Shown here piece after piece: positions 1 to 64,000 of a stretch of DNA of 64,000 nt (its first letter is position 1; every line of letters starts with the position of its first letter). Under the pieces are notes generated by a model, which ran no database searches, was not told the origin of the DNA, and saw only the letters and a program-made list of their open reading frames with translations. Both the position numbers and the translations under genes were made by a program. This DNA comes from Syntrophales bacterium (GTDB lineage Bacteria; Desulfobacterota; Syntrophia; Syntrophales; UBA6807). The stretch lies in NCBI GenBank assembly GCA_040767195.1, contig JAXGPA010000004.1, forward strand, positions 32,001-96,000, read 5' to 3'.

Positions 1-1
1 C

Positions 2-595
2 GAAGGCAAGAGAGCCGCCGAGTGCCTCATGATGGACTATCACCGCCAGAACGGCGTGGACGTCAAGATCGCTCGGATCTTCAACACCTACGGGCCGAGA
101 ATGGCCCTCGACGACGGCCGGGTGGTGAGCAACTTTATCGTCCAGGCCCTGAGGGGGGAGGACATCACCGTCTACGGCGAGGGAACCCAGACCCGGTCCT
201 TCTGTTACGTCGACGACATGATCGAGGGCCTCACGGCGATGATGGAATCGGAGAGCGGCTTTATCGGGCCGGTCAACCTGGGAAACCCGGAAGAGTTCAC
301 CATCCGCCGGCTTGCGGAAACCGTTATCAAAATGACGGGATCATCATCGAAAATCGTTTACAGGCCCCTTCCCCCGGATGACCCCGTCCAGCGCCGCCCC
401 GACATCACCCTGGCAAAGGAAAGGCTTGACTGGTCCCCCCGGGTCCCCCTGGAAAAGGGGCTGGCAAAGACGATCGACTATTTCAGCAAACTTCTCCCGG
501 AAGTTGGAACCGGTCCACGGCCGGCCGGCCCGGGATCCGGGCGGAGGAAACCCGGTGTTTCGAAAAGAGGGGTCCGAGGAAAACATGACCGTTGA
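2..595 (+). CDS. UDP-glucuronate decarboxylase / UDP-xylose synthase-like NAD-dependent epimerase (5' truncated by window edge)
   Basis: Frame is open from base 2 ([13 protein letters not shown]...); [40 protein letters not shown] and [10 protein letters not shown] motifs typical of UXS. Confidence 0.88.
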
Positions 596-1961
596 AAAAC
601 GTATTCTCTGCATCGGGGCCGGGTATGTCGGCGGCCCCACCATGGCGATGATCGCCCACAAGTGTCCCCAGTACCGGGTAACGGTCGTGGACATCAACGG
701 GGAACGGATCGCCCGCTGGAATTCGGACAGGCTCCCCGTCTTCGAACCGGGTCTCGATGAAATCGTGAGAGACACCCGGGGCCGGAACCTGTTCTTCAGC
801 ACCGACATCCCGAAAGGTATCGCGGAAAACGACATCATCTTCGTCAGCGTCAACACGCCCACGAAAACATTCGGCGTCGGCGCCGGCATGGCGGCGGATC
901 TCCGGTACTGGGAAATGACGGCCCGGGAAATCCTGAAATACGCCAAGTCCCCGAAAATCGTCATTGAAAAGAGCACCCTCCCGGTCAAGACGGCCCTGGC
1001 CATGGAGCGCATCCTGAACAGCAATCATCACGGGATCGCTTTTGACGTCCTGTCGAACCCCGAGTTCCTGGCCGAGGGATCGGCCGTCCGGGACCTGGAA
1101 TCGCCGGACCGTATCCTCATCGGTTCGGAGCAGACCGAGGAGGGCCTCCGGGCCCGGGACACGCTGGTGGAAATTTACGCCAACTGGGTCCCCCGTGAAA
1201 AGATCCTGACGTCCAACATCTGGAGCAGCGAGCTTTCCAAGCTCGTGTCCAACGCCTTTCTCGCCCAGCGGATCTCCTCCATCAACGCCATTTCCGCCCT
1301 TTGCGAAAAAACGGATGCCGACGTCACCGAGGTTTCCCGGGCCGTGGGCATGGACAGCCGGATCGGTCCCAAATTCCTGAACGCCAGCATCGGCTTTGGC
1401 GGATCCTGCTTCAAGAAGGATATCCTGAACCTCGTTTACCTCTGTCAACACTACGGGCTCACGGAAGTGGCCGACTACTGGAACGCCGTTCTCCGGATCA
1501 ACGACTACCAGAAGGACCGGTTCATCCTGACGATGATTAACGCCATGTTCCACACCCTGTCGGACAAGAAGATCTGCCTGTGGGGCTTCGCCTTCAAGGC
1601 CGACACGGGAGACACCCGGGAAAGCCCCGCCATCTGCATCGCCAGAAGGCTTGTCGAGGAAAACGCCCGGGTGGTCGTTTCCGATCCCAGGGCCCTGGAA
1701 AACGCCCGGGCGGACCTACGGGACACGGGCGCGGACGTTTCCTACGTGGAGGACCCCGCGGAGGCGGCCCGGGGGTGCCACGCCCTGTGCGTTCTCACCG
1801 AGTGGGATCTTTACAGGCACCAGGATTTTGAAAAAATTTACCATTCCATGGAGAAACCGGCCTTTCTCTTTGACGGCCGGAACATCCTGGACCATGAAAT
1901 GTGCTTTGACATCGGGTTCAATGTGTATCCCATCGGGAAACCCCCCTTGACCCACTTCTGA
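585..1961 (+). CDS. ugd: UDP-glucose 6-dehydrogenase
   Basis: GAGYVG Rossmann motif, [23 protein letters not shown] catalytic Cys, [13 protein letters not shown]; start at ATG 585 after GAGGA. Confidence 0.93.
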
Positions 1962-2084
1962 CGGCTTCGTCGTGAGTCCCTGTGCTGCGTTGCCCTTCAT
2001 CCCTCGTCACTGCGGCGTACCAACCCGAACGCCTCGCTCCCCGGGATTCAGGCGCCTTGCCTCCGGACTTATTACGACGCCGTC
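1960..2084. repeat. MITE-like intergenic element with imperfect terminal inverted repeats (copy 1)
   Basis: Left end GACGGCTTCGTCGTGAGTCC vs reverse complement of right end GACGGCGTCGTAATAAGTCC (16/20); right half recurs inverted at 20042-20095. Confidence 0.7.
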
Positions 2085-2142
2085 CTGAGATGATTTACTG
2101 GCTTCTTTCTATGAGCTTATTATCCATGACAAACGGGGGCCC

Positions 2143-3162
2143 ATGATACTCATCACCGGCGCCGCCGGTTTCATCGGGTTCCACCTCGCCCGGCGCCTGC
2201 TGGAGGACGGGGAAGCCGTCACCGGCCTGGACAACCTGAACGACTACTACGACGTGTCCCTCAAGGAGGCGCGGCTGGCCCTTCTCCGGGAACACCCCCG
2301 CTTCGTCTTCCACCGGATCGATCTTGGCGACCGCCCCGCCATGGAGAACCTTTTTGGCGTTCTCGGGGAATCCGGCGATCTTACCGTGGTTCATCTCGCC
2401 GCCCAGGCGGGCGTCCGCCACTCCCTCGTCAACCCCCATGTCTACACGGACAGCAATATTACGGGCTTTCTGAACATTCTCGAGGGCTGCCGGTCCATCC
2501 GTCCCCGTCACCTGGTCTTCGCCTCTTCCAGCTCCGTTTACGGGGGCAACACGAAAATGCCCTTCTCCGTCCACGACAACGTGGATCACCCCCTGAGCCT
2601 TTACGGGGCCACCAAGAAGGCGAACGAGCTCATGGCCCACGCCTACGCCGCCCTCTTCGGCATTCCCGTCACGGGTCTCCGGTTCTTCACCGTCTACGGC
2701 CCCTGGGGCCGCCCGGACATGGCCCTCTTTCTCTTCACCCGGGCCATCCTTGACGGGAAGCCCATCGACATTTACAATTACGGCCGCATGAGACGGGATT
2801 TCACGTACGTCGACGACATCATCGAGGGGGTTGTCCGGATCATGAAACGGGTCCCCGAAGGCGCGTCCCAGCCGCCGGAAAACAGGCCGGACCCGGGCTC
2901 CCCTTTCGCTCCTTACCGGATCTACAACATCGGCAACGGCAGGCCCGTCGATCTCCTCGAATTCGTCGGCATCCTGGAAAGGCACCTGGGCCGGGAGGCG
3001 AAGAAAAACCTGCTGCCGCTCCAGCCGGGCGATGTGGCGGCCACCTGGGCCGACGTGGAAGACCTGGCGGAAGCGACCGGTTTCCGTCCCCGGACGCCCG
3101 TCGAAGAGGGAATCGGCAGGTTCGTCGCGTGGTACCGTGATTACTACGGCGGCAAGAGGTGA
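2143..3162 (+). CDS. NAD-dependent epimerase, UDP-glucuronate 4-epimerase family
   Basis: GAAGFIG, HLAAQAGVR, ASSSSVYG, YGATK (YxxxK), RFFTVYGPWGRPDMA. Confidence 0.9.
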   Translation: MILITGAAGFIGFHLARRLLEDGEAVTGLDNLNDYYDVSLKEARLALLREHPRFVFHRIDLGDRPAMENLFGVLGESGDLTVVHLAAQAGVRHSLVNPHVYTDSNITGFLNILEGCRSIRPRHLVFASSSSVYGGNTKMPFSVHDNVDHPLSLYGATKKANELMAHAYAALFGIPVTGLRFFTVYGPWGRPDMALFLFTRAILDGKPIDIYNYGRMRRDFTYVDDIIEGVVRIMKRVPEGASQPPENRPDPGSPFAPYRIYNIGNGRPVDLLEFVGILERHLGREAKKNLLPLQPGDVAATWADVEDLAEATGFRPRTPVEEGIGRFVAWYRDYYGGKR

Positions 3163-3228
3163 CGGCCGCCTTTATTTTCTGACAGAACCGTCGTTGAGGC
3201 AAGTAACCGATCACACCAGGAGGTTTTC

Positions 3229-4104
3229 ATGAAAGGAATCATCCTCGCCGGGGGCGCGGGAACCCGGCTCTTCCCCATCACGAGAGTCGTCAGCAAGCAG
3301 CTTCTTCCCGTTTACGACAAGCCCATGATCTATTACCCCCTGTCCGTCCTCATGCTTTCGGGCATCCGGGAGATTCTCGTGATCAGCACGCCCCAGGATC
3401 TTCCCCGGTTCCGGGAGCTTCTCGGCGACGGGTCCCAGTGGGGGCTCCGGTTCGAATACGCCGAACAGCCCCGCCCGGAGGGTCTCGCCCAGGCCTTCAT
3501 CATCGGTAAAGATTTCGTCGGCCCGGACCCTTCCTGCCTTATCCTGGGGGACAACATCTTTTTCGGCCACGGGATCACGGAAAAGCTTCGAAGGGCCGCG
3601 GCCCTGGAAAAAGGGGCCACCGTGTTCGGGTACTGGGTCAAGGATCCGGAAAGATACGGCGTGGTAAGTTTCGACGATCAGGGCCGGGCCCTGGAAATCG
3701 TTGAAAAACCAAAAAAGCCCGCGTCCAACTGGGCGGTGACGGGACTTTATTTCTACGACAACGCGGTCGTGGAGATCGCGTCGAGCCTGAAACCCTCGGC
3801 CCGGGGGGAACTGGAAATCACCGACGTGAACCGGGCCTACCTGGAAAGGGGGGACCTGCAGGTGGAAAAGCTCGGCCGGGGTATCGCCTGGCTTGACACG
3901 GGGACCCACGAAACCCTGATGGAGGCGGCCAGTTTCATCGAGGCCATCGAGCGGCGACAGGGCCTCAAGGTCGCCTGCGTCGAGGAAATCGCCTACCGGA
4001 TGAAATTCATCACCGCCGAGGAACTGGAAAAACTGGCCCGTCCTTTCGGAAACAACGGGTACGGCCGGTATCTTCTCAGCGTTCTCGAGGGCGACCTCCC
4101 GTAG
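3229..4104 (+). CDS. rfbA: Glucose-1-phosphate thymidylyltransferase
   Basis: [53 protein letters not shown]. Confidence 0.95.
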
Positions 4105-4322
4105 GAAAAACAGGTGCTTCCGGGGATTCTCGATCTTTGTTCCCCGGGCCGGTCCGCATCCCCGGTGATGTTGAAGCCTCTTTGGGCGCAGCCCTGACGG
4201 CTGGCAAGGGTTCCTGTATGCCGGGGAAAGTAAGGATTTATTGTAAAAAGGAAAACACAAAGTTTCAGATTTTTTTCTCGGAATTGTCAGGTTGAGTGGT
4301 CATTGATGGTCTTACGCATTGT

Positions 4323-4364
4323 AAAAAGAAAAAGGCCAGGACCGCTGGTCAGGTCCTGACCTTT
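4323..4364 (-). terminator. Rho-independent terminator downstream of the IPTL-CTERM gene
   Basis: AAAGGCCAGGACC / GGTCCTGACCTTT hairpin followed by a T-run on the minus strand. Confidence 0.65.
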
Positions 4365-4388
4365 CCGGGTTACAGCTTACCACAATTC

Positions 4389-5138
4389 TTATGCACTCAT
4401 GTTTCTCCTTCTCAGGACCACGAGCGCTGTCACAACCGTCAGCAAGGCAAAAATGATCATGCCCCATTCGGACAGGGTGGGAATCGATGCCGACGAGGAA
4501 GTTTCTATGCTCACGGCATCGACGCCCCCTTGAAAAGATCCTTGGTTATTACATTGCGCAATACGTATACGGATCTCCTGGCCTGCGTATGGGGTCAAGT
4601 TTGCCGACATATTTTCATAGGGATAGCTTAGTGGATCTCCTTCTTCGGTAATGAACAAGTTTATAAGAATATCCTCTAGTTCTTGTGATTGTAAAGAAGC
4701 CGACGGTTTCATAATATCAACTCGCATAAACTGGCTGGCTACAGATCCGCGATAAAGACCATGATTGATGTAGAGAGGGCCTCTGTTTTCTGCATAGACA
4801 ATTGCTGAGAAATTTATCAGAGCGGCTTCAGGCAGAAGAACATCCTGAAAAATAATGTGGGTTCCATCCAGAGGGCCCGGATTACTTGGATCATAGCTTT
4901 GATCAGTCAGGGCAGCGTAAGTACCCTCTGGTGGTGCCGGGACAATACTTGCCGAACTCGGACTTGTCGTACCGCTGTATACGTAAAAATCGCCGCCGCT
5001 GCCGGGTTCATTCCAAACAGTCCATCCCGTAAAATCACCTGTTTCAAATCCACCATTTGTCACCAGTTCCGCACCCATAATCACCGTTGGAAAGGTCATA
5101 ACTGTCAGAACAACGATTAAACAAGAAAGTTTTTTCAT
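4389..5138 (-). CDS. Exported protein with IPTL-CTERM C-terminal sorting signal
   Basis: N-terminal signal peptide MKKLSCLIVVLTV..., LVTNGGFETGDFTGW start of mature domain, C-terminal SIPTLSEWGMIIFALL-TM-RRR; AT-rich codon usage. Confidence 0.85.
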   Translation of the reverse strand: MKKLSCLIVVLTVMTFPTVIMGAELVTNGGFETGDFTGWTVWNEPGSGGDFYVYSGTTSPSSASIVPAPPEGTYAALTDQSYDPSNPGPLDGTHIIFQDVLLPEAALINFSAIVYAENRGPLYINHGLYRGSVASQFMRVDIMKPSASLQSQELEDILINLFITEEGDPLSYPYENMSANLTPYAGQEIRIRIAQCNNQGSFQGGVDAVSIETSSSASIPTLSEWGMIIFALLTVVTALVVLRRRNMSA

Positions 5139-5657
5139 AGACACCCCCGTATGCTGATTTTATTGCAAGTTTCGGCGTGATGACGGAAGAAAATCAAATG
5201 ATGGAACCGGCTTTTCACCTATACTGTTTCAAATAATAAGCTTATTATCGATCACGTAAGATATTTTAATATAATCCTTATTCATCCCTTTTAAATTGGT
5301 TTCGCAAACATCAGAAAGTATTTAAAAATGTATTAATTGAAATATAATTTGTCTTGTTTAGAGGGTGAACCGGTCGTGACATCTCACGTTTTTCTTAATG
5401 TTTAAACGACAAAAAATCAAGATGACATTTCACAGTGGTTCAAGAAAATATTTGCAATTACGCCATAAGACCGCATTGGAAATTAGTTGCAGGCCCCTTG
5501 CAACCGACCTTCATGAACAGGTTTTGAAAAGATTAAGCTACAGATATTATGAAATATATAATAAACTCAGCCTAAGTGCTCAGGCAGTTTTTATTCTAAT
5601 TCTAAAATTGTTTATGCCACTGGCGCCAAGGGGCGATAAATATATTTAAATAAGGCA

Positions 5658-6833
5658 TCAGATGCAGCCTCTTTGGCCGCGGGACCTCTCCAGCTCGGAG
5701 ATGCCCCGGAGTTTCGCCGTCACCTCCCGGAGCGCCGCGACGACGGCATCCATTTCCGCCACCGTGTTTTCCCGGCCCAGGCTGAAGCGGATGCTCCCGG
5801 CAGCCCATTCCCGGGGAACCCCCAGGGCCTCCATGACGTGGGAGATCACCACCGTCCCGGCGGTGCAGGCCGACCCGGCGGAGAGGGCGATTCCCCTCCT
5901 GTCCATTTCCACAAGGATTTTTTCCGCTTCGATGCCCCGGAAAGAGACGTTCAGGATGTGGGGCAGGCTTTCCCCGTCGCTCCCGTTCCGCCGGCACCCG
6001 TCGATTTCCTCGTCGATCTGCGAGGCCAGGTAATACCTGAGCTCGCCCAGGTGCTCCCCCTGGGAAGAAAGCTCCCTCCGGGCGATCTCGCACGCCTTTC
6101 CCAGGCCGGCGATCCCCGGGACGTTTTCCGTTCCCGGGCGGAACCCCCTTTCCTGCTTCCCGCCGTGGAAAAGGGGAACGACGGCAGTCCCCCGGCGGAT
6201 GTAAAGGGCCCCCACGCCCTTGGGGCCGTAAATCTTGTGACCGGACAGGGTGAGGAGATCCACCGGGAGCCTGCCCGCGTCCACCGGGACCTTCCCCACC
6301 GCCTGCACGGCATCGGTGTGGAAAAGGATGCCCCGGTCCCGGAGCAGGGGCCCGATTTCGTCGACAGGCTGAAGGGTACCTATCTCATTGTTCCCGAACA
6401 TGACGCTGACGAGGACGGTCCGGTCCGTCAGGGCGGCCTTGAGGGTTTCCGGGTCCAGGCGTCCAAAAGCGTCCACGGGCAGGACGGTGACCGAAAACCC
6501 CCGTCCTTCCAGGCCCCGGCAGGCGTCGAGGACGGCGTGGTGCTCCACTGCCGTGGTGATGACGTGATCCCCCGGGTTTCCGTGGGCCAGGGCGGCCCCC
6601 AGGACGGCCAGGTTGTCCCCTTCGGTACCCCCGCTCGTGAAAACGATCTCGTCCGGTTCCGCCCCGATGAGCGCCGCTGTTTGCCGCCGGGCCTCTTCGA
6701 CAGTCGCCTTCCCTTCCCTCCCGAAACCGTGGAGACTCGAAGGGTTCCCGAAATGCCCGCGGAAAAAAGGCATCATCGCCTCGAGCACCTCGGGATGAAC
6801 GGGGGTCGTCGCCCCGTGGTCGAGATAGATCAT
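5658..6833 (-). CDS. Cysteine desulfurase (IscS/NifS family)
   Basis: YLDHGATTP, FGNPSSLH, HTDAVQAVGK, SGHKIYGPKG (PLP Lys), SAGSACT (catalytic Cys). Confidence 0.93.
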   Translation of the reverse strand: MIYLDHGATTPVHPEVLEAMMPFFRGHFGNPSSLHGFGREGKATVEEARRQTAALIGAEPDEIVFTSGGTEGDNLAVLGAALAHGNPGDHVITTAVEHHAVLDACRGLEGRGFSVTVLPVDAFGRLDPETLKAALTDRTVLVSVMFGNNEIGTLQPVDEIGPLLRDRGILFHTDAVQAVGKVPVDAGRLPVDLLTLSGHKIYGPKGVGALYIRRGTAVVPLFHGGKQERGFRPGTENVPGIAGLGKACEIARRELSSQGEHLGELRYYLASQIDEEIDGCRRNGSDGESLPHILNVSFRGIEAEKILVEMDRRGIALSAGSACTAGTVVISHVMEALGVPREWAAGSIRFSLGRENTVAEMDAVVAALREVTAKLRGISELERSRGQRGCI

Positions 6834-6842
6834 GAGACGGTC

Positions 6843-7646
6843 CTATTCCCCCTTGAAAGAGGGTTTCCTTTTCTCCGCGAAGGCCCGGACCGCTTCCCCC
6901 AGGTCTTTCGAATTGAGAAGGACCATGTTCCGGCTCATGGCCAGGTTCATCCCGTCCCCGACAGGGACGTGGCGGCTGAAATTCAGGACTTCCTTGGTGG
7001 CCCTGACGGCCAGGGGGGCGTTCTCGGCGATCTGCCGGGCAAGGTCCAGGGCCCCCGCCTCCAGGGACGCCCGGTCGGCGAAAACGGCGTTGACAAGCCC
7101 CATCCGCTCCGCTTCCCGGGCCGTGTAGAAACGGGCCGTGAAGGCCATTTCCCGGGCGAAACCCTGTCCGATGACAAGGGGCAGCCGCTGTAGAACACCC
7201 ATGTCCGCCACGAGGCCGATGGCCGTTTCCCGAAGGGAAAAAGAGGCGTCGGCGCTGCACAGGCGGATGTCGCAGGCCGAGATGATGTCGAGGCCGCCGC
7301 CGATGCACAGGCCGTTCACCGCTGCGATCACCGGCTTCGGGCAGGACTCGAGAAGATCGCAGCAGTCGAAGAGGACCCGGAGTTTTTCGGGGAAGTCCAG
7401 GCCGGCGCGGGCCGAGCCGTCCAGGCCGAGGGAAGCGAGGCTCTTGAGATCGAGGCCGGCGCAGAAGGCCTTGGCGTCGCTTCGAAGGAGGATCACCCGG
7501 ACATCCTCCCGGGCCGACAGTTCCCGGACGGCGCCGGCGATCTCGCCTGCCAGGGTGAGGTTCAGGGCGTTCAGGCTGTCCACCCGGGACAGGGAAAGGA
7601 CGGCAACCGCCCCATCAACCCGGAGATTCACGTTTTCGTAATTCAT
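6843..7646 (-). CDS. Crotonase-family enzyme resembling delta3,5-delta2,4-dienoyl-CoA isomerase (ECH1-like)
   Basis: FCAGLDL, KPVIAAVNGLCIGGGLDIISACDIR, ETAIGLVADMGVLQRL (Glu...Asp pair as in ECH1); start MNYENV after GGGAG. Confidence 0.85.
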   Translation of the reverse strand: MNYENVNLRVDGAVAVLSLSRVDSLNALNLTLAGEIAGAVRELSAREDVRVILLRSDAKAFCAGLDLKSLASLGLDGSARAGLDFPEKLRVLFDCCDLLESCPKPVIAAVNGLCIGGGLDIISACDIRLCSADASFSLRETAIGLVADMGVLQRLPLVIGQGFAREMAFTARFYTAREAERMGLVNAVFADRASLEAGALDLARQIAENAPLAVRATKEVLNFSRHVPVGDGMNLAMSRNMVLLNSKDLGEAVRAFAEKRKPSFKGE

Positions 7647-7775
7647 TGCTTTGTCGCTCCCTTTTTGATCGTCTTCACGCCCTCTCGGCATGGTCGTGAT
7701 TTTGAACACCCCCGTTCCGCGTTTTCGCGCCCCGGGGGCGGTGAGCCCAAAAACCCCGCCCGGCAGGGCCTTTTC

Positions 7776-9041
7776 CTACCATCCCCGGGTCCACATGTCG
7801 TCGTCCTCGTAAACCATTTCATCCAGGGCATGGGATTCCTGGGCGTCGTCCTCGATCATCCGCCCCGGCGCCGGGTCTTTCAGGACCTCATCGTAATACG
7901 CGTGCTGGATGAGAAGGCTCATGATCTCGTTGGTCCCGGTCCAGATCTGGATGAGGCGGGCGTCCCGGACCATCTTCTCGATGGGGAAAACGTTCGTGTA
8001 GCCGATGCCGCCGACGATGCGCATGGCCCGGTTGCACACGTCCCAGGCCACGTCCGTGGCGAATTTTTTCGCCTCGCTGACGAGCCTTCGGGCTGAGGGA
8101 AGACCGGCGTCCACGGCCTTCCCGGCGGCGATGGTGAGGGCCCTGGCGGCGTCGAGCCGGGTGACCGCCTCGGCGACCTGGAAGCTCACCCCCTGGAAGC
8201 GGCGGATCTTCTGGCCAAAAGCCTTCCGCCGGTCGCTGTACCGGACGGCCACCTCCAGGGGCGCCCGGGCGATGCCCAGGGAGGCGCCGGCGGAGGTCAT
8301 TCTCTCGGGAACCATCATGGTGTCGAAAATGCGGGCGCCCTCGTTGAGTCCCCCGATGAGGTTCCCCTCGGGCACCTTGACGTCCCGGAAAAGGAGCCGT
8401 CCCGTCCCGCCTCCCCGGGTCCCGAGGAGGCCGTAGTGGTACCGGACTTCCACGCCGGGCCGGTCCGCCTCGACGAGAAGAAGGCTGATCCTCTCCCGGG
8501 GGTGCCCCTCCGGGTTGGTGTTGCAGTAAACGATGAAAAAATCCGCCCCGTCGGCGGCGACGACGAAACGCTTCTGGCCCCGGACGGTGAAGCAGCCGTC
8601 CTTGAGGACGGCCCGGGTGGTGGCGCCGAAAAAGTCGGACCCGCCCCTCGGCTCGGTGAGCGCCTCGGCGGAGACCAGGTCCCCCTTGAGCATGGGTTTC
8701 AGGAATTTTTCCTTCTGATCTTCCGTGCCGAAGACATGGAGGGCCTCGCCGACGATGGACGGCATGGCGAAAGCGCACCCCAGGGCGGTGCCCAGCACCC
8801 CGATTTCCTCCAGGGCTGCCACCTCCGCCGTCCAGCCCAGTCCCCGGCCCCCGTATTCCCGGGGAAAGCGCAAACCGAGGAGGTTCCGCTCCCCCAGGGC
8901 CTTGACGAATTCCCGGGGGTACCGGATTTCGTCACGGTCCATTTTTTTGACCAGGTCCGCCGGCACGCTGTTCTTGACGAATTGCCGGACTTCGTCCCGA
9001 AGGGCGATTTCCTCTTCCGTGAGCAGGATGTCCTGCAGCAT
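7776..9041 (-). CDS. Acyl-CoA dehydrogenase
   Basis: ALTEPRGGSD, RRKAFGQKI, VGGIGY, RDARLIQIWTGTNEI; candidate catalytic Glu in VPERM (IVD/LCAD-type position). Confidence 0.92.
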   Translation of the reverse strand: MLQDILLTEEEIALRDEVRQFVKNSVPADLVKKMDRDEIRYPREFVKALGERNLLGLRFPREYGGRGLGWTAEVAALEEIGVLGTALGCAFAMPSIVGEALHVFGTEDQKEKFLKPMLKGDLVSAEALTEPRGGSDFFGATTRAVLKDGCFTVRGQKRFVVAADGADFFIVYCNTNPEGHPRERISLLLVEADRPGVEVRYHYGLLGTRGGGTGRLLFRDVKVPEGNLIGGLNEGARIFDTMMVPERMTSAGASLGIARAPLEVAVRYSDRRKAFGQKIRRFQGVSFQVAEAVTRLDAARALTIAAGKAVDAGLPSARRLVSEAKKFATDVAWDVCNRAMRIVGGIGYTNVFPIEKMVRDARLIQIWTGTNEIMSLLIQHAYYDEVLKDPAPGRMIEDDAQESHALDEMVYEDDDMWTRGW

Positions 9042-9111
9042 TTTTCCCTCCCCTGCCCCGTTTCCTCGGCCCCTTTTCACCGGGCCCGGGCGGCGGGGCG
9101 CCCGCCGCTGT

Positions 9112-9141
9112 CCTTTTATGCCCCCGGCCGGAAGGATGTCA
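9112..9141 (-). promoter_or_regulatory. Possible internal sigma70 promoter for the last three genes of the operon
   Basis: TTGACA-N16-CATAAA on minus strand in a 150-bp intergenic gap. Confidence 0.4.
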
Positions 9142-9192
9142 ACGCATTTTTTCGACGCGTCCCCGGACCGTTCGCCCTCACCGGGCGCCGCG

Positions 9193-10146
9193 TCACCGCG
9201 CCACGAAGAACCGGCCGTCCTCTTCCCTCACCCGGCCCCGGGCCTCCAGCCTGCGCAGGTGTTTCTGGGTCATGAGACGGTTCCACATGGACACCCAGGC
9301 GTCCCCGTGAAACTTCCGGGGATAGATGATCCCGAGACAGGCCAGCTCGTCCAGGGTCATGGGGGTTTTCAGGGATTCGAGAAGGGCCCGGTCCCGGTCG
9401 TCGATTTTCGAGAGAAAGACCTTCATTCCGTCGCGAAAGGATTCTCCGTCCACGAGGCCCTTCTCGTGACCGGTGATGTACTGTCTCGCGCCCAGGGCCA
9501 CGGCTTCCTTGCAGGATCGCACCATGGCGTCGATGTCCCCGTCCGTGCCGCCGTACCAGGGGCCGAAAGGGGTGAGGTCCATGTCGGACACGTAGGCGAT
9601 GCCCTCGCCGGGGAAAAAGAGGCAGCAGAAACCTTCCGAGTGGCCCGGCGCGGCCAGAACGCGGGCCTTCGTCTTCCCGAAATCCAGGACGTCTCCCCAG
9701 GCATAGGTGCCGTCGATGCGCGCCGTGGAAAGCCACCACTTGTGGTCGTTCTGGGGGGACCAGGGGCTTTGCGGCGTCCGGGGATCGGCGATCCGCTCGA
9801 GCCAGCCTTCCACCCAGGACTCACCGTAAACTTCGGCCATCCCGAGAAACCTCCCGATGGCCCGGCGGTCCCGGAACGCTTCGGACTCCCGGCTGTTCAG
9901 GAGGATGCGGGATTTTTCGAAGAGGAAATTCCAGGCGATGTGGTCGAAGTGATAGTGGGTGTTGATGACCCAGTCGACGGGAACCCGCCGCTTCAGGTCC
10001 GACAGGGGCCCCTCCCCGGCGCCGGTGTCCACCACCGCCTTCACGTCGTCGTCGATGAAGAGGCTGTGACTGAAGGGAAACCTTCCGCCGTTCCCCCCGG
10101 GGATCACCTTTATTTTCGGGGAAATCGTCGGAATCCAGTCGCCCAT
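9193..10146 (-). CDS. Metallo-beta-lactamase-fold hydrolase
   Basis: VVDTG, THYHFDH (HxHxDH), PGHS, SD, TGH metal motifs. Confidence 0.88.
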   Translation of the reverse strand: MGDWIPTISPKIKVIPGGNGGRFPFSHSLFIDDDVKAVVDTGAGEGPLSDLKRRVPVDWVINTHYHFDHIAWNFLFEKSRILLNSRESEAFRDRRAIGRFLGMAEVYGESWVEGWLERIADPRTPQSPWSPQNDHKWWLSTARIDGTYAWGDVLDFGKTKARVLAAPGHSEGFCCLFFPGEGIAYVSDMDLTPFGPWYGGTDGDIDAMVRSCKEAVALGARQYITGHEKGLVDGESFRDGMKVFLSKIDDRDRALLESLKTPMTLDELACLGIIYPRKFHGDAWVSMWNRLMTQKHLRRLEARGRVREEDGRFFVAR

Positions 10147-10161
10147 GGCACAGTCTTCCCG

Positions 10162-11556
10162 TCAGATTTTCAGAAGGTAGTGAACGATCCCCTCCAGGTG
10201 CCCCAGGGTGTTGCACTCCTTGACGAGGCTGCACGAGGAAAGGTACGCCTTCATGGCCGAATCCCCGGTACCCCAGAAGGGTCTCGTTTCGGGGTTGAGC
10301 CAGATGAGGCGCTTCGCCCGGTCATGAATTTCCCTGAGAATGCCCGGTTCGGGGTCGTAAAAGTTGCTTCTCCCGTCGCCGAGGATGATCACCGTCGTCT
10401 TCCGCGTCACGGCGCCGAGTCCGCAGGCCTTGAAATCACGGAAGGCCTGGCCGTAGTCGGTGCGGCTGAGGCGGATGTCCAGGTCCTGCCCGGACTGGAT
10501 CCTGTCGACGGCCTCCTCGGGGGAACAGCGGTCGAAGACATGGCTGGCCTCCACCAGGTTGCTGCAGAAGACGAAGGTGCGGATCCTCACCAGTTCCTCG
10601 TTGAGGCTGTAGAGGAAAAGGAGAAAGAAGCGAACCACGGTCCTCACGGACTGGCTGATGTCGCAAAGGACCATCATGTCCGCCCTGTCCTTTTTTTTCC
10701 GCTTCCACGACACGTGGAAAGGGATACCGCCATAGGGAATGGACCGCCGCTGGGTTTTCCTGAAATCCAGGCGTCCCCGGCTCCACCCCCGGCGCCTTCT
10801 CCAGTAGATGTCGTTGAGACGCCGGACGATCCGGCGGACCACGGCCTTCAGCGTTTCGATCTCCCGCTCGTCAAGCCGGGTGAGCCCCACGGACCGGTAC
10901 CGGTTCAGGTCCTCCGCCGGGGTCGTGCCCGCGAATTGAAGAAGGGTTTTCACATAGTCCCGGGTGAAGGCGACGAGCTGCTCCCGGGACTCTTTCAGCC
11001 CTGTCGCCACGGACCCCGACAAGGGGGACCCGGCCATGGAAAGCATGTTGATGTCGCCGTCCAGTCCTTCCATCCCCAGGCCACTCAGGATCCGACGGAC
11101 CACGACGGCCTGGTTTACGGGATAACGGGCCCCGTCCAGGGACAGGGAGCGCGCCGTTTCCTGGAGCCGCCGGGCGAGAAGGCCTCCATCCCCTTCCAGG
11201 AGCATTCGTGAAAGGGGCGAGAGTCCTTCGACGCCCCTTCCGGGGGTGCCCGTCTTCACGGCGCCCGCCGGCGGGAAAACGGTGAGTCGGGAGAAATACC
11301 TGTCAAAACACACCTGGAAAACCGCCTCTTCGTCGGGGGATTTGGCCAGTGCGGCGGCGAGGGCGTACTTCAGGGTGTCCCGGTCGTCATACCCGGCAAA
11401 GGAGACCGCTTCCAGGGCATCCAGGGTTTCGGACAGGGAGATCCGGACGCCGCTTTTCCGGAGGAGGGAGATGAACCCCAGGAGCGTGTCCTCCGGTCCT
11501 CTCCCGGGCCCCTCAGGGAGGCCGGTGAAGCCGGCGGTCGGCGACTCACGATTCAT
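10162..11556 (-). CDS. CoxE-like vWA domain protein
   Basis: N-terminal FISLLRKSGVRIS, MIDAS DISQS, TDYG, ILGDGRSN, LIWLNPE, WGTGDSAM. Confidence 0.88.
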   Translation of the reverse strand: MNRESPTAGFTGLPEGPGRGPEDTLLGFISLLRKSGVRISLSETLDALEAVSFAGYDDRDTLKYALAAALAKSPDEEAVFQVCFDRYFSRLTVFPPAGAVKTGTPGRGVEGLSPLSRMLLEGDGGLLARRLQETARSLSLDGARYPVNQAVVVRRILSGLGMEGLDGDINMLSMAGSPLSGSVATGLKESREQLVAFTRDYVKTLLQFAGTTPAEDLNRYRSVGLTRLDEREIETLKAVVRRIVRRLNDIYWRRRRGWSRGRLDFRKTQRRSIPYGGIPFHVSWKRKKKDRADMMVLCDISQSVRTVVRFFLLFLYSLNEELVRIRTFVFCSNLVEASHVFDRCSPEEAVDRIQSGQDLDIRLSRTDYGQAFRDFKACGLGAVTRKTTVIILGDGRSNFYDPEPGILREIHDRAKRLIWLNPETRPFWGTGDSAMKAYLSSCSLVKECNTLGHLEGIVHYLLKI

Positions 11557-11563
11557 GTCCCTT

Positions 11564-12502
11564 TCAGCCTCCCCGGACGCTTTTTCGCATGAGATCGGGA
11601 AGACTGTCCCGAAGGAGTTCCCCGTCCGACTCGAACTTTATGAAGACATTCATCGTTTCGTTGATGAGCTCGCTGGACAGGCACTCGGCGTGAAGAAAAA
11701 GCAGGGTCCTGGCCCAGTCGATGGCCTCGCTGATGGAGGGAACTTTTTTCAGCTGCAGCTTTCGCACTTCCTGGATGAAGGACACGAGCTGCCGTTTCAG
11801 AAGATCGGAGACACCGGGCGCCCGGACGGCGATGATTTTCGATTCCAGGGCGGCGTCGGGAAAGGGAATGTACAGGTGGAGGCACCGCCTCTTCAGGGCG
11901 TCCCCCAGTTCGCGGGTGTCGTTACTCGTCAGGAAAACGATGGGGTGGGACGTGGCCCGGACCGTCCCGATCTCCGGGATGGACACCTGGAAATCGGAGA
12001 GGATCTCCAGGAGAAACGCCTCGAATTCCTCGTCGGACTTGTCGATCTCGTCGATGAGAAGCACCGTTCCCCCGCTTCTCTGCAGGGCCTGGAGAAGCGG
12101 CCTCGGCTCCAGGAATTCGGGGGAGAAGAACAGGTCGTCGTACCGGTGCAGCGTCCGGACGGCATCGGTGAGGCTCGTCTCGCTGTTCACGATGTCGTTC
12201 AGCCTGTCCTTCAGGATCTGGGTGTAAAGAAGCTGCTTCCCGTATTTCCACTCGTAGAGGGCCTTCGATTCGTCCAGCCCTTCGTAGCACTGGAGCCGGA
12301 TGAAGGGGAGGCGGAAAATCTCCGCCGTCTTCTTGGCCAGCTCGGTCTTGCCGACACCGGCGGGACCTTCCACGAGAACGGGCTTTCCCAGGTGGAGGGC
12401 GATGAGCAGGGTCGTCGCGATCTTTCGGCTGCAGATGTACTGGACCCCTTCCAGGGCTTTCAGAAGGGTTTCCGGGGAATCAAAAAAAGCGGAACCGGTC
12501 AT
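11564..12502 (-). CDS. MoxR-family AAA+ ATPase (CoxD-like)
   Basis: Walker A GPAGVGKT, RLQCYEGLD, Walker B LLIDEIDK, LTSN, DALKRRC. Confidence 0.92.
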   Translation of the reverse strand: MTGSAFFDSPETLLKALEGVQYICSRKIATTLLIALHLGKPVLVEGPAGVGKTELAKKTAEIFRLPFIRLQCYEGLDESKALYEWKYGKQLLYTQILKDRLNDIVNSETSLTDAVRTLHRYDDLFFSPEFLEPRPLLQALQRSGGTVLLIDEIDKSDEEFEAFLLEILSDFQVSIPEIGTVRATSHPIVFLTSNDTRELGDALKRRCLHLYIPFPDAALESKIIAVRAPGVSDLLKRQLVSFIQEVRKLQLKKVPSISEAIDWARTLLFLHAECLSSELINETMNVFIKFESDGELLRDSLPDLMRKSVRGG

Positions 12503-13640
12503 TTCTTTCCTCCTCCAAGAGGGCCGCGCCGATTTTTTCCTTCTTTTTTTCCTGAACCGCGTGGGCGATCCCGATCGCGGGAACAAGGTCTTTCATGAGC
12601 CGGGACCATTCCTCCCCCGGGGCCAGTCTCCTGGCGGCCACGAATTCATCCAGGTCTTTCAGGAGCCTTCGGATGTTTCTCCGGGCGAAGAGGACCATGG
12701 ACGTGACCTCCCCCCGGGCCTCGGGAACCTCCAGTTTCTTCGCCGCCTCCCGGGAAACGACCCGGATGCCCTCCAGGGAGGACCACGCCGAACCGAGGAA
12801 GGTCTTTACCTCCACCCCCGGACCGCCCCCGGGCCTTTTTCGCAGGGTGGACAGGAGAATCTGGAAGAGGCGGCCCGTGCCGCCCGAAACCAGGCCGGCG
12901 AGAAAGACGTCTTCCCAGGTTCGAAAAGGAATGGAGAGGGTTTCCCAGGCCCTGTTCTCCTCGCCGAAAAGAGCATCCCCTTCAAGACGGCAATTCTCGA
13001 GGCGGATCCCCTCGTGGGGGCACGGCCGAAGAAAGGACAGGAAAAAGGGCCCGGTCTTTCGGGCGCCCTTCGTCCCGTCGGGAACCAGGAAAGCGCTGAA
13101 GTTTTTCCGTCCGTTCTGTTCCCCCGTCACGGCGAAAACGAGAAAGAAAGAGGCGAGCGGACCATTGGTGAGGAAGTTCTTTTCCCCGTCCAGGATGTAT
13201 GCGTCCCCGTTTTTCCGGGCCCGGGTCGTCATGTCCTTCGGCCTCGCCCCGGCGTCCGGCTCGGAGATGGCCAGGGAACCGGTGAGCGCCCCCCGGGCCA
13301 TGCCGGGAAGATAGGCCGCCTTCTGATCGTCCCTTCCGAAGCGGGAAAGAAAGAAAAGGCCCATGACCTGGTGAATCAGCCAGGACAGGACGATTCCGGG
13401 ATTGTGTCCGTGACGGACCAGGGTCTCCCCTGCCAGGTGGACCGTCAGGGGGTCCGCGCCCGCTCCGCCGACGTCCCGGGGATACCCCACCCCGAGGAGA
13501 CCCTCGGAGGCCATCTCCCCCCAGAGATCGAGGGGAAAACGATCCATCCTCCCAAGATTCCTTCTCGACGCGATGCGGCTCTCGGCGAAGGCCGCCGCCC
13601 GTTCCAGGATCGTCTCACGAATTTCCAGATTCATGGCCAT
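12480..13640 (-). CDS. Acyl-CoA dehydrogenase-family protein with degenerate C-terminal domain
   Basis: N-terminal and middle domains conserved (GRDDQKAAYLP, AISEPDAGA, LDGEKNFLTNG); RxQFG, GGxG and xEG C-terminal motifs not recognisable. Confidence 0.8.
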   Translation of the reverse strand: MAMNLEIRETILERAAAFAESRIASRRNLGRMDRFPLDLWGEMASEGLLGVGYPRDVGGAGADPLTVHLAGETLVRHGHNPGIVLSWLIHQVMGLFFLSRFGRDDQKAAYLPGMARGALTGSLAISEPDAGARPKDMTTRARKNGDAYILDGEKNFLTNGPLASFFLVFAVTGEQNGRKNFSAFLVPDGTKGARKTGPFFLSFLRPCPHEGIRLENCRLEGDALFGEENRAWETLSIPFRTWEDVFLAGLVSGGTGRLFQILLSTLRKRPGGGPGVEVKTFLGSAWSSLEGIRVVSREAAKKLEVPEARGEVTSMVLFARRNIRRLLKDLDEFVAARRLAPGEEWSRLMKDLVPAIGIAHAVQEKKKEKIGAALLEEERNDRFRFF

Positions 13641-13660
13641 TCACCGGGAACGCATCCCTT

Positions 13661-14089
13661 TCAATTGAATTTACGAAAGAACGCCTTGAGGATTTTCCGG
13701 AAACACGCCACGTCTTCCTCGGAAAAATCCGATTTGATCGCCTCGTTCACGTCTCTCAAGACCCGCTTCGCCCTATCGGCCTCTTCGTGCCCCGACGCCG
13801 TGATCTCGATGCGATAGGCCCTGCGGTCCGACGGGTGCGCTGCCCGGGCGGCGAACCCCATCTTTTCCAGCCGGTCGATCATGCCCGTGAGGGTGGAATT
13901 GTCCACCAGGAGCGCCTGGCTCAACTCGGACATGGTCTGCCCGTTGTTGCCCCGGAGAAGGAAAAGGAGAGCGGCCTGGGCGGCGGTGATGCGAAGCCCC
14001 TCGTCCCGAAACTTCTTCTTGAGGTAAGTCCTGAGGCGTTGCTGGGCCGTGAACACGAGATAAATGAGGCGGTCGTCCTGAACCGTCAT
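13661..14089 (-). CDS. MarR-family transcriptional regulator
   Basis: ITAAQ, MSELSQ...STLTGMIDRLEK.G, SDRRAYRIEIT wHTH motifs. Confidence 0.92.
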   Translation of the reverse strand: MTVQDDRLIYLVFTAQQRLRTYLKKKFRDEGLRITAAQAALLFLLRGNNGQTMSELSQALLVDNSTLTGMIDRLEKMGFAARAAHPSDRRAYRIEITASGHEEADRAKRVLRDVNEAIKSDFSEEDVACFRKILKAFFRKFN

Positions 14090-14114
14090 GGCCTTCAATC
14101 CTTTTTTACTTTTC

Positions 14115-14146
14115 CAAATATTGGCATATAAAATATTTGCTGTCAA
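14115..14146 (-). promoter_or_regulatory. sigma70 promoter overlapped by a palindromic operator (probable MarR autoregulatory site)
   Basis: TTGACA-N17-CAATAT on minus strand; perfect inverted repeat CAAATATT-N9-AATATTTG at 14115-14139. Confidence 0.7.
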
Positions 14147-14216
14147 GACATTTTCCCATGCCATTCACGCTGACAGGAACAAAGACGTAAGCCGCCGGGA
14201 AATGGTCTTCTTCCGA

Positions 14217-15077
14217 TTACCAGTGGGGCTGGTTTCCGATGCGGTGTCCCATGACCTCCAGGGTCTCCGAGACGACAACGAAGGCCTCCGGGTCGAGGCG
14301 CCGGATGATCCGCTTCAGGCGGGAAAGCTCCTGAAAGGTGATGACCGTGTACAGGAGGGCGCCCTTCTGGCCGGTGAACCCGCCCCGGCCTTCGATGATG
14401 GTCACACCCCGGTTCAGGTCCTCGAGGATTTTCCGGTTGATCTCCTCCCAGGCCCGGGAAACGATCCAGACGGCTTTTCTCTGGCTCAAGCCCGTGACCA
14501 CGACGTTCAGGACCTTTGACGAAACATACAGGAATATGAGCGTGTACAGGGCTCCCTGAAGGGAAAAGAGGAGGGCCGCCAGGGCGAGAACGGCGGTGTT
14601 GAAAACGAGAACCGTCGTTCCCAGGCGGACGGAATAGTGCTTCAGGAGGATGACCGCCAGGATGTCCGTACCGCCCCCTGATCCGGCGGACTTGAGCGTG
14701 ATGCCCGTGCCGATTCCCATGATGATCCCCGCGAGAAGGGCGCCGAGAATCCGGTCCTCCACGGGGATCGTGACATGGATCCACTGGAGGGCCGCTGAAA
14801 AAAGAATCATTCCCGCCAGGCTGTAAAGGAAAAACCGCCTGCCGACAAACCGCCACCCGACGAGAAAAAGGGGCACATTGAGACACAGATAGATGCCGCC
14901 CAGGGGCAGCGAGGGAAAAAGATGCTTCACCACGAGGGTCAGCCCGGTGACGCCCCCGCTCACAAATTCCATGGGAACGAGGATGCCGTTCACGGCGGCG
15001 CCGCAAAAAACGGCGCCCACGGACAGAAGAACGACGTTCCAGAAAACCTCGCCGGCAATTTTTAATCTTTTACGCAT
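14217..15077 (-). CDS. YitT-family membrane protein
   Basis: SGGVTG, LNVPLF, GSGGGTDILA, LNRGVTIIEGRGGFTG, DPEAFVV. Confidence 0.88.
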   Translation of the reverse strand: MRKRLKIAGEVFWNVVLLSVGAVFCGAAVNGILVPMEFVSGGVTGLTLVVKHLFPSLPLGGIYLCLNVPLFLVGWRFVGRRFFLYSLAGMILFSAALQWIHVTIPVEDRILGALLAGIIMGIGTGITLKSAGSGGGTDILAVILLKHYSVRLGTTVLVFNTAVLALAALLFSLQGALYTLIFLYVSSKVLNVVVTGLSQRKAVWIVSRAWEEINRKILEDLNRGVTIIEGRGGFTGQKGALLYTVITFQELSRLKRIIRRLDPEAFVVVSETLEVMGHRIGNQPHW

Positions 15078-15472
15078 GGGATATGACTCTCCCCGTTCGA
15101 CAATCGGAAAACCCTTCTTACCGGGATCATCGGAAAAAAGCAACGCCGCCCCGCTTCGGACCGCCTCCCGGGGAAGATCGGGTTCCGTCGGCTCTCCATG
15201 GGCTCTATTGACAGATCTCCGACAAAATGAGATAAAAAAACAAGAAAAAAGAGGTAATTTTCCCATGTTTCTCGTCGGGTTCGATCCGATCAACTATTAT
15301 TTCCCATGACTGTTCCCTGGAATCCAGCCCGCCGGAGACGCTGAATCCCCGTTTATCCCATCCCTGCAGCAAAAGGGCGCCGGGCGAGGTGAAAACCGCC
15401 ATTTCAGGGACTGATTGTCAAGCCGGTCGGTTCCGATGAGCCGCCCACCGGATCCAAGAAAGGACACAGGTC

Positions 15473-16738
15473 ATGGAAAACGAAAAAACGAGCGAAACAG
15501 AATCAACGCCATTCTGCGTGGACGTTCGAGGCCTCTGGAAAATCTTCGGCGACCGTTCCAGGGAAATCCTCGAATCGGATCTCCGGAAAGAAAGCCGGGC
15601 ATCCATCCTTGAAAAGACCGGGTCGGTGGTGGCGGTCCGGGACGTGTCCTTCCAGGTCCGAAAGGGGGAGTTTTTCGTCATCATGGGCCTGTCCGGAAGC
15701 GGAAAGTCCACCCTGATCCGGCTTCTCATGAGGCTCATCGAACCGACGACGGGAGAGGTCGACTTCAACGGGGAAAACATTCTCGCCTACGACGAGCAAC
15801 AACTCAATCATTTCCGACGCTACACCACGGGCATGGTTTTCCAGCACTTCGGCCTCTTTCCGCACCGGACGGTCATCGACAACGTAGCCTACGGGCTGAA
15901 GGTCCGGGGTGTCGGGGGAGAGGAGCGGCAGGCAAAGGCCATGGAGGCCATCGAAACGGTGGGACTGAAAGGGTGGGAAAATTACCTCCCCGGGGCGTTG
16001 AGCGGGGGGATGCAGCAGCGGGTCGGCATCGCCCGGGCCCTGGCCACCGAACCGGAAATCCTCTTCATGGATGAACCCTTCAGTGGCCTCGACCCCCTCA
16101 TACGAAGGGAGATGCAGGACGAACTGATCGAGCTTCAGTCCCGGCTGCAGAAAACCATCCTCTTCGTCACCCACGATCTTCACGAGGCCCTGAAGCTCGG
16201 GGACCGCATCGTGATCCTGAAAGACGGGGAAATCGTCCAGGTCGGCCCCCCCGAGGAAGTGGTCATTTCCCCGGCCAACGACTATGTCCGCGAATTCGTC
16301 TACGACGCCTCCATCCAGAGGGTCCTCACCGCGGGCAGAATCATGGAGGACCCGGACGCCCTGATCTACGACTGGCAGGGCCCCAAGGCCGCCCTCCACA
16401 TTCTCAGGACATCCAAGGAGGACCACGCCTTCGTGGTGGACCGGAAGAAGAAGCTCGTCGGTCTCATCACCATGGAAAGAATGAAAAAACTTATCGAAAA
16501 CCGCGGGGTCGCCCTGAGCGAGGTGATGGACCACGCACCGGTCACGACAAGCCCGGAAACGATTCTCGAGGATCTTTTCCCCCTCGCCGCAGGGGCGGAA
16601 TACCCCATTGCCGTGGTGGACGAGAACAACCGGTTTCTCGGCGAGATCCAGATCAGCTCGATCTTCGAAAACCTGATCCAGAGCGGCGGCGCAAAAGAGG
16701 AAGACAAAGAGGAAAAAGAGGAGGAAACCCATGACTGA
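15473..16738 (+). CDS. proV: Glycine betaine/proline ABC transporter ATP-binding subunit with CBS pair
   Basis: [40 protein letters not shown]-terminal CBS-like repeats. Confidence 0.92.
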
Positions 16739-17585
16739 TTTTCCCCGCCATCTCAGAATCCCGCTCGCCGACTGGGTCGACACGTTCATGTCCTGGCTTC
16801 TCGACAATTTCGCGGGCTTTTTCGACGCCCTGGGAGAACTCCTTCTCACCATTCTCGTCACCATCGAAAAGTTTTTCCTGTGGGTTCCCTGGTGGGCCAT
16901 GATCGCCGTTGCCGGCCTCGCCGGGTGGAAGGTCCTGGGACGGTGGTGGGCGGGAGCGGTCCTCGCGGGCCTCCTCTTTCTCATAGGGACCTTCGGGTAC
17001 TGGAAGCTCGCCATGATGACCCTCGCCCTGACCACCTCGGCGGTGATCATTTCCATTATCATCGGCATCCCCATGGGGATCCTCATGGCCCGAAGCGACC
17101 TTTTCGAGGCGGTCAACCGGCCGCTCCTCGATGCCATGCAGACCATGCCCAGTTTCGTGTATCTCATCCCCGCCCTCATGTTCTTCGGCCTCGGCAAGGT
17201 GCCCGCCCTGATCGCCACGCTGATCTACGCCGTCCCGCCGGTGATCCGGCTCACCAACGTGGGAATCCGCCAGGTGCCGAAGGAAACCCTCGAGGCGGCA
17301 AAGGCCTTCGGGGCCAACCCGCGGCAGATCCTCTTCGATGTCCAGCTTCCCCTGGCCATTCCGTCCATCATGGTGGGAATCAACCAGACCACCATGATGG
17401 CCCTCGCCATGGTCGTCATCGCCTCCATGATCGGGGCCCGGGGGCTGGGGCTCGAGGTTCTGCTCGCCATCAACCGCATCGAGGTCGGTCGGGGGTTCGA
17501 AGCGGGTTTGTGCATCGTCATCCTGGCCATCGTCATCGACCGGATCACCCACGGCCTCGCCGTGGCAAGGCAAAAGCGCCTGTGA
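16731..17585 (+). CDS. proW: Glycine betaine/proline ABC transporter permease
   Basis: PLLDAMQTMPSFVYLIP, EAAKAFGA (EAA loop), GINQTTMMALAMVVIASMIG. Confidence 0.92.
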   Translation: MTDFPRHLRIPLADWVDTFMSWLLDNFAGFFDALGELLLTILVTIEKFFLWVPWWAMIAVAGLAGWKVLGRWWAGAVLAGLLFLIGTFGYWKLAMMTLALTTSAVIISIIIGIPMGILMARSDLFEAVNRPLLDAMQTMPSFVYLIPALMFFGLGKVPALIATLIYAVPPVIRLTNVGIRQVPKETLEAAKAFGANPRQILFDVQLPLAIPSIMVGINQTTMMALAMVVIASMIGARGLGLEVLLAINRIEVGRGFEAGLCIVILAIVIDRITHGLAVARQKRL

Positions 17586-17738
17586 CGGACAGGGAGGGCG
17601 AAAAGGACGCCGTCCCTGTTCGACATTCCGAAAGCCCCTGGCGGCGGAAAACCCGCCACGGGGCGTACACCGGTTCGGTTCCGTTCCCGGGAAATTTCGC
17701 GCCCCATGCCGAACCGCGGGAAAGGCAAGCGTGACGCC

Positions 17739-19652
17739 ATGAAGAAGGGGACAGTCAGGAAAGAGGCGACACCGCCCGCCCGGGGTGTTGCCGACGAAAT
17801 CCGGAAAATCTCCGGGGGAGAGGCCGTTATCTTTCCCCTCATCCTGGAAGGTCTTTCCATTCCCACTTTCGTCATCGGCCAGGACCACCGCGTCCTCTAC
17901 TGGAACAGGGCTCTCCAGGAGCTCAGCGGCATCCGGGCCGAAAGGATCATCGGAACGAAGGAGCACTGGCGGGCGTTCTACAGCAGGGAAAGGCCCTGCA
18001 TGGCCGACCTCATCGCCGACGGGCTGCAGGACGAAATTCCCCAGTGGTACGCCGGCAAATACCGGAAATCGAAACTTCTCAAGGAAGCCTACGAGGCCAC
18101 GGACTTCTTTCCCGACCTCGGGAAAGAAGGAAAGTGGCTTCGCTTCACCGCTTCCGCCCTCCGGGACCCCGGCGGGAACCTGATCGGCGCACTGGAAACC
18201 CTGGAGGACGTCACGGAAGGGAAACAGGCGGAAACGGCCCTCCGGGAAAGCGAGAAACGGCTGAAACGGATCCTCGAGGGGTCCCCCATCCCGGCCTTTC
18301 TCATCGACAGGGACCATCGGATCCTGCACTGGAACCGGGCCCTGGAAGAATTGAGCGGTATCAAGGCGGAGGTCATCGTCGGAACGGACAAGCACTGGAA
18401 GGCTTTTTACCGGAAGAAAAGGCCGTGCATGGCCGATCTCCTGGCGGACGGGAAGACGGACGCGTTCCCCCGTTGGTATGACGGGAAAATCCAGAAATCG
18501 AAGCTTCTCGACGAAGCCTACGAGGCGACGGCCTTTTTCCCCGATCTCGGGGAGAGCGGAAAATGGCTCCGCATCACCGCTGCCGTGCTCCGGGACTCCC
18601 AGGGCCGTTTTTTCGCCTCCATCGAAACGCTTCAGGACATCACGGAAACCATCCTCGCCGAGGAAGCCCTCAAGGAAAGCGAGCAGCGCTTCAAGTCCGT
18701 TCTCGAGGGATCCCCCATACCGACTTTCGTCATCAACCGGGACCACGAGATCGTGTGCTGGAACCGGGCCCTGGAGGAGCTCAGCGAAATCAGCCGGGAT
18801 AAAATCGTGGGGACGAAACAGCACTGGAAGGCCTTCTATGACAAGGCCCGCCCCTGCATGGCCGACCTCCTCGTGGACAGTCTCCTCGACGAGATCCCCC
18901 GGTGGTACGTGGGCAAGTATCACAAGTCCAAGCTCATCGAGGAGGCTTACGAGGCCACCGACTTCTTCCCCGCCCTGGGTGACGGCGGGAAATGGCTCCG
19001 GTTCACCGCGGCGGCCCTCAGGGATTCACGGGGGGTCCTTTTCGGGGCCATGGAAACGCTCGAAGACATCACGGCGCGGAAAATCGCCGAAGAAGCCCTC
19101 CGGGAGAGCGAAAAGAGATACATGGAGCTGAGCATCACCGACGGTCTCACGAAACTCTTCAACTCGAGGCACTTTTACGACCAGCTCAAATCGGAGATCA
19201 ACCGGGCCAAGCGATACGGACACCCGCTCTCCCTTCTCCTTCTCGACATCGATGATTTCAAGAACTACAACGACACTTACGGCCACGTGGAAGGGGACAA
19301 GGTGCTCGTCCGTCTCGGCCAGGTCATTCGAAGATGCCTGCGGAAGACCGACTCGGCTTACCGGTACGGGGGCGAGGAGTTCACGGTCATCCTTCCCGAA
19401 ACGACGGGCGACGCCGCCGTGGCCCTGGCGGAAAGAATCCGGCGGGAGTTTTCAAACGAGACCTTCTCGACCTGGTCCATCACGCCCGTTCGAAAAACGG
19501 TGAGCGTCGGCGTGGCCGAGTATTTTCCGAAAGAAGAACTTTCTTTTTTCCTGAAGCGGACCGACGAAAGCATGTACACGGCAAAGAAGGAGGGGAAAAA
19601 CAGGGTCTTCTACGGCAGGCGGGAAGACCCCACGAGCGAGAGCGCCGATTGA
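17739..19652 (+). CDS. Diguanylate cyclase with three tandem PAS-like domains
   Basis: Three 143-aa repeats, then DGLTKLFN, DIDDFKNYNDTYGH, RKTD I-site and GGEEF. Confidence 0.92.
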   Translation: MKKGTVRKEATPPARGVADEIRKISGGEAVIFPLILEGLSIPTFVIGQDHRVLYWNRALQELSGIRAERIIGTKEHWRAFYSRERPCMADLIADGLQDEIPQWYAGKYRKSKLLKEAYEATDFFPDLGKEGKWLRFTASALRDPGGNLIGALETLEDVTEGKQAETALRESEKRLKRILEGSPIPAFLIDRDHRILHWNRALEELSGIKAEVIVGTDKHWKAFYRKKRPCMADLLADGKTDAFPRWYDGKIQKSKLLDEAYEATAFFPDLGESGKWLRITAAVLRDSQGRFFASIETLQDITETILAEEALKESEQRFKSVLEGSPIPTFVINRDHEIVCWNRALEELSEISRDKIVGTKQHWKAFYDKARPCMADLLVDSLLDEIPRWYVGKYHKSKLIEEAYEATDFFPALGDGGKWLRFTAAALRDSRGVLFGAMETLEDITARKIAEEALRESEKRYMELSITDGLTKLFNSRHFYDQLKSEINRAKRYGHPLSLLLLDIDDFKNYNDTYGHVEGDKVLVRLGQVIRRCLRKTDSAYRYGGEEFTVILPETTGDAAVALAERIRREFSNETFSTWSITPVRKTVSVGVAEYFPKEELSFFLKRTDESMYTAKKEGKNRVFYGRREDPTSESAD

Positions 19653-19663
19653 AAGACGGGGTT

Positions 19664-19999
19664 TCAACGGTCCCGGTCTTCCTCTCTTTCTCTCTCCAGT
19701 TCCTCCCTGATCTTGACGGCCAGGTCTTCCAGGATGGCGTCGAACTGTTTTCTCGCGGAAATCATGTCCCGCCTCATTCGGAGGATGATGTCGACGCCCG
19801 GCAGGTTCACCCCCAGTTCCTCCACGAGGATTTTCGCGATCCGGAGTTTCTCGAGCTCGCTGAAAGCATAAACCCGCCTTCCCGGCCTCTCCTCCCTGAG
19901 GCAGCAGACGATCTCCTCCTCTTCAAGGTCGAGGAGGAACGTTTCGTCCAGGTCGAAGATCCGGAGAACCTCTTCCCTTGTCCAGCGTTCCTTCATCAT
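19664..19999 (-). CDS. CbpM/MerR-like chaperone modulator
   Basis: KLRIAKILVEELGVNLPGVDIILRMR; immediately downstream of a DnaJ/CbpA gene. Confidence 0.75.
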   Translation of the reverse strand: MMKERWTREEVLRIFDLDETFLLDLEEEEIVCCLREERPGRRVYAFSELEKLRIAKILVEELGVNLPGVDIILRMRRDMISARKQFDAILEDLAVKIREELEREREEDRDR

Positions 20000-20041
20000 C
20001 GTTCGATAAACCCTTAAAAACTCGAAAAATCTTCTGTTACC

Positions 20042-20095
20042 GACGGCTTTGTAAAAAGATCCAGAGGCAAGGCGCCCAGATTCCGGGGAATGAGA
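20042..20095. repeat. Truncated inverted copy of the MITE-like element (copy 2)
   Basis: Reverse complement aligns with 2031-2084, including exact GGCGCCTTGCCTC and terminal GCCGTC. Confidence 0.65.
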
Positions 20096-20099
20096 AGGT

Positions 20100-21242
20100 T
20101 CAGAGCCTGATGTCCTTTCTCACGTCATCCCCGTAGAACGTCTCGAGCTTCCGGGCGGCCTCCACAGCTTCCCGGTCTTTCGATGGGGGGAGCACGACGG
20201 CCAGCCTGACCATGAAATCCCCCCGTTTCTTCGTTTTCATGTTCACCGCCCCTTTCCCTTTCAGCCTGAGGACCTGGCCGTTCTGGCTTCCCGGCGGAAC
20301 CTTCACGTTCACCGACCCTTCCACCGTGGGGACGCGGACCTGCCCGCCCTCCAGGGCCTCGAGCACCGTCACGGGCACGTCCAGGTACAGGTCATCCCCT
20401 TTCCGCGTGAGAAAACGATGGGGTTCGACCCGTATCCGGAGATACAGGTCCCCGGCGCCGGCGCCGGCCGCTCCCGGTTCTCCCTTGCCGGCAACCCGTA
20501 TTCTCGCGCCGTCATGGACGCCGGGCGGAATCTTGACGCGGATCCGCTCCCGGCCTGGAACCTGCCCGGCTCCGCGGCACGCCCCGCAGGGCGTCCCGAC
20601 CCGGCCGTGGCCGCCGCACTGGGGACAGACCTGGGTGAACGGAACGGGGCCGTCAGCGACGTTCAGCCTCCCTGACCCCCCGCAGGTGGGACAGGGATTG
20701 AGCTTCGTCCCCGGTTCCGTCCCCGACCCCCCGCACCGGGAGCAGGGAACCTGTTTTTCCATGACCAGTTCCGTCTCCAGTCCCCGCAGGGCGGACAGAA
20801 AATCGACGGTCATCTCATGCTCCAGGTCACGGCCCCGGACGGCGCGGGATCCCCGGGGAGATCTCCCGGCGCCCCCGCTAAATCCGAAAAGATCGCCGAA
20901 AAGATCTTCGTAGTTTTCATAACGGCCGCCGAAAGACTCCTCCGCCGCGCCCCCCCTCTCCCGCCGCCAGGATGACTGCCAGTCCCGGTACTGTCTCGCC
21001 TTTTCAGGGTCGAACCCGGACTGGAGGCCTTCCTCCCCGAATTCGTCGTAGAGTTTTCTCTTTTCCTCCGACCCCAGGGCTTCATACGCCCGGGAAATTT
21101 CCTTGAACCGCTGTTCCGCCTCCCTGTTGCCGGGGTTCACGTCGGGGTGCCACTTCCGGGCGAGCTTCCGGTACGCCTTCTTGACGGCCTCCTGGGGAGC
21201 GTCCCGGGAAATGCCGAGGGTTTCGTAATAGTCTTTCGCCAT
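20100..21242 (-). CDS. dnaJ: DnaJ-family co-chaperone
   Basis: J-domain HPD, G/F region, four CxxCxGxG zinc motifs, C-terminal peptide-binding domain; probably a paralog since it is not next to dnaK. Confidence 0.88.
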   Translation of the reverse strand: MAKDYYETLGISRDAPQEAVKKAYRKLARKWHPDVNPGNREAEQRFKEISRAYEALGSEEKRKLYDEFGEEGLQSGFDPEKARQYRDWQSSWRRERGGAAEESFGGRYENYEDLFGDLFGFSGGAGRSPRGSRAVRGRDLEHEMTVDFLSALRGLETELVMEKQVPCSRCGGSGTEPGTKLNPCPTCGGSGRLNVADGPVPFTQVCPQCGGHGRVGTPCGACRGAGQVPGRERIRVKIPPGVHDGARIRVAGKGEPGAAGAGAGDLYLRIRVEPHRFLTRKGDDLYLDVPVTVLEALEGGQVRVPTVEGSVNVKVPPGSQNGQVLRLKGKGAVNMKTKKRGDFMVRLAVVLPPSKDREAVEAARKLETFYGDDVRKDIRL

Positions 21243-21566
21243 GTTCGGAAAGCCCGTCTCCATTTATTCGGATGTGTTTTTTTACCACTGCCGGCTTCAC
21301 CGTGGCAAGCCTTTTCCTGTCGATTTTCCTGGCAGGCGGTTCTGGGCTACCGCCTCCCGGCTTCCTGTCACGGGAAAGTCGAAGCACCGTCGCAAAAAAA
21401 AAGCGTGACGATGCGTGAAATAATTATTTTTTGGGTTGAAACGGGAACGGCGAGGCGGGGTAAAAAAGATTTCCCGCGACGTCTCTGCGGAGCCTTCCCC
21501 CGGCGGCGACGGTTCGCCGCGTAAAAAGAAGGGCACCGCAGGGACACGGGTTTTCAGGACGCCCCT

Positions 21567-21911
21567 TTACTGGGGAAGGTCATACCTCAAGGTTCCCCAT
21601 TCCCACAGATAGGGGTCATAGGGCCGGTCCCACGGGACCGGCTTCCGGACGAACCGGGCACCGCTCCGCTCGGATGAAAAGAAAGGGAGCATGCCGGGAA
21701 AACCGGCGTCGAGAGTGAACCAGCCCATGATGTCATAGTAGTCCCCGAAAACATCTCCTTCCAGGGCGAGGGGAGAGGTGTCGGTCATCTGATCTTCCTG
21801 GATCTCGAAAAAATCCTCCAGGATTTCCTTCCATCGGTCCCGCTCCCCGTTTTCAGCCACGGTCAGCCAGGGGCCGGCGGCGGAGGTCCTGTCCATCTCC
21901 CTTATCTTCAT
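21567..21911 (-). CDS. Hypothetical acidic, aromatic-rich protein (114 aa)
   Basis: AAAGGAG RBS, sigma54 promoter upstream, hairpin plus T-run downstream; no family recognised. Confidence 0.65.
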   Translation of the reverse strand: MKIREMDRTSAAGPWLTVAENGERDRWKEILEDFFEIQEDQMTDTSPLALEGDVFGDYYDIMGWFTLDAGFPGMLPFFSSERSGARFVRKPVPWDRPYDPYLWEWGTLRYDLPQ

Positions 21912-21952
21912 GGTTTCCTGTCTCCTTTCTCTGCTTCCTTTCCCTCATTCAA

Positions 21953-21968
21953 AGCAGGGATCATGCCA
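21953..21968 (-). promoter_or_regulatory. sigma54 (-24/-12) promoter
   Basis: TGGCATGATCCCTGCT = GG-N10-GC, about 40 nt upstream of ATG 21911. Confidence 0.7.
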
Positions 21969-22051
21969 CCGCTGTTAAAAATCAATCTGCTGAATATACT
22001 AGTAAATATTCAGACGGCCCTCCCGGGACGGGCGCTCCCCTGAAAAGAAGG

Positions 22052-22085
22052 GTTCACAGTGCGTAAGGCCATACGCACCGTGAAC
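22052..22085. promoter_or_regulatory. Long palindrome, candidate enhancer (UAS) for the sigma54 promoter
   Basis: GTTCACAGTGCGTA-AGGCCA-TACGCACCGTGAAC, 13/14 arm symmetry, 85-120 bp upstream of the -24 element. Confidence 0.6.
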
Positions 22086-22150
22086 AAATTGCAATCCCCG
22101 GCCAGTTCTGTTAGAGAATAGAAAATTTCACGGCAGGGGGGCTCCCGGCC

Positions 22151-22999
22151 ATGGGCCGTTCAAGACAGGTTTTTTTTAGCTTGACCCTTCCCGCGGTCCT
22201 CGTGGTCCTGGTGACGATCGGCTGCGGCGGGCCCACACCCGGCACCGGAAGCCCCATCCCGGTGAAAAAAGCGCCCCCATCGGCGAAGGAGCTCCTGGAG
22301 CGGGGAAACAGGCTTTACGAAGCGGGCCGGTACGACGAAGCCCGGGCCTGTTACGGCGAGATCATAAAAGCCGCTGGAAATGGCGTCGATTGCGATGTGT
22401 ACGCGGCCCGCTTCAACCGCGGACTCGCGTTCCAGGCAGAGGGCCGCTTCCGGGAGGCCGCCGCCGACTTCACGGCGGTCGTCGACGGAAACGAGCGGGA
22501 CGGCGCGGCCCTTTTCCGGCGGGGGCAGTGCCACGAAGGAAACAGGGAGTATGAAAAAGCCGTGGCGGACTACTCGAAAGCCCTCTCCATCGATTCCAAG
22601 GACACCCGCCTGTACCTCGTCCGGGGCCACGCCTACCGGAAATGGGGAAGGCGCTACGACGCGGCCGTCACCGATTTTCTTTGCGCCGTCAGCCTCGATC
22701 CCATGAGCGGCGAGGCCTATTACGCCCTGGGGATGACCTATTTCATGAAGGCTGACTACCAGAAGGCCGTGGAAAGCCTTTCCAGGGCCATTCTCATCGA
22801 TCCCGAAGACGGAAAGAGCTACAATGGCCGCGGCCAGTCCCTGCTCCAGCAGGGCCGGCGGACGAAAGCCCTGGCGGACTTCCGGAAAGCCTGCGAGCTC
22901 CGGGAGAAAGCGGGCTGCATCATGCTGACCTACCTGAACGGCCAGGGGAAAAAAACGGGAAACCGTGACGGGGGGAAAGCCTTTGACGCCCGCCCGTGA
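22151..22999 (+). CDS. TPR-repeat lipoprotein
   Basis: Hydrophobic signal ending VTIGC; multiple TPR units (ARFNRGLAF, YEKAVADYSKAL, AYYALGMTY). Confidence 0.85.
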   Translation: MGRSRQVFFSLTLPAVLVVLVTIGCGGPTPGTGSPIPVKKAPPSAKELLERGNRLYEAGRYDEARACYGEIIKAAGNGVDCDVYAARFNRGLAFQAEGRFREAAADFTAVVDGNERDGAALFRRGQCHEGNREYEKAVADYSKALSIDSKDTRLYLVRGHAYRKWGRRYDAAVTDFLCAVSLDPMSGEAYYALGMTYFMKADYQKAVESLSRAILIDPEDGKSYNGRGQSLLQQGRRTKALADFRKACELREKAGCIMLTYLNGQGKKTGNRDGGKAFDARP

Positions 23000-23012
23000 G
23001 AAACAGGGAACC

Positions 23013-23678
23013 ATGGAAAACGGCGGCGCCGGGCACCTGGAGGATAAACGGGTGTTTCTCGAACCCACGTATTTCGTCGACAGCGACGACGAGTCGGTGA
23101 TCGACTTTGCCCGGGAGGCCGCATGGCCGGGAAAAACCGCCGCAGACCGGGCGGCGCGCCTCTATTATGCCGTCCGGGACGGCATCCGTTACGACCCCTT
23201 TCACATCGACCTGGGACGGGAGGGCTTCAAGGCCAGCCGGGTATTGGCAAAAAAATCCGGCTTCTGCGTCCCCAAGGCGGTCCTCCTCGCCGCGGCGGCC
23301 CGGGCCCTCGGCATTCCCAGCCGCCTCCGGTTCGCCGATGTGCGGAACCACCTGACCACGGAGCGCCTGAAAAAGAAAATGGGGACCGATTTGTTCATGT
23401 TTCACGGGTACACGGAACTTTTCGTCGACCGCCGATGGGTCCGGGCCACCCCCACGTTCAACATCGACCTGTGTGAAAAATTCGGTGTTCCCACCCTGGA
23501 ATTCGATGGCACCCACGACGCCGTATTCCACGCCTATGACCGGGAAGGCCGGAAATACATGGAATACGTCGTAGACCGCGGAGCCTTCCACGATCTTCCC
23601 TATGACCTCATGATGGCCGTCTTCAGGGCCCACTATCCCCTCTTCTTTTCCGGCGGGCCCGATCCCTCGACCTTCTGA
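23013..23678 (+). CDS. Transglutaminase-like family protein
   Basis: GFCVPKAVLLAAAARALGIPSR (Cys), HGYTE (His). Confidence 0.85.
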   Translation: MENGGAGHLEDKRVFLEPTYFVDSDDESVIDFAREAAWPGKTAADRAARLYYAVRDGIRYDPFHIDLGREGFKASRVLAKKSGFCVPKAVLLAAAARALGIPSRLRFADVRNHLTTERLKKKMGTDLFMFHGYTELFVDRRWVRATPTFNIDLCEKFGVPTLEFDGTHDAVFHAYDREGRKYMEYVVDRGAFHDLPYDLMMAVFRAHYPLFFSGGPDPSTF

Positions 23679-23696
23679 AAAACAGGAGTTTCGGCC

Positions 23697-25268
23697 ATGA
23701 CCCTTTCCAGGATTGCGGCATTCATGACGGACCCGGCGTCCTACCCCCACCGCCCCCCGTCGGTGGAAATGGTGGAAACCCACATTTCCCTCGTCTTCAT
23801 CGCCGGCCATCTCGTCTACAAAATCAAAAAACCGGTGGATTTCGGCTTTCTCGACTTCACGACCCTCGAAAAAAGGGCTTTCTTCTGCCGGGAGGAGATC
23901 CGGCTCAACCGGCGCCTCGCCGAGGACATTTACCTGGACGTCGTTCCCATTCACCAGGACGAGACGGGAACCCTGAACTTTCTTGGCAGGGGGGAGGCGG
24001 TGGAATATGCCGTCCTCATGAAACGAATCCCCGAAGACCGCATGCTTGGAACCCTCCTCGAGAACAATATCGCCCGGAAACGGGACATGGAAACCCTGGC
24101 CGGGAGAATCTGCGCGTTTCACGACGGGGCGGCCACGGGCGGGGAAATTGACGAAATCGGCGGGTTTGAGACGATCCGGAAAAACCACGAGGAAAATTTC
24201 GAGCAGACGGAACCCTACGTGGGGACAACGATTTCCCGGCCCGAATTCGAGTTTATCCGCTCGTGGGCCCTCGGTTTTCTCGAAAACCGGGAAGCCCTGT
24301 TCCGCCGGCGGGTGGCGACGCACAAGATCCGGGAGTGCCACGGCGACCTGCACCTCCAGCACATCTGCTTCATCAACGGCATCGTCGTCTTCGACTGCAT
24401 CGAGTTCAACAAGCGCTTCCGGTATCTCGACCGGGCCGCCGAGGTCGCCTTCCTGTCCATGGATCTCGACTTCCACGGCTACGGCGATTACGGAGACGCC
24501 TTTGTCCGGGCCTACATCGAAGAATCCGGGGACGAGGAAATAAATACCCTCCTCCCCTTCTACAAGTGCTATTTCGCCTACGTCCGGGGCAAGGTCACCG
24601 GCTTCCGCCTCCAGGAACCGGGCCTGGGCGGGAAGGAAAAGGACCGAGTCACTGCCGAGGCCGGGAAATACTTCCGTCTCGCATACCGCTGCGCCGCCCG
24701 GCTCGACAGGCCGGCGCTCCTCGTCATGAGCGGGTGGATGGGAACGGGTAAATCATTCCTGGCGGCCGCCCTCGCCCCCCTCATCGGGGCCGGGGTCATC
24801 CGCATGGACGTCCTCCGGAAGGAGCTTTCCCGTATTTCCACCGCGGAACACCGCTACGAGGACTTCGGCGAGGGAATCTACGGCGAGGAGATGAACCGCC
24901 GGACTTACGAGGCGGCCTTTGAAAAAGCAGGGAAACGGCTGGGAGAGGGAAAGCCGGTCATCCTGGACGGGTCCTTCAGGGACCGGAGGGACCGCGCCGC
25001 CGCCATGGCGGTCGCCCGTTCCCACGGGGCCGACTTCTTCGCGGTCCACTGTGTCTGTCCCGACGACGTCCTCCGTCAAAGGCTCGAAAAAAGGGAACGG
25101 AAGGGCACGGACGTTTCTGACGGCCGGCTGGCCCTTCTCGACGCCCAGAAGAAAGCCTTCCATCCCCTGGAAGACGTTCCCGGGGAAAATCTCATAACCA
25201 TCGACACCTCGGGGAGCCTGGAGGGGATGGTGGCGAAAATCCTTTCCCGGATCCGCCTGGGCCGGTGA
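23697..25268 (+). CDS. Aminoglycoside-phosphotransferase-like kinase fused to a P-loop (AAA_33) kinase
   Basis: ETHIS, YKIKKPV, ECHGDLHLQHI, FDCIEFN; C-terminal GWMGTGKS and ILDGSF. Confidence 0.87.
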   Translation: MTLSRIAAFMTDPASYPHRPPSVEMVETHISLVFIAGHLVYKIKKPVDFGFLDFTTLEKRAFFCREEIRLNRRLAEDIYLDVVPIHQDETGTLNFLGRGEAVEYAVLMKRIPEDRMLGTLLENNIARKRDMETLAGRICAFHDGAATGGEIDEIGGFETIRKNHEENFEQTEPYVGTTISRPEFEFIRSWALGFLENREALFRRRVATHKIRECHGDLHLQHICFINGIVVFDCIEFNKRFRYLDRAAEVAFLSMDLDFHGYGDYGDAFVRAYIEESGDEEINTLLPFYKCYFAYVRGKVTGFRLQEPGLGGKEKDRVTAEAGKYFRLAYRCAARLDRPALLVMSGWMGTGKSFLAAALAPLIGAGVIRMDVLRKELSRISTAEHRYEDFGEGIYGEEMNRRTYEAAFEKAGKRLGEGKPVILDGSFRDRRDRAAAMAVARSHGADFFAVHCVCPDDVLRQRLEKRERKGTDVSDGRLALLDAQKKAFHPLEDVPGENLITIDTSGSLEGMVAKILSRIRLGR

Positions 25269-25284
25269 CCCTTTTCCGGCGCTT

Positions 25285-26064
25285 TTACCCCTCCGCGGCG
25301 GCACCGCCGGAGGGAGCACCTTCCTCTGTTACGGCCCCCCGGCTCTTTTCCTCTTCCTCCGCCATCCGCCGCCGGGTCTCATCGATGAGGTACCCCACCT
25401 TGTAGTCCATGGAAACGAGAGGATAGTCTACGAGGATTCCCTGAAAACGCTCCAGGGCCGCCCGGTAGTGCCTGGTTCTGAAGTAGAAATACCCCACGTA
25501 GAACTCGTGATCGGCAAGGCGCTGCTCGCATTCCCGAAGCCTTTTGAGGGCCATGAAGGAGAAAGGGGAATCGGGAAACCGGGAAACCACTTTTTCAAAG
25601 GATTCCCGGGCCCGCCGGGTTTCCGTCTGGTCCCGGTCCAGGGTGTTCATCTGCCGGAAGTGGCACATGCCCGCCTGGTAGAGGGCGTAAGGGACATTTT
25701 CATTGGTCGGGTGAAGGTTCACGAAATCCAGGTAGGTCATTTCCGCTTCCATGTAATCGCCGGCACTGTAGTGAGAATCGGCAATCCCCAGTTCCGCCTT
25801 CAGGGCCAGGTCGCTCAGGGGGTACTGTTCCTGGAGACGCTGAAAAGCCTCGATGGCCCTGTCGAAATCCCCGTCGTGGTAGTTCATGTAGCCGCTCTGG
25901 TAAAGCCGTTCCGCCGAGCCTCCTCGAACGGGGGAACCCTTCCACCAGCCGCACCCGGCCGTTACCGAGAGGAAAAAAAGGACCGCGAGGACGCCCATGA
26001 AGGAGCGTTTCACGACAGCGGCAAAACAGTGACCGCAGAAGGGTCGGGTGACGGGCGTTCTCAT
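25285..26064 (-). CDS. bamD: Outer membrane protein assembly factor BamD
   Basis: Lipobox TAGC, YPLSD..KAEL, FVNLHPT, DRDQTET, RLADHEFYVGYFY; exact start uncertain. Confidence 0.85.
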   Translation of the reverse strand: MRTPVTRPFCGHCFAAVVKRSFMGVLAVLFFLSVTAGCGWWKGSPVRGGSAERLYQSGYMNYHDGDFDRAIEAFQRLQEQYPLSDLALKAELGIADSHYSAGDYMEAEMTYLDFVNLHPTNENVPYALYQAGMCHFRQMNTLDRDQTETRRARESFEKVVSRFPDSPFSFMALKRLRECEQRLADHEFYVGYFYFRTRHYRAALERFQGILVDYPLVSMDYKVGYLIDETRRRMAEEEEKSRGAVTEEGAPSGGAAAEG

Positions 26065-26396
26065 CAGAGGACCTTTTTCAGGAATTCTTCAAGCCGGTTT
26101 TTCGGGACGAGGCCGATAAGCTTCTCCTCCATTTTGCCGCCCTTGAAGAGCATGAGCGTCGGAATGCTCTGGATCCCGTATCTTCCCGTCGTCTCGGGAC
26201 ACTCGTCCACGTTGACTTTCGCAACCTTTACCCGGTCCCCGTATGTTTCCGCCAGTTCCTCCACCATGGGCCCGATGGCTTTGCAGGGACCGCACCAGGG
26301 AGCCCAGAAATCCACCAGGGCCGGTTTGTCCGATTTCAGAATTTCAGCGTCGAAGGTCTGATCCGAGGCGTGAATGACCTTGTCTTCTTTTCCCAT
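26064..26396 (-). CDS. trxA: Thioredoxin
   Basis: DFWAPWCGPCK, IQSIPTL. Confidence 0.95.
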   Translation of the reverse strand: MGKEDKVIHASDQTFDAEILKSDKPALVDFWAPWCGPCKAIGPMVEELAETYGDRVKVAKVNVDECPETTGRYGIQSIPTLMLFKGGKMEEKLIGLVPKNRLEEFLKKVL

Positions 26397-26425
26397 GACG
26401 CGCAGCCTCCTTTCTTTTACGTCAC

Positions 26426-26498
26426 ATTATGCTCACGAAAGGGGGGATGTCAAACAAAAATGATCCCTTTTGACAGGTCTTCGGGGATCTGTTATAAA
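26426..26498. promoter_or_regulatory. Back-to-back sigma70 promoters for trxA and the phosphorylase operon
   Basis: Minus strand TTGACA-N16-CATAAT (26453-26426); plus strand TTGACA-N17-TATAAA (26470-26498). Confidence 0.65.
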
Positions 26499-26692
26499 CC
26501 GGGCACACCGTGTAAAATTTCCCCGGGCGTCCTGTTGTGGCGTTGCCGCGAAAAGATACGGGGGCCGGGCGGCCCGGTCCCTGGAAAAGGGGCGGACGGG
26601 CCGGCGTGCCGTCATGACCGGGGGTGGCGGGCGGCGCGGCAGGGGAACCCGGCGCAGACGTCAGAAGGACGGGCGGAAAAAAAGGAGGAACT

Positions 26693-27406
26693 GTGGCGCG
26701 CCTCGGCATTCTATCGGGAACCATCCTTCTCCAGAAGACGTCCTTCTTCGGCGGCCTGAAAAAAACGAATGTGGCGACGGACTTCGGCGAGGTCTCCCTT
26801 TTTCTCTCTCCCCGCGCCGCCTTCATACCCCGGCACGGAACGGACCCGAAACACCACATCCTGCCCCACCGGATCAACCACCAGGCCAATCTCCTCGCCC
26901 TTCGGCAGTCGGGCGTCCGGGAGGTCATCGCCGTCAACTCCACGGGATCGCTGAAGCGGTATCTTCCGCCGGGCACCCTCGTCGTACCCGACGACTTCCT
27001 CGATCTCACGGGGGGGCCGACGATCTTCGAGGACAGGCCCGTCCACGTCACCCCGGTCATCTCGCAGAGGGTCCGCAAAAACTGGATCGACGCGGCCCGA
27101 CGGTGCGCCTTCGACGTGGTCAACGGGGGCGTTTACTGGCAGACCCGGGGTCCCCGGCTCGAAACCCGGGCGGAAATCACCATGATGTCCCAATTCGCCG
27201 ACGTGGTGGGCATGACCATGGCCAGCGAGGCCGTCATCGCCCGGGAACTCGGCCTCGACTACGGCTCCCTGTGCTCCGTGGACAATTACGCCCACGGCAT
27301 CGGCGAGCGGGAGCTCACCATGGAGGAAATCCTGGAACACGCTCGGATGAACGAAGGCAAGATCGTCAAGATCCTGGAAACATACATGGAAGGGAGAAGC
27401 CCATGA
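26693..27406 (+). CDS. MTAP-family purine nucleoside phosphorylase
   Basis: PRHG, PHRINHQAN, GPRLETRAE, DVVGMT..SEA, VDNYA; GTG start after AGGAGG. Confidence 0.87.
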   Translation: MARLGILSGTILLQKTSFFGGLKKTNVATDFGEVSLFLSPRAAFIPRHGTDPKHHILPHRINHQANLLALRQSGVREVIAVNSTGSLKRYLPPGTLVVPDDFLDLTGGPTIFEDRPVHVTPVISQRVRKNWIDAARRCAFDVVNGGVYWQTRGPRLETRAEITMMSQFADVVGMTMASEAVIARELGLDYGSLCSVDNYAHGIGERELTMEEILEHARMNEGKIVKILETYMEGRSP

Positions 27407-27924
27407 AATTCTCAAAAAAAGGGGACCAGGGAGAAACGAGCCTTCTCGGCGGTCAGCGGATCCCGAAATACGACCTGAGGCCCGAAACCTACGGGACTCT
27501 CGACGAGGCCAGTTCCGTTCTCGGCGTCGCCCGGGCGATGACAGACCGTGAGGAGATCGGCGCCATTCTCCTGTCGGTTCAGAAAGATCTCCTGGTCCTG
27601 GGGGCGGAGCTCTCGGCTCTTCCCGACGTTTACGGGAAGCTCACCCGGACCATTACCGACGAAGACATCGCCCGCCTGGAAAAATGGATCGACGAGCTTC
27701 AGGAAGACGTTCCCCTGAAAAACGAATTCATCTACCCCGGCGGGACCGTTGTCTCGTCCCAGATCGACGTGGGCCGGACGGTTGTCCGGCGGGCCGAAAG
27801 GTGGGCCGCCCGGATGAAGAGCGAGGGCATGATCCCCAACGAGCGGATCAACCGGTACCTGAACCGCCTGGCGGATATGCTTTTCACCCTCGCCCGGTAC
27901 GAAGAGGGGAAGGCCGGCCGGTAA
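27403..27924 (+). CDS. PduO-type ATP:cob(I)alamin adenosyltransferase
   Basis: KKGDQGETSL, YGTLDEA, RTVVRRAER, YLNRLAD.LF..AR; ATGA overlap with upstream gene. Confidence 0.9.
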   Translation: MKFSKKGDQGETSLLGGQRIPKYDLRPETYGTLDEASSVLGVARAMTDREEIGAILLSVQKDLLVLGAELSALPDVYGKLTRTITDEDIARLEKWIDELQEDVPLKNEFIYPGGTVVSSQIDVGRTVVRRAERWAARMKSEGMIPNERINRYLNRLADMLFTLARYEEGKAGR

Positions 27925-27927
27925 CCC

Positions 27928-28365
27928 TTACCGGAAAGCCCCGAGCTGGCAGCGGGACAGCCTGATTCCCAGAGTCTCGCAGGCCGAGGCCACGGCCATC
28001 CGCGAAACACGGAGCCGCCTGGCGATCTCCCAGGCGGAAGCGCAGGGAAGCCTCCCGTCGACGAGGGAAGCCTCGACGGCCTCCGTCATCCTCGGGGAAA
28101 CCTCGGCGGCCGGTTCCACGAGCCTCTTTCCCGTTTCGTAGCCGAACAGGCCTAGCTGGCACTTCTCGAGGGAAATCTCCTCAAAATCGATGGCCGCCCC
28201 GACCTGGTCAGGGGACATCCCCGTCTTCGCCGCTACCCGAAAGGCGCCGGCGCACGAAATTCTGTTTTCCCGGGCGATCTTCCTCACTTCCACGATGAGG
28301 GCCGGCGGAAGGCTCTTCTCCGGGGGGTGCTTTTTCCTGTAGTGCCCCTTGTCTTCGCGGGTCAT
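27928..28365 (-). CDS. Hypothetical protein built from two Cys-containing repeats
   Basis: ISCAGAF...CQLGLF and LPCASAW...CQLGAF repeats; in the operon after the ACT gene. Confidence 0.75.
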   Translation of the reverse strand: MTREDKGHYRKKHPPEKSLPPALIVEVRKIARENRISCAGAFRVAAKTGMSPDQVGAAIDFEEISLEKCQLGLFGYETGKRLVEPAAEVSPRMTEAVEASLVDGRLPCASAWEIARRLRVSRMAVASACETLGIRLSRCQLGAFR

Positions 28366-28375
28366 GGCTCTCCTC

Positions 28376-28831
28376 TCAATACTTCATGTAGTGGAAGGGC
28401 TCAACCGCCGACAGGGCCTCGGCGCTCAGCGTTTCGAACCCCCCCTTTTTGAGGACGTCCTGGGTTTTTTCCATCTGGTCCACGTCGACGACGAAAACGG
28501 CCCGTTTCCAGCTCTCCAGGACGAACCCGTAAGCATTTTCCACGTTGATCCCCTCCCTCGCCAGAAGCTGGATCAGCTTGTCGAGGCCCCCGGGTCGGTC
28601 ATCGATGAGAACGGCCACGACCTCCTTGAGGCTCACCGTCAGGCCTTCCTTCTCAAGGGCCCGAAGGGCGCCCCGGGGATCATCCACGAGGAGGTTCACC
28701 ACCCCGAAAGCATCGGACGTGGCGATGGTGATGGCCCGGATGTTGATCTTCTCCCGGGCCAGGATTCCCGTGACCTTGGCGATTCGCCCCGGCTTGTTTT
28801 CGGCGAAGACGGACAGCTGATAGGCGATCAT
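28376..28831 (-). CDS. Tandem ACT-domain protein
   Basis: QLSVFAENKPGRI, DDRPGGL, INVENAY; usual partner of paaK. Confidence 0.88.
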   Translation of the reverse strand: MIAYQLSVFAENKPGRIAKVTGILAREKINIRAITIATSDAFGVVNLLVDDPRGALRALEKEGLTVSLKEVVAVLIDDRPGGLDKLIQLLAREGINVENAYGFVLESWKRAVFVVDVDQMEKTQDVLKKGGFETLSAEALSAVEPFHYMKY

Positions 28832-28890
28832 CTTCTTAAGACCTCCTTCCCCGGCTTGTTCTTGGAACGGCTCGTTTCAAGGCTGCCCCC

Positions 28891-30192
28891 TCAGTCGTCT
28901 TTCCGGTTGTCCAGGACCCGGACCGCCTTCCCTTCCGTTTTGGGGAGGCTGTGAGGCTCGACAAGAATCACCCTGGGCGTGATGAGAATGTCGCTTTTCA
29001 GCTCCTCCACCACTTTCCGGCGAAGGCTTTCAAGCTTTTTCAGGTCCCCCGTAAAATAATCCTTCTGGACTTCCACCTTGACGATCATGTGGTCGTTGAA
29101 GCCCTCCCTTTCCAGGATGATCTGGAAATCGGTGCCCACGCCGGGAATCTCCATGAGCTTCTTTTCGATCTGGAGGGGGAAGATGTTGACCCCCTTGATG
29201 ATCATCATGTCGTCGGTGCGGCCGGTGATCCTCTCGATCTTCCGGTGCGTTCTCCCGCAGGGGCAGGGTTCGGAAATGATCCGGGTCAGGTCTTTCGTCC
29301 GGTAGCGGATGAGCGGCATCCCCCGGCGGACCAGGGTCGTCATGACGAGCTCGCCCTCTTCACCATCGGGAACCGGTTCCAGGGTGCGCGGGTCGATGAT
29401 CTCGACGAGAAAATTGTCCTCCCAGACGTGCAGCCCCTTCTGGAAAGGGCACTCGAAAGCAACGCCGGGGCCGTTCATTTCCGAAAGCCCGTAGGAATTG
29501 AAAGCCTTGACGCCATAGAGCTCCTCGATTTTAAGGCGGGTTTTCTCCGAATGGGGCTCCGCCCCGATAAAGGCGATTTTCAGTTTCGTGTCCCCCCTCG
29601 GGTCCACGCCCATTTCCTCGAAAACGAGATACAGGTGGAGGGCGTAGCTCGGGATGATGTGAACGACCGTGGTCTCGAAATCCTGCATGAGCTGTATCTG
29701 GCGCTTGCTGTTCCCGGCACCGGCGGGAATGACCAGGGCCCCGAGCTTCTCCGCCCCGTAGTGGAAACCGAGGCCGCCCGTGAAAAGACCGTAGGTCATC
29801 ATGTTCTGAAAGACGTCGCCCTTGCGCATGCCCGTCATGTACATGGACCGCGCCAGGAGATCGGTCCACGCGGCGATGTCGTCGGCGGTGTGAAAAACCA
29901 CCGTGGCCCGCCCCGTGGTGCCCGAGGAGGAGTGCATCCTGACGAGTTCCTCCCGGGGTACGGCGATGAACCCGTAGGGCCAGTGCTCCCGAAGGTCGTC
30001 CTTCGTGGTGAAGGGAAATCTCCGGATGTCCCCGGTGGATCGGATCGCCTCCGCACCAAGCCCCGGGGATGCCCAGGAAGACCCGTAATAGGGCGAGCGG
30101 GCGGCTCTTTCCACGGTCTCGCGGAGGCGCCGGGACTGGAGGGACTCGAGATCGTCCCGGGGAATGGTTTCCAGTTCTTTCTGCCAATACAT
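28891..30192 (-). CDS. paaK: Phenylacetate-CoA ligase family protein
   Basis: HSSSGTTG, YGLFTGGLG, IGAEP, SYGLSEMNGPGVAFEC, IRYRTKD, GRTDDM.IIKGVN. Confidence 0.9.
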   Translation of the reverse strand: MYWQKELETIPRDDLESLQSRRLRETVERAARSPYYGSSWASPGLGAEAIRSTGDIRRFPFTTKDDLREHWPYGFIAVPREELVRMHSSSGTTGRATVVFHTADDIAAWTDLLARSMYMTGMRKGDVFQNMMTYGLFTGGLGFHYGAEKLGALVIPAGAGNSKRQIQLMQDFETTVVHIIPSYALHLYLVFEEMGVDPRGDTKLKIAFIGAEPHSEKTRLKIEELYGVKAFNSYGLSEMNGPGVAFECPFQKGLHVWEDNFLVEIIDPRTLEPVPDGEEGELVMTTLVRRGMPLIRYRTKDLTRIISEPCPCGRTHRKIERITGRTDDMMIIKGVNIFPLQIEKKLMEIPGVGTDFQIILEREGFNDHMIVKVEVQKDYFTGDLKKLESLRRKVVEELKSDILITPRVILVEPHSLPKTEGKAVRVLDNRKDD

Positions 30193-30250
30193 GATATATC
30201 CTCCTGTCAAAAAGGCGCTTTCCGTATATACGCCAGCGGGGGAAGAATGA

Positions 30251-30481
30251 TCAAGCCAAACTTTCCTCCCACCCGCCCAGGTCCTCCGGGGCCGTGACGT
30301 CCTCCCGGCGGTCCCAGTCGGCCCAGCCCGTCCGTTTCTCGCAAACGGCCCGGGCCGCCTCCTCCTCCGTCTCGAAGGACTGGAGCCACAGGCCCCCGAC
30401 ACAGAGCTGATACAGGAAGAGATCCGCCTCGTCGGGCATGATGGAGAAGGTCCCCGCCGGGGATCGAAAAAAATAGGCCAT
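30251..30481 (-). CDS. Small hypothetical protein (76 aa)
   Basis: Fills intergenic gap, GC3-rich codons, AAGGAAG upstream; Trp-rich C-terminus TGWADWD...PEDLGGW. Confidence 0.65.
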   Translation of the reverse strand: MAYFFRSPAGTFSIMPDEADLFLYQLCVGGLWLQSFETEEEAARAVCEKRTGWADWDRREDVTAPEDLGGWEESLA

Positions 30482-30807
30482 GGTTATTTCACTTCCTTCT
30501 TGAGATGACAGGGGACTTTCGTGTTCCCTACGAGCTCTTCATTACTTGAATGAACGGGATAAATCAAGAAGGACGGAAAAGATCGCGGCTCTTTCAGGCG
30601 GTTTTCACCCCCGGGGAAAACATGAACGAAACGGGCTCTTTTTGCCTTGACAAGGATTACACACAATGCTATGTAATTACAAACATTTACACTTAAGAAC
30701 CACGGCCGTAACGGCAGGCACCGCAATTTCCAGAGGATAGGGCCGGGATTATCAAGAGCCCGGCGTCAGGCAGTGAACGTCTCCGCAGCCCCGGAACAGG
30801 GTTTTTT

Positions 30808-31443
30808 ATGGCCAACATTATCACCCTTTCCCGATTTCTCCTTCTCTTCGTCCTCGTGGTCATCGCCTACCAGGCCCCGCCGGCCCTCCAGCTCCTGAAC
30901 GTTCCCCTTCTCGGTGCGATCTTCCTCATGGACGCCTTCGACGGCTACGTCGCCCGCCTCCGCAACGAGACATCCCAGTTCGGGGCGCTTTTCGACATCG
31001 CCGTGGACCGCGTCGTCGAAAACGTCCTGTGGGTGGTCATGGCCGATCTCGACCTGGTCCCCGTCTGGGTCACCATCCTGTTCATCACGAGAAGCTTTCT
31101 CGTGGACACCATCCGGAGCTACGGGGCCTCCCGGGGCCAGACACCCTTCGGAATGATGTCGTCCGGCCTCGGACGCTTCCTCGTGGCGGGGAGAACCCTC
31201 AGGTTCCTCTACGGGGCCGCCAAGGCCCTGGCCTTCGGGTATCTTCTCCTCATCTACCCGCTTCCCGCCATCGCCCCCGGTTTTTACGACACCTGGATGC
31301 GGGAAATCGAGTGGATCAAGGGTCTTCTGGTCTACACGGCGGTCGTCCTGTGCGTCCTTCGAGCCCTTCCCGTTCTCGTCGAATTCCTTCTCCGGGAAGA
31401 CGGGCCCTTCAGGCTTTCCATAAAACAAGGACCACCCCGGTAA
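30808..31443 (+). CDS. CDP-alcohol phosphatidyltransferase
   Basis: ANIITLSR, DAFDGYVAR...TSQFGALFDIAVDR signature. Confidence 0.9.
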   Translation: MANIITLSRFLLLFVLVVIAYQAPPALQLLNVPLLGAIFLMDAFDGYVARLRNETSQFGALFDIAVDRVVENVLWVVMADLDLVPVWVTILFITRSFLVDTIRSYGASRGQTPFGMMSSGLGRFLVAGRTLRFLYGAAKALAFGYLLLIYPLPAIAPGFYDTWMREIEWIKGLLVYTAVVLCVLRALPVLVEFLLREDGPFRLSIKQGPPR

Positions 31444-31449
31444 AGCGCC

Positions 31450-32088
31450 ATGGCCCTCGTATTCATCGATCTCGACGGGACGCTCATCGAGGGGACGGGC
31501 TCGGAGCGCCTCTTCTTTCGCTTCCTCCTGAAAAAGCGGCTTCTCGGGCCCCTCCAGGCGGTTTCTTTCCTTTCATTCGCCGTACGGTATCTTCCCCGGT
31601 TCGGGGCGGACGTCTGGAAAAAAAACAAGGCCTATCTGGCCGGCCTTCAAGAGCGGGACGTCCATGAAGCGGCACGGGTCTTCGCGGGAGAACGCCTGTC
31701 GAAGTCGATCCGCCGGGAAATGAAAGAAAGGATCGCCCGGCATCGTCACGAGGGAGATGAAACCATCCTCCTCACGGGGTCGCTTCTCGCCCTGGCGCAG
31801 CCCCTGGCCCGTCACGCCGGCATCGACCGGGTCGCCGCAACCATCTGCGCCGTCGCAAACGGGCGGTTCGAGGCCCTGCCCCCTCTCGTCCACCCCTTCC
31901 AGGACGAGAAGCGGCACATCGCCGAATCGCTGTGCCGGGAAAAAGGCGTCGCCCTTCGGGAATGCGCGGCTTACGGAGACTCGATCCACGACCTGCCCCT
32001 TCTCGAGGCGGCGGGGACGGCGGTCGCGGTTCACCCCGACCGCCGCCTGGAAAAAATCGCCCGCCGCCGCTTGTGGGAAATCCTGTGA
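31450..32088 (+). CDS. HAD-IB family phosphatase
   Basis: DLDGTL, LLTGS, K, YGDSIHDLPLL. Confidence 0.88.
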   Translation: MALVFIDLDGTLIEGTGSERLFFRFLLKKRLLGPLQAVSFLSFAVRYLPRFGADVWKKNKAYLAGLQERDVHEAARVFAGERLSKSIRREMKERIARHRHEGDETILLTGSLLALAQPLARHAGIDRVAATICAVANGRFEALPPLVHPFQDEKRHIAESLCREKGVALRECAAYGDSIHDLPLLEAAGTAVAVHPDRRLEKIARRRLWEIL

Positions 32089-32143
32089 GACCCGCCGCAT
32101 TTTTCGTTGCCCGCCGGAAGGGCTTGTGATAGAAGGCCAACTC

Positions 32144-32770
32144 ATGTTGAACGTGGGACTCACCGGCGGCATCGGAAGCGGCAAATCGACGGTTGCCCGT
32201 TTTCTCAGGGAAAAGGGGGCCGTCCATCTCGACATCGACCTCCTGGCCCACGACGCGGAAAAACCGGGAACGCCGGCATGGCAGGAGATCGTCGCCGCCT
32301 TCGGGTCCGACGTCCTCGGCGAAGGCCAGGCCATCGACCGTGAAAAACTGGGGCCGCGGGTTTTCCGGGACCCCCTGGCCAGGGAACGGTTGAACCGGAT
32401 CGTCCACCCGGCGGTCTACCGGGAATGGAAAAAACGCCTTCGGGAAATCGCGGCGGATCGCGAGGATGCCATCGTCATTTCAGACATACCCCTTCTCATC
32501 GAGGTGGGGTGGCAGAAAGACGTGGATCTCGTCCTCCTGGTCTACCTGCCCCCGGACGAACAGGTCCGCCGGATCATGACACGAAACGGCCTTTCCCGGG
32601 AAGAAGCCCTGGACCGTGTCCGGTCCCAGATGCCCATGGACGAGAAAATTCCATACGCCGACTGGGTCATAGACAACGGCGGGGATTTGAATCACACCAG
32701 GCAGGAGATCGACCGCCTCTGGCCCGAGCTCCTGAAGATGGAAAAAACGGGGAGGAAAAAGAATGATTGA
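32144..32770 (+). CDS. coaE: Dephospho-CoA kinase
   Basis: GLTGGIGSGKST, LNRIVHP, DIPLLIE, RVRSQM, IDNGG. Confidence 0.92.
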   Translation: MLNVGLTGGIGSGKSTVARFLREKGAVHLDIDLLAHDAEKPGTPAWQEIVAAFGSDVLGEGQAIDREKLGPRVFRDPLARERLNRIVHPAVYREWKKRLREIAADREDAIVISDIPLLIEVGWQKDVDLVLLVYLPPDEQVRRIMTRNGLSREEALDRVRSQMPMDEKIPYADWVIDNGGDLNHTRQEIDRLWPELLKMEKTGRKKND

Positions 32771-33377
32771 GAAAAACGTGCAGACCGACTTCAGCTCCCG
32801 GGCGGTGGACCCCGTCGTGGACCCCACGGCTTATGTTCACCCCCTGGCGGCGGTCATCGGAAACGTGATTATCGGGAAAAACGTCATGGTCGCCCCCACG
32901 GCGTGCATCCGCGGCGACGAGGGACAGCCCCTTTTCGTCGGCGACGATTCAAACGTCCAGGACGGCGTGATCATTCATGCCCTGGAGACGGAGCTGAACG
33001 GAAAGCCCGTTGAAAAGAACCTTGTGGACGGGGGCGGGAAAAAATACGCCGTCTACGTGGGCAAAAGGGTTTCCCTGGCCCACCAGGTCCAGGTTCACGG
33101 TCCCGCGGCGATCGGTGACAACACCTTCGTGGGGATGAAGGTTCTCGTTTTCCGGTCCACGGTGGGTGAAAACTGCGTCATCGAGCCCGGCGTGATCCTC
33201 ATGGGCGTCGCCGTTCCCGACAACCGTTACGTTCCCGCCGGCTCGGTGGTTCGGGCCCAGGAGGAGGCGGACCGGCTCCCCGTGATCACCGGGGACTACC
33301 CCCTGAAAGACATGAACAAGGGGGTCGTCCATGTCAACACGAGCCTTGCCCGGGCGTACGGGGCGGCCCGAAAGTAA
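32763..33377 (+). CDS. Gamma-class carbonic anhydrase (Cam/CcmM-N-like)
   Basis: Hexapeptide repeats; IRGDEG, SNVQDGVIIH, LAHQVQVHGP His ligands, VVHVN. Confidence 0.85.
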   Translation: MIEKNVQTDFSSRAVDPVVDPTAYVHPLAAVIGNVIIGKNVMVAPTACIRGDEGQPLFVGDDSNVQDGVIIHALETELNGKPVEKNLVDGGGKKYAVYVGKRVSLAHQVQVHGPAAIGDNTFVGMKVLVFRSTVGENCVIEPGVILMGVAVPDNRYVPAGSVVRAQEEADRLPVITGDYPLKDMNKGVVHVNTSLARAYGAARK

Positions 33378-33420
33378 AAAAGCCGGCGGCGTTTCCCGGG
33401 AAGAGGCGCCGCCTTTCTTT
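33376..33420. terminator. Probable bidirectional terminator between convergent genes
   Basis: GGCGGCG/CGCCGCC hairpin flanked by an A-run and a T-rich run. Confidence 0.6.
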
Positions 33421-33421
33421 A

Positions 33422-33895
33422 CTACAGCCTGCCTGCCCGTTTCAGGGACTCCCGGAAGGGGCCGTAACCCTCGCCGGTTTCCTGCCGGCTTTTCCGGAGA
33501 ATCGCCGGGAGCCTCTCCAGGTCCTCGTAATTGAAGACAAGGTTGACGCTTTGCCGAAAGGCGGCCATGACATCGGCGGTTACCTGCGTCTCGCTAAGGA
33601 GGGCCACGAAGAGGTTTCTACGGGCCTCCGAGGAAAGCCGCCGGAGGTGATCCGCCAGGGGGCCCTCCCCGGGGAGCCGGCCGCCGAAACGTTCACCGGC
33701 CAGGACAACGGCGCACTCCTGAAAAAGAAGGTGCTCCACCGCCTCTTTTTCATCCCGGGGCGTCACCACGTGATACCTTTCCCGGTCGAGGACCTGCTGT
33801 ATTTTCACCCGCCTCTCCTCATCGGGTTCACAAAGGAGAAGCTCCTCCATGTCCTCCCCGATGAAATCCGGGGAAACGTCTTCGTAACCCGCCAT
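33422..33895 (-). CDS. Hypothetical protein (possibly receiver-like alpha/beta fold) in the pilT operon
   Basis: GGGAGGAG RBS, co-oriented after the pilT paralogs. Confidence 0.65.
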   Translation of the reverse strand: MAGYEDVSPDFIGEDMEELLLCEPDEERRVKIQQVLDRERYHVVTPRDEKEAVEHLLFQECAVVLAGERFGGRLPGEGPLADHLRRLSSEARRNLFVALLSETQVTADVMAAFRQSVNLVFNYEDLERLPAILRKSRQETGEGYGPFRESLKRAGRL

Positions 33896-33915
33896 GACAA
33901 CTCCTCCCGTGTCTT

Positions 33916-35100
33916 TCAGAATGAACGCGGTTTTTTCCCCCGGCCGTAACCGCGGTCGATCTCGAGGCCGTCGAGGGGGGTGGTCTTTTCACCCCGGGCG
34001 CTTTTTACCGAGTCGATCCCCCGGCTGACCACGCCCCGTGTGGTGGCGTAGGCCAGGGCCGTTTCCTCCGTGACGAGCCCGTCCCGATACAGGCCTGTGA
34101 TGTACTCGTCAAAGGAGATCATGTCGAAGGCGCGGCCTGTCTCGATGATGTCCCGGAAGGTCTTTCCCTCCCCTTCCCCGTGAAGGACGGCGTCCCTGAC
34201 CCGGATATTGGTTTTCATGATTTCGAAGGCCGCCACACGCCCGCCGCCGATTTTCGGGAGAAGCCTCTGGCAGACGACCCACCGGATCGTGTCGGCCAGG
34301 CGGACCCGGATCTGGTTCTCCTCCTCCATGGAGAACATGCCGAGGATTCGGTTGATAGTCTGGCCGGCGTCCATGGTGTGCAGGGTGGACAGGACCAGGT
34401 GCCCTGTTTCGGCGGCGGAAAGACCGATCTCCACGGACTCCCGGTCCCGCATTTCCCCCAGGAAGATGATCTTGGGGGCCTGGCGAAGGGCCGCCCGAAG
34501 GCCGCCGGCAAAATTTTCGAAATCCACGCCAAGCTCCCGCTGGTTGATGGTAGCCTTCCTGTGGGTGTGCTGGTACTCGACAGGGTCCTCCAGGGTGATG
34601 ATGTGGATGGACTGCTCTTCATTGATCCGTTCCAGAAGAGCCGCCACGGACGTGGATTTCCCGGTCCCGGTGGCACCGGTCACCAGGATGAGACCATTCT
34701 TCTCCCCGGCCATTTCGAGGAAAGCCCGGGGCAGCTCCATTTCCTCGATGGTGGGGACCCTGGCGGCGAGTATCCGGAAGGCGATGGAATACGTCCCTTT
34801 CTGCGAGAAAATGTTCACCCGGAGCCGGGCCTTTCCGGGGATCTCGTGGGAGAGATCGCAAGACCCTTCCTTGACGAGGGCATCCATGAGCCGGCGGTCC
34901 CGCCCGAGGAAAGCCAGGGCGATCATCTCCGTCTGAAAGGGCGTCAGCGGCCCCATGGGCGGATCGAGGTCCGCGGTGACGAGCACGCCGTCCCGTTCCA
35001 CCTGGAGAGGTTTGCCGACGGTCATGTTCAGATCCGAGATATTTCCCCCCGACCGGAGCATCTGGTCCAGGAGATAATCCACATCCTGCTTTGCCAGCAT
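33916..35100 (-). CDS. PilT/PilU-family type IV pilus retraction ATPase
   Basis: GATGTGKST, TLEDPVEY, LGEMRD, TGHLVLSTLHT; lacks the AIRNLIRE motif. Confidence 0.88.
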   Translation of the reverse strand: MLAKQDVDYLLDQMLRSGGNISDLNMTVGKPLQVERDGVLVTADLDPPMGPLTPFQTEMIALAFLGRDRRLMDALVKEGSCDLSHEIPGKARLRVNIFSQKGTYSIAFRILAARVPTIEEMELPRAFLEMAGEKNGLILVTGATGTGKSTSVAALLERINEEQSIHIITLEDPVEYQHTHRKATINQRELGVDFENFAGGLRAALRQAPKIIFLGEMRDRESVEIGLSAAETGHLVLSTLHTMDAGQTINRILGMFSMEEENQIRVRLADTIRWVVCQRLLPKIGGGRVAAFEIMKTNIRVRDAVLHGEGEGKTFRDIIETGRAFDMISFDEYITGLYRDGLVTEETALAYATTRGVVSRGIDSVKSARGEKTTPLDGLEIDRGYGRGKKPRSF

Positions 35101-35175
35101 ATCCTGCCTCCCTCGGTCTTGTTTCCCGGCACGGCGGTTTCACAGGCGGCGCCCGCCCGGCCTTGGGCGATATTC

Positions 35176-36258
35176 TCAGACTTCCGTGAAATCCGTCGGC
35201 TGCGTCCGCAGATAGGGACGGAACCGGGCCTTGTCGTTCGATCTCTGGTAGGCGTCGTCGGCGCTGACGATCCCGCCGTTCAACAGATCCATGATGGCGT
35301 CGTCGAGAAGCTGCATCCCGTATTTCTTTCCCGTCTGTATCATCGAAGGGAGCTGGTAGGTCTTGGCTTCCCGGATCAGGTTCCGCACCGCCGGTGTCGC
35401 GATCATCACCTCCAGGGCCGCCACGCGCCCGGGCTGGTCGATCCGCTTGAGGAGGGTCTGGGAGATGACGGCGCGGATGCCGTCCGCCAGGGTGGACCGG
35501 ATCTGGGTCTGTTCGCCCGGGGGGAACACCTCGATGATCCGGTCGACCGTTTTCGCCGCGCTCGTCGTGTGGAGGGTCGAAAAAACGAGGTGACCCGTGT
35601 TGGCGGCCTCCACGGCCAGGGCGATGGTCTCCATGTCCCGCATTTCCCCGACCAGAATGATGTCGGGATCCTCCCGGAGGGCCCCCCGGAGGGCCGCGGA
35701 GAAGGTTTTCGTGTGAAGGCCCACTTCCCGGTGATTGACGATGCAGCCCTTGCTCTCGTGAACGAACTCGATAGGGTCCTCGATGGTGATGATGTGGTCC
35801 TTCCGGGTCCGGTTCGCCTCGTCCAGGATGGACGCCAGCGTCGTGGATTTGCCGCTTCCCGTGGGACCGGTGACCAGGACGAGCCCCCGGGGCAGGGACG
35901 CCAGTTTCGTGATCACCGCGGGAAGCCCCAGGTCCTTCGCTGTCTGGATTTTCGTGGGGATTTCCCTGAAGGCGGCGGCGACGCCGTCTTTCTGCATGTA
36001 ATAGTTCGCCCGGTACCGGGCCAGGCCGGGGATCTCGTAGGCGAAATCCACGTCCCCCGTTTCCTCGAACTGCTTGATCTTGTGCTCCGGCGTAATTTCA
36101 TAGAGCATGGACCGCAGTTCATCACTTTCGAGGATGTGATACTTGACCCGTTCGATCTCGCCGCGAATCCGTATGGCCGGCTGCTGTCCTGCCGCGAGGT
36201 GCAGGTCCGAGGCCTCCTGCTTGTTCATGAGTTCAAAAAAAGCGTCGATTTTAGCCAT
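35176..36258 (-). CDS. pilT: Type IV pilus retraction ATPase PilT
   Basis: ASDLHL, GPTGSGKSTT, TIEDPIEF, LREDPDIILVGEMRD, AVRNLIRE. Confidence 0.93.
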   Translation of the reverse strand: MAKIDAFFELMNKQEASDLHLAAGQQPAIRIRGEIERVKYHILESDELRSMLYEITPEHKIKQFEETGDVDFAYEIPGLARYRANYYMQKDGVAAAFREIPTKIQTAKDLGLPAVITKLASLPRGLVLVTGPTGSGKSTTLASILDEANRTRKDHIITIEDPIEFVHESKGCIVNHREVGLHTKTFSAALRGALREDPDIILVGEMRDMETIALAVEAANTGHLVFSTLHTTSAAKTVDRIIEVFPPGEQTQIRSTLADGIRAVISQTLLKRIDQPGRVAALEVMIATPAVRNLIREAKTYQLPSMIQTGKKYGMQLLDDAIMDLLNGGIVSADDAYQRSNDKARFRPYLRTQPTDFTEV

Positions 36259-36571
36259 GGAACCCCCTCCCTCCTGTCCCGCCGCCCTGCCCGGGAACAG
36301 GTGTCCCCGGCCGTACGGCGTCACGGTGACTGTAAGAGAATCCATCCCGTTCTGTCAAGACCTGTTTCACCATCGACGGTTCCGGCGTTTTGTGTTACTC
36401 TTTGCGGGGTCACAGGAGGCGAGACGCCGTGCCCTGAAAGCCGTCATCGGGCGGGGGGCCCGGGAGGCAGGGAATCGTGGCGGCCAGCCTTCCGCAAAAC
36501 AGAAAAAGACGTAATTTTGAGACTTTTTAAGGGTTCGCCAGGCAAGTCCGGCGCGAACCGGGAGGGAAATC

Positions 36572-38098
36572 ATGATAACCGCGAATTTGTCCGAAAAGGA
36601 CCGGAAGCGGATCGCCGGCGAGGGCATCCCCATGGAGAAAATAGAGGGGCAGATGGATCTCTTCGCGCACCCGCCCCGCCCGCTCCGCCTGGACCGTCCG
36701 TGCACTGCCGGAGATGGCATCCGGGTCCTCTCCGACAGCGAGAAGACGTCCTTTCTTTCGCTTTATGAAAATCGGGCGGGAAGCCTGGAAGCGGTCAAGT
36801 TCGTTCCCGCCTCCGGCGCGGCCAGCCGGATGTTCCGGGACTGGTTTCGGGACCTGGAGGACGACCGTTTCGACCGATCCGAGGAGGGGGACCAGTTTGC
36901 CCGAAGGCTTCCCCTCTATCCCTTCCACGACGATCTCCTGGCCCTGGCGGCGGCGAAAGGCCGTACCCTGGAAGACCTGATCAGCGGCGAGGAATACAGG
37001 GAAATCCTGGAACTCATCCTCACGGAAAAGGGCCTCAACTATGCCCACCTGCCAAAGGCCCTGCTGAAATTTCACACCTACCCGGACCACAACCGGACAT
37101 CCCTGGAGGAACACCTGGTCGAGGCAGCCGGTTATGTGCGCGGCGCAAAAAACAGGTGCGCCCTTCATGTCACCGTTTCGGAGGAACACGAAACCCTGGT
37201 TCGAAACCTGGCGACACGGGTTTTGAGCCGTTACGAATCACGGCTGGACGTCCGGTACGATTTCTCCCTTTCCATTCAGTCCCCGTCGACGAACACGATC
37301 GCCGTCACCCTGGAGAACGAACCGTTCCGCGACGACGAGGGGAACCTTCTTTTCAGGCCCGGCGGCCACGGCGCCCTTCTCTCGAACCTGAACGGGATAG
37401 ACGGTGATCTCGTCTTCATAAAGAACATAGACAACGTCGTTCCAGACCGCCTGAAGGAAGAAACGATCCGGTACAAGAAAATCCTCGGGGGCTTCCTTCT
37501 TCGCGTCCAGGACGAAATCTTCCGGCACCTGTCCCTCCTGGAAAGGGCGGGGCCGGGAGAGGCCCCTCTCGATGCGGCGGCGGACTTCTGCCGTGAAACG
37601 CTGCTCACCGACTTTCCGGCGGCTTACGCCGCCTTTACGCCGGAGAAGCGGAAAAGCTTTCTCGTCGCGCTGCTGAACCGGCCCATTCGGGTCTGCGGCA
37701 TGGTCAAAAACGAGGGGGAGCCGGGGGGAGGGCCCTTCTGGGTCATCGATGAGGACGGCCGCCGGACCCTGCAGATCGTCGAAGAGGCACAGATCGACAC
37801 GTCCTCGGAAACGCAGGCCCGCACATGGAAGGCTTCGACCCACTTCAACCCGGTGGATCTCGTCTGCGGGATCCGCAATCACCGGGGGGAGAAATTCGAC
37901 CTGGAAAATTACGTGGACCCGAAGGCCGTGATCATCACGAAGAAGTCCCACGAAGGCCGGGACCTGAAGGCCCTGGAAATCCCCGGGCTGTGGAACGGCG
38001 GCATGGCCCTGTGGAACACCCTGTTCGTCGAGGTCCCCGGTGTCACCTTCAACCCCGTCAAGACCGTCTTCGATCTTCTGAGGCCGGAGCACCAGTAG
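36572..38098 (+). CDS. DUF4301-family protein (nucleotide-sugar pyrophosphorylase-like fold)
   Basis: KFVPASGAASRMF, FRPGGHGALL, FIKNIDNVV, GEPGGGPFWV, THFNPVDLVC, TFNPVKTVFDLL. Confidence 0.8.
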   Translation: MITANLSEKDRKRIAGEGIPMEKIEGQMDLFAHPPRPLRLDRPCTAGDGIRVLSDSEKTSFLSLYENRAGSLEAVKFVPASGAASRMFRDWFRDLEDDRFDRSEEGDQFARRLPLYPFHDDLLALAAAKGRTLEDLISGEEYREILELILTEKGLNYAHLPKALLKFHTYPDHNRTSLEEHLVEAAGYVRGAKNRCALHVTVSEEHETLVRNLATRVLSRYESRLDVRYDFSLSIQSPSTNTIAVTLENEPFRDDEGNLLFRPGGHGALLSNLNGIDGDLVFIKNIDNVVPDRLKEETIRYKKILGGFLLRVQDEIFRHLSLLERAGPGEAPLDAAADFCRETLLTDFPAAYAAFTPEKRKSFLVALLNRPIRVCGMVKNEGEPGGGPFWVIDEDGRRTLQIVEEAQIDTSSETQARTWKASTHFNPVDLVCGIRNHRGEKFDLENYVDPKAVIITKKSHEGRDLKALEIPGLWNGGMALWNTLFVEVPGVTFNPVKTVFDLLRPEHQ

Positions 38099-38104
38099 GG
38101 CTTT

Positions 38105-39082
38105 TCAGATGAGTTTCTCCTCCACGGCGCGGGGGTCCGCCGGGACGACGGTGAGCGACTGAACGGCAGGGCCGGCCTGGCACCGCACCGCCGCGGGTTC
38201 ACCCGTCGGGGCATCGCTGTACCGGGCACAGATGGCGGCGGCCAGGCGGATGGATTCCTCGTCCGGTTTCCCCACGAGAAGCACGAGGGGGCCGGGAACA
38301 TGCTGCATCCGGAAAATCACGTCCCCCTCCCGGGAGAGGTCCTGGATAACCCGGTTTTCCCCCTGGTTCCGACCGACGATGATCTTCGCGCCGGGGCTTA
38401 ACCGGAAATGCCGTCCCACCTTGAGCAGTTCCACGTCCCTGACGGGAAAATCCCCGGTGTGATCGAAAAGGTCCCGCAGCTTCCTGGAAAAGCCGGAATC
38501 GGTGAGAAGGCATCCCCCGGCGGGGTTGGCGTAAGACGTGATTCCGTATGACTCGGCCAGGGCGATCTGTCGTTTCCGGCCTCTTCCCTGGATGTCGAGA
38601 AGGCGGGAACGGTCCACCTTTCCTTCCCGCTCCGGTTGCGTCTCGGGCAGGAGCTTCGCGCTCAGGGGCCGGAGGATGACGTCTTCATATCCCGACAACT
38701 TGGCTACGATGTGGAGGGACTGTTTCGTCTGCGACATGGGCCTCTGGCCGAGGACCTCGCCGGTGAAAAGAAAATCCCCGTTCATCTCCTCCATTTTCCG
38801 TCCCGCCTCCCGCAGCATGAGGGCGTGGCAGTCGATGCAGGGATTCATGTTTTTCCCGTAACCGTAGCGGGGCTTTTTGAGCATGGACAGGTGCGCTTCC
38901 GTGAAGTCGACGACAACGAGCGGCACGCCAAGCTCCCGGGCCGCCCCCGTGGCCCGCTCGGCGTCGAAGAAAGGGGTGACGAAACTGACCCCGGTGACCG
39001 CGATGTCCTGGTCCTGGATCAGCCGGACGGCCAGGATGCTGTCCAGACCGCCCGACAGCAGCGAAAGCGCTCTCACCTTCAA
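38105..39082 (-). CDS. PP-loop tRNA thiolation enzyme (ThiI/MnmA-like) with C-terminal NFACT-R/DUF814-like domain
   Basis: SGGLDS, NPCIDCH, TGEVLGQRPMSQ, PAGGCLLT, GRHFR..., VGRNQGEN. Confidence 0.8.
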   Translation of the reverse strand: MKVRALSLLSGGLDSILAVRLIQDQDIAVTGVSFVTPFFDAERATGAARELGVPLVVVDFTEAHLSMLKKPRYGYGKNMNPCIDCHALMLREAGRKMEEMNGDFLFTGEVLGQRPMSQTKQSLHIVAKLSGYEDVILRPLSAKLLPETQPEREGKVDRSRLLDIQGRGRKRQIALAESYGITSYANPAGGCLLTDSGFSRKLRDLFDHTGDFPVRDVELLKVGRHFRLSPGAKIIVGRNQGENRVIQDLSREGDVIFRMQHVPGPLVLLVGKPDEESIRLAAAICARYSDAPTGEPAAVRCQAGPAVQSLTVVPADPRAVEEKLI

Positions 39083-39203
39083 AGGAACACCGCCTTTTTA
39101 CCTCGTTTTTTGATCACGGCACCGGAAGCGCCTTCCGGCCCACGATCGTGCCGCCGGGAATTCGCAAAAAACCCGGACGGTACGGTCCCCCTGTCCCGGA
39201 AAT

Positions 39204-39239
39204 AAAAAAGGGCCACTGCCCCTCGTGAAGCAGTGGCCC
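39204..39239 (-). terminator. Rho-independent terminator after the acyl-CoA dehydrogenase gene
   Basis: GGGCCACTGC/GCAGTGGCCC 10-bp stem followed by T6 on the minus strand. Confidence 0.8.
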
Positions 39240-39271
39240 CTGAACGGCTTTTGAATAGACGCCTTTGTGAA

Positions 39272-40462
39272 TTACAGACCGCTCTTGAAATCGTCGCGCA
39301 TAAGCTCGCGGGCGATGATCATTCTGCGGACTTCGGAGGTACCGGCGCCGATTTCCCACAGTTTCTGATCCAGGAAGTGACGGGTCACGCCGTATTCCTG
39401 GCAGTAGCCGTAGCCACCATGGATCTGGACGGCCTCGAGGCCGATCTTCGTTCCCATCTCGCCGCAGAAGAGGAGCGATGCCGCGGCCATACGGTCGAGG
39501 TCCGTTCCCTTTCCACCGGACTTGTTCTCCAGCGTGTCGCAGTAAGCGGCGGCGCTGTAGGCCATCCACCGGGAGGCCTTGTACCAGCAGTACATGTCGG
39601 CCAGCTTGCCCTGGATGAGCTGGAAGGAGGCGATGGGTTTGCCGAACTGGACGCGCTCCTTGGCGTAACGGATGGAGTCTTCCAGGCACCGTCTCTGGGA
39701 GCCGAGGCTGCAGCCCGACAGGGTGATTCTCTCGGTGCAGAGACCGGAGGTCAGAACGGCCACGCCCTTGTTGTAGCCGCCGATGAGGTTTTCCTCGGGA
39801 AGTTCCATGTCCTCAAAGGTGATGAGGGCCGTGGGGGAGGTTCTCATACCCCACTTTTTGATTTTCTCGAAGGAGAAGCCCTTCACTTTGTCGATCTCGA
39901 AGCAGAAGGTCGAAATGCCGTGGGGGCCCTTGTCGGGCTCCGTCTTGGCGTAGACCACCATGAACTGGGCGACGGGACCGTTGGTGATGAAGATCTTGCT
40001 GCCGTTCAGGATGTAGCGGTCGCCCTTCTTCTCGGCGCGGGTCGCCATGCTCATGGCGTCGGAACCGGCGTTGGGCTCGGTGATGCCGAGGCAGCCGATC
40101 CACTCACCCGTGCAGGACTTGGGAAGGACATGCATCTTCTGTTCTTCCGTGGCGTTCCGGCGGAAGTTGTCGAAGCAAAGGGTCTGGCTCGCGCCCACCG
40201 TCATGGACAGGGCGTTGCTGACACGGGCGATGGACTCGTAGGCCAGCGTGGTTTCCACGTAGCCCAGGGCGGCCCCGCCGTACTTCTCCTCGAAAACGAT
40301 ACCGTTGATTCCGAGATTCGCGGTCTGCTTGAACAGATCCTTCGGCATCTCGTCCACTTCATACGCGTGCTCCATCTGGGGTTCCAACCAGGCATACGCC
40401 CACTTTACGACGCTGTCCTCGAGCATCCGCTGCTCTTCGGAGAATGAGAAATTCAATGACAT
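39272..40462 (-). CDS. Acyl-CoA dehydrogenase, isovaleryl-CoA dehydrogenase-like
   Basis: ITEPNAGSD, GLCTERI, ERVQFGKPI, HGGYGY, WEIGAGTSEVRR. Confidence 0.9.
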   Translation of the reverse strand: MSLNFSFSEEQRMLEDSVVKWAYAWLEPQMEHAYEVDEMPKDLFKQTANLGINGIVFEEKYGGAALGYVETTLAYESIARVSNALSMTVGASQTLCFDNFRRNATEEQKMHVLPKSCTGEWIGCLGITEPNAGSDAMSMATRAEKKGDRYILNGSKIFITNGPVAQFMVVYAKTEPDKGPHGISTFCFEIDKVKGFSFEKIKKWGMRTSPTALITFEDMELPEENLIGGYNKGVAVLTSGLCTERITLSGCSLGSQRRCLEDSIRYAKERVQFGKPIASFQLIQGKLADMYCWYKASRWMAYSAAAYCDTLENKSGGKGTDLDRMAAASLLFCGEMGTKIGLEAVQIHGGYGYCQEYGVTRHFLDQKLWEIGAGTSEVRRMIIARELMRDDFKSGL

Positions 40463-40634
40463 ACCTACTACCTCCCTTGTATTTGATATCCCAAATCGAG
40501 TATTTCCAAGAACGCTTCAACCCCGTCGGTCTGGTTCATGCCTGGAAACCCGCGATTTGCTTTCCCAAGAAAATCGACTCGGACCAAAGAGCCACAGGAT
40601 GGTTTGGTGGTGCACCCCCGGCAGTTCAGCGTGT

Positions 40635-40663
40635 CCTATACCTGAACGGATGGGGGTTGTCAA
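40635..40663 (-). promoter_or_regulatory. Probable sigma70 promoter of the IVD-like gene
   Basis: TTGACA-N17-TATAGG on the minus strand. Confidence 0.5.
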
Positions 40664-40855
40664 GATGAAATGTTCTCACCGGTGATTTTCCCGTCCCGGC
40701 CTTCCAATGCCTTGTGCCCCCGGGGAATTTCTGATATAGGATTTTGTCCGGCCGGCCTGTCCCGGTCCCCGGGAACGGGGCGGCGGGCCGATAGTCAACG
40801 CTCTGTGGGGCGCATTCCCCGAAATACTGTTTTCTAGACATTACACGGGTTCGTC

Positions 40856-41080
40856 ATGGACAGGCAGTCAGGAGACCCGGCCATCGTCCGGGAGTTTCAG
40901 AAAAGGCTCGAAAGGGCCCTGCGGGAAAAAGAGATTTCCGTCCTGATCTACTGGAAGGAGCGGCTGGACCGGCTGATCGCCCTGAAACCGGACGGGATCG
41001 CCTCCCTCCAGCTTGAATTGAAAAAGATCTCCGAGGCCATGGGGAACCGGACAGGGACCCTGAAAAAGGAAGGGCGATGA
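40856..41080 (+). CDS. Small hypothetical helical protein (74 aa)
   Basis: ATGA overlap with the HD gene; genome-like codon usage. Confidence 0.65.
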   Translation: MDRQSGDPAIVREFQKRLERALREKEISVLIYWKERLDRLIALKPDGIASLQLELKKISEAMGNRTGTLKKEGR

Positions 41081-41670
41081 AGGCCCTCGTCAATTTTCTC
41101 TTTGAAACGGAAATGCTCCGCAAGACCCCCCGGTCGGGGTTTCAGTTCCTGGGCTCGGGGTCCGAGTCGGTGGCGGAGCACGTTCTCGCCACCCTCTTCA
41201 TCGGGTATGCCCTGTGCAAGCTCGAACCCGAGGCGGATGAGGAAAAAGTCCTGAAGCTGTGCCTCTTTCACGACCTCCTGGAGGCCCGGACGGGTGACAT
41301 GAATTACGTGAACAAGAAATACGTCGCCTGCGACGAGGAACGGGCCCTGGCGGAACTGACGGCGCCCCTTCCCTTCGGGCCTGAAATCCGCTCGGTTCTG
41401 AAGGAATTCAAGGAAAAGAAGACCCGGGAATCCCGGATCGCCCACGATGCCGACCAGCTGGCCCTCATTTTCCGGCTCAAGGAATACGGCGACCTTGGAA
41501 ACACGTACAGCGGCGAGTGGATCGACTTCGCCCGGAAAAGGCTCGTCACCGCGCCCGGTCTCAAAATGGTGGAAACCATTCTCGAGACCGACTGGACCGA
41601 ATGGTGGTTCCAGGACAAAAGCGACTGGTGGGTCAACGGGGGGAACGAAACCGGAAACGGCGAAACGTGA
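41077..41670 (+). CDS. HD-domain hydrolase (YfbR/HDDC2-like)
   Basis: RSG, ESVAEH, LFHDLLEARTGD, DADQL. Confidence 0.88.
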   Translation: MKALVNFLFETEMLRKTPRSGFQFLGSGSESVAEHVLATLFIGYALCKLEPEADEEKVLKLCLFHDLLEARTGDMNYVNKKYVACDEERALAELTAPLPFGPEIRSVLKEFKEKKTRESRIAHDADQLALIFRLKEYGDLGNTYSGEWIDFARKRLVTAPGLKMVETILETDWTEWWFQDKSDWWVNGGNETGNGET

Positions 41671-41702
41671 CGGCACCCGCTTTTTGACCGGCGGAAGGGT
41701 TT

Positions 41703-42320
41703 ATGTCGACAAAAAAACAGAAAAAAGCGCAGGTACTGGAAGCCAAGAAGAAAAAAAGGCGCAGGAGGGTCTTCTTCCTGTCCCTTTTGCTCACCGTTTC
41801 CATCGGGTTTCTCATCTTCTTCTTCATCTCCCTTTTCGATTACATCTACCCGCCCGTCACCCGGGAAGGCCATGAAGCCCGCCAGAAGGAAAAGTATCAG
41901 CTCTATTTCGCCGACGGCAACGAACGGTTCCTCGTCACCGAAACCCGGTATCTTCCCAGGGGAAAGAACCCCGAAGACCTGGCCCTCGAAATCGTGCGGG
42001 CCTTGGCGGAGGGTCCGAAGCTGGGGGCCACCCGGACGCTCCCCAAGGAAGCGGGGGTCCTGGGCATACGGATCGACGGGAACGGGACGGCCGTCGTGAA
42101 TTTCGACCGGGGACTGGTGGATCATCACCCGGGAGGGAGCACCAGCGAGGTGATGACCGTCTATTCCCTGGTTTACAGCCTCACGAAGAACATTCGCGAG
42201 GTCAGGAACGTCCGGATTCTCGTGGACGGCAAGACCCGGGAAACCCTGAAGGGCCAGCTTGACCTCCGGGAAACCTTTTACCCCAGGGAGGACCTTCTCC
42301 CCGGCGGAGCCTCTTCGTAA
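41703..42320 (+). CDS. GerMN-domain membrane-anchored protein
   Basis: Basic N-terminus plus [37 protein letters not shown]. Confidence 0.85.
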
Positions 42321-42328
42321 AGACACCC

Positions 42329-44368
42329 ATGGCCACAAAGACGAGACTCTCCAGAATCCGGAACATCGGGATCATCGCCCACATCGACGCCGGGAAAACA
42401 ACGGTCACCGAGAGGATCCTCTACTATACCGGAAAATCCTATAAAATCGGCGAAGTTCACGATGGCGAGGCGGTCATGGACTGGATGCCCCAGGAGCAGG
42501 AGCGGGGCATCACCATCACGTCAGCCGTGACGACCTGCGAGTGGAAAAATCACGAAATACACATCATAGACACGCCGGGCCACGTGGATTTCACCGTCGA
42601 GGTGGAACGGTCCCTCCGGGTTCTCGACGGCGCCATCGTCGTCTTCGACGCCGTGGGCGGCGTGGAACCCCAGTCGGAAACGGTCTGGCACCAGGCGGAC
42701 AAGTACCGGGTTCCCAAGATCGCCTTCATCAACAAGATGGATCGCGTGGGCGCCGAATATTTCGGCACCATCGACATGATGCGGGAGCGCTTCAACTCCA
42801 CCCCTCTCATCGTCCAGATCCCCTGTTTCCGGGACAGGGAATACATCGGGTCGGTGGATCTTATCGGAAAGAAACTCATTCTCTGGGACGACGCTTCCCT
42901 CGGAAGCGCGGTGAGCTACGGGGACATCCCGCCCGAATTCCGGGACGAGGCGGACGAGCGGCGTGAAGGCCTCATCGAGACCCTCGCCGAGTTGGACGAC
43001 GACATGGCGGACAGGTACCTGGCGGGGGAGGAGATCCCCGACGGGGATCTCGTCGCCGCCGTCCGGAAGGCCACCCTGTCCCTCAAGGGCGTACCGGTCT
43101 ACTGCGGCGCGGCCCTGAAGAACAAGGGGGTTCAACCGGTCCTGGACGGAGTCGTCGATTTTCTGCCGTCTCCCGAGGACGTTCCCCCCATCGAGGGGAT
43201 CAATCCCCTCACCGAGGAAAGGGAAAAGCGGGCGAGCAGCGAAAAGGGGCCTCTCGCCGCCCTTGTCTTCAAGGTCATGATGATGGAGGAAGGCCGGAAG
43301 GTTTCCTTTCTCAGGATCTACTCGGGAAAAATCAGGGCCGGGGGCGACGTCTACAACGTGATCCGGGGCCGGAAGGAAAAAGTCTCCCGGCTTCTCAAGA
43401 TGCACGCCAACAAGCGGGAGAGGATCGACGAGGCCGGGGCGGGACACATCGTCGGGGTCGTGGGCCTCAAGACGGCCTCGACGGGGGACACCATCTGCGA
43501 CGAAAACCACCCCATCGTCCTGGAGAGAATCGAGTTCTACGAACCCGTCATCAGCCGGGCCATCGAGGCGAAAACCCCCCAGGACCAGGAAAAGCTGAGC
43601 CAGGCACTGGAAAAACTCACCGACGAGGACCCCACCCTCATCGTCCGGTACGACGATGAAACGGCCCAGACCGTCCTGTCGGGCATGGGGGAACTGCACC
43701 TGGAAATCGTCATCGACCGGCTCACCCGGGATTTCAACACGAACGTCAACGTGGGAAAACCCCGGGTCGTTTACCGGGAGGCCATCACCCAGGAAGTGGA
43801 CGGCGAGGGAAAATTCCAGAAGGAACTGGGAGACAGGAAACATTTCGGCCACGTGCGCATTCACCTGGAGCCGAATCGAAGGGGGGAAGGCATCAAGATT
43901 CTTAACGAAATTGACCCTTCGACAATTCCGCCGGATTACCACGCCTTCATCCGGGAGGGTATCGAGGACGCCCTTTCGAGCGGTGTCGTGTCCGGGTATC
44001 CCGTGACGGACGTGGTCGTGACGATGACCGGCGGGACCCACCGGGAGGGGGAATCCACGCCGGCAGGGTACCGCATCGCCGCCGCCGCCGCCTTCCGTGA
44101 AGCCTCCCTCCAGGGCGGTCCCATCCTCATGGAACCGATCATGAACGTGGACATCCTGACGCCCAGCGAGTTCATGGGAGACGTCATCGGGGACATCAAC
44201 AGCCGGAAGGGTGAGGTGCAGAACGTCGCTCCCAAGGGAAACGTGAGCGAGATCCGCGCCCGGGTTCCTCTCAGGCAGATGTTCGGCTATTCCACGGATC
44301 TCCGATCCGCCACCCAGGGCCGCGCCACCTTCACCATGCAGTTCCTTCGATATGACCGGGCACCGTGA
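42329..44368 (+). CDS. fusA: Elongation factor G paralog (stand-alone, divergent domain IV)
   Basis: [47 protein letters not shown]. Confidence 0.92.
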
Positions 44369-44542
44369 ACCCGTGCCGGACCTTTTTGCCGGCAATCCCC
44401 TTTTTTGACCATAATCTTGTGTCGTCCCGTAAAATCCGCTATGATCCTGAAAATTCCGACCGTTGTTTTCACCCGTCAAGAGAGCGGCACCGGCGGCGTC
44501 TCGCCGGGCCGGGCGCAACGATTTGAAAAGGAGAGACTTCCC

Positions 44543-46426
44543 ATGACCGAAAAAAGCAGACCCGCCTTTCTTCCTTTTCTTCTCGGCCTTATCCTCCTGG
44601 GAATGGTCGAACCGGCGCAGGCCCTCGCAAGCGGCGGTGAAGGCGGTTCGAGCCTCCTCACCGGCATCAGCGCGAGCATCCTGGCGGCCACGGTTTTCGC
44701 CTATTTCGCCAGCATGATCCGGCAGCCCCTCATTCTCGCCTACGTCCTCGCCGGCGTGGTCATCGGGCCCCAGTTCGGGCTGGGGCTGGTTCAAAGCCAG
44801 GAAGACATCCAGACCATCTCGGAAATCGGCCTCATCCTTCTCCTTTTCATCATCGGCCTGGAACTGGACCTCAAAAAGCTGAAGGAATCGGGAAAATCCC
44901 TCGTCCTGACCGGTGTTTCCCAGTTCGTCCTGTGCCTGGCCATGGGTCTCGGGTTTTTCATGCTTCTCGGGGTCACCCTGGGGGCGGCCTCGGGGCAGGC
45001 CACATACGAAATTCTCGGCATCACGGTCAACGGAGGCCCCTACGACCTCCTCTACCTGGCCGCATGCCTCTCGCTAAGCAGCACCGCCATCGTGGTCAAG
45101 CTCCTCTACGACAAGTTCGAACTGGACACCCTGGCGGGCCGGATCACCCTCGGCGTTCTCGTTTTCCAGGACCTCTGGGCCATCATCCTCCTCGGCGTCC
45201 AGCCCAACCTGGCCGACCCCAAGGTGCTTCTCATCCTCTGGTCCTTCGCCAAGGGGGGGCTGCTCGTTCTCATCAGCCTGCTCATCAGCCGGTACGTCCT
45301 GAACATCGTCTTCCGGCAGATCGCCAAGCTCCCGGAACTCGTCCTCGTGGCCTCCCTGGGCTGGTGCTTCTTCGTCTGCGGCGTCGCCCACATCTTCAAC
45401 CTGTCCGTCGAAATGGGCGCCCTCATCGCCGGGGTTTCCATCTCCACCTTCCCCTACAACCTGGACATCATCTCCAAGATCGTCAGCATCCGGGACTTCT
45501 TTGTAACGCTTTTCTTCGTGGGCCTCGGGATGATGATCCCCAACCCCATGATGAACCCGGGAATTCTTTTCATCGCCCTCGTCGTCGCCGCCTTTCTCAT
45601 CGCCACGCGGTTCCTCTCCGTCTTTCCCGTCCTGTACGGCCTTAAAAACGGCCACCGGGTGAGCCTTCTTTCCGCCATCAACCTGTCCCAGCTCTCCGAG
45701 TTCGCCCTGGTCATCGCCGCCATCGGGATCAAGCCCGAGTACGGGCACGTGGGACCGGACACGCTGAGCATCGTCATTTTCGTCTTTGTCATCACCTCCA
45801 TCACGTCGACCTACATGATCCAGTACAGCCACGGGCTGCAGAAAGGCTTGAGCGGCCTCCTTTCCGCCGTAGGCATCGGGGACATACGGGACGCCCCCTC
45901 CGACGCGGCCGCCGAAGACTTCAAGGAAATCGCCATCCTCGGGTTCTACCGCGTCGCCAGTTCACTGGTCCGGGAAATCCTCGACCAGAGGCCGGAGCTT
46001 CAGGACAAGATCGTCGTCGTCGACTACAACCCCACCGTCCACCAGAAGCTGAAGGCCCTGGGGGTGACGGTTTACTACGGCGACATCAGCAACATGGAGA
46101 CCCTGCACCATGCCAGGATCGAGGGCGCCCGGGTCGTCGTTTCCACCATTCCCGATTCCATCCTCGTGGGGACGAGCAACCTGAAACTGATCCGGCAGAT
46201 GCAGCGGCTTTGCCCCAACGCCCGGGTGGTGGTGACGGCGGAAAACATCAAGAGCGCCCTCGAGATGTATAACGAAGGCGCCGATTACGTGATCCTCCCC
46301 CGGGTCATCACGGCCGGGCACTTTCTTCCCGTCCTCGAATCCCTCGTCAGGGGCGAGGGGAAGGAACTCAAGTCCGGCGAGATGGCGAAACTTAAAAATC
46401 GCGGCGAGGAAGTCGTCCTCATCTGA
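44543..46426 (+). CDS. CPA2 cation:proton antiporter with C-terminal RCK/KTN domain (Kef-like)
   Basis: LLFIIGLELD, LSSTAIVVK, VFQDL, SQLSEFA; C-terminal ILGFYR, YYGD, GADYVILP. Confidence 0.88.
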   Translation: MTEKSRPAFLPFLLGLILLGMVEPAQALASGGEGGSSLLTGISASILAATVFAYFASMIRQPLILAYVLAGVVIGPQFGLGLVQSQEDIQTISEIGLILLLFIIGLELDLKKLKESGKSLVLTGVSQFVLCLAMGLGFFMLLGVTLGAASGQATYEILGITVNGGPYDLLYLAACLSLSSTAIVVKLLYDKFELDTLAGRITLGVLVFQDLWAIILLGVQPNLADPKVLLILWSFAKGGLLVLISLLISRYVLNIVFRQIAKLPELVLVASLGWCFFVCGVAHIFNLSVEMGALIAGVSISTFPYNLDIISKIVSIRDFFVTLFFVGLGMMIPNPMMNPGILFIALVVAAFLIATRFLSVFPVLYGLKNGHRVSLLSAINLSQLSEFALVIAAIGIKPEYGHVGPDTLSIVIFVFVITSITSTYMIQYSHGLQKGLSGLLSAVGIGDIRDAPSDAAAEDFKEIAILGFYRVASSLVREILDQRPELQDKIVVVDYNPTVHQKLKALGVTVYYGDISNMETLHHARIEGARVVVSTIPDSILVGTSNLKLIRQMQRLCPNARVVVTAENIKSALEMYNEGADYVILPRVITAGHFLPVLESLVRGEGKELKSGEMAKLKNRGEEVVLI

Positions 46427-46467
46427 AAAGACGGAAGAGTTGCCAGGCGCGGGAAAGGAAGCGCTTC

Positions 46468-48567
46468 ATGAGCTACGACGTTTTTTATCCCACCGAGGGA
46501 ATCCTGGAAGGCTTTTTTCGAATCAGCAATTTTCTCTCCGCACCTTCCAGCGTCGACGACATTCTCCAGAACGTTCTCGACGAAATCGTGAACACCATGG
46601 GATTTCAGCGGGGCATCATCTGCCTTCTCGACGATGCAAGGGAAAACCTCATCACCAAGGTCGTCAAGAACTACAGCCCCGAGGAGGCCGACCGGGCCTT
46701 TTCCCTGAACCTCAACATCCACAAGCACGACTGCCTCGAGACCCGGGTGGTGAAAAGCGGCCGGTACATCGCCCTGGAAGACTCGGAGCGGGACCCGAGA
46801 ATCACCGAGACGGACCGCAAGATCACCCACTTCTACAAGCGGGGCTCCACCTTTTACGCGGCCCTGAAAATAGAGCAGGAAGTCATCGGCATCATCTGCC
46901 TGTGGTCGAAGGAGAAAACGAAATTTTCCGATGAGGAAATCAATGTCCTTCTGACCTTCGCCAACCAGATCAGCATCGTCATTCACAACACCCGCCTTTT
47001 CGAGGACAACCGGAAGCGGATCGAGCGGCTCCTTCTCCTGCAGGAAGCCGTGTCCTGTCTCATTGGAAACTACTCCCTCGACAATCTCCATGAAATCACC
47101 ATCCGGCACGCCCTGCTCATCGGGGAAGCGAGCCGGGCCTTCGTGTATTTCCAGGACGCGGAAAAGCAGAAGCACCTTCTGAGCGACGGAAAGACGGTTT
47201 TCCTGGAAAAAAGCGCGGACATGACGGAGAAAATCGAACGGGGCATCGTCCGGCGGGCCCTGGAAAAAGACAGCATCATCCTTGTCACCGGGGAGATGGA
47301 ACCGGCCCCCGAGTTTCTTTACGACGACGTCTCGTCGGAGCTGGCCGTCCCCTTCCGCATCACTGACAAATTCCGGGGCGTTCTTTACCTCGGAAGCCGC
47401 CACGGGACGTTTTCATCGGACCAGGTCAACTTTCTGGACATTCTCATGAAAAACGCCGCGGCCTCGTACGACAACGCCATCATGCACTCCCTCCTGTCCC
47501 GGGAAGCCAGGTCCCTGAAGAAGGAAGTGGAAATGTTGAAGGAAAGGGAGGACAAGCTCCTCGGCTTTCACGACATTCTCGGAAAATCCCCGAAAATGCA
47601 GGGTGTGTTTCACGTCATACGGGAGGTGTCGAAGCACAACACGAACATCCTTCTCCAGGGGGAGAGCGGGACGGGCAAAGAGCTCTTCGCCCGGGCGATT
47701 CACCGGCAGGGAGACCGGCGGACCCGTCACTTCGTCGATGTCAACTGTGCCGCCATCCCCGGTACCCTCCTGGAAAGCGAGCTGTTCGGCTATGAGGCAG
47801 GGGCTTTTACCGATGCCCGGAAACGCAAGATCGGCCTTCTGGAATACGCCAACGGCGGGACGCTCTTCCTGGACGAGATCGGCGACATGGGGTTTCAACT
47901 CCAGGCCAAATTTCTCCGGATGCTCGAGGACGGCTACATCCGCCGACTCGGGGGAAACGAGAACATCCCCGTCGACGTACGCTTCATTTTCGCCACCAAC
48001 CGGGACCTGAACCGCATGGTTTCCGAAGGCCTTTTCAGGGAAGATCTTTATTACCGCATCAGCGTCGTTCCCATCGTCCTGCCGCCCCTGCGGGAAAGGG
48101 AAGAGGACATCCTCCTTCTTGGCCGGCACTACATCGAGGAATTCAACGTAAAATTCAACCGTCGCGTCCAGGGGTTCACCGACGAGGCGGAAAAGCGCCT
48201 CCTTCAGTATCCCTGGCCGGGCAACGTCCGGGAGCTGAAAAACATCATCGAAAGGGTCATGATCCTGCAGAACGTGGGAACATTCATTTCCCGGGAGGAC
48301 CTTCCCCGGGAGATCAGCCGCTCTTCCGGCCCGGTCCCGCTGACGCCTCCTGATGCGTTCATTCCCGATCTGAACGGCGATCCCATCCCGTATCGTAAAT
48401 TGGTCCTTGGCATGACCAACCGGTTCAAGGAACGGATCATCAGGCAGACCATCGAGCTGACCGGCGGGAACAAAACCGAGGCCGCCCGCCGCCTGGGGAT
48501 ATCCCGGTACGCCCTGTTGCGGGAATTAAAAAAACTTGAAATAAAACAAGATATTACAGAACATTGA
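46468..48567 (+). CDS. sigma54-dependent enhancer-binding protein (GAF-GAF-AAA+-Fis HTH)
   Basis: GESGTGKE, ESELFGYEAGAFTDA, LFLDEIG, FREDLYYR, WPGNVRELKN, GNKTEAARRLGISR; two N-terminal GAF-like domains. Confidence 0.92.
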   Translation: MSYDVFYPTEGILEGFFRISNFLSAPSSVDDILQNVLDEIVNTMGFQRGIICLLDDARENLITKVVKNYSPEEADRAFSLNLNIHKHDCLETRVVKSGRYIALEDSERDPRITETDRKITHFYKRGSTFYAALKIEQEVIGIICLWSKEKTKFSDEEINVLLTFANQISIVIHNTRLFEDNRKRIERLLLLQEAVSCLIGNYSLDNLHEITIRHALLIGEASRAFVYFQDAEKQKHLLSDGKTVFLEKSADMTEKIERGIVRRALEKDSIILVTGEMEPAPEFLYDDVSSELAVPFRITDKFRGVLYLGSRHGTFSSDQVNFLDILMKNAAASYDNAIMHSLLSREARSLKKEVEMLKEREDKLLGFHDILGKSPKMQGVFHVIREVSKHNTNILLQGESGTGKELFARAIHRQGDRRTRHFVDVNCAAIPGTLLESELFGYEAGAFTDARKRKIGLLEYANGGTLFLDEIGDMGFQLQAKFLRMLEDGYIRRLGGNENIPVDVRFIFATNRDLNRMVSEGLFREDLYYRISVVPIVLPPLREREEDILLLGRHYIEEFNVKFNRRVQGFTDEAEKRLLQYPWPGNVRELKNIIERVMILQNVGTFISREDLPREISRSSGPVPLTPPDAFIPDLNGDPIPYRKLVLGMTNRFKERIIRQTIELTGGNKTEAARRLGISRYALLRELKKLEIKQDITEH

Positions 48568-48585
48568 GGGGTGCCCCCGAGGCAC

Positions 48586-48690
48586 GTTCGCATAACGCAC
48601 ATATTGTGCTTTAAACGCACTTTCAATGCCTGTCAGTATATCCGCGCCAACTTCTCCAAAGGACCCCTTCAATGTGTGCGTTTATCACCC
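48586..48690. promoter_or_regulatory. Three imperfect GTGCG-N5-CGCAC palindromes, candidate UAS
   Basis: GTTCGCATAACGCAC (48586), GTGCTTTAAACGCAC (48606), GTGCGTTTATCACCC (48676). Confidence 0.55.
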
Positions 48691-48839
48691 ACCCGGCGAT
48701 GCCGATCCGTCCCTTTTTAATCCCTTTCCGGAACCCGCCTTTAGAATTCCCTTTTTCTTCCCTAAATATTATTAGTATTATTAAGGAATTATGGACTTAA
48801 TTCATTTTACGGTTTTTTTTATTGACCTCTTGTGTCCCC

Positions 48840-48855
48840 TGGCATCAGCCTTGCA
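48840..48855 (+). promoter_or_regulatory. sigma54 (-24/-12) promoter
   Basis: TGGCATCAGCCTTGCA, close to consensus TGGCAC-N5-TTGCA; preceded by an AT-rich tract at 48765-48825. Confidence 0.8.
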
Positions 48856-48866
48856 AAACTAAAAGA

Positions 48867-49259
48867 TCAAAAGACACGGTTCCCGAAAATCGGAAAACGT
48901 TGAGGAATGAAGCAGGGGGGAAAGAAAAAGGAAGAAACGCGAAGAGAAAGCGGCATGAACAAGGACGAGCGTTTTTTTCTCCCCCAAAGCGAAAAAGAGG
49001 AACCGGACACGGAAAGCAAAGGCGCCGAAGGGCCGGATCGGAAAAAAGAAAACCTGAGCGAACTTTTTTTCCTGTCCGACATCCCCTTGAATGAGTAAAG
49101 AGCTGGAAACTCCAACAAATTGCCTAACGGTGGGTGGTTTTATGTTCCCTCCTTTCCACCCACCGGCCCCCTTTTTCGGTAATCTGTGGGGGGAGGTGGT
49201 AAACCTCTTCACAGTCCCTATAGAAAGACGGTGACAGCGACCCTGTCACCGTTTTTTTT
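48867..49259 (+). ncRNA. Putative sigma54-dependent structured RNA (may also encode a 47-63 aa peptide ending at 49098)
   Basis: Lies between a sigma54 promoter and a terminator; several hairpins, including a 10-bp stem with a CCUCCUUU loop. Confidence 0.5.
49228..49259 (+). terminator. Rho-independent terminator of the sigma54 transcript
   Basis: ACGGTGACAG-CGACC-CTGTCACCGT followed by T7. Confidence 0.85.
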
Positions 49260-49383
49260 GCCCCTATCCTCCCGGAAGCCGCACGACCGGATCTCGCTTA
49301 ACGGGACGTCCCGGGAAAAGGATATCCCGGGACAGAGACGCCAGGCGAAAACGGTGTAAGAGGCCCCGCGGCACTCGGGATCC

Positions 49384-50478
49384 TTACACGTTGAAGCGGA
49401 AATAGACGATGTCCCCGTCACAGATGGCGTAATCCCGCCCCTCGGACCGGACAAGGCCTTTTTCACGGGCCGCCGCCAGGCTCCCCGAAGACCGAAAAAC
49501 ATCGAAACCGACCACCTCGGCCCGGATGAAGCCTTTTTCCATGTCCGTGTGGATTTTACCCGCCGCCTCGGGGGCCTTCGTCCCGTGACGGACCGTCCAG
49601 GCCCGAAGCTCGGGCCCCGCCGTGGTGTAGAAGGTGATGAGGTCCAGAAGCCGGTAGCCGGCGTGCACCAGGTGTTCCAGGCCCGATTCCGTCAGTCCCA
49701 GGTCGGCCAGGAATTCCGACCGCTCCGCCTCATCGAGAAGCACGATTTCCGATTCCAGGTCCCCGCAGATGGGAATCACCTCTGACCCTTCCCGCTTTGC
49801 GATCTCGTCCAGGCTTTCGATGTATCCCCTGTCACCCTTCAGAACCTCCTCGCTCACATTGGCCACGTAAAGCACTTTCTTGTCCGTGAGAAGGTGCAGC
49901 TCTTCGAGCATGTCACGGTCGCCGGGATCGACGTCCAGGTTGCGGACCGGCGTCCCTTTCGCCAGGGCCTCACGAATGCCTTCGCAAAAAGCCAGTTCCC
50001 GCTGCTTCCCCCGGTCGCCCGCCTTGGCCTGCCGGTGAATCCTCTCCAACCGCCGCTCCACCGTCTCCAGGTCGGCCAGGACGAGTTCCATGTTGACGAT
50101 TTCCACGTCCCGGACGGGGTCCACGGGTCCGTAAACGTGAACCACGTCGGGGCTGTCAAAGCACCGGACGATGTGAACGACCGCCTCGACGTCCCGGATG
50201 TGCCCGAGAAACTTGTTTCCCAGTCCCTCGCCGCGGCTCGCGCCGCGGACGAGCCCGGCGATGTCGAGAAACTGCATCACCGTCGGGGTCGTTTTCGGCG
50301 GCTTCAGAACGGATGAGATGTAATCGAGTCTTTTGTCCGGGACACGGACGACCCCCACGTTGGGGTCGATGGTGCAGAAGGGATAGTTCGCACACTCGGC
50401 CCCCGCGGCGGTCAGGGCATTGAAAATGGTCGATTTTCCCACGTTGGGCAGGCCGATGATGCCGCATCGAAACCCCAC
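49384..50478 (-). CDS. ychF: Redox-regulated ATPase YchF
   Basis: GIIGLPNVGKST, ANYPFCTIDPN, DIAGLVRGAS.GEGLGN, AAGKIHTD.EKGFIRAEV, FRFNV. Confidence 0.95.
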   Translation of the reverse strand: MGFRCGIIGLPNVGKSTIFNALTAAGAECANYPFCTIDPNVGVVRVPDKRLDYISSVLKPPKTTPTVMQFLDIAGLVRGASRGEGLGNKFLGHIRDVEAVVHIVRCFDSPDVVHVYGPVDPVRDVEIVNMELVLADLETVERRLERIHRQAKAGDRGKQRELAFCEGIREALAKGTPVRNLDVDPGDRDMLEELHLLTDKKVLYVANVSEEVLKGDRGYIESLDEIAKREGSEVIPICGDLESEIVLLDEAERSEFLADLGLTESGLEHLVHAGYRLLDLITFYTTAGPELRAWTVRHGTKAPEAAGKIHTDMEKGFIRAEVVGFDVFRSSGSLAAAREKGLVRSEGRDYAICDGDIVYFRFNV

Positions 50479-50651
50479 GGCTCTTCTCCTCTCTCAATCG
50501 TTGTGACGGCCGTGAAACCTGCCGGCCGGGCAACCGGGCATCCCCTCAAAAGGCCGGGGCCACCCGCCGCGCCGCGAAGGATCCCGCCAGCCGCTGAAGG
50601 ATACTAAAAACGGTTTCCCCTCGCCTGTCAAGCCCCGCGAAGACAGGGCCG

Positions 50652-50682
50652 AAAAAAAGGCGGCCCCTGGGGGCCGCCTTTT
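50652..50682 (-). terminator. Rho-independent terminator after hppA
   Basis: AAAAGGCGGCCC/GGGCCGCCTTTT hairpin with T7 on the minus strand. Confidence 0.8.
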
Positions 50683-50703
50683 CTGAAAAAGCTTTCAGTC
50701 CGT

Positions 50704-52758
<2,055 letters not shown>

Positions 52759-52781
52759 AACCTCCGCCTATACCTCCTTAC

Positions 52782-53360
52782 TTAATTTTTGTGTGACCTT
52801 ACGTTCACCCTGTTCATAGCCCGCTGAGGACCCGACGCCAGTACATCCTTCACAGCACCGGCCGCCCTTTCCGCCGCAGCCGCCGCGACAGGCATCTCGT
52901 CCTCAGAAAAACGCCGCAAAACATACCGTTCCACCGCCGTTCCATCCCCCGGCCGCCCGATCCCGATTCGAACCCGGATGAAATCGGCCCGGCCCGTCTC
53001 CCCGATGATCGACTCGATGCCCCGGTGGCCGGCGCTTCCGCCGCCCGCCTTGACCCGCACATCCCCGAGGGGAAGATCGATGTCATCGTGGACGACGATC
53101 ATCCGTCCTAAATCCAGCCGGTAGAAATTGGCAAACCGGACCACGGCGAACCCGCTCCGGTTCATGTACGTCTCCGGTTTCACGAGGAGAACATCCTTAC
53201 CGGAGAGAATTCCCCGGCCGATCCGGGCATCGAATTTTTTTTGAGAGAACGAAATGCCCTCCTCTTCAGAGAGGACATCCAGGGCCATGTACCCCATGTT
53301 GTGCCGTGTCCGGGCGTAACTCTCGCCGGGGTTGCCGAGACCGACTACCGCCCAGTCCAC
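52782..53360 (-). CDS. pth: Peptidyl-tRNA hydrolase
   Basis: GLGNPG, TRHNMG, KPETYMNRSG, VVHDDIDL, GGSAGHRG. Confidence 0.93.
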   Translation of the reverse strand: MDWAVVGLGNPGESYARTRHNMGYMALDVLSEEEGISFSQKKFDARIGRGILSGKDVLLVKPETYMNRSGFAVVRFANFYRLDLGRMIVVHDDIDLPLGDVRVKAGGGSAGHRGIESIIGETGRADFIRVRIGIGRPGDGTAVERYVLRRFSEDEMPVAAAAAERAAGAVKDVLASGPQRAMNRVNVRSHKN

Positions 53361-53419
53361 CGGGGCGCCGGTGTTTTCTTTCCTGCAAATCCAAGAAAGT
53401 ATTCTCGACTTGAGGTCAA

Positions 53420-54079
53420 TCAGCTTTCCTCACCCTCTGCCGGCGCCTCTTCCGCGGGACCGCCGGCCTCTTCCGCCTCTTCCCCGGCCCCCTCAAGTCC
53501 TGCCTGGGCGCTTGTCCGGGTCACGGCGATGTGGACGAGAACGACGTCTTCCGGATCCAGCACGCGAACCCCCTCGGGAAGCGGAACGTCGCCGACTCTC
53601 AGGGCATCTCCCACGTTCAGGGGGGCAATGTCCAGTTCCACCGATTCGGGGATCAGCCCGGGAAGCCCCGCGACCTTCAATTCCCGCTTGGGGTGCTGAA
53701 GATCCCCGCCGCTTTCCTGGCCGATGGCGCGCCCCTTGAGAATAACGGGGATTTCAATGGTCAGCTCACGGTCCATCCGGATCTCGTAAAAATCCGCATG
53801 GTCGAGACGTTTTTTCAGCGTATTGACCTGGACATCCTTGAGAACGGAGACTTTTTCCACGCTCCCGCCGTCACCCTGAAAGGACAGCTTCACAAAGACA
53901 CCCTCTTTTCTCTCTTTTTTCATGATGTCCAGGAGATCTTCGGTATCGACGGCAAGCATGATCGGTTCCTGCCCCGAACCGTAGAGGACGGCCGGGACGA
54001 AACCCCGGGCCCGCAGTCTCCGGGCAGGTCCTTTTTTCGACTCGTTTCGGACCTGGGCTTTCAATGTCACTGTTTCCAT
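53420..54079 (-). CDS. rplY: 50S ribosomal protein L25/Ctc
   Basis: ARRLR..G.VPAVLYG, HADF, acidic tail; conserved prs-rplY-pth order. Confidence 0.92.
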   Translation of the reverse strand: METVTLKAQVRNESKKGPARRLRARGFVPAVLYGSGQEPIMLAVDTEDLLDIMKKERKEGVFVKLSFQGDGGSVEKVSVLKDVQVNTLKKRLDHADFYEIRMDRELTIEIPVILKGRAIGQESGGDLQHPKRELKVAGLPGLIPESVELDIAPLNVGDALRVGDVPLPEGVRVLDPEDVVLVHIAVTRTSAQAGLEGAGEEAEEAGGPAEEAPAEGEES

Positions 54080-54093
54080 GAACCACTCCTATA

Positions 54094-55035
54094 TTATATA
54101 AAAAGTGAACTGACCGATTCGTTGTAGTAGATCCGCCGGATCGCCTCGCTGAGGAGGCCGGAAATCGTGAGGATCTTGATCCGATCGCAGGACCGGGCCT
54201 TTTCGTGAAGGGGAATCGTGTCCGTGGCGATGATTTCCGTCAGCCCCGAAGCCATGATCCGGTCGATGGCCGGTCCCGACAGGACCGGGTGGGTGCAGCA
54301 GGCGGACACCTCCACGGCACCGCTTTCCATGAGAGCCCCGGCGGCCTGGGTGACCGTCCCGGCCGTGTCGATCATGTCGTCGAGAATGATGGCCCGCCTG
54401 TCCCGGACGTCACCGATAACATTCATCACCTGGGACTCGTTGGGGGCGTCCCGGCGCTTGTCGATGATGGCCAGGGCCGCCCCGAGGCGCATGGCGAAAG
54501 CCCGTGCCCGGACGACGCCGCCCGTATCGGGGGATACGATCACGAGATTGTCCCGGTAATTTTTGCGGATGTAATCGATGAGCACCGCGGTGGCGTAAAG
54601 ATTGTCCACGGGAATGTTGAAAAAACCCTGGATCTGGCCGGCATGGAGGTCCATGGCCAGGATCCGGTTCGCCCCCGCCTGGGTCAGGAGATCGGCCACG
54701 AGCTTGGCCGTGATGGGCGCCCGGGGAGCGGCCTTCCGGTCCTGGCGGGCGTACCCGTAATAGGGGATCACCGCCGTGACGCGGTCCGCCGACGCCCGTT
54801 TCATGGCGTCGATCATGATGAGGAGCTCCATGAGGCTGCTGTTCACGGGGGGGCAGGTGGACTGGATGATGAACACATCCATCCCGCGAACGTTTTCATC
54901 AATTTCAACACGGGTTTCGCCGTCGCTGAAGGTGGTCACGTTCGCCTTTCCGAGGACGACGCCGAGACGTTCGCAGATTCTCCGGACGAGATCGATATTC
55001 GAATTGCCTGAAAAAATGCGCATTCGCTCGAGCAT
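54094..55035 (-). CDS. prs: Ribose-phosphate pyrophosphokinase
   Basis: FSDGE, PYYGYARQDRK, DLHAGQIQGFF, VSPDTGGV, DDMIDTAGT. Confidence 0.96.
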   Translation of the reverse strand: MLERMRIFSGNSNIDLVRRICERLGVVLGKANVTTFSDGETRVEIDENVRGMDVFIIQSTCPPVNSSLMELLIMIDAMKRASADRVTAVIPYYGYARQDRKAAPRAPITAKLVADLLTQAGANRILAMDLHAGQIQGFFNIPVDNLYATAVLIDYIRKNYRDNLVIVSPDTGGVVRARAFAMRLGAALAIIDKRRDAPNESQVMNVIGDVRDRRAIILDDMIDTAGTVTQAAGALMESGAVEVSACCTHPVLSGPAIDRIMASGLTEIIATDTIPLHEKARSCDRIKILTISGLLSEAIRRIYYNESVSSLFI

Positions 55036-55055
55036 GATTCACGCGCCTTGGATAT

Positions 55056-55130
55056 TGGCTGGGGCGGGAGGATTCGAACCTCCGAATGCAGGAACCAAAA
55101 TCCTGTGTCTTACCGCTTGACGACGCCCCA
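55056..55130 (-). tRNA. tRNA-Gln (TTG)
   Basis: TGGGGCG acceptor, anticodon arm CAGGA-TTTTGGT-TCCTG, GGTTCGAATCC T-arm, encoded CCA. Confidence 0.96.
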
Positions 55131-55159
55131 GTAATCACAGGATCCTTCCATGATCCGGG

Positions 55160-55996
55160 TTAAACCGTGCGGGTCCGCCAGACCGATCCTGAACACCGTT
55201 TTTTCAAAAAACCCGCCGCCTGGATGGCCGCTTCTTCCGTTTCAAAGACACCGAACACCGTCGGTCCGCTGCCGGACATGAGGGTTCCCGCGGCCCCCGA
55301 AGCTCTCAATTGTTCCTTGATTTCGGAAAGATCGGGGTGGAGCCGAAGCGTCACCGATTCAAGATCATTGGAAAGATTATCAACGACCCGGGGTACCGTA
55401 TCAAGTCGGGGGATCTTATATTGTATTCCTGGTTTTGTCAATCCCATTTTTAGGCCTTCGTAAACACTTCTCGTGGAGACCTCATACCCGGGATTGACGA
55501 GAACCAGCGGAAATGACGGGGTTTCCGCCTCTTCGAGACGCTCCCCGATGCCGAAAGCCCAGGCGGCCTTTCTCCCGGACAGAAAAAAGGGGACGTCGGC
55601 GCCGACCCGGGCGCCCAAAGCGGCCAGCTCACCGGGATCGAGGGGATTTCCGAGAAGTTCGTTCAGGACGAGAAGGGTCACCGCCCCGTTCGCGCTTCCC
55701 CCGCCGAGGCCGGCGGCCACGGGAATGCGCTTCCGGAGCGTCACCTTCACGTCCACCGACCTTCCCACCGTCGAAAAAAGGAGGGCGGCGGCCCGGATCA
55801 CGATGTTTCCCCCGTCTTCCGGAAGACCCGTCCCGGGACAGTGAAGGACGACCCCCCGACCCCCCGGTTCGAAGACCATCTCGTCGCACAGGTCTATTTT
55901 CCTCATGAGGGTGGCGATCTCGTGATACCCGTCGGGCCGGCGGCCCAGGACACGCAGGTGGAGATTGATTTTCCCGTGGGCGTTCCGAAGGATCAC
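55160..55996 (-). CDS. ispE: 4-diphosphocytidyl-2-C-methyl-D-erythritol kinase
   Basis: KINLHL, DGYHEI, PVAAGLGGGS, GADVPFF, NDLE, MSGSGPTVFG. Confidence 0.94.
   Translation of the reverse strand: MILRNAHGKINLHLRVLGRRPDGYHEIATLMRKIDLCDEMVFEPGGRGVVLHCPGTGLPEDGGNIVIRAAALLFSTVGRSVDVKVTLRKRIPVAAGLGGGSANGAVTLLVLNELLGNPLDPGELAALGARVGADVPFFLSGRKAAWAFGIGERLEEAETPSFPLVLVNPGYEVSTRSVYEGLKMGLTKPGIQYKIPRLDTVPRVVDNLSNDLESVTLRLHPDLSEIKEQLRASGAAGTLMSGSGPTVFGVFETEEAAIQAAGFLKKRCSGSVWRTRTV
55413..55441 (-). promoter_or_regulatory. sigma70 promoter embedded in ispE, upstream of tRNA-Gln-prs
   Basis: TTGACA-N17-TAAGAT in a locally AT-rich stretch of the coding sequence. Confidence 0.65.
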
Positions 55997-56457
55997 GAGC
56001 GGCCGCTTTCCTTCACGAAACGCATCCGGAGCTCGAAAAGGACGCTGTCCAGGAGGTGACGCTCATTCTCCGACAGGTTCCCCGCCGTTTTTTCCTTCAG
56101 CATGGCGAGGATGTCGATGGTCTGTTTCGCCGCCCCGATGTTCTTTTCCGTCTCCCCCGAGGCGGGGTCCTGGAAATCCCCGAAATGAAAAAGGGCCGAC
56201 GTGTGAAGGGAAAGGACGAAATAGGAAAAATTCACCTCCGGATAGGCATATTCCTTTTGCGCCTCCTTCGGCTTTTCCCCGTCCGGTTTTCCCGCCTTTT
56301 CCTTCTTCGGTTCCTCTCTACCTGGCGTCTCTTCCTTCTCCTCCCCGCCGCCTGCCGCCGTTTTTTCCTCCGCCGGCCGCGATTCCCCCGTTTCGGAGAA
56401 AAACCGACGGTCTTTCACGGAAAACCCCTTGTCTTCCTCTTTTTCCGCCATATCCAT
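55993..56457 (-). CDS. DUF1844-family protein
   Basis: GFSVKDRRFF, EVNF..FVLSL, AKQTIDILAMLKEKTAGNL, ELRMRFV. Confidence 0.85.
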   Translation of the reverse strand: MDMAEKEEDKGFSVKDRRFFSETGESRPAEEKTAAGGGEEKEETPGREEPKKEKAGKPDGEKPKEAQKEYAYPEVNFSYFVLSLHTSALFHFGDFQDPASGETEKNIGAAKQTIDILAMLKEKTAGNLSENERHLLDSVLFELRMRFVKESGRS

Positions 56458-56496
56458 CTCCTTTTTGTCTTTTTCAACCGGCTCTTTCCGGGACGC

Positions 56497-57342
56497 CTAC
56501 CGGGATCTCATGGCCCGTAACCGGGCAATCCGTTTTTCCATGGGCGGGTGCGTGCTGAAGAGGTTCATCATGGACCGGCCCGACAGGGGGTTCACGGTAA
56601 ACATGTGGGCTGTCGCGGGATTGGCCGCCATGGGCACGGTTTTCGAAGCCCGGGAAAGTTTTTCCAGGGCGCTGGCCAGGGCGTAGGGCTTGCCGGAAAC
56701 GGCGGCGCCGCCGTCATCGGCCAGGTATTCCCGGGAACGGGAAACGGCCATCTGGATGAGCATGGCCGCCAGGGGGGCCAGGATGGCCATGACCAGGAGA
56801 CCGAGCGGACCGCCGCCCTCCTCGCCATCCCGGCCGCCGGCGCCGAAAATGGCCGCCCACTTGGCCATGCTGGCGAGCATCATCACCGCCCCCGCCAGGG
56901 TCGCGGCGATGGAACCGATGAGAATGTCCCGGTTTTTGACATGGGTGAGCTCGTGACCCAAAACCCCTTCCAGCTCGTCCCGGTTCAGGATCCTGAGAAG
57001 GCCTTCCGTGACGGCCACCACGGCGTGGCGATAGTCCCGCCCCGTGGCGAAGGCGTTCGGCGTCTCGCTGGGAATGATGCAGACCCGGGGCATGGGAAGG
57101 CCCGCCCGAAGGGCCAGGTTTTTCACGATCCCGTAAAGTTCCGGGGCCTGGCTTTCCGAGACCTCCCGGCCCCGGTACATGGAAAGGACGATCCTGTCGG
57201 AAAACCAGTAGGACCCGAAATTCATGACCACGGCGAAGAGGAAGGCGATGACCATCCCCTGTTTGCCGCCGAAATAACCGCCGATGAGCATGAGGAGCCC
57301 CGTCAGGGCCCCGAGAAGAATCACCGTTCGCAGACGATTCAT
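56497..57342 (-). CDS. htpX: Zinc metalloprotease HtpX
   Basis: [13 protein letters not shown] (HExxH), [15 protein letters not shown]. Confidence 0.94.
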
Positions 57343-57387
57343 TTTTACCTCCCGTTTATGTCAAGGGCATACCCGGCCTTTCCACGA

Positions 57388-59976
57388 TCAGGCCTTCGTG
57401 AACGACAGACCCTCCCCGTCGGCCCGATCCACGCGGATGCGGTCCCCTTCCTCGAAATCCCCTTCGAGAATCCGAAGGGCCAGCTCGTTTTCCAGGTACT
57501 TCTGGATGGAACGCCTGAGCGGCCTCGCCCCGTATACCGGACTGAAGCCTTCCCTGGCAAGATATTCTTTGGCCCCCTCGGTGAGCTCGATGGAAAGCCG
57601 CCGGTCGGCGAGCCGCTTGCGGAGATACCCCATCTGGATGTCCACGATCCTGTCGATGTCCTCCACGGTGAGGGCCCGAAACGTGATGATCTCGTCGATC
57701 CGGTTGAGGAACTCGGGCTTGAAGGTCGCCCGGAGGGCCTCGAAGGTCCGTTCTTTCCGCTCCTCCTCCGTCAGGGAGAGGTCCTGGATCCAGTGGCTCC
57801 CCACGTTGGACGTCATGATGGCGATGGTGTTCTTGAAGTCCACCGTCCGGCCGTGGCCGTCGGTGAGCCGGCCGTCGTCGAGAATCTGGAGAAGGACGTT
57901 GAAAACGTCCGGGTGGGCCTTCTCGATCTCGTCGAAGAGAATGACCGCGTAGGGACGCCGCCGGACCGCTTCCGTGAGGTAGCCCCCTTCCTCGTAGCCC
58001 ACGTAGCCGGGAGGGGCCCCGATGAGCCTGGAAACGGAGTGTTTTTCCATGAACTCGGACATGTCGACGCGCACCATGGCCTGCTCGTTGTCGAACATGA
58101 ATTCCGCCAGGGCCTTGGCGAGCTCCGTTTTCCCCACGCCGGTAGGCCCCATGAAAATGAACGACCCGATGGGCCGGTTGGGGTCCTGGAGACCGGAGCG
58201 GGCCCGCCTCAAGGCGTTGGACACCGACCGGATGGCCTCGTCCTGGCCGATGACCCGCTTCCGGAGACGGTCTTCCATGTGGATCAGCTTTTCCACCTCC
58301 GTCTCCATCATCCGGGACACGGGAATCCCCGTCCAGCTGGCGACGACTTCCGCCACGTCCTCCTCGTCCACCTCTTCCTTCAGCATCTTCCTGTCCGTGT
58401 GAATCTCTTCCAGGTGGCGGTACTTTTCCTCCAGCCCCCGGTTAAGCTCCACCATCCTGCCGTAGCGGATCTCGGCGGCCCTGGCCAGGTTGCCTTCCCG
58501 CTGGGCGTTCTGTTCCTCCGTTTTGAGTTCCTCGATCTTCTCCTTCGCCGCCTGGATCTCCCGGATGACCTCCTTTTCCCGGTTCCAGTGGTTTTTCATT
58601 TCCGCCGCCCGGCCTTGGAGCTCTTCCAGGTCCTTTTCCAGCTTGGTCAGCCGTTCCTTCGAGTTGCGGTCCGCCTCCCGGCGCAGGGACTCCCGCTCGA
58701 TCTGGAGCTGAACGATCCGCCGCTCCACCTCGTCGATCTCCGAGGGCAGGCTGTCCAGTTCGATGCGCAGCCTGGAGGCCGCCTCGTCAACGAGATCCAC
58801 GGCCTTGTCGGGGAGAAACCGGTCGGCGATGTAGCGGTGGGAGAGGGTCGCCGCGGCAATGAGAGCCCCGTCCTTGATCCGGACGCCGTGATGGACCTCG
58901 TAGCGCTCCTTGAGCCCCCGGAGAATCCCGATGGTGTCCTCCACCGTCGGTTCCTTCACGAGGACCGGCTGGAACCGCCGCTCCAGGGCGGCGTCCTTCT
59001 CGATGTACTTCCGGTATTCGTTCAGCGTTGTCGCCCCGACGCAGCGGAGCTCACCCCGGGCCAGGGCGGGCTTCAGCATGTTGGAGGCGTCCATGGACCC
59101 TTCCGCCGCCCCGGCGCCGACAACCGTGTGAAGCTCGTCGATGAAAAGGATGATCTCCCCCTGGGCGGCCGTCACTTCCTTGAGAACGGCCTTCAGGCGG
59201 TCTTCGAATTCCCCCCGGTACTTGGCCCCGGCAATGAGGGCCCCCATGTCGAGGGCCACCACCCGCTTTCTTTTCAGGCTCTCCGGGACGTCGCCGTTGA
59301 CGATCCGCTGGGCCAGCCCTTCCACGATGGCCGTCTTCCCGACGCCGGGCTCCCCGATGAGAACGGGGTTGTTCTTCGTCCTCCGGGAGAGAACCTGCAT
59401 CACCCGCCGGATCTCGTCGTGGCGGCCGATGACGGGGTCGAAGCTCCCCTTCCGGGCCAGCTCGTTGAGGTCCCGGGCATAACGCTTCAGGGCCTGGTAT
59501 TTCTCCTCCGGGTTCGGGTCGGTGATTCTCTGGTCGCCCCGGATCTCCACGAGAATGCGAAAAATCCGGTCTTTCGTGACGCCCGCCTTCTGGAGAATCT
59601 TCCCCGCCTGGCCTTCCTTGTCCTCCGAGGCGGCGAGAAGTACATGCTCCACGCTCACATACTCGTCGGTGAGACGGGCCGCCTCCTCGAAGGCCCGGTC
59701 CATGACGTTCTTCAGCCGGGGAGAGATATATTTCTGGGCGGCCCCGCCTCCGGAAACCCGGGGCAGACCCTGGAGAGCCCGCTCCAGGTCCTGCTCCACC
59801 TTGCGGGGGTCGGCCCCCAGCTTTTCAAGAATGTCCGTGATCACGCCTTCGGGCTGGCGGATCAGGGCGAGAAGCAGGTGCTCCAGGTCGACGGCCTGGT
59901 GCTGGTTCCGGTCGCTCAGCCCCTCGGCGTCCCGGAAAGCCTCCTGCAGTTTCAGCGTCAATTTGTCGAAACGCAT
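57388..59976 (-). CDS. clpB: Chaperone ClpB
   Basis: Two AAA+ modules ([16 protein letters not shown]), coiled-coil M domain, [13 protein letters not shown]. Confidence 0.96.
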
Positions 59977-60006
59977 TGTTCCTCCTTGTATCCTTTCAGA
60001 AAACCG

Positions 60007-60879
60007 TCACTCCACGGCTTTTTCAATTTCAACGAATATTTTCCCGCCTTTGAACACTCTCACCGTTCCCGTGGACTCGGAAACGACGATGGCGATGGCT
60101 TTCGTCACACCGGTGATGCCCGCGGCGGCGATGTGCCGGCTTCCCAGGCCCTTGGGGAAATCCCGGCTCTCCAGGGCGGCGCTCAAGTGCCTTCCGGCGG
60201 TGAGCAGGACGCCGTCGTCCCGGATGATGAAGGCCCCGTCGATGGCGGAAAATTCCTTGATCGTTTCCCGGAGAGCGGGGTCGAGGATATTCCGGTCCTC
60301 TTCCCTGTATCCCTGGAAGGGGTTGATAATCATCTGTCTCGAAACGGCCAGGACCTTCTCGTGGTCGCCGAGAACAAAAATGGTTCCCACGGACCGCCCT
60401 TCCCGCCCCTGGGCGGCCAGTTCCAGGGCGATGTTGAGGACGGCCTCGAACACCTCGGGGTTGACGATCGAGGGAATGTCCAGAACGTCCGGGGACGTGA
60501 GGATCTCGAATTCCTTCCCCACGTCGAGAACGAACACGTTGTCCACGTAACCGAACTTTGGGACTCCCGTGAGGCACAGAAGCCGGTCCCCCTTGTCGAA
60601 GAGGCCCGCGGAAATTCCTTTCGTGACGGCGATCTTGATCTGGCTCATCCGGGTGACCTGGACGTCGGGAATCCGGATCACCTTGGAGATATGACCGAGA
60701 TTTTTCGGGATTTCCTGGCTGCCCCGGACGATGACGACGATCTCGCAGCAGTCGCACAGAACCATGTCGGACATCTCATGGGCCACGTCGCTCGACAGAA
60801 GGATCGCCCGGGCCTTGATTTCATCGGCGAACTGACAGGCGAAACTCATAATCATCTTGTTGATCTTGATCGATTCCAT
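60007..60879 (-). CDS. Diadenylate cyclase (DisA_N domain; DacZ-like architecture)
   Basis: ELAAQGREG..VGTIFVLGD, IDGAFII (DGA), GSRHIAAA (RH motif), VVSESTG; no TM segments seen. Confidence 0.85.
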   Translation of the reverse strand: MESIKINKMIMSFACQFADEIKARAILLSSDVAHEMSDMVLCDCCEIVVIVRGSQEIPKNLGHISKVIRIPDVQVTRMSQIKIAVTKGISAGLFDKGDRLLCLTGVPKFGYVDNVFVLDVGKEFEILTSPDVLDIPSIVNPEVFEAVLNIALELAAQGREGRSVGTIFVLGDHEKVLAVSRQMIINPFQGYREEDRNILDPALRETIKEFSAIDGAFIIRDDGVLLTAGRHLSAALESRDFPKGLGSRHIAAAGITGVTKAIAIVVSESTGTVRVFKGGKIFVEIEKAVE

Positions 60880-61066
60880 GGCCTCCTCTTCATGGTGTCT
60901 TTAAAGGGACCCCGACCGGGTCCTCATGGATTCGCGACAGGCCTGCACAAAAGCCGGCCTCCCGTTTCCCGCGAAGCCTCCCGAAACAGGCCGGTTTTTT
61001 GAATAACCGGAATTCGTCCGTCCCGGACTGCGTAAGAATCGAAAATGTTTTCCGTTTTCTGGTTTA

Positions 61067-61095
61067 ATATTAAGCACCGGACAGAACCCTGTCAA
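61067..61095 (-). promoter_or_regulatory. sigma70 promoter of the dac-clpB-htpX run
   Basis: TTGACA-N17-TAATAT on the minus strand. Confidence 0.65.
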
Positions 61096-61207
61096 GACCT
61101 GTCGCGACAGGGGGCCTTCGGGAACGGCCGCCCGTCGGGGGGAGCCGTCACCGGGCGGCCTGGAAGGTTCGAAAACAGGGTCCTTTCATGGGATGAACCG
61201 GCCGTCC

Positions 61208-61236
61208 TTGACGGCCGTGCCCGTTCCGTTTATACT
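61208..61236 (+). promoter_or_regulatory. sigma70 promoter of rpoH
   Basis: TTGACG-N17-TATACT, 33 nt before the ATG. Confidence 0.7.
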
Positions 61237-61269
61237 TAAAAGCTGATTTTTCAAAAGGAAGGTGTCTCA

Positions 61270-62133
61270 ATGAATCTGCCGGCCGTAACGGATGTTCTGG
61301 ATCTTTACATCGCCGAAATAAATCGGTTTCCCATCCTCACGGCGGACGAGGAGTTCAAGCTGGCCGTCCGGTTCAAGAAGCAAAAGGACCTGAAGGCGGC
61401 GGAAAAGCTGGTCACGTCCAACCTTCGATTTGTCGTCAAGATCGCTTACGAGTACAACAATTACGGCATCAAGCTGGTGGACCTCATCCAGGAGGGAAAC
61501 ATCGGGCTCATGCACGCCGTCAAGAAATTCGACCCCTACAAGGGGTTCCGCCTCATCTCCTATGCCGTGTGGTGGATCCGGGCCTACATCCAGAACTTCA
61601 TCATCCGCTCCTGGAGCATCGTCAAGATCGGGACGACCCAGGCCCAGAGAAAACTCTTTTTCAAGCTGAACCAGGTGAAGAACAGGCTCCAGGCGCTCTC
61701 CCAGAAGAACCCCGATCTCAAGGAGGTGGCCGATCTTCTGAATGTCAAGGAAAAGGAAATCGAGGAGATGGACCGCCGGCTGTCCGGGCGGGACCTTTCC
61801 CTGGACGTGACCATGAACGACGAGGGGGAAACGACCTACCTGGACCAGCTCGTCTACGAGGGGGAAAGCCAGGAGGACACCCTGATCCGGAAGGAGGAAA
61901 AGTCCCTCGTCCGCCGGGACATCGCCGGGGCCCTGGCCCGCTTGAACGAGCGGGAAAACTACATCGTGAGAAACCGGATCATGTCGGACGCGCCGGAAAC
62001 GCTTCAGCAGATCGGGGACCGGTTCAAGATCACCCGGGAAAGGGCCCGGCAGATCGAGCAGGAAGCCCTGAAAAAGCTCCGGAAGGCCCTCCCCTATTTC
62101 GGGCCCGAGTCCTCCCCGGAAACCCTTCAGTAG
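61270..62133 (+). CDS. rpoH: RNA polymerase sigma-32 factor
   Basis: SNLRFVVKIA, DLIQEGNIGLM, YAVWWIRA, RpoH box TTQAQRKLFFKL, TRERARQIE. Confidence 0.88.
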   Translation: MNLPAVTDVLDLYIAEINRFPILTADEEFKLAVRFKKQKDLKAAEKLVTSNLRFVVKIAYEYNNYGIKLVDLIQEGNIGLMHAVKKFDPYKGFRLISYAVWWIRAYIQNFIIRSWSIVKIGTTQAQRKLFFKLNQVKNRLQALSQKNPDLKEVADLLNVKEKEIEEMDRRLSGRDLSLDVTMNDEGETTYLDQLVYEGESQEDTLIRKEEKSLVRRDIAGALARLNERENYIVRNRIMSDAPETLQQIGDRFKITRERARQIEQEALKKLRKALPYFGPESSPETLQ

Positions 62134-63491
62134 GCTTCCCGGATTGACGCCAGGTTTTCGAACCGGGTGAATTCCTTCAAAAAGGCCAGCTTGACTTTTC
62201 CCGTGGGGCCGTTTCTCTGCTTGCCGATGATGATCTCCGCGATCCCCTTCTCCGGGTTGTCTTCCGACCGGTTGTACAGCTCGTCACGGTAGACGAAGAG
62301 GATGACGTCGGCGTCCTGCTCGATGGCCCCGGATTCCCGCAGGTCCGCCATCTGGGGCCGCCGGTCGGACCGGGCCTCCACCTGGCGGTTCAGCTGGGAC
62401 AGGGCGACGACGGGAACATTGAGCTCCTTGGCCAGGGACTTGAGGGAACGGCTGATCTCGGAAATCTCCTGCTCCCGGGACGGGCTGTTATCCCGGCCCT
62501 TCATGAGCTGGAGATAGTCCAGGATGACCAGGCCGAGCCCCCGCTCGGCCTTGAGCCTTCTCGCCTTGGCCTTCATTTCCAGGACCGAGATGGAGGCCGT
62601 GTCGTCGATGAAGAGGCGGGCCTCCGAAAGGGTCCCCGCGGCGGTGGTGAGTTTCGGCCAATCCGCTTCCCCGAGAAACCCCTTGCGGAGACGCTGGGAG
62701 TCCACCCGCGCTTCCGCCGAAAGAAGCCGCATGGCGAGCTGTTCCTTGGACATTTCGAGGGAAAATATCGCCACGGGGAGGTCCATCTCGATGGCGGCGT
62801 TCTGGGCCACGTTGAGGGCGAAGGCCGTCTTCCCCATGCTGGGGCGGCCGGCGATGATGATGAGCTCGGAGCGCTGAAACCCCGAGGTCAGGCGGTCCAG
62901 CTCCTCGAAACCGGTGGGCACACCCGTGATGAGGGACTTCTTTTCGAAAAGCCTCTCGATGGTCCGAAAGCTGTCCTTGATGATCTCCCGGATCGGGGAA
63001 AAGGTCTGGCGGATCTTGTTCTCCGAAATCTGGAAAATGGCGTGTTCCGCCTCGTCGAGGATGTCGTCGATGTCCGTGGCCGACTCGTAGGTCTTCGAGA
63101 GAATGCCCGTAGTGGCCGTGATGAGCTTTCTCAAAACGGATTTTTCTTTAACGATCTTGGCATAATAAGCGATATTCGCCGCCGACGGCACCCCGTCCAC
63201 CAGGTCCCCGAGGCCGGCCGCGCCGCCGACGGCCTCGAGCTGGTTCTTGTCCTTGAGAAGGCTGGACAGGGTGATCAGGTCCGCCGGTTCGTTCTTCTCG
63301 GAGAGATCGACGATGGACTGGAAGATTTTCCGGTGGCCGTCGCTGTAGAAGTCTTCCCCGTTCAGGATCTCGAGAACCTGGTGGATGGCCTGGTTGTCCA
63401 GGAGCATCCCGCCCAGGACGGACCGCTCCGCGTCCAGGTTCTGAGGGGGAACGCGGTGGGAGGAAAGATCGCTGTCTCTATTCTTCGGCAA
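62127..63491 (-). CDS. dnaB: Replicative DNA helicase
   Basis: PPQNLDAERSVLG, GRPSMGKT, FSLEM, DYLQLM, ALSQLNR, DLRESGAIEQDAD, KQRNGPTG; no intein. Confidence 0.96.
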   Translation of the reverse strand: MPKNRDSDLSSHRVPPQNLDAERSVLGGMLLDNQAIHQVLEILNGEDFYSDGHRKIFQSIVDLSEKNEPADLITLSSLLKDKNQLEAVGGAAGLGDLVDGVPSAANIAYYAKIVKEKSVLRKLITATTGILSKTYESATDIDDILDEAEHAIFQISENKIRQTFSPIREIIKDSFRTIERLFEKKSLITGVPTGFEELDRLTSGFQRSELIIIAGRPSMGKTAFALNVAQNAAIEMDLPVAIFSLEMSKEQLAMRLLSAEARVDSQRLRKGFLGEADWPKLTTAAGTLSEARLFIDDTASISVLEMKAKARRLKAERGLGLVILDYLQLMKGRDNSPSREQEISEISRSLKSLAKELNVPVVALSQLNRQVEARSDRRPQMADLRESGAIEQDADVILFVYRDELYNRSEDNPEKGIAEIIIGKQRNGPTGKVKLAFLKEFTRFENLASIREAY

Positions 63492-63924
63492 CGACGATCA
63501 CCTTCAGCCTGGCCGTGACGGCCGACGGGAGTTTCACGTCCACGGTGAATTCACCGACGCTTTTTATCGCTTCCTCGAAATGGATGGTCTTCCGGTCGAC
63601 GGCGATCCCCTGGGCCTTCATGTTTTCCTCGATATCCCGGCCGGTGACGGAACCGAAAAGCTTCCCCTGCTCTCCCGCCCGGGCCTGGATCCGGCAGACG
63701 GCGCTCTCGATGACGCCCTTTATTCCCTCCGCTTCCTTTCTCCTCTTCTCCGCTTTTTTCCGGACGGAATCGCGCTGCGCTTTCAGGAGTTCCACGTTCC
63801 GGCTGTCCGCTTCGACGGCGAGCCCCCTGGGGATGAGGTAGTTGCGGGCAAAGCCTGTTTTGACACGGATGACGTCCCCGATTTTACCGAGAGACTCTAC
63901 ATTTTCCTTCAGAATGACTTCCAT
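63478..63924 (-). CDS. rplI: 50S ribosomal protein L9
   Basis: MEVIL, LGKIGD..VKTGFARNYLIP, GKLFGSVT; AAGGAGG RBS. Confidence 0.95.
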   Translation of the reverse strand: MEVILKENVESLGKIGDVIRVKTGFARNYLIPRGLAVEADSRNVELLKAQRDSVRKKAEKRRKEAEGIKGVIESAVCRIQARAGEQGKLFGSVTGRDIEENMKAQGIAVDRKTIHFEEAIKSVGEFTVDVKLPSAVTARLKVIVVAEE

Positions 63925-64000
63925 TGCAAGACCTCCTTGACGATCTCTGAAATCGAACCCTGTGTCCGGAATCAGGACGGCGGGGCCGGCTTTTTCTGTA

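Follow-up and report, generated by a model that had tools for sequence, protein, structure and literature searches.

The window, a 64,000-nucleotide stretch of DNA, carries a genuine sigma54 module consisting of an activator gene, enhancer sites, a promoter and an RNA with an anti-Shine-Dalgarno (aSD) hairpin. With a probability of about one half, the module yields a dual-output transcript, a small protein together with a 3′ aSD RNA, from an enhancer-switched sigma54 promoter, and the hairpin loop pairs with ribosome-binding sites. The unit is built like CcaF1/CcsR and wired like Pxr, and it is a member of neither.

The activator gene, enhancer sites and promoter

The activator gene (46468..48567, + strand) encodes a sigma54 enhancer-binding protein of 699 aa, assigned from Pfam and its orthologues. 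The first-pass annotation had described a GAF-GAF activator, and the domain order of two GAF domains, Sigma54_activat (PF00158) and HTH_8 bears this out; PF00158 and HTH_8 exceed the cut-off of the Pfam search. Walker A (GESGTGKE) and Walker B (DE) are readable in the translation, so the protein combines the AAA+ domain, GAFTGA-type loop, Walker motifs and Fis-type HTH expected of this class. The loop is a GAFTDA variant, which recurs in 41 of 42 full-length copies. Orthologues were found in 33 of the 41 relatives sampled and the GAF region in 99 of the 121 genomes of the order, while a structural search with the GAF region at E 0.001 returned no solved relative. The convergent ychF GTPase gene (49384..50478, − strand; Pfam and the ORF list) lies outside the unit.

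Three palindromes with the family consensus YGT(G/T)CG-N5-CG(C/A)ACR follow the activator gene as predicted enhancer binding sites. Site 1 (48585..48601) reads GTTCG-N5-CGCAC at 48586, site 2 (48605..48621), placed 20 bp farther on, reads GTGCT-N5-CGCAC at 48606, and site 3 (48675..48691), about 165 bp ahead of the promoter, reads GTGCG-N5-CACCC at 48676 with two mismatches. They are followed by an AT-rich tract (48760..48825) and by a sigma54 −24/−12 promoter (48840..48855, + strand; TGGCA-N6-TTGCA), recognised by its sequence and its recurrence among relatives, from which transcription would start near 48866-48867. The GTGCG-N5-CGCAC-like palindromes, the tract and the promoter had all been read from the sequence at first pass, and all were confirmed, the third palindrome with its two mismatches.

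The comparison was based on 30 activator loci, the window's own included, selected by protein orthology only. The promoter and the aSD hairpin (SL1) lie within 1 kb past the activator stop in 26 of them. The other four comprise one locus that stops at a contig edge (L013), one with an insertion and the cassette farther on (L020), and two with none there (L022, L023). At least two enhancer-like palindromes precede the promoter in 26/26 loci, compared with none in downstream control stretches of equal length, and the usual spacing is a pair 20 bp apart with the third about 65–90 bp farther. Although imperfect in the window, the third palindrome keeps its position among relatives. Between enhancer and promoter, a perfect match to the IHF consensus occurs in 6/26 loci against 0.4 expected, and an IHF-like site with at most one mismatch to that consensus in 15/26 against 5.3 expected. 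The window has a one-mismatch site somewhere inside the 110 bp before the promoter, and the AT-rich tract 48760..48825 is a probable IHF bending site.

Copies of the cassette (promoter, ORF and hairpins) also occur away from the activator. Most of these detached copies keep two or three enhancer sites, which indicates that the sites are part of the cassette and that the activator likely works on them in trans. Genome G026 has the cassette with its enhancer sites and lacks an activator match.

Structure, conservation and distribution of the three-hairpin RNA

The 3′ part of the unit consists of three hairpins on the + strand. SL1 (49128..49165) has a perfect 10-bp stem (49128-49137/49156-49165) and an 18-nt loop ending in CCCUCCUUU, and is directly followed by a C5 tract (49167-49171). 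SL2 (49184..49214) is variable in sequence and covaries, with 9/9 pairs changed on both sides, and SL3 (49228..49259), a 10-bp stem followed by U8, is an intrinsic terminator. These elements had been outlined in the first-pass annotation and were recovered unchanged. The consensus terminator scan reported the 49228 hairpin for the minus strand only. In many relatives SL3 is a second aSD hairpin, whose aSD loop is gone in the window. The window has one aSD loop, a minority of loci have two or three, SL2 never bears one, and the hairpin module as a whole occurs in one to three copies on either side of differing small ORFs.

Folding of the complete 398-nt stretch gave a z of −2.1, with 4/100 shuffles equally good. 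As this fold is just modestly stable, the case for the RNA depends on conservation. Covariation behind orthologous activators, named at first pass as one check on the RNA, was found in the three stems: pairs changed on both sides account for 23 of the 29 in an alignment of 35 distinct rows, at least 15 of which came from a pattern fixing part of SL1 and which include non-independent kin. In this alignment 92.1% of cells pair, compared with 81.7% in shuffles and 37–56% in slid controls, and 5 of the 10 SL1 pairs show no variation. In the 26 loci picked by protein orthology alone, pairing holds in 258 of the 260 cells of SL1; G-U occurs 9 times and A-C 0 times, a bias that points to an RNA on the + strand.

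Conservation of the SL1 stem and the C5 tract goes beyond what pairing requires; hardly any variation occurs in the stem GG(U/C)G(G/A)(G/A)(U/C)GG-UUU or in the C tract. The loop varies in its 5′ part, and its aSD core CCUCCUUU is found in 33 of 36 hairpin loops, so that stems and loop, on whose conservation the first-pass proposal had been staked, are indeed kept in relatives (promoter and SL1 in 26/30 orthologous loci). The 16S rRNA of the genome ends in ...CACCUCCUUU. In the fold computation the SL1 loop is unpaired with a mean probability of 0.96. Among the 290 CCTCCTTT sites on both strands of the genome, 2 lie inside a perfect stem of at least 10 bp, and both are members of the present hairpin family.

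A model of the RNA built from the alignment matched 99 of the 121 genomes of the order, with one to seven matches per genome and 3 strong ones in the source genome. The presence of RNA and activator is concordant in 115/121 genomes, a figure in which two unlisted negatives per list are inferred and kin are not independent; moreover, the RNA usually adjoins the activator, which makes it partly trivial for draft genomes to lack both. Weak matches of 17.7–24.8 bits came from 11 of 146 genomes outside the order (150 were scanned, 4 of them order members), where the model gave at most 25 bits. Eight loci were aligned, seven of them from these weak matches, and none has the full architecture. Named hairpin-bearing records among the matches listed are mostly Syntrophaceae, Syntrophus, Syntrophales and unclassified deltaproteobacteria, and the order carrying the RNA family is therefore taken to be Syntrophales. 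About half of the matches listed in a pattern scan of the genome collection were chance matches without the stem. The claim that the RNA is undescribed stands as far as Rfam is concerned: no family came at or near its cut-off over 44000-54000, SL1-SL2 in the window drew none even when E was allowed to rise to 5, and there was no match at the gathering score in 9 related loci. A CsrC match on the terminator (14 bits) was discarded as chance.

The small ORF and signs of transcription

The first-pass annotation had seen no convincing gene in the roughly 390 nt behind the promoter. This does not hold, as an ORF of 63 aa (48907..49098, + strand; alternative start 48955) lies there, rich in K/E/S/D, with two [DE]-x(0-1)-FF-[LIV]-S-like motifs and a weak Shine-Dalgarno sequence. 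An ATG ORF of 60–88 aa ending 8–59 nt 5′ of SL1 is present in 20 of the 21 loci whose leader has at least 200 nt, compared with 0.65 expected from shuffles. The family shares a pair of FF-[LIV]-S-like motifs, separated by about 30 residues, and, throughout, LSD-x-PW. After FF the codons are altered while the residues are kept (Ser as TCC/TCG/TCA/AGT, Leu as CTT/CTG/CTC/CTA), always in an open frame. The indels of the two closest ORF pairs (6, 3 and 12 nt) are all multiples of three. Third-position changes are in excess in two mid-distance pairs (33 vs 17 and 10; 41 vs 18 and 20), an excess that is absent in the two closest pairs (0/8/7 and 7/7/9). Judged by these substitution patterns, ORF 48907-49098 is under coding selection, and the predicted transcript, with a coding-selected ORF inside it, has this trait in common with dual-function RNAs. 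Of the initial proposal of a purely regulatory RNA, the conserved, covarying aSD RNA is retained, and its solely non-coding nature is given up, the 5′ two thirds encoding a small protein.

The protein, which is probably disordered and charged, gave no lead in Pfam, NCBIfam, PDB or ESM Atlas. Its homologues (29 and 32) are unnamed or 'hypothetical', and the relatives' small proteins are 12–37% identical to that of the window. Of 53 genomic matches to a peptide profile, 52 lie directly 5′ of an RNA match; the profile, which overlooks some divergent copies, matches in 44 genomes vs 99/121 for the RNA. Shine-Dalgarno pairing at the ORF starts has a median of −1.7 kcal/mol vs −8.4 genome-wide, the latter inflated by the choice of starts with good sites. 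The hairpins stand without the ORF in 6/26 loci, including L011 and L028; five of these have 29–135 nt from the predicted start to SL1, and L025 has a longer leader. All six retain promoter, enhancer sites and hairpins, which indicates that the RNA is the core of the unit.

Signs of transcription were sought in assembled contigs from four of 19 listed runs (X1, X6, X10 and X13), and these contigs carry neither strand, ends nor level. In a digester metatranscriptome (X1), contigs cover 48957-49056 at a depth of 506 with no differences and 49027-49149 at 191, while contigs of the activator gene have depths of 3.5–6 and none covers 48571-48917. A further X1 contig runs from 49120 across the hairpins into ychF at 11.3. 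These depths hint at an abundant transcript behind the promoter, whose absence had been put forward at first pass as grounds for abandoning the RNA. In run X13 the contigs at 48892-49070 and 49120-49172 are thin, with a depth of about 3, X6 covers the whole stretch evenly at about 7, resembling DNA, and X10 has no contigs in this region. The unit is probably expressed.

Mode of action, competing explanations and known systems

In the dual-output reading, the GAF-GAF activator would sense a small molecule, bind the three enhancer sites and turn on the promoter. The transcript of about 390 nt would then give two outputs. Its 5′ part would be translated into a charged protein of about 63 aa, whose two short hydrophobic motifs may engage a short-motif binding partner, and the 3′ three-hairpin RNA of about 140 nt may be excised by RNase E/G, a gene for which is present in the genome. 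The loop CCCUCCUUU would pair with ribosome-binding sites of the AAAGGAGG(G) type and lower translation without Hfq, by analogy with the cuckoo/NfeR1 RNAs. Since the ORF itself starts with a weak Shine-Dalgarno site, it would largely escape the aSD loop. Judging from the sequence and this analogy, target mRNAs would be repressed by loop pairing, and the unit probably damps the translation of other genes.

AAGGAGG lies upstream of 177 of 1910 rough gene calls, and the loop suits very many genes. No specific target stands out in the source genome, G000, to which the search with crude gene calls and duplex energies was confined; the top predictions, none of which is put forward as a target, were an acyl-CoA synthetase-like gene (C1 835954) and numerous genes for metabolism or transport. 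The idea that the extra bases of the loop match a genome-specific consensus of ribosome-binding sites found little support (GAA comes after GGAGG in 5.0%, against a background of 2.4%). Hfq and CsrA gave no match in G000, which is 98.8% complete, while control genomes matched, and ProQ was not found in G000 either. In digesters and sediments, Syntrophales break down fatty and aromatic acids at the limit of what thermodynamics allows. If the loop blocks strong ribosome-binding sites, translation control would be tied to a metabolic signal in organisms in which, as judged from G000, Hfq, CsrA and ProQ were not found. A dedicated activator, an enhancer motif and a small protein accompany the order-wide RNA family, so that every link from sensor and promoter to RNA seed and peptide is defined.

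Other explanations account for parts of the same evidence. The hairpin might be a protein-binding module, either mimicking the tail of 16S rRNA so that it binds or titrates a protein that associates with ribosomes or binds RNA, or serving as a nuclease-processing or stability signal read via the stem and C tract. The nearly fixed stem and C tract, the one to three copies beside different small ORFs and the failure to find Hfq, CsrA and ProQ in G000 all fit such a module, which we regard as unlikely but worth keeping in view, because the invariant segment of the loop complements the Shine-Dalgarno core exactly and lies fully exposed, and the aSD loops of NfeR1, which is described as independent of Hfq, act through pairing (PMC10746234). 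It is rather doubtful that the circuit limits itself, the 3′ RNA being a broad Hfq-independent brake on mRNAs with strong Shine-Dalgarno sites and the spared 5′ protein binding the activator via its FF motifs and feeding back. A predicted fold of peptide and activator lends weak support to this feedback, with a score of 0.49, the highest among 3 controls being 0.00. This mark is attained by 116 of the 157 solved complexes and by 2 of the 215 mismatched ones, although just 18 of the 157, and both mismatches, attain it at 0.60 or under; the partner pLDDT is 38–39 and the runs share at least 41% of contacts.

Selection on the ORF and the position of the deepest RNA contigs over it would suit an ordinary small-protein mRNA whose hairpins are no more than a stabilising 3′ UTR and terminator. 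This is improbable given that the five short-leader loci and L025 keep promoter, enhancer sites and hairpins in the absence of the ORF, and that the RNA is far more widespread than matches to the peptide profile, incomplete as the profile is. The converse, an RNA that pairs while the ORF product has no function, appears equally improbable. Translation would here do no more than shield or time the RNA, and the Phe-Phe runs would be U-tracts that base-pair to the A/G-rich leader or act as a sensor of Phe-tRNA; the weak Shine-Dalgarno site, the low identity of the proteins, the pairing of U-tracts with A/G tracts in the predicted fold and the loss of the ORF from several lineages agree with it, whereas the residues retained after FF despite codon changes, the unbroken frame and the family-wide LSD-x-PW speak for a selected protein. 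Least credible, and by far, is the view that the element is a repeated extragenic palindrome, the end of a mobile element or an RNA from the minus strand that offers GGA to CsrA. One to seven matches per genome and a minus-strand loop reading AAGGA would be in keeping with it, but the position is fixed behind orthologous genes in many families, the G-U bias favours the + strand, the promoter and U-run are both oriented +, and CsrA was not found.

Each design element of the dual-output unit has a precedent. Neither their combination nor either of the two sequence families seems to have been described in the literature searched, which held no description of the present RNA family (RNA-motif surveys in subscription journals were outside its scope) and no small RNA for Syntrophales. 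In Pseudomonas, the activator CbrB is reportedly followed by a sigma54 promoter and the A-rich CrcZ RNA of about 400 nt. CrcZ titrates Hfq/Crc. The comparison with CrcZ drawn at first pass fails, and the CrcZ and CsrB sponge readings drop out, as neither Hfq nor CsrA (nor ProQ) was found in G000; besides, the A-rich part of the present RNA is a reading frame.

Pxr with PxrR/Nla19 of Myxococcus, likewise invoked at first pass, is matched in wiring and not in sequence. Pxr lies directly past a sigma54 activator and enhancer region, has a sigma54 promoter, three stem-loops, a C-rich first loop, and long and short forms (PMC5684412, PMC5568312). The present activator differs as a one-component GAF-GAF protein, the transcript contains an ORF and the loop is a true aSD. 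Identity with Pxr (RF01812) was rejected, its best score being 15.8 bits elsewhere in the genome vs a cut-off of 80, and PMC11928866 offered nothing on Pxr seeds. In the deltaproteobacterium Desulfovibrio vulgaris, the mapped target of the response regulator DVU0679 is Dv_sRNA2, just downstream of its own gene (PMC3333781). The present unit resembles it in having a regulator that targets an adjoining sRNA; the regulator there is two-component, unlike the present activator, and the RNA model R1 reaches at most 25 bits outside the order.

Closest in build are ccaF1-CcsR1-4 and the cuckoo RNAs, in which a small-protein ORF is co-transcribed with aSD-loop hairpins in the 3′ (or 5′) UTR (PMC8034643, PMC4615179, PMC10746234), and NfeR1 (cuckoo/alpha-r14) blocks ribosome-binding sites without Hfq (PMC10746234). 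They share with the present family a modular number of hairpins and paralogues. Cuckoo/CcsR/alpha-r14 units have two to four adjacent aSD hairpins, a number seen in the minority of present loci with two or three aSD loops and not in the window with its one. They are governed by RpoH, or by LsrB and NtrC repression, instead of sigma54 and a dedicated activator, belong to a different phylum, and lack the sequence conservation of the present stems. The cuckoo loop motif CCUCCUCCC occurs in 0 of the 36 loops, and the cuckoo CIN1 subgroup has an adjacent DUF1127 protein, whereas the 63-aa protein matches no Pfam or NCBIfam family. Neither sigma54 nor RpoN occurs in the dual-function RNA review PMC12612679. 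With VcdRP-type dual-function RNAs no homology is expected; the likeness is one of design, a small ORF joined to a separate base-pairing part (PMC8672173).

Genomic neighbours of the activator and a second RNA locus

The GAF activator gene of the window (46468-48567, plus strand) is preceded by a gene for a Kef-type cation/proton antiporter with a TrkA-N domain (44405-46426), which ends 41 bp upstream, and the two genes are possibly co-transcribed. A second locus of the RNA family defined by the anti-Shine-Dalgarno (aSD) hairpin was observed in the source genome, G000 (L031:4440-5100; contig C1, approximately 740443-741083, minus strand). The locus encodes a histidine kinase and an NtrC-type regulator, and around 200 nt 3' of the stop codon of the latter lies a sigma54-like promoter whose -12 box is a variant, followed in order by an aSD hairpin, an unrelated ORF of approximately 72 aa, and a complete copy of the three-hairpin RNA. 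This NtrC-type regulator is also found together with the hairpins in five related loci, all of which lack the enhancer triad of the GAF activator.

Hairpin amplification, leader variation, and detached copies

The unit composed of the aSD hairpin (SL1) and the variable hairpin (SL2) is tandemly amplified in L016, which carries three aSD hairpins, and in L068 and L105, which shows that the RNA grows in a modular way. In some lineages (L015, L017, L010, L014, L025) an additional long leader hairpin with GAGACC...GGTCTC arms is located between the promoter and the ORF or SL1. Seven detached copies, distant from a GAF activator gene (L033, L055, L059, L107, L119, L132, L193), contain one aSD hairpin each, approximately 105 nt 3' of a sigma54 promoter, and in several of them a different short hydrophobic ORF (approximately 40-47 aa) lies 3' of the hairpin. 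SL1 alone, with no sigma54 promoter found upstream, precedes a 629-aa acyl-CoA-metabolism-like gene at L178, L184, L101, and L110.

Other enhancer-like sites

A second enhancer triad, with spacings of 20 and 64 bp, is present in G000 at L197:3473-3730 (C1 363972-364056). It is accompanied by a GGCAC-N5-TTGC promoter, and 3' of both lie genes for an FrhB-like protein and for the alpha subunit of indolepyruvate:ferredoxin oxidoreductase; the triad is possibly a second target of the GAF activator. One similar palindrome with a sigma54 promoter (L198:2697-2895; G000 C9, approximately 13194) is flanked on one side by a different NtrC-type regulator and on the other by a nuo-like operon, and is probably that neighbouring regulator's own site. 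In a relative, G033, an identical enhancer pair occurs twice (L205; C2 955694 and 1029394), one occurrence being followed by an ORF which, from its sequence, we take to be ornithine cyclodeaminase-like.
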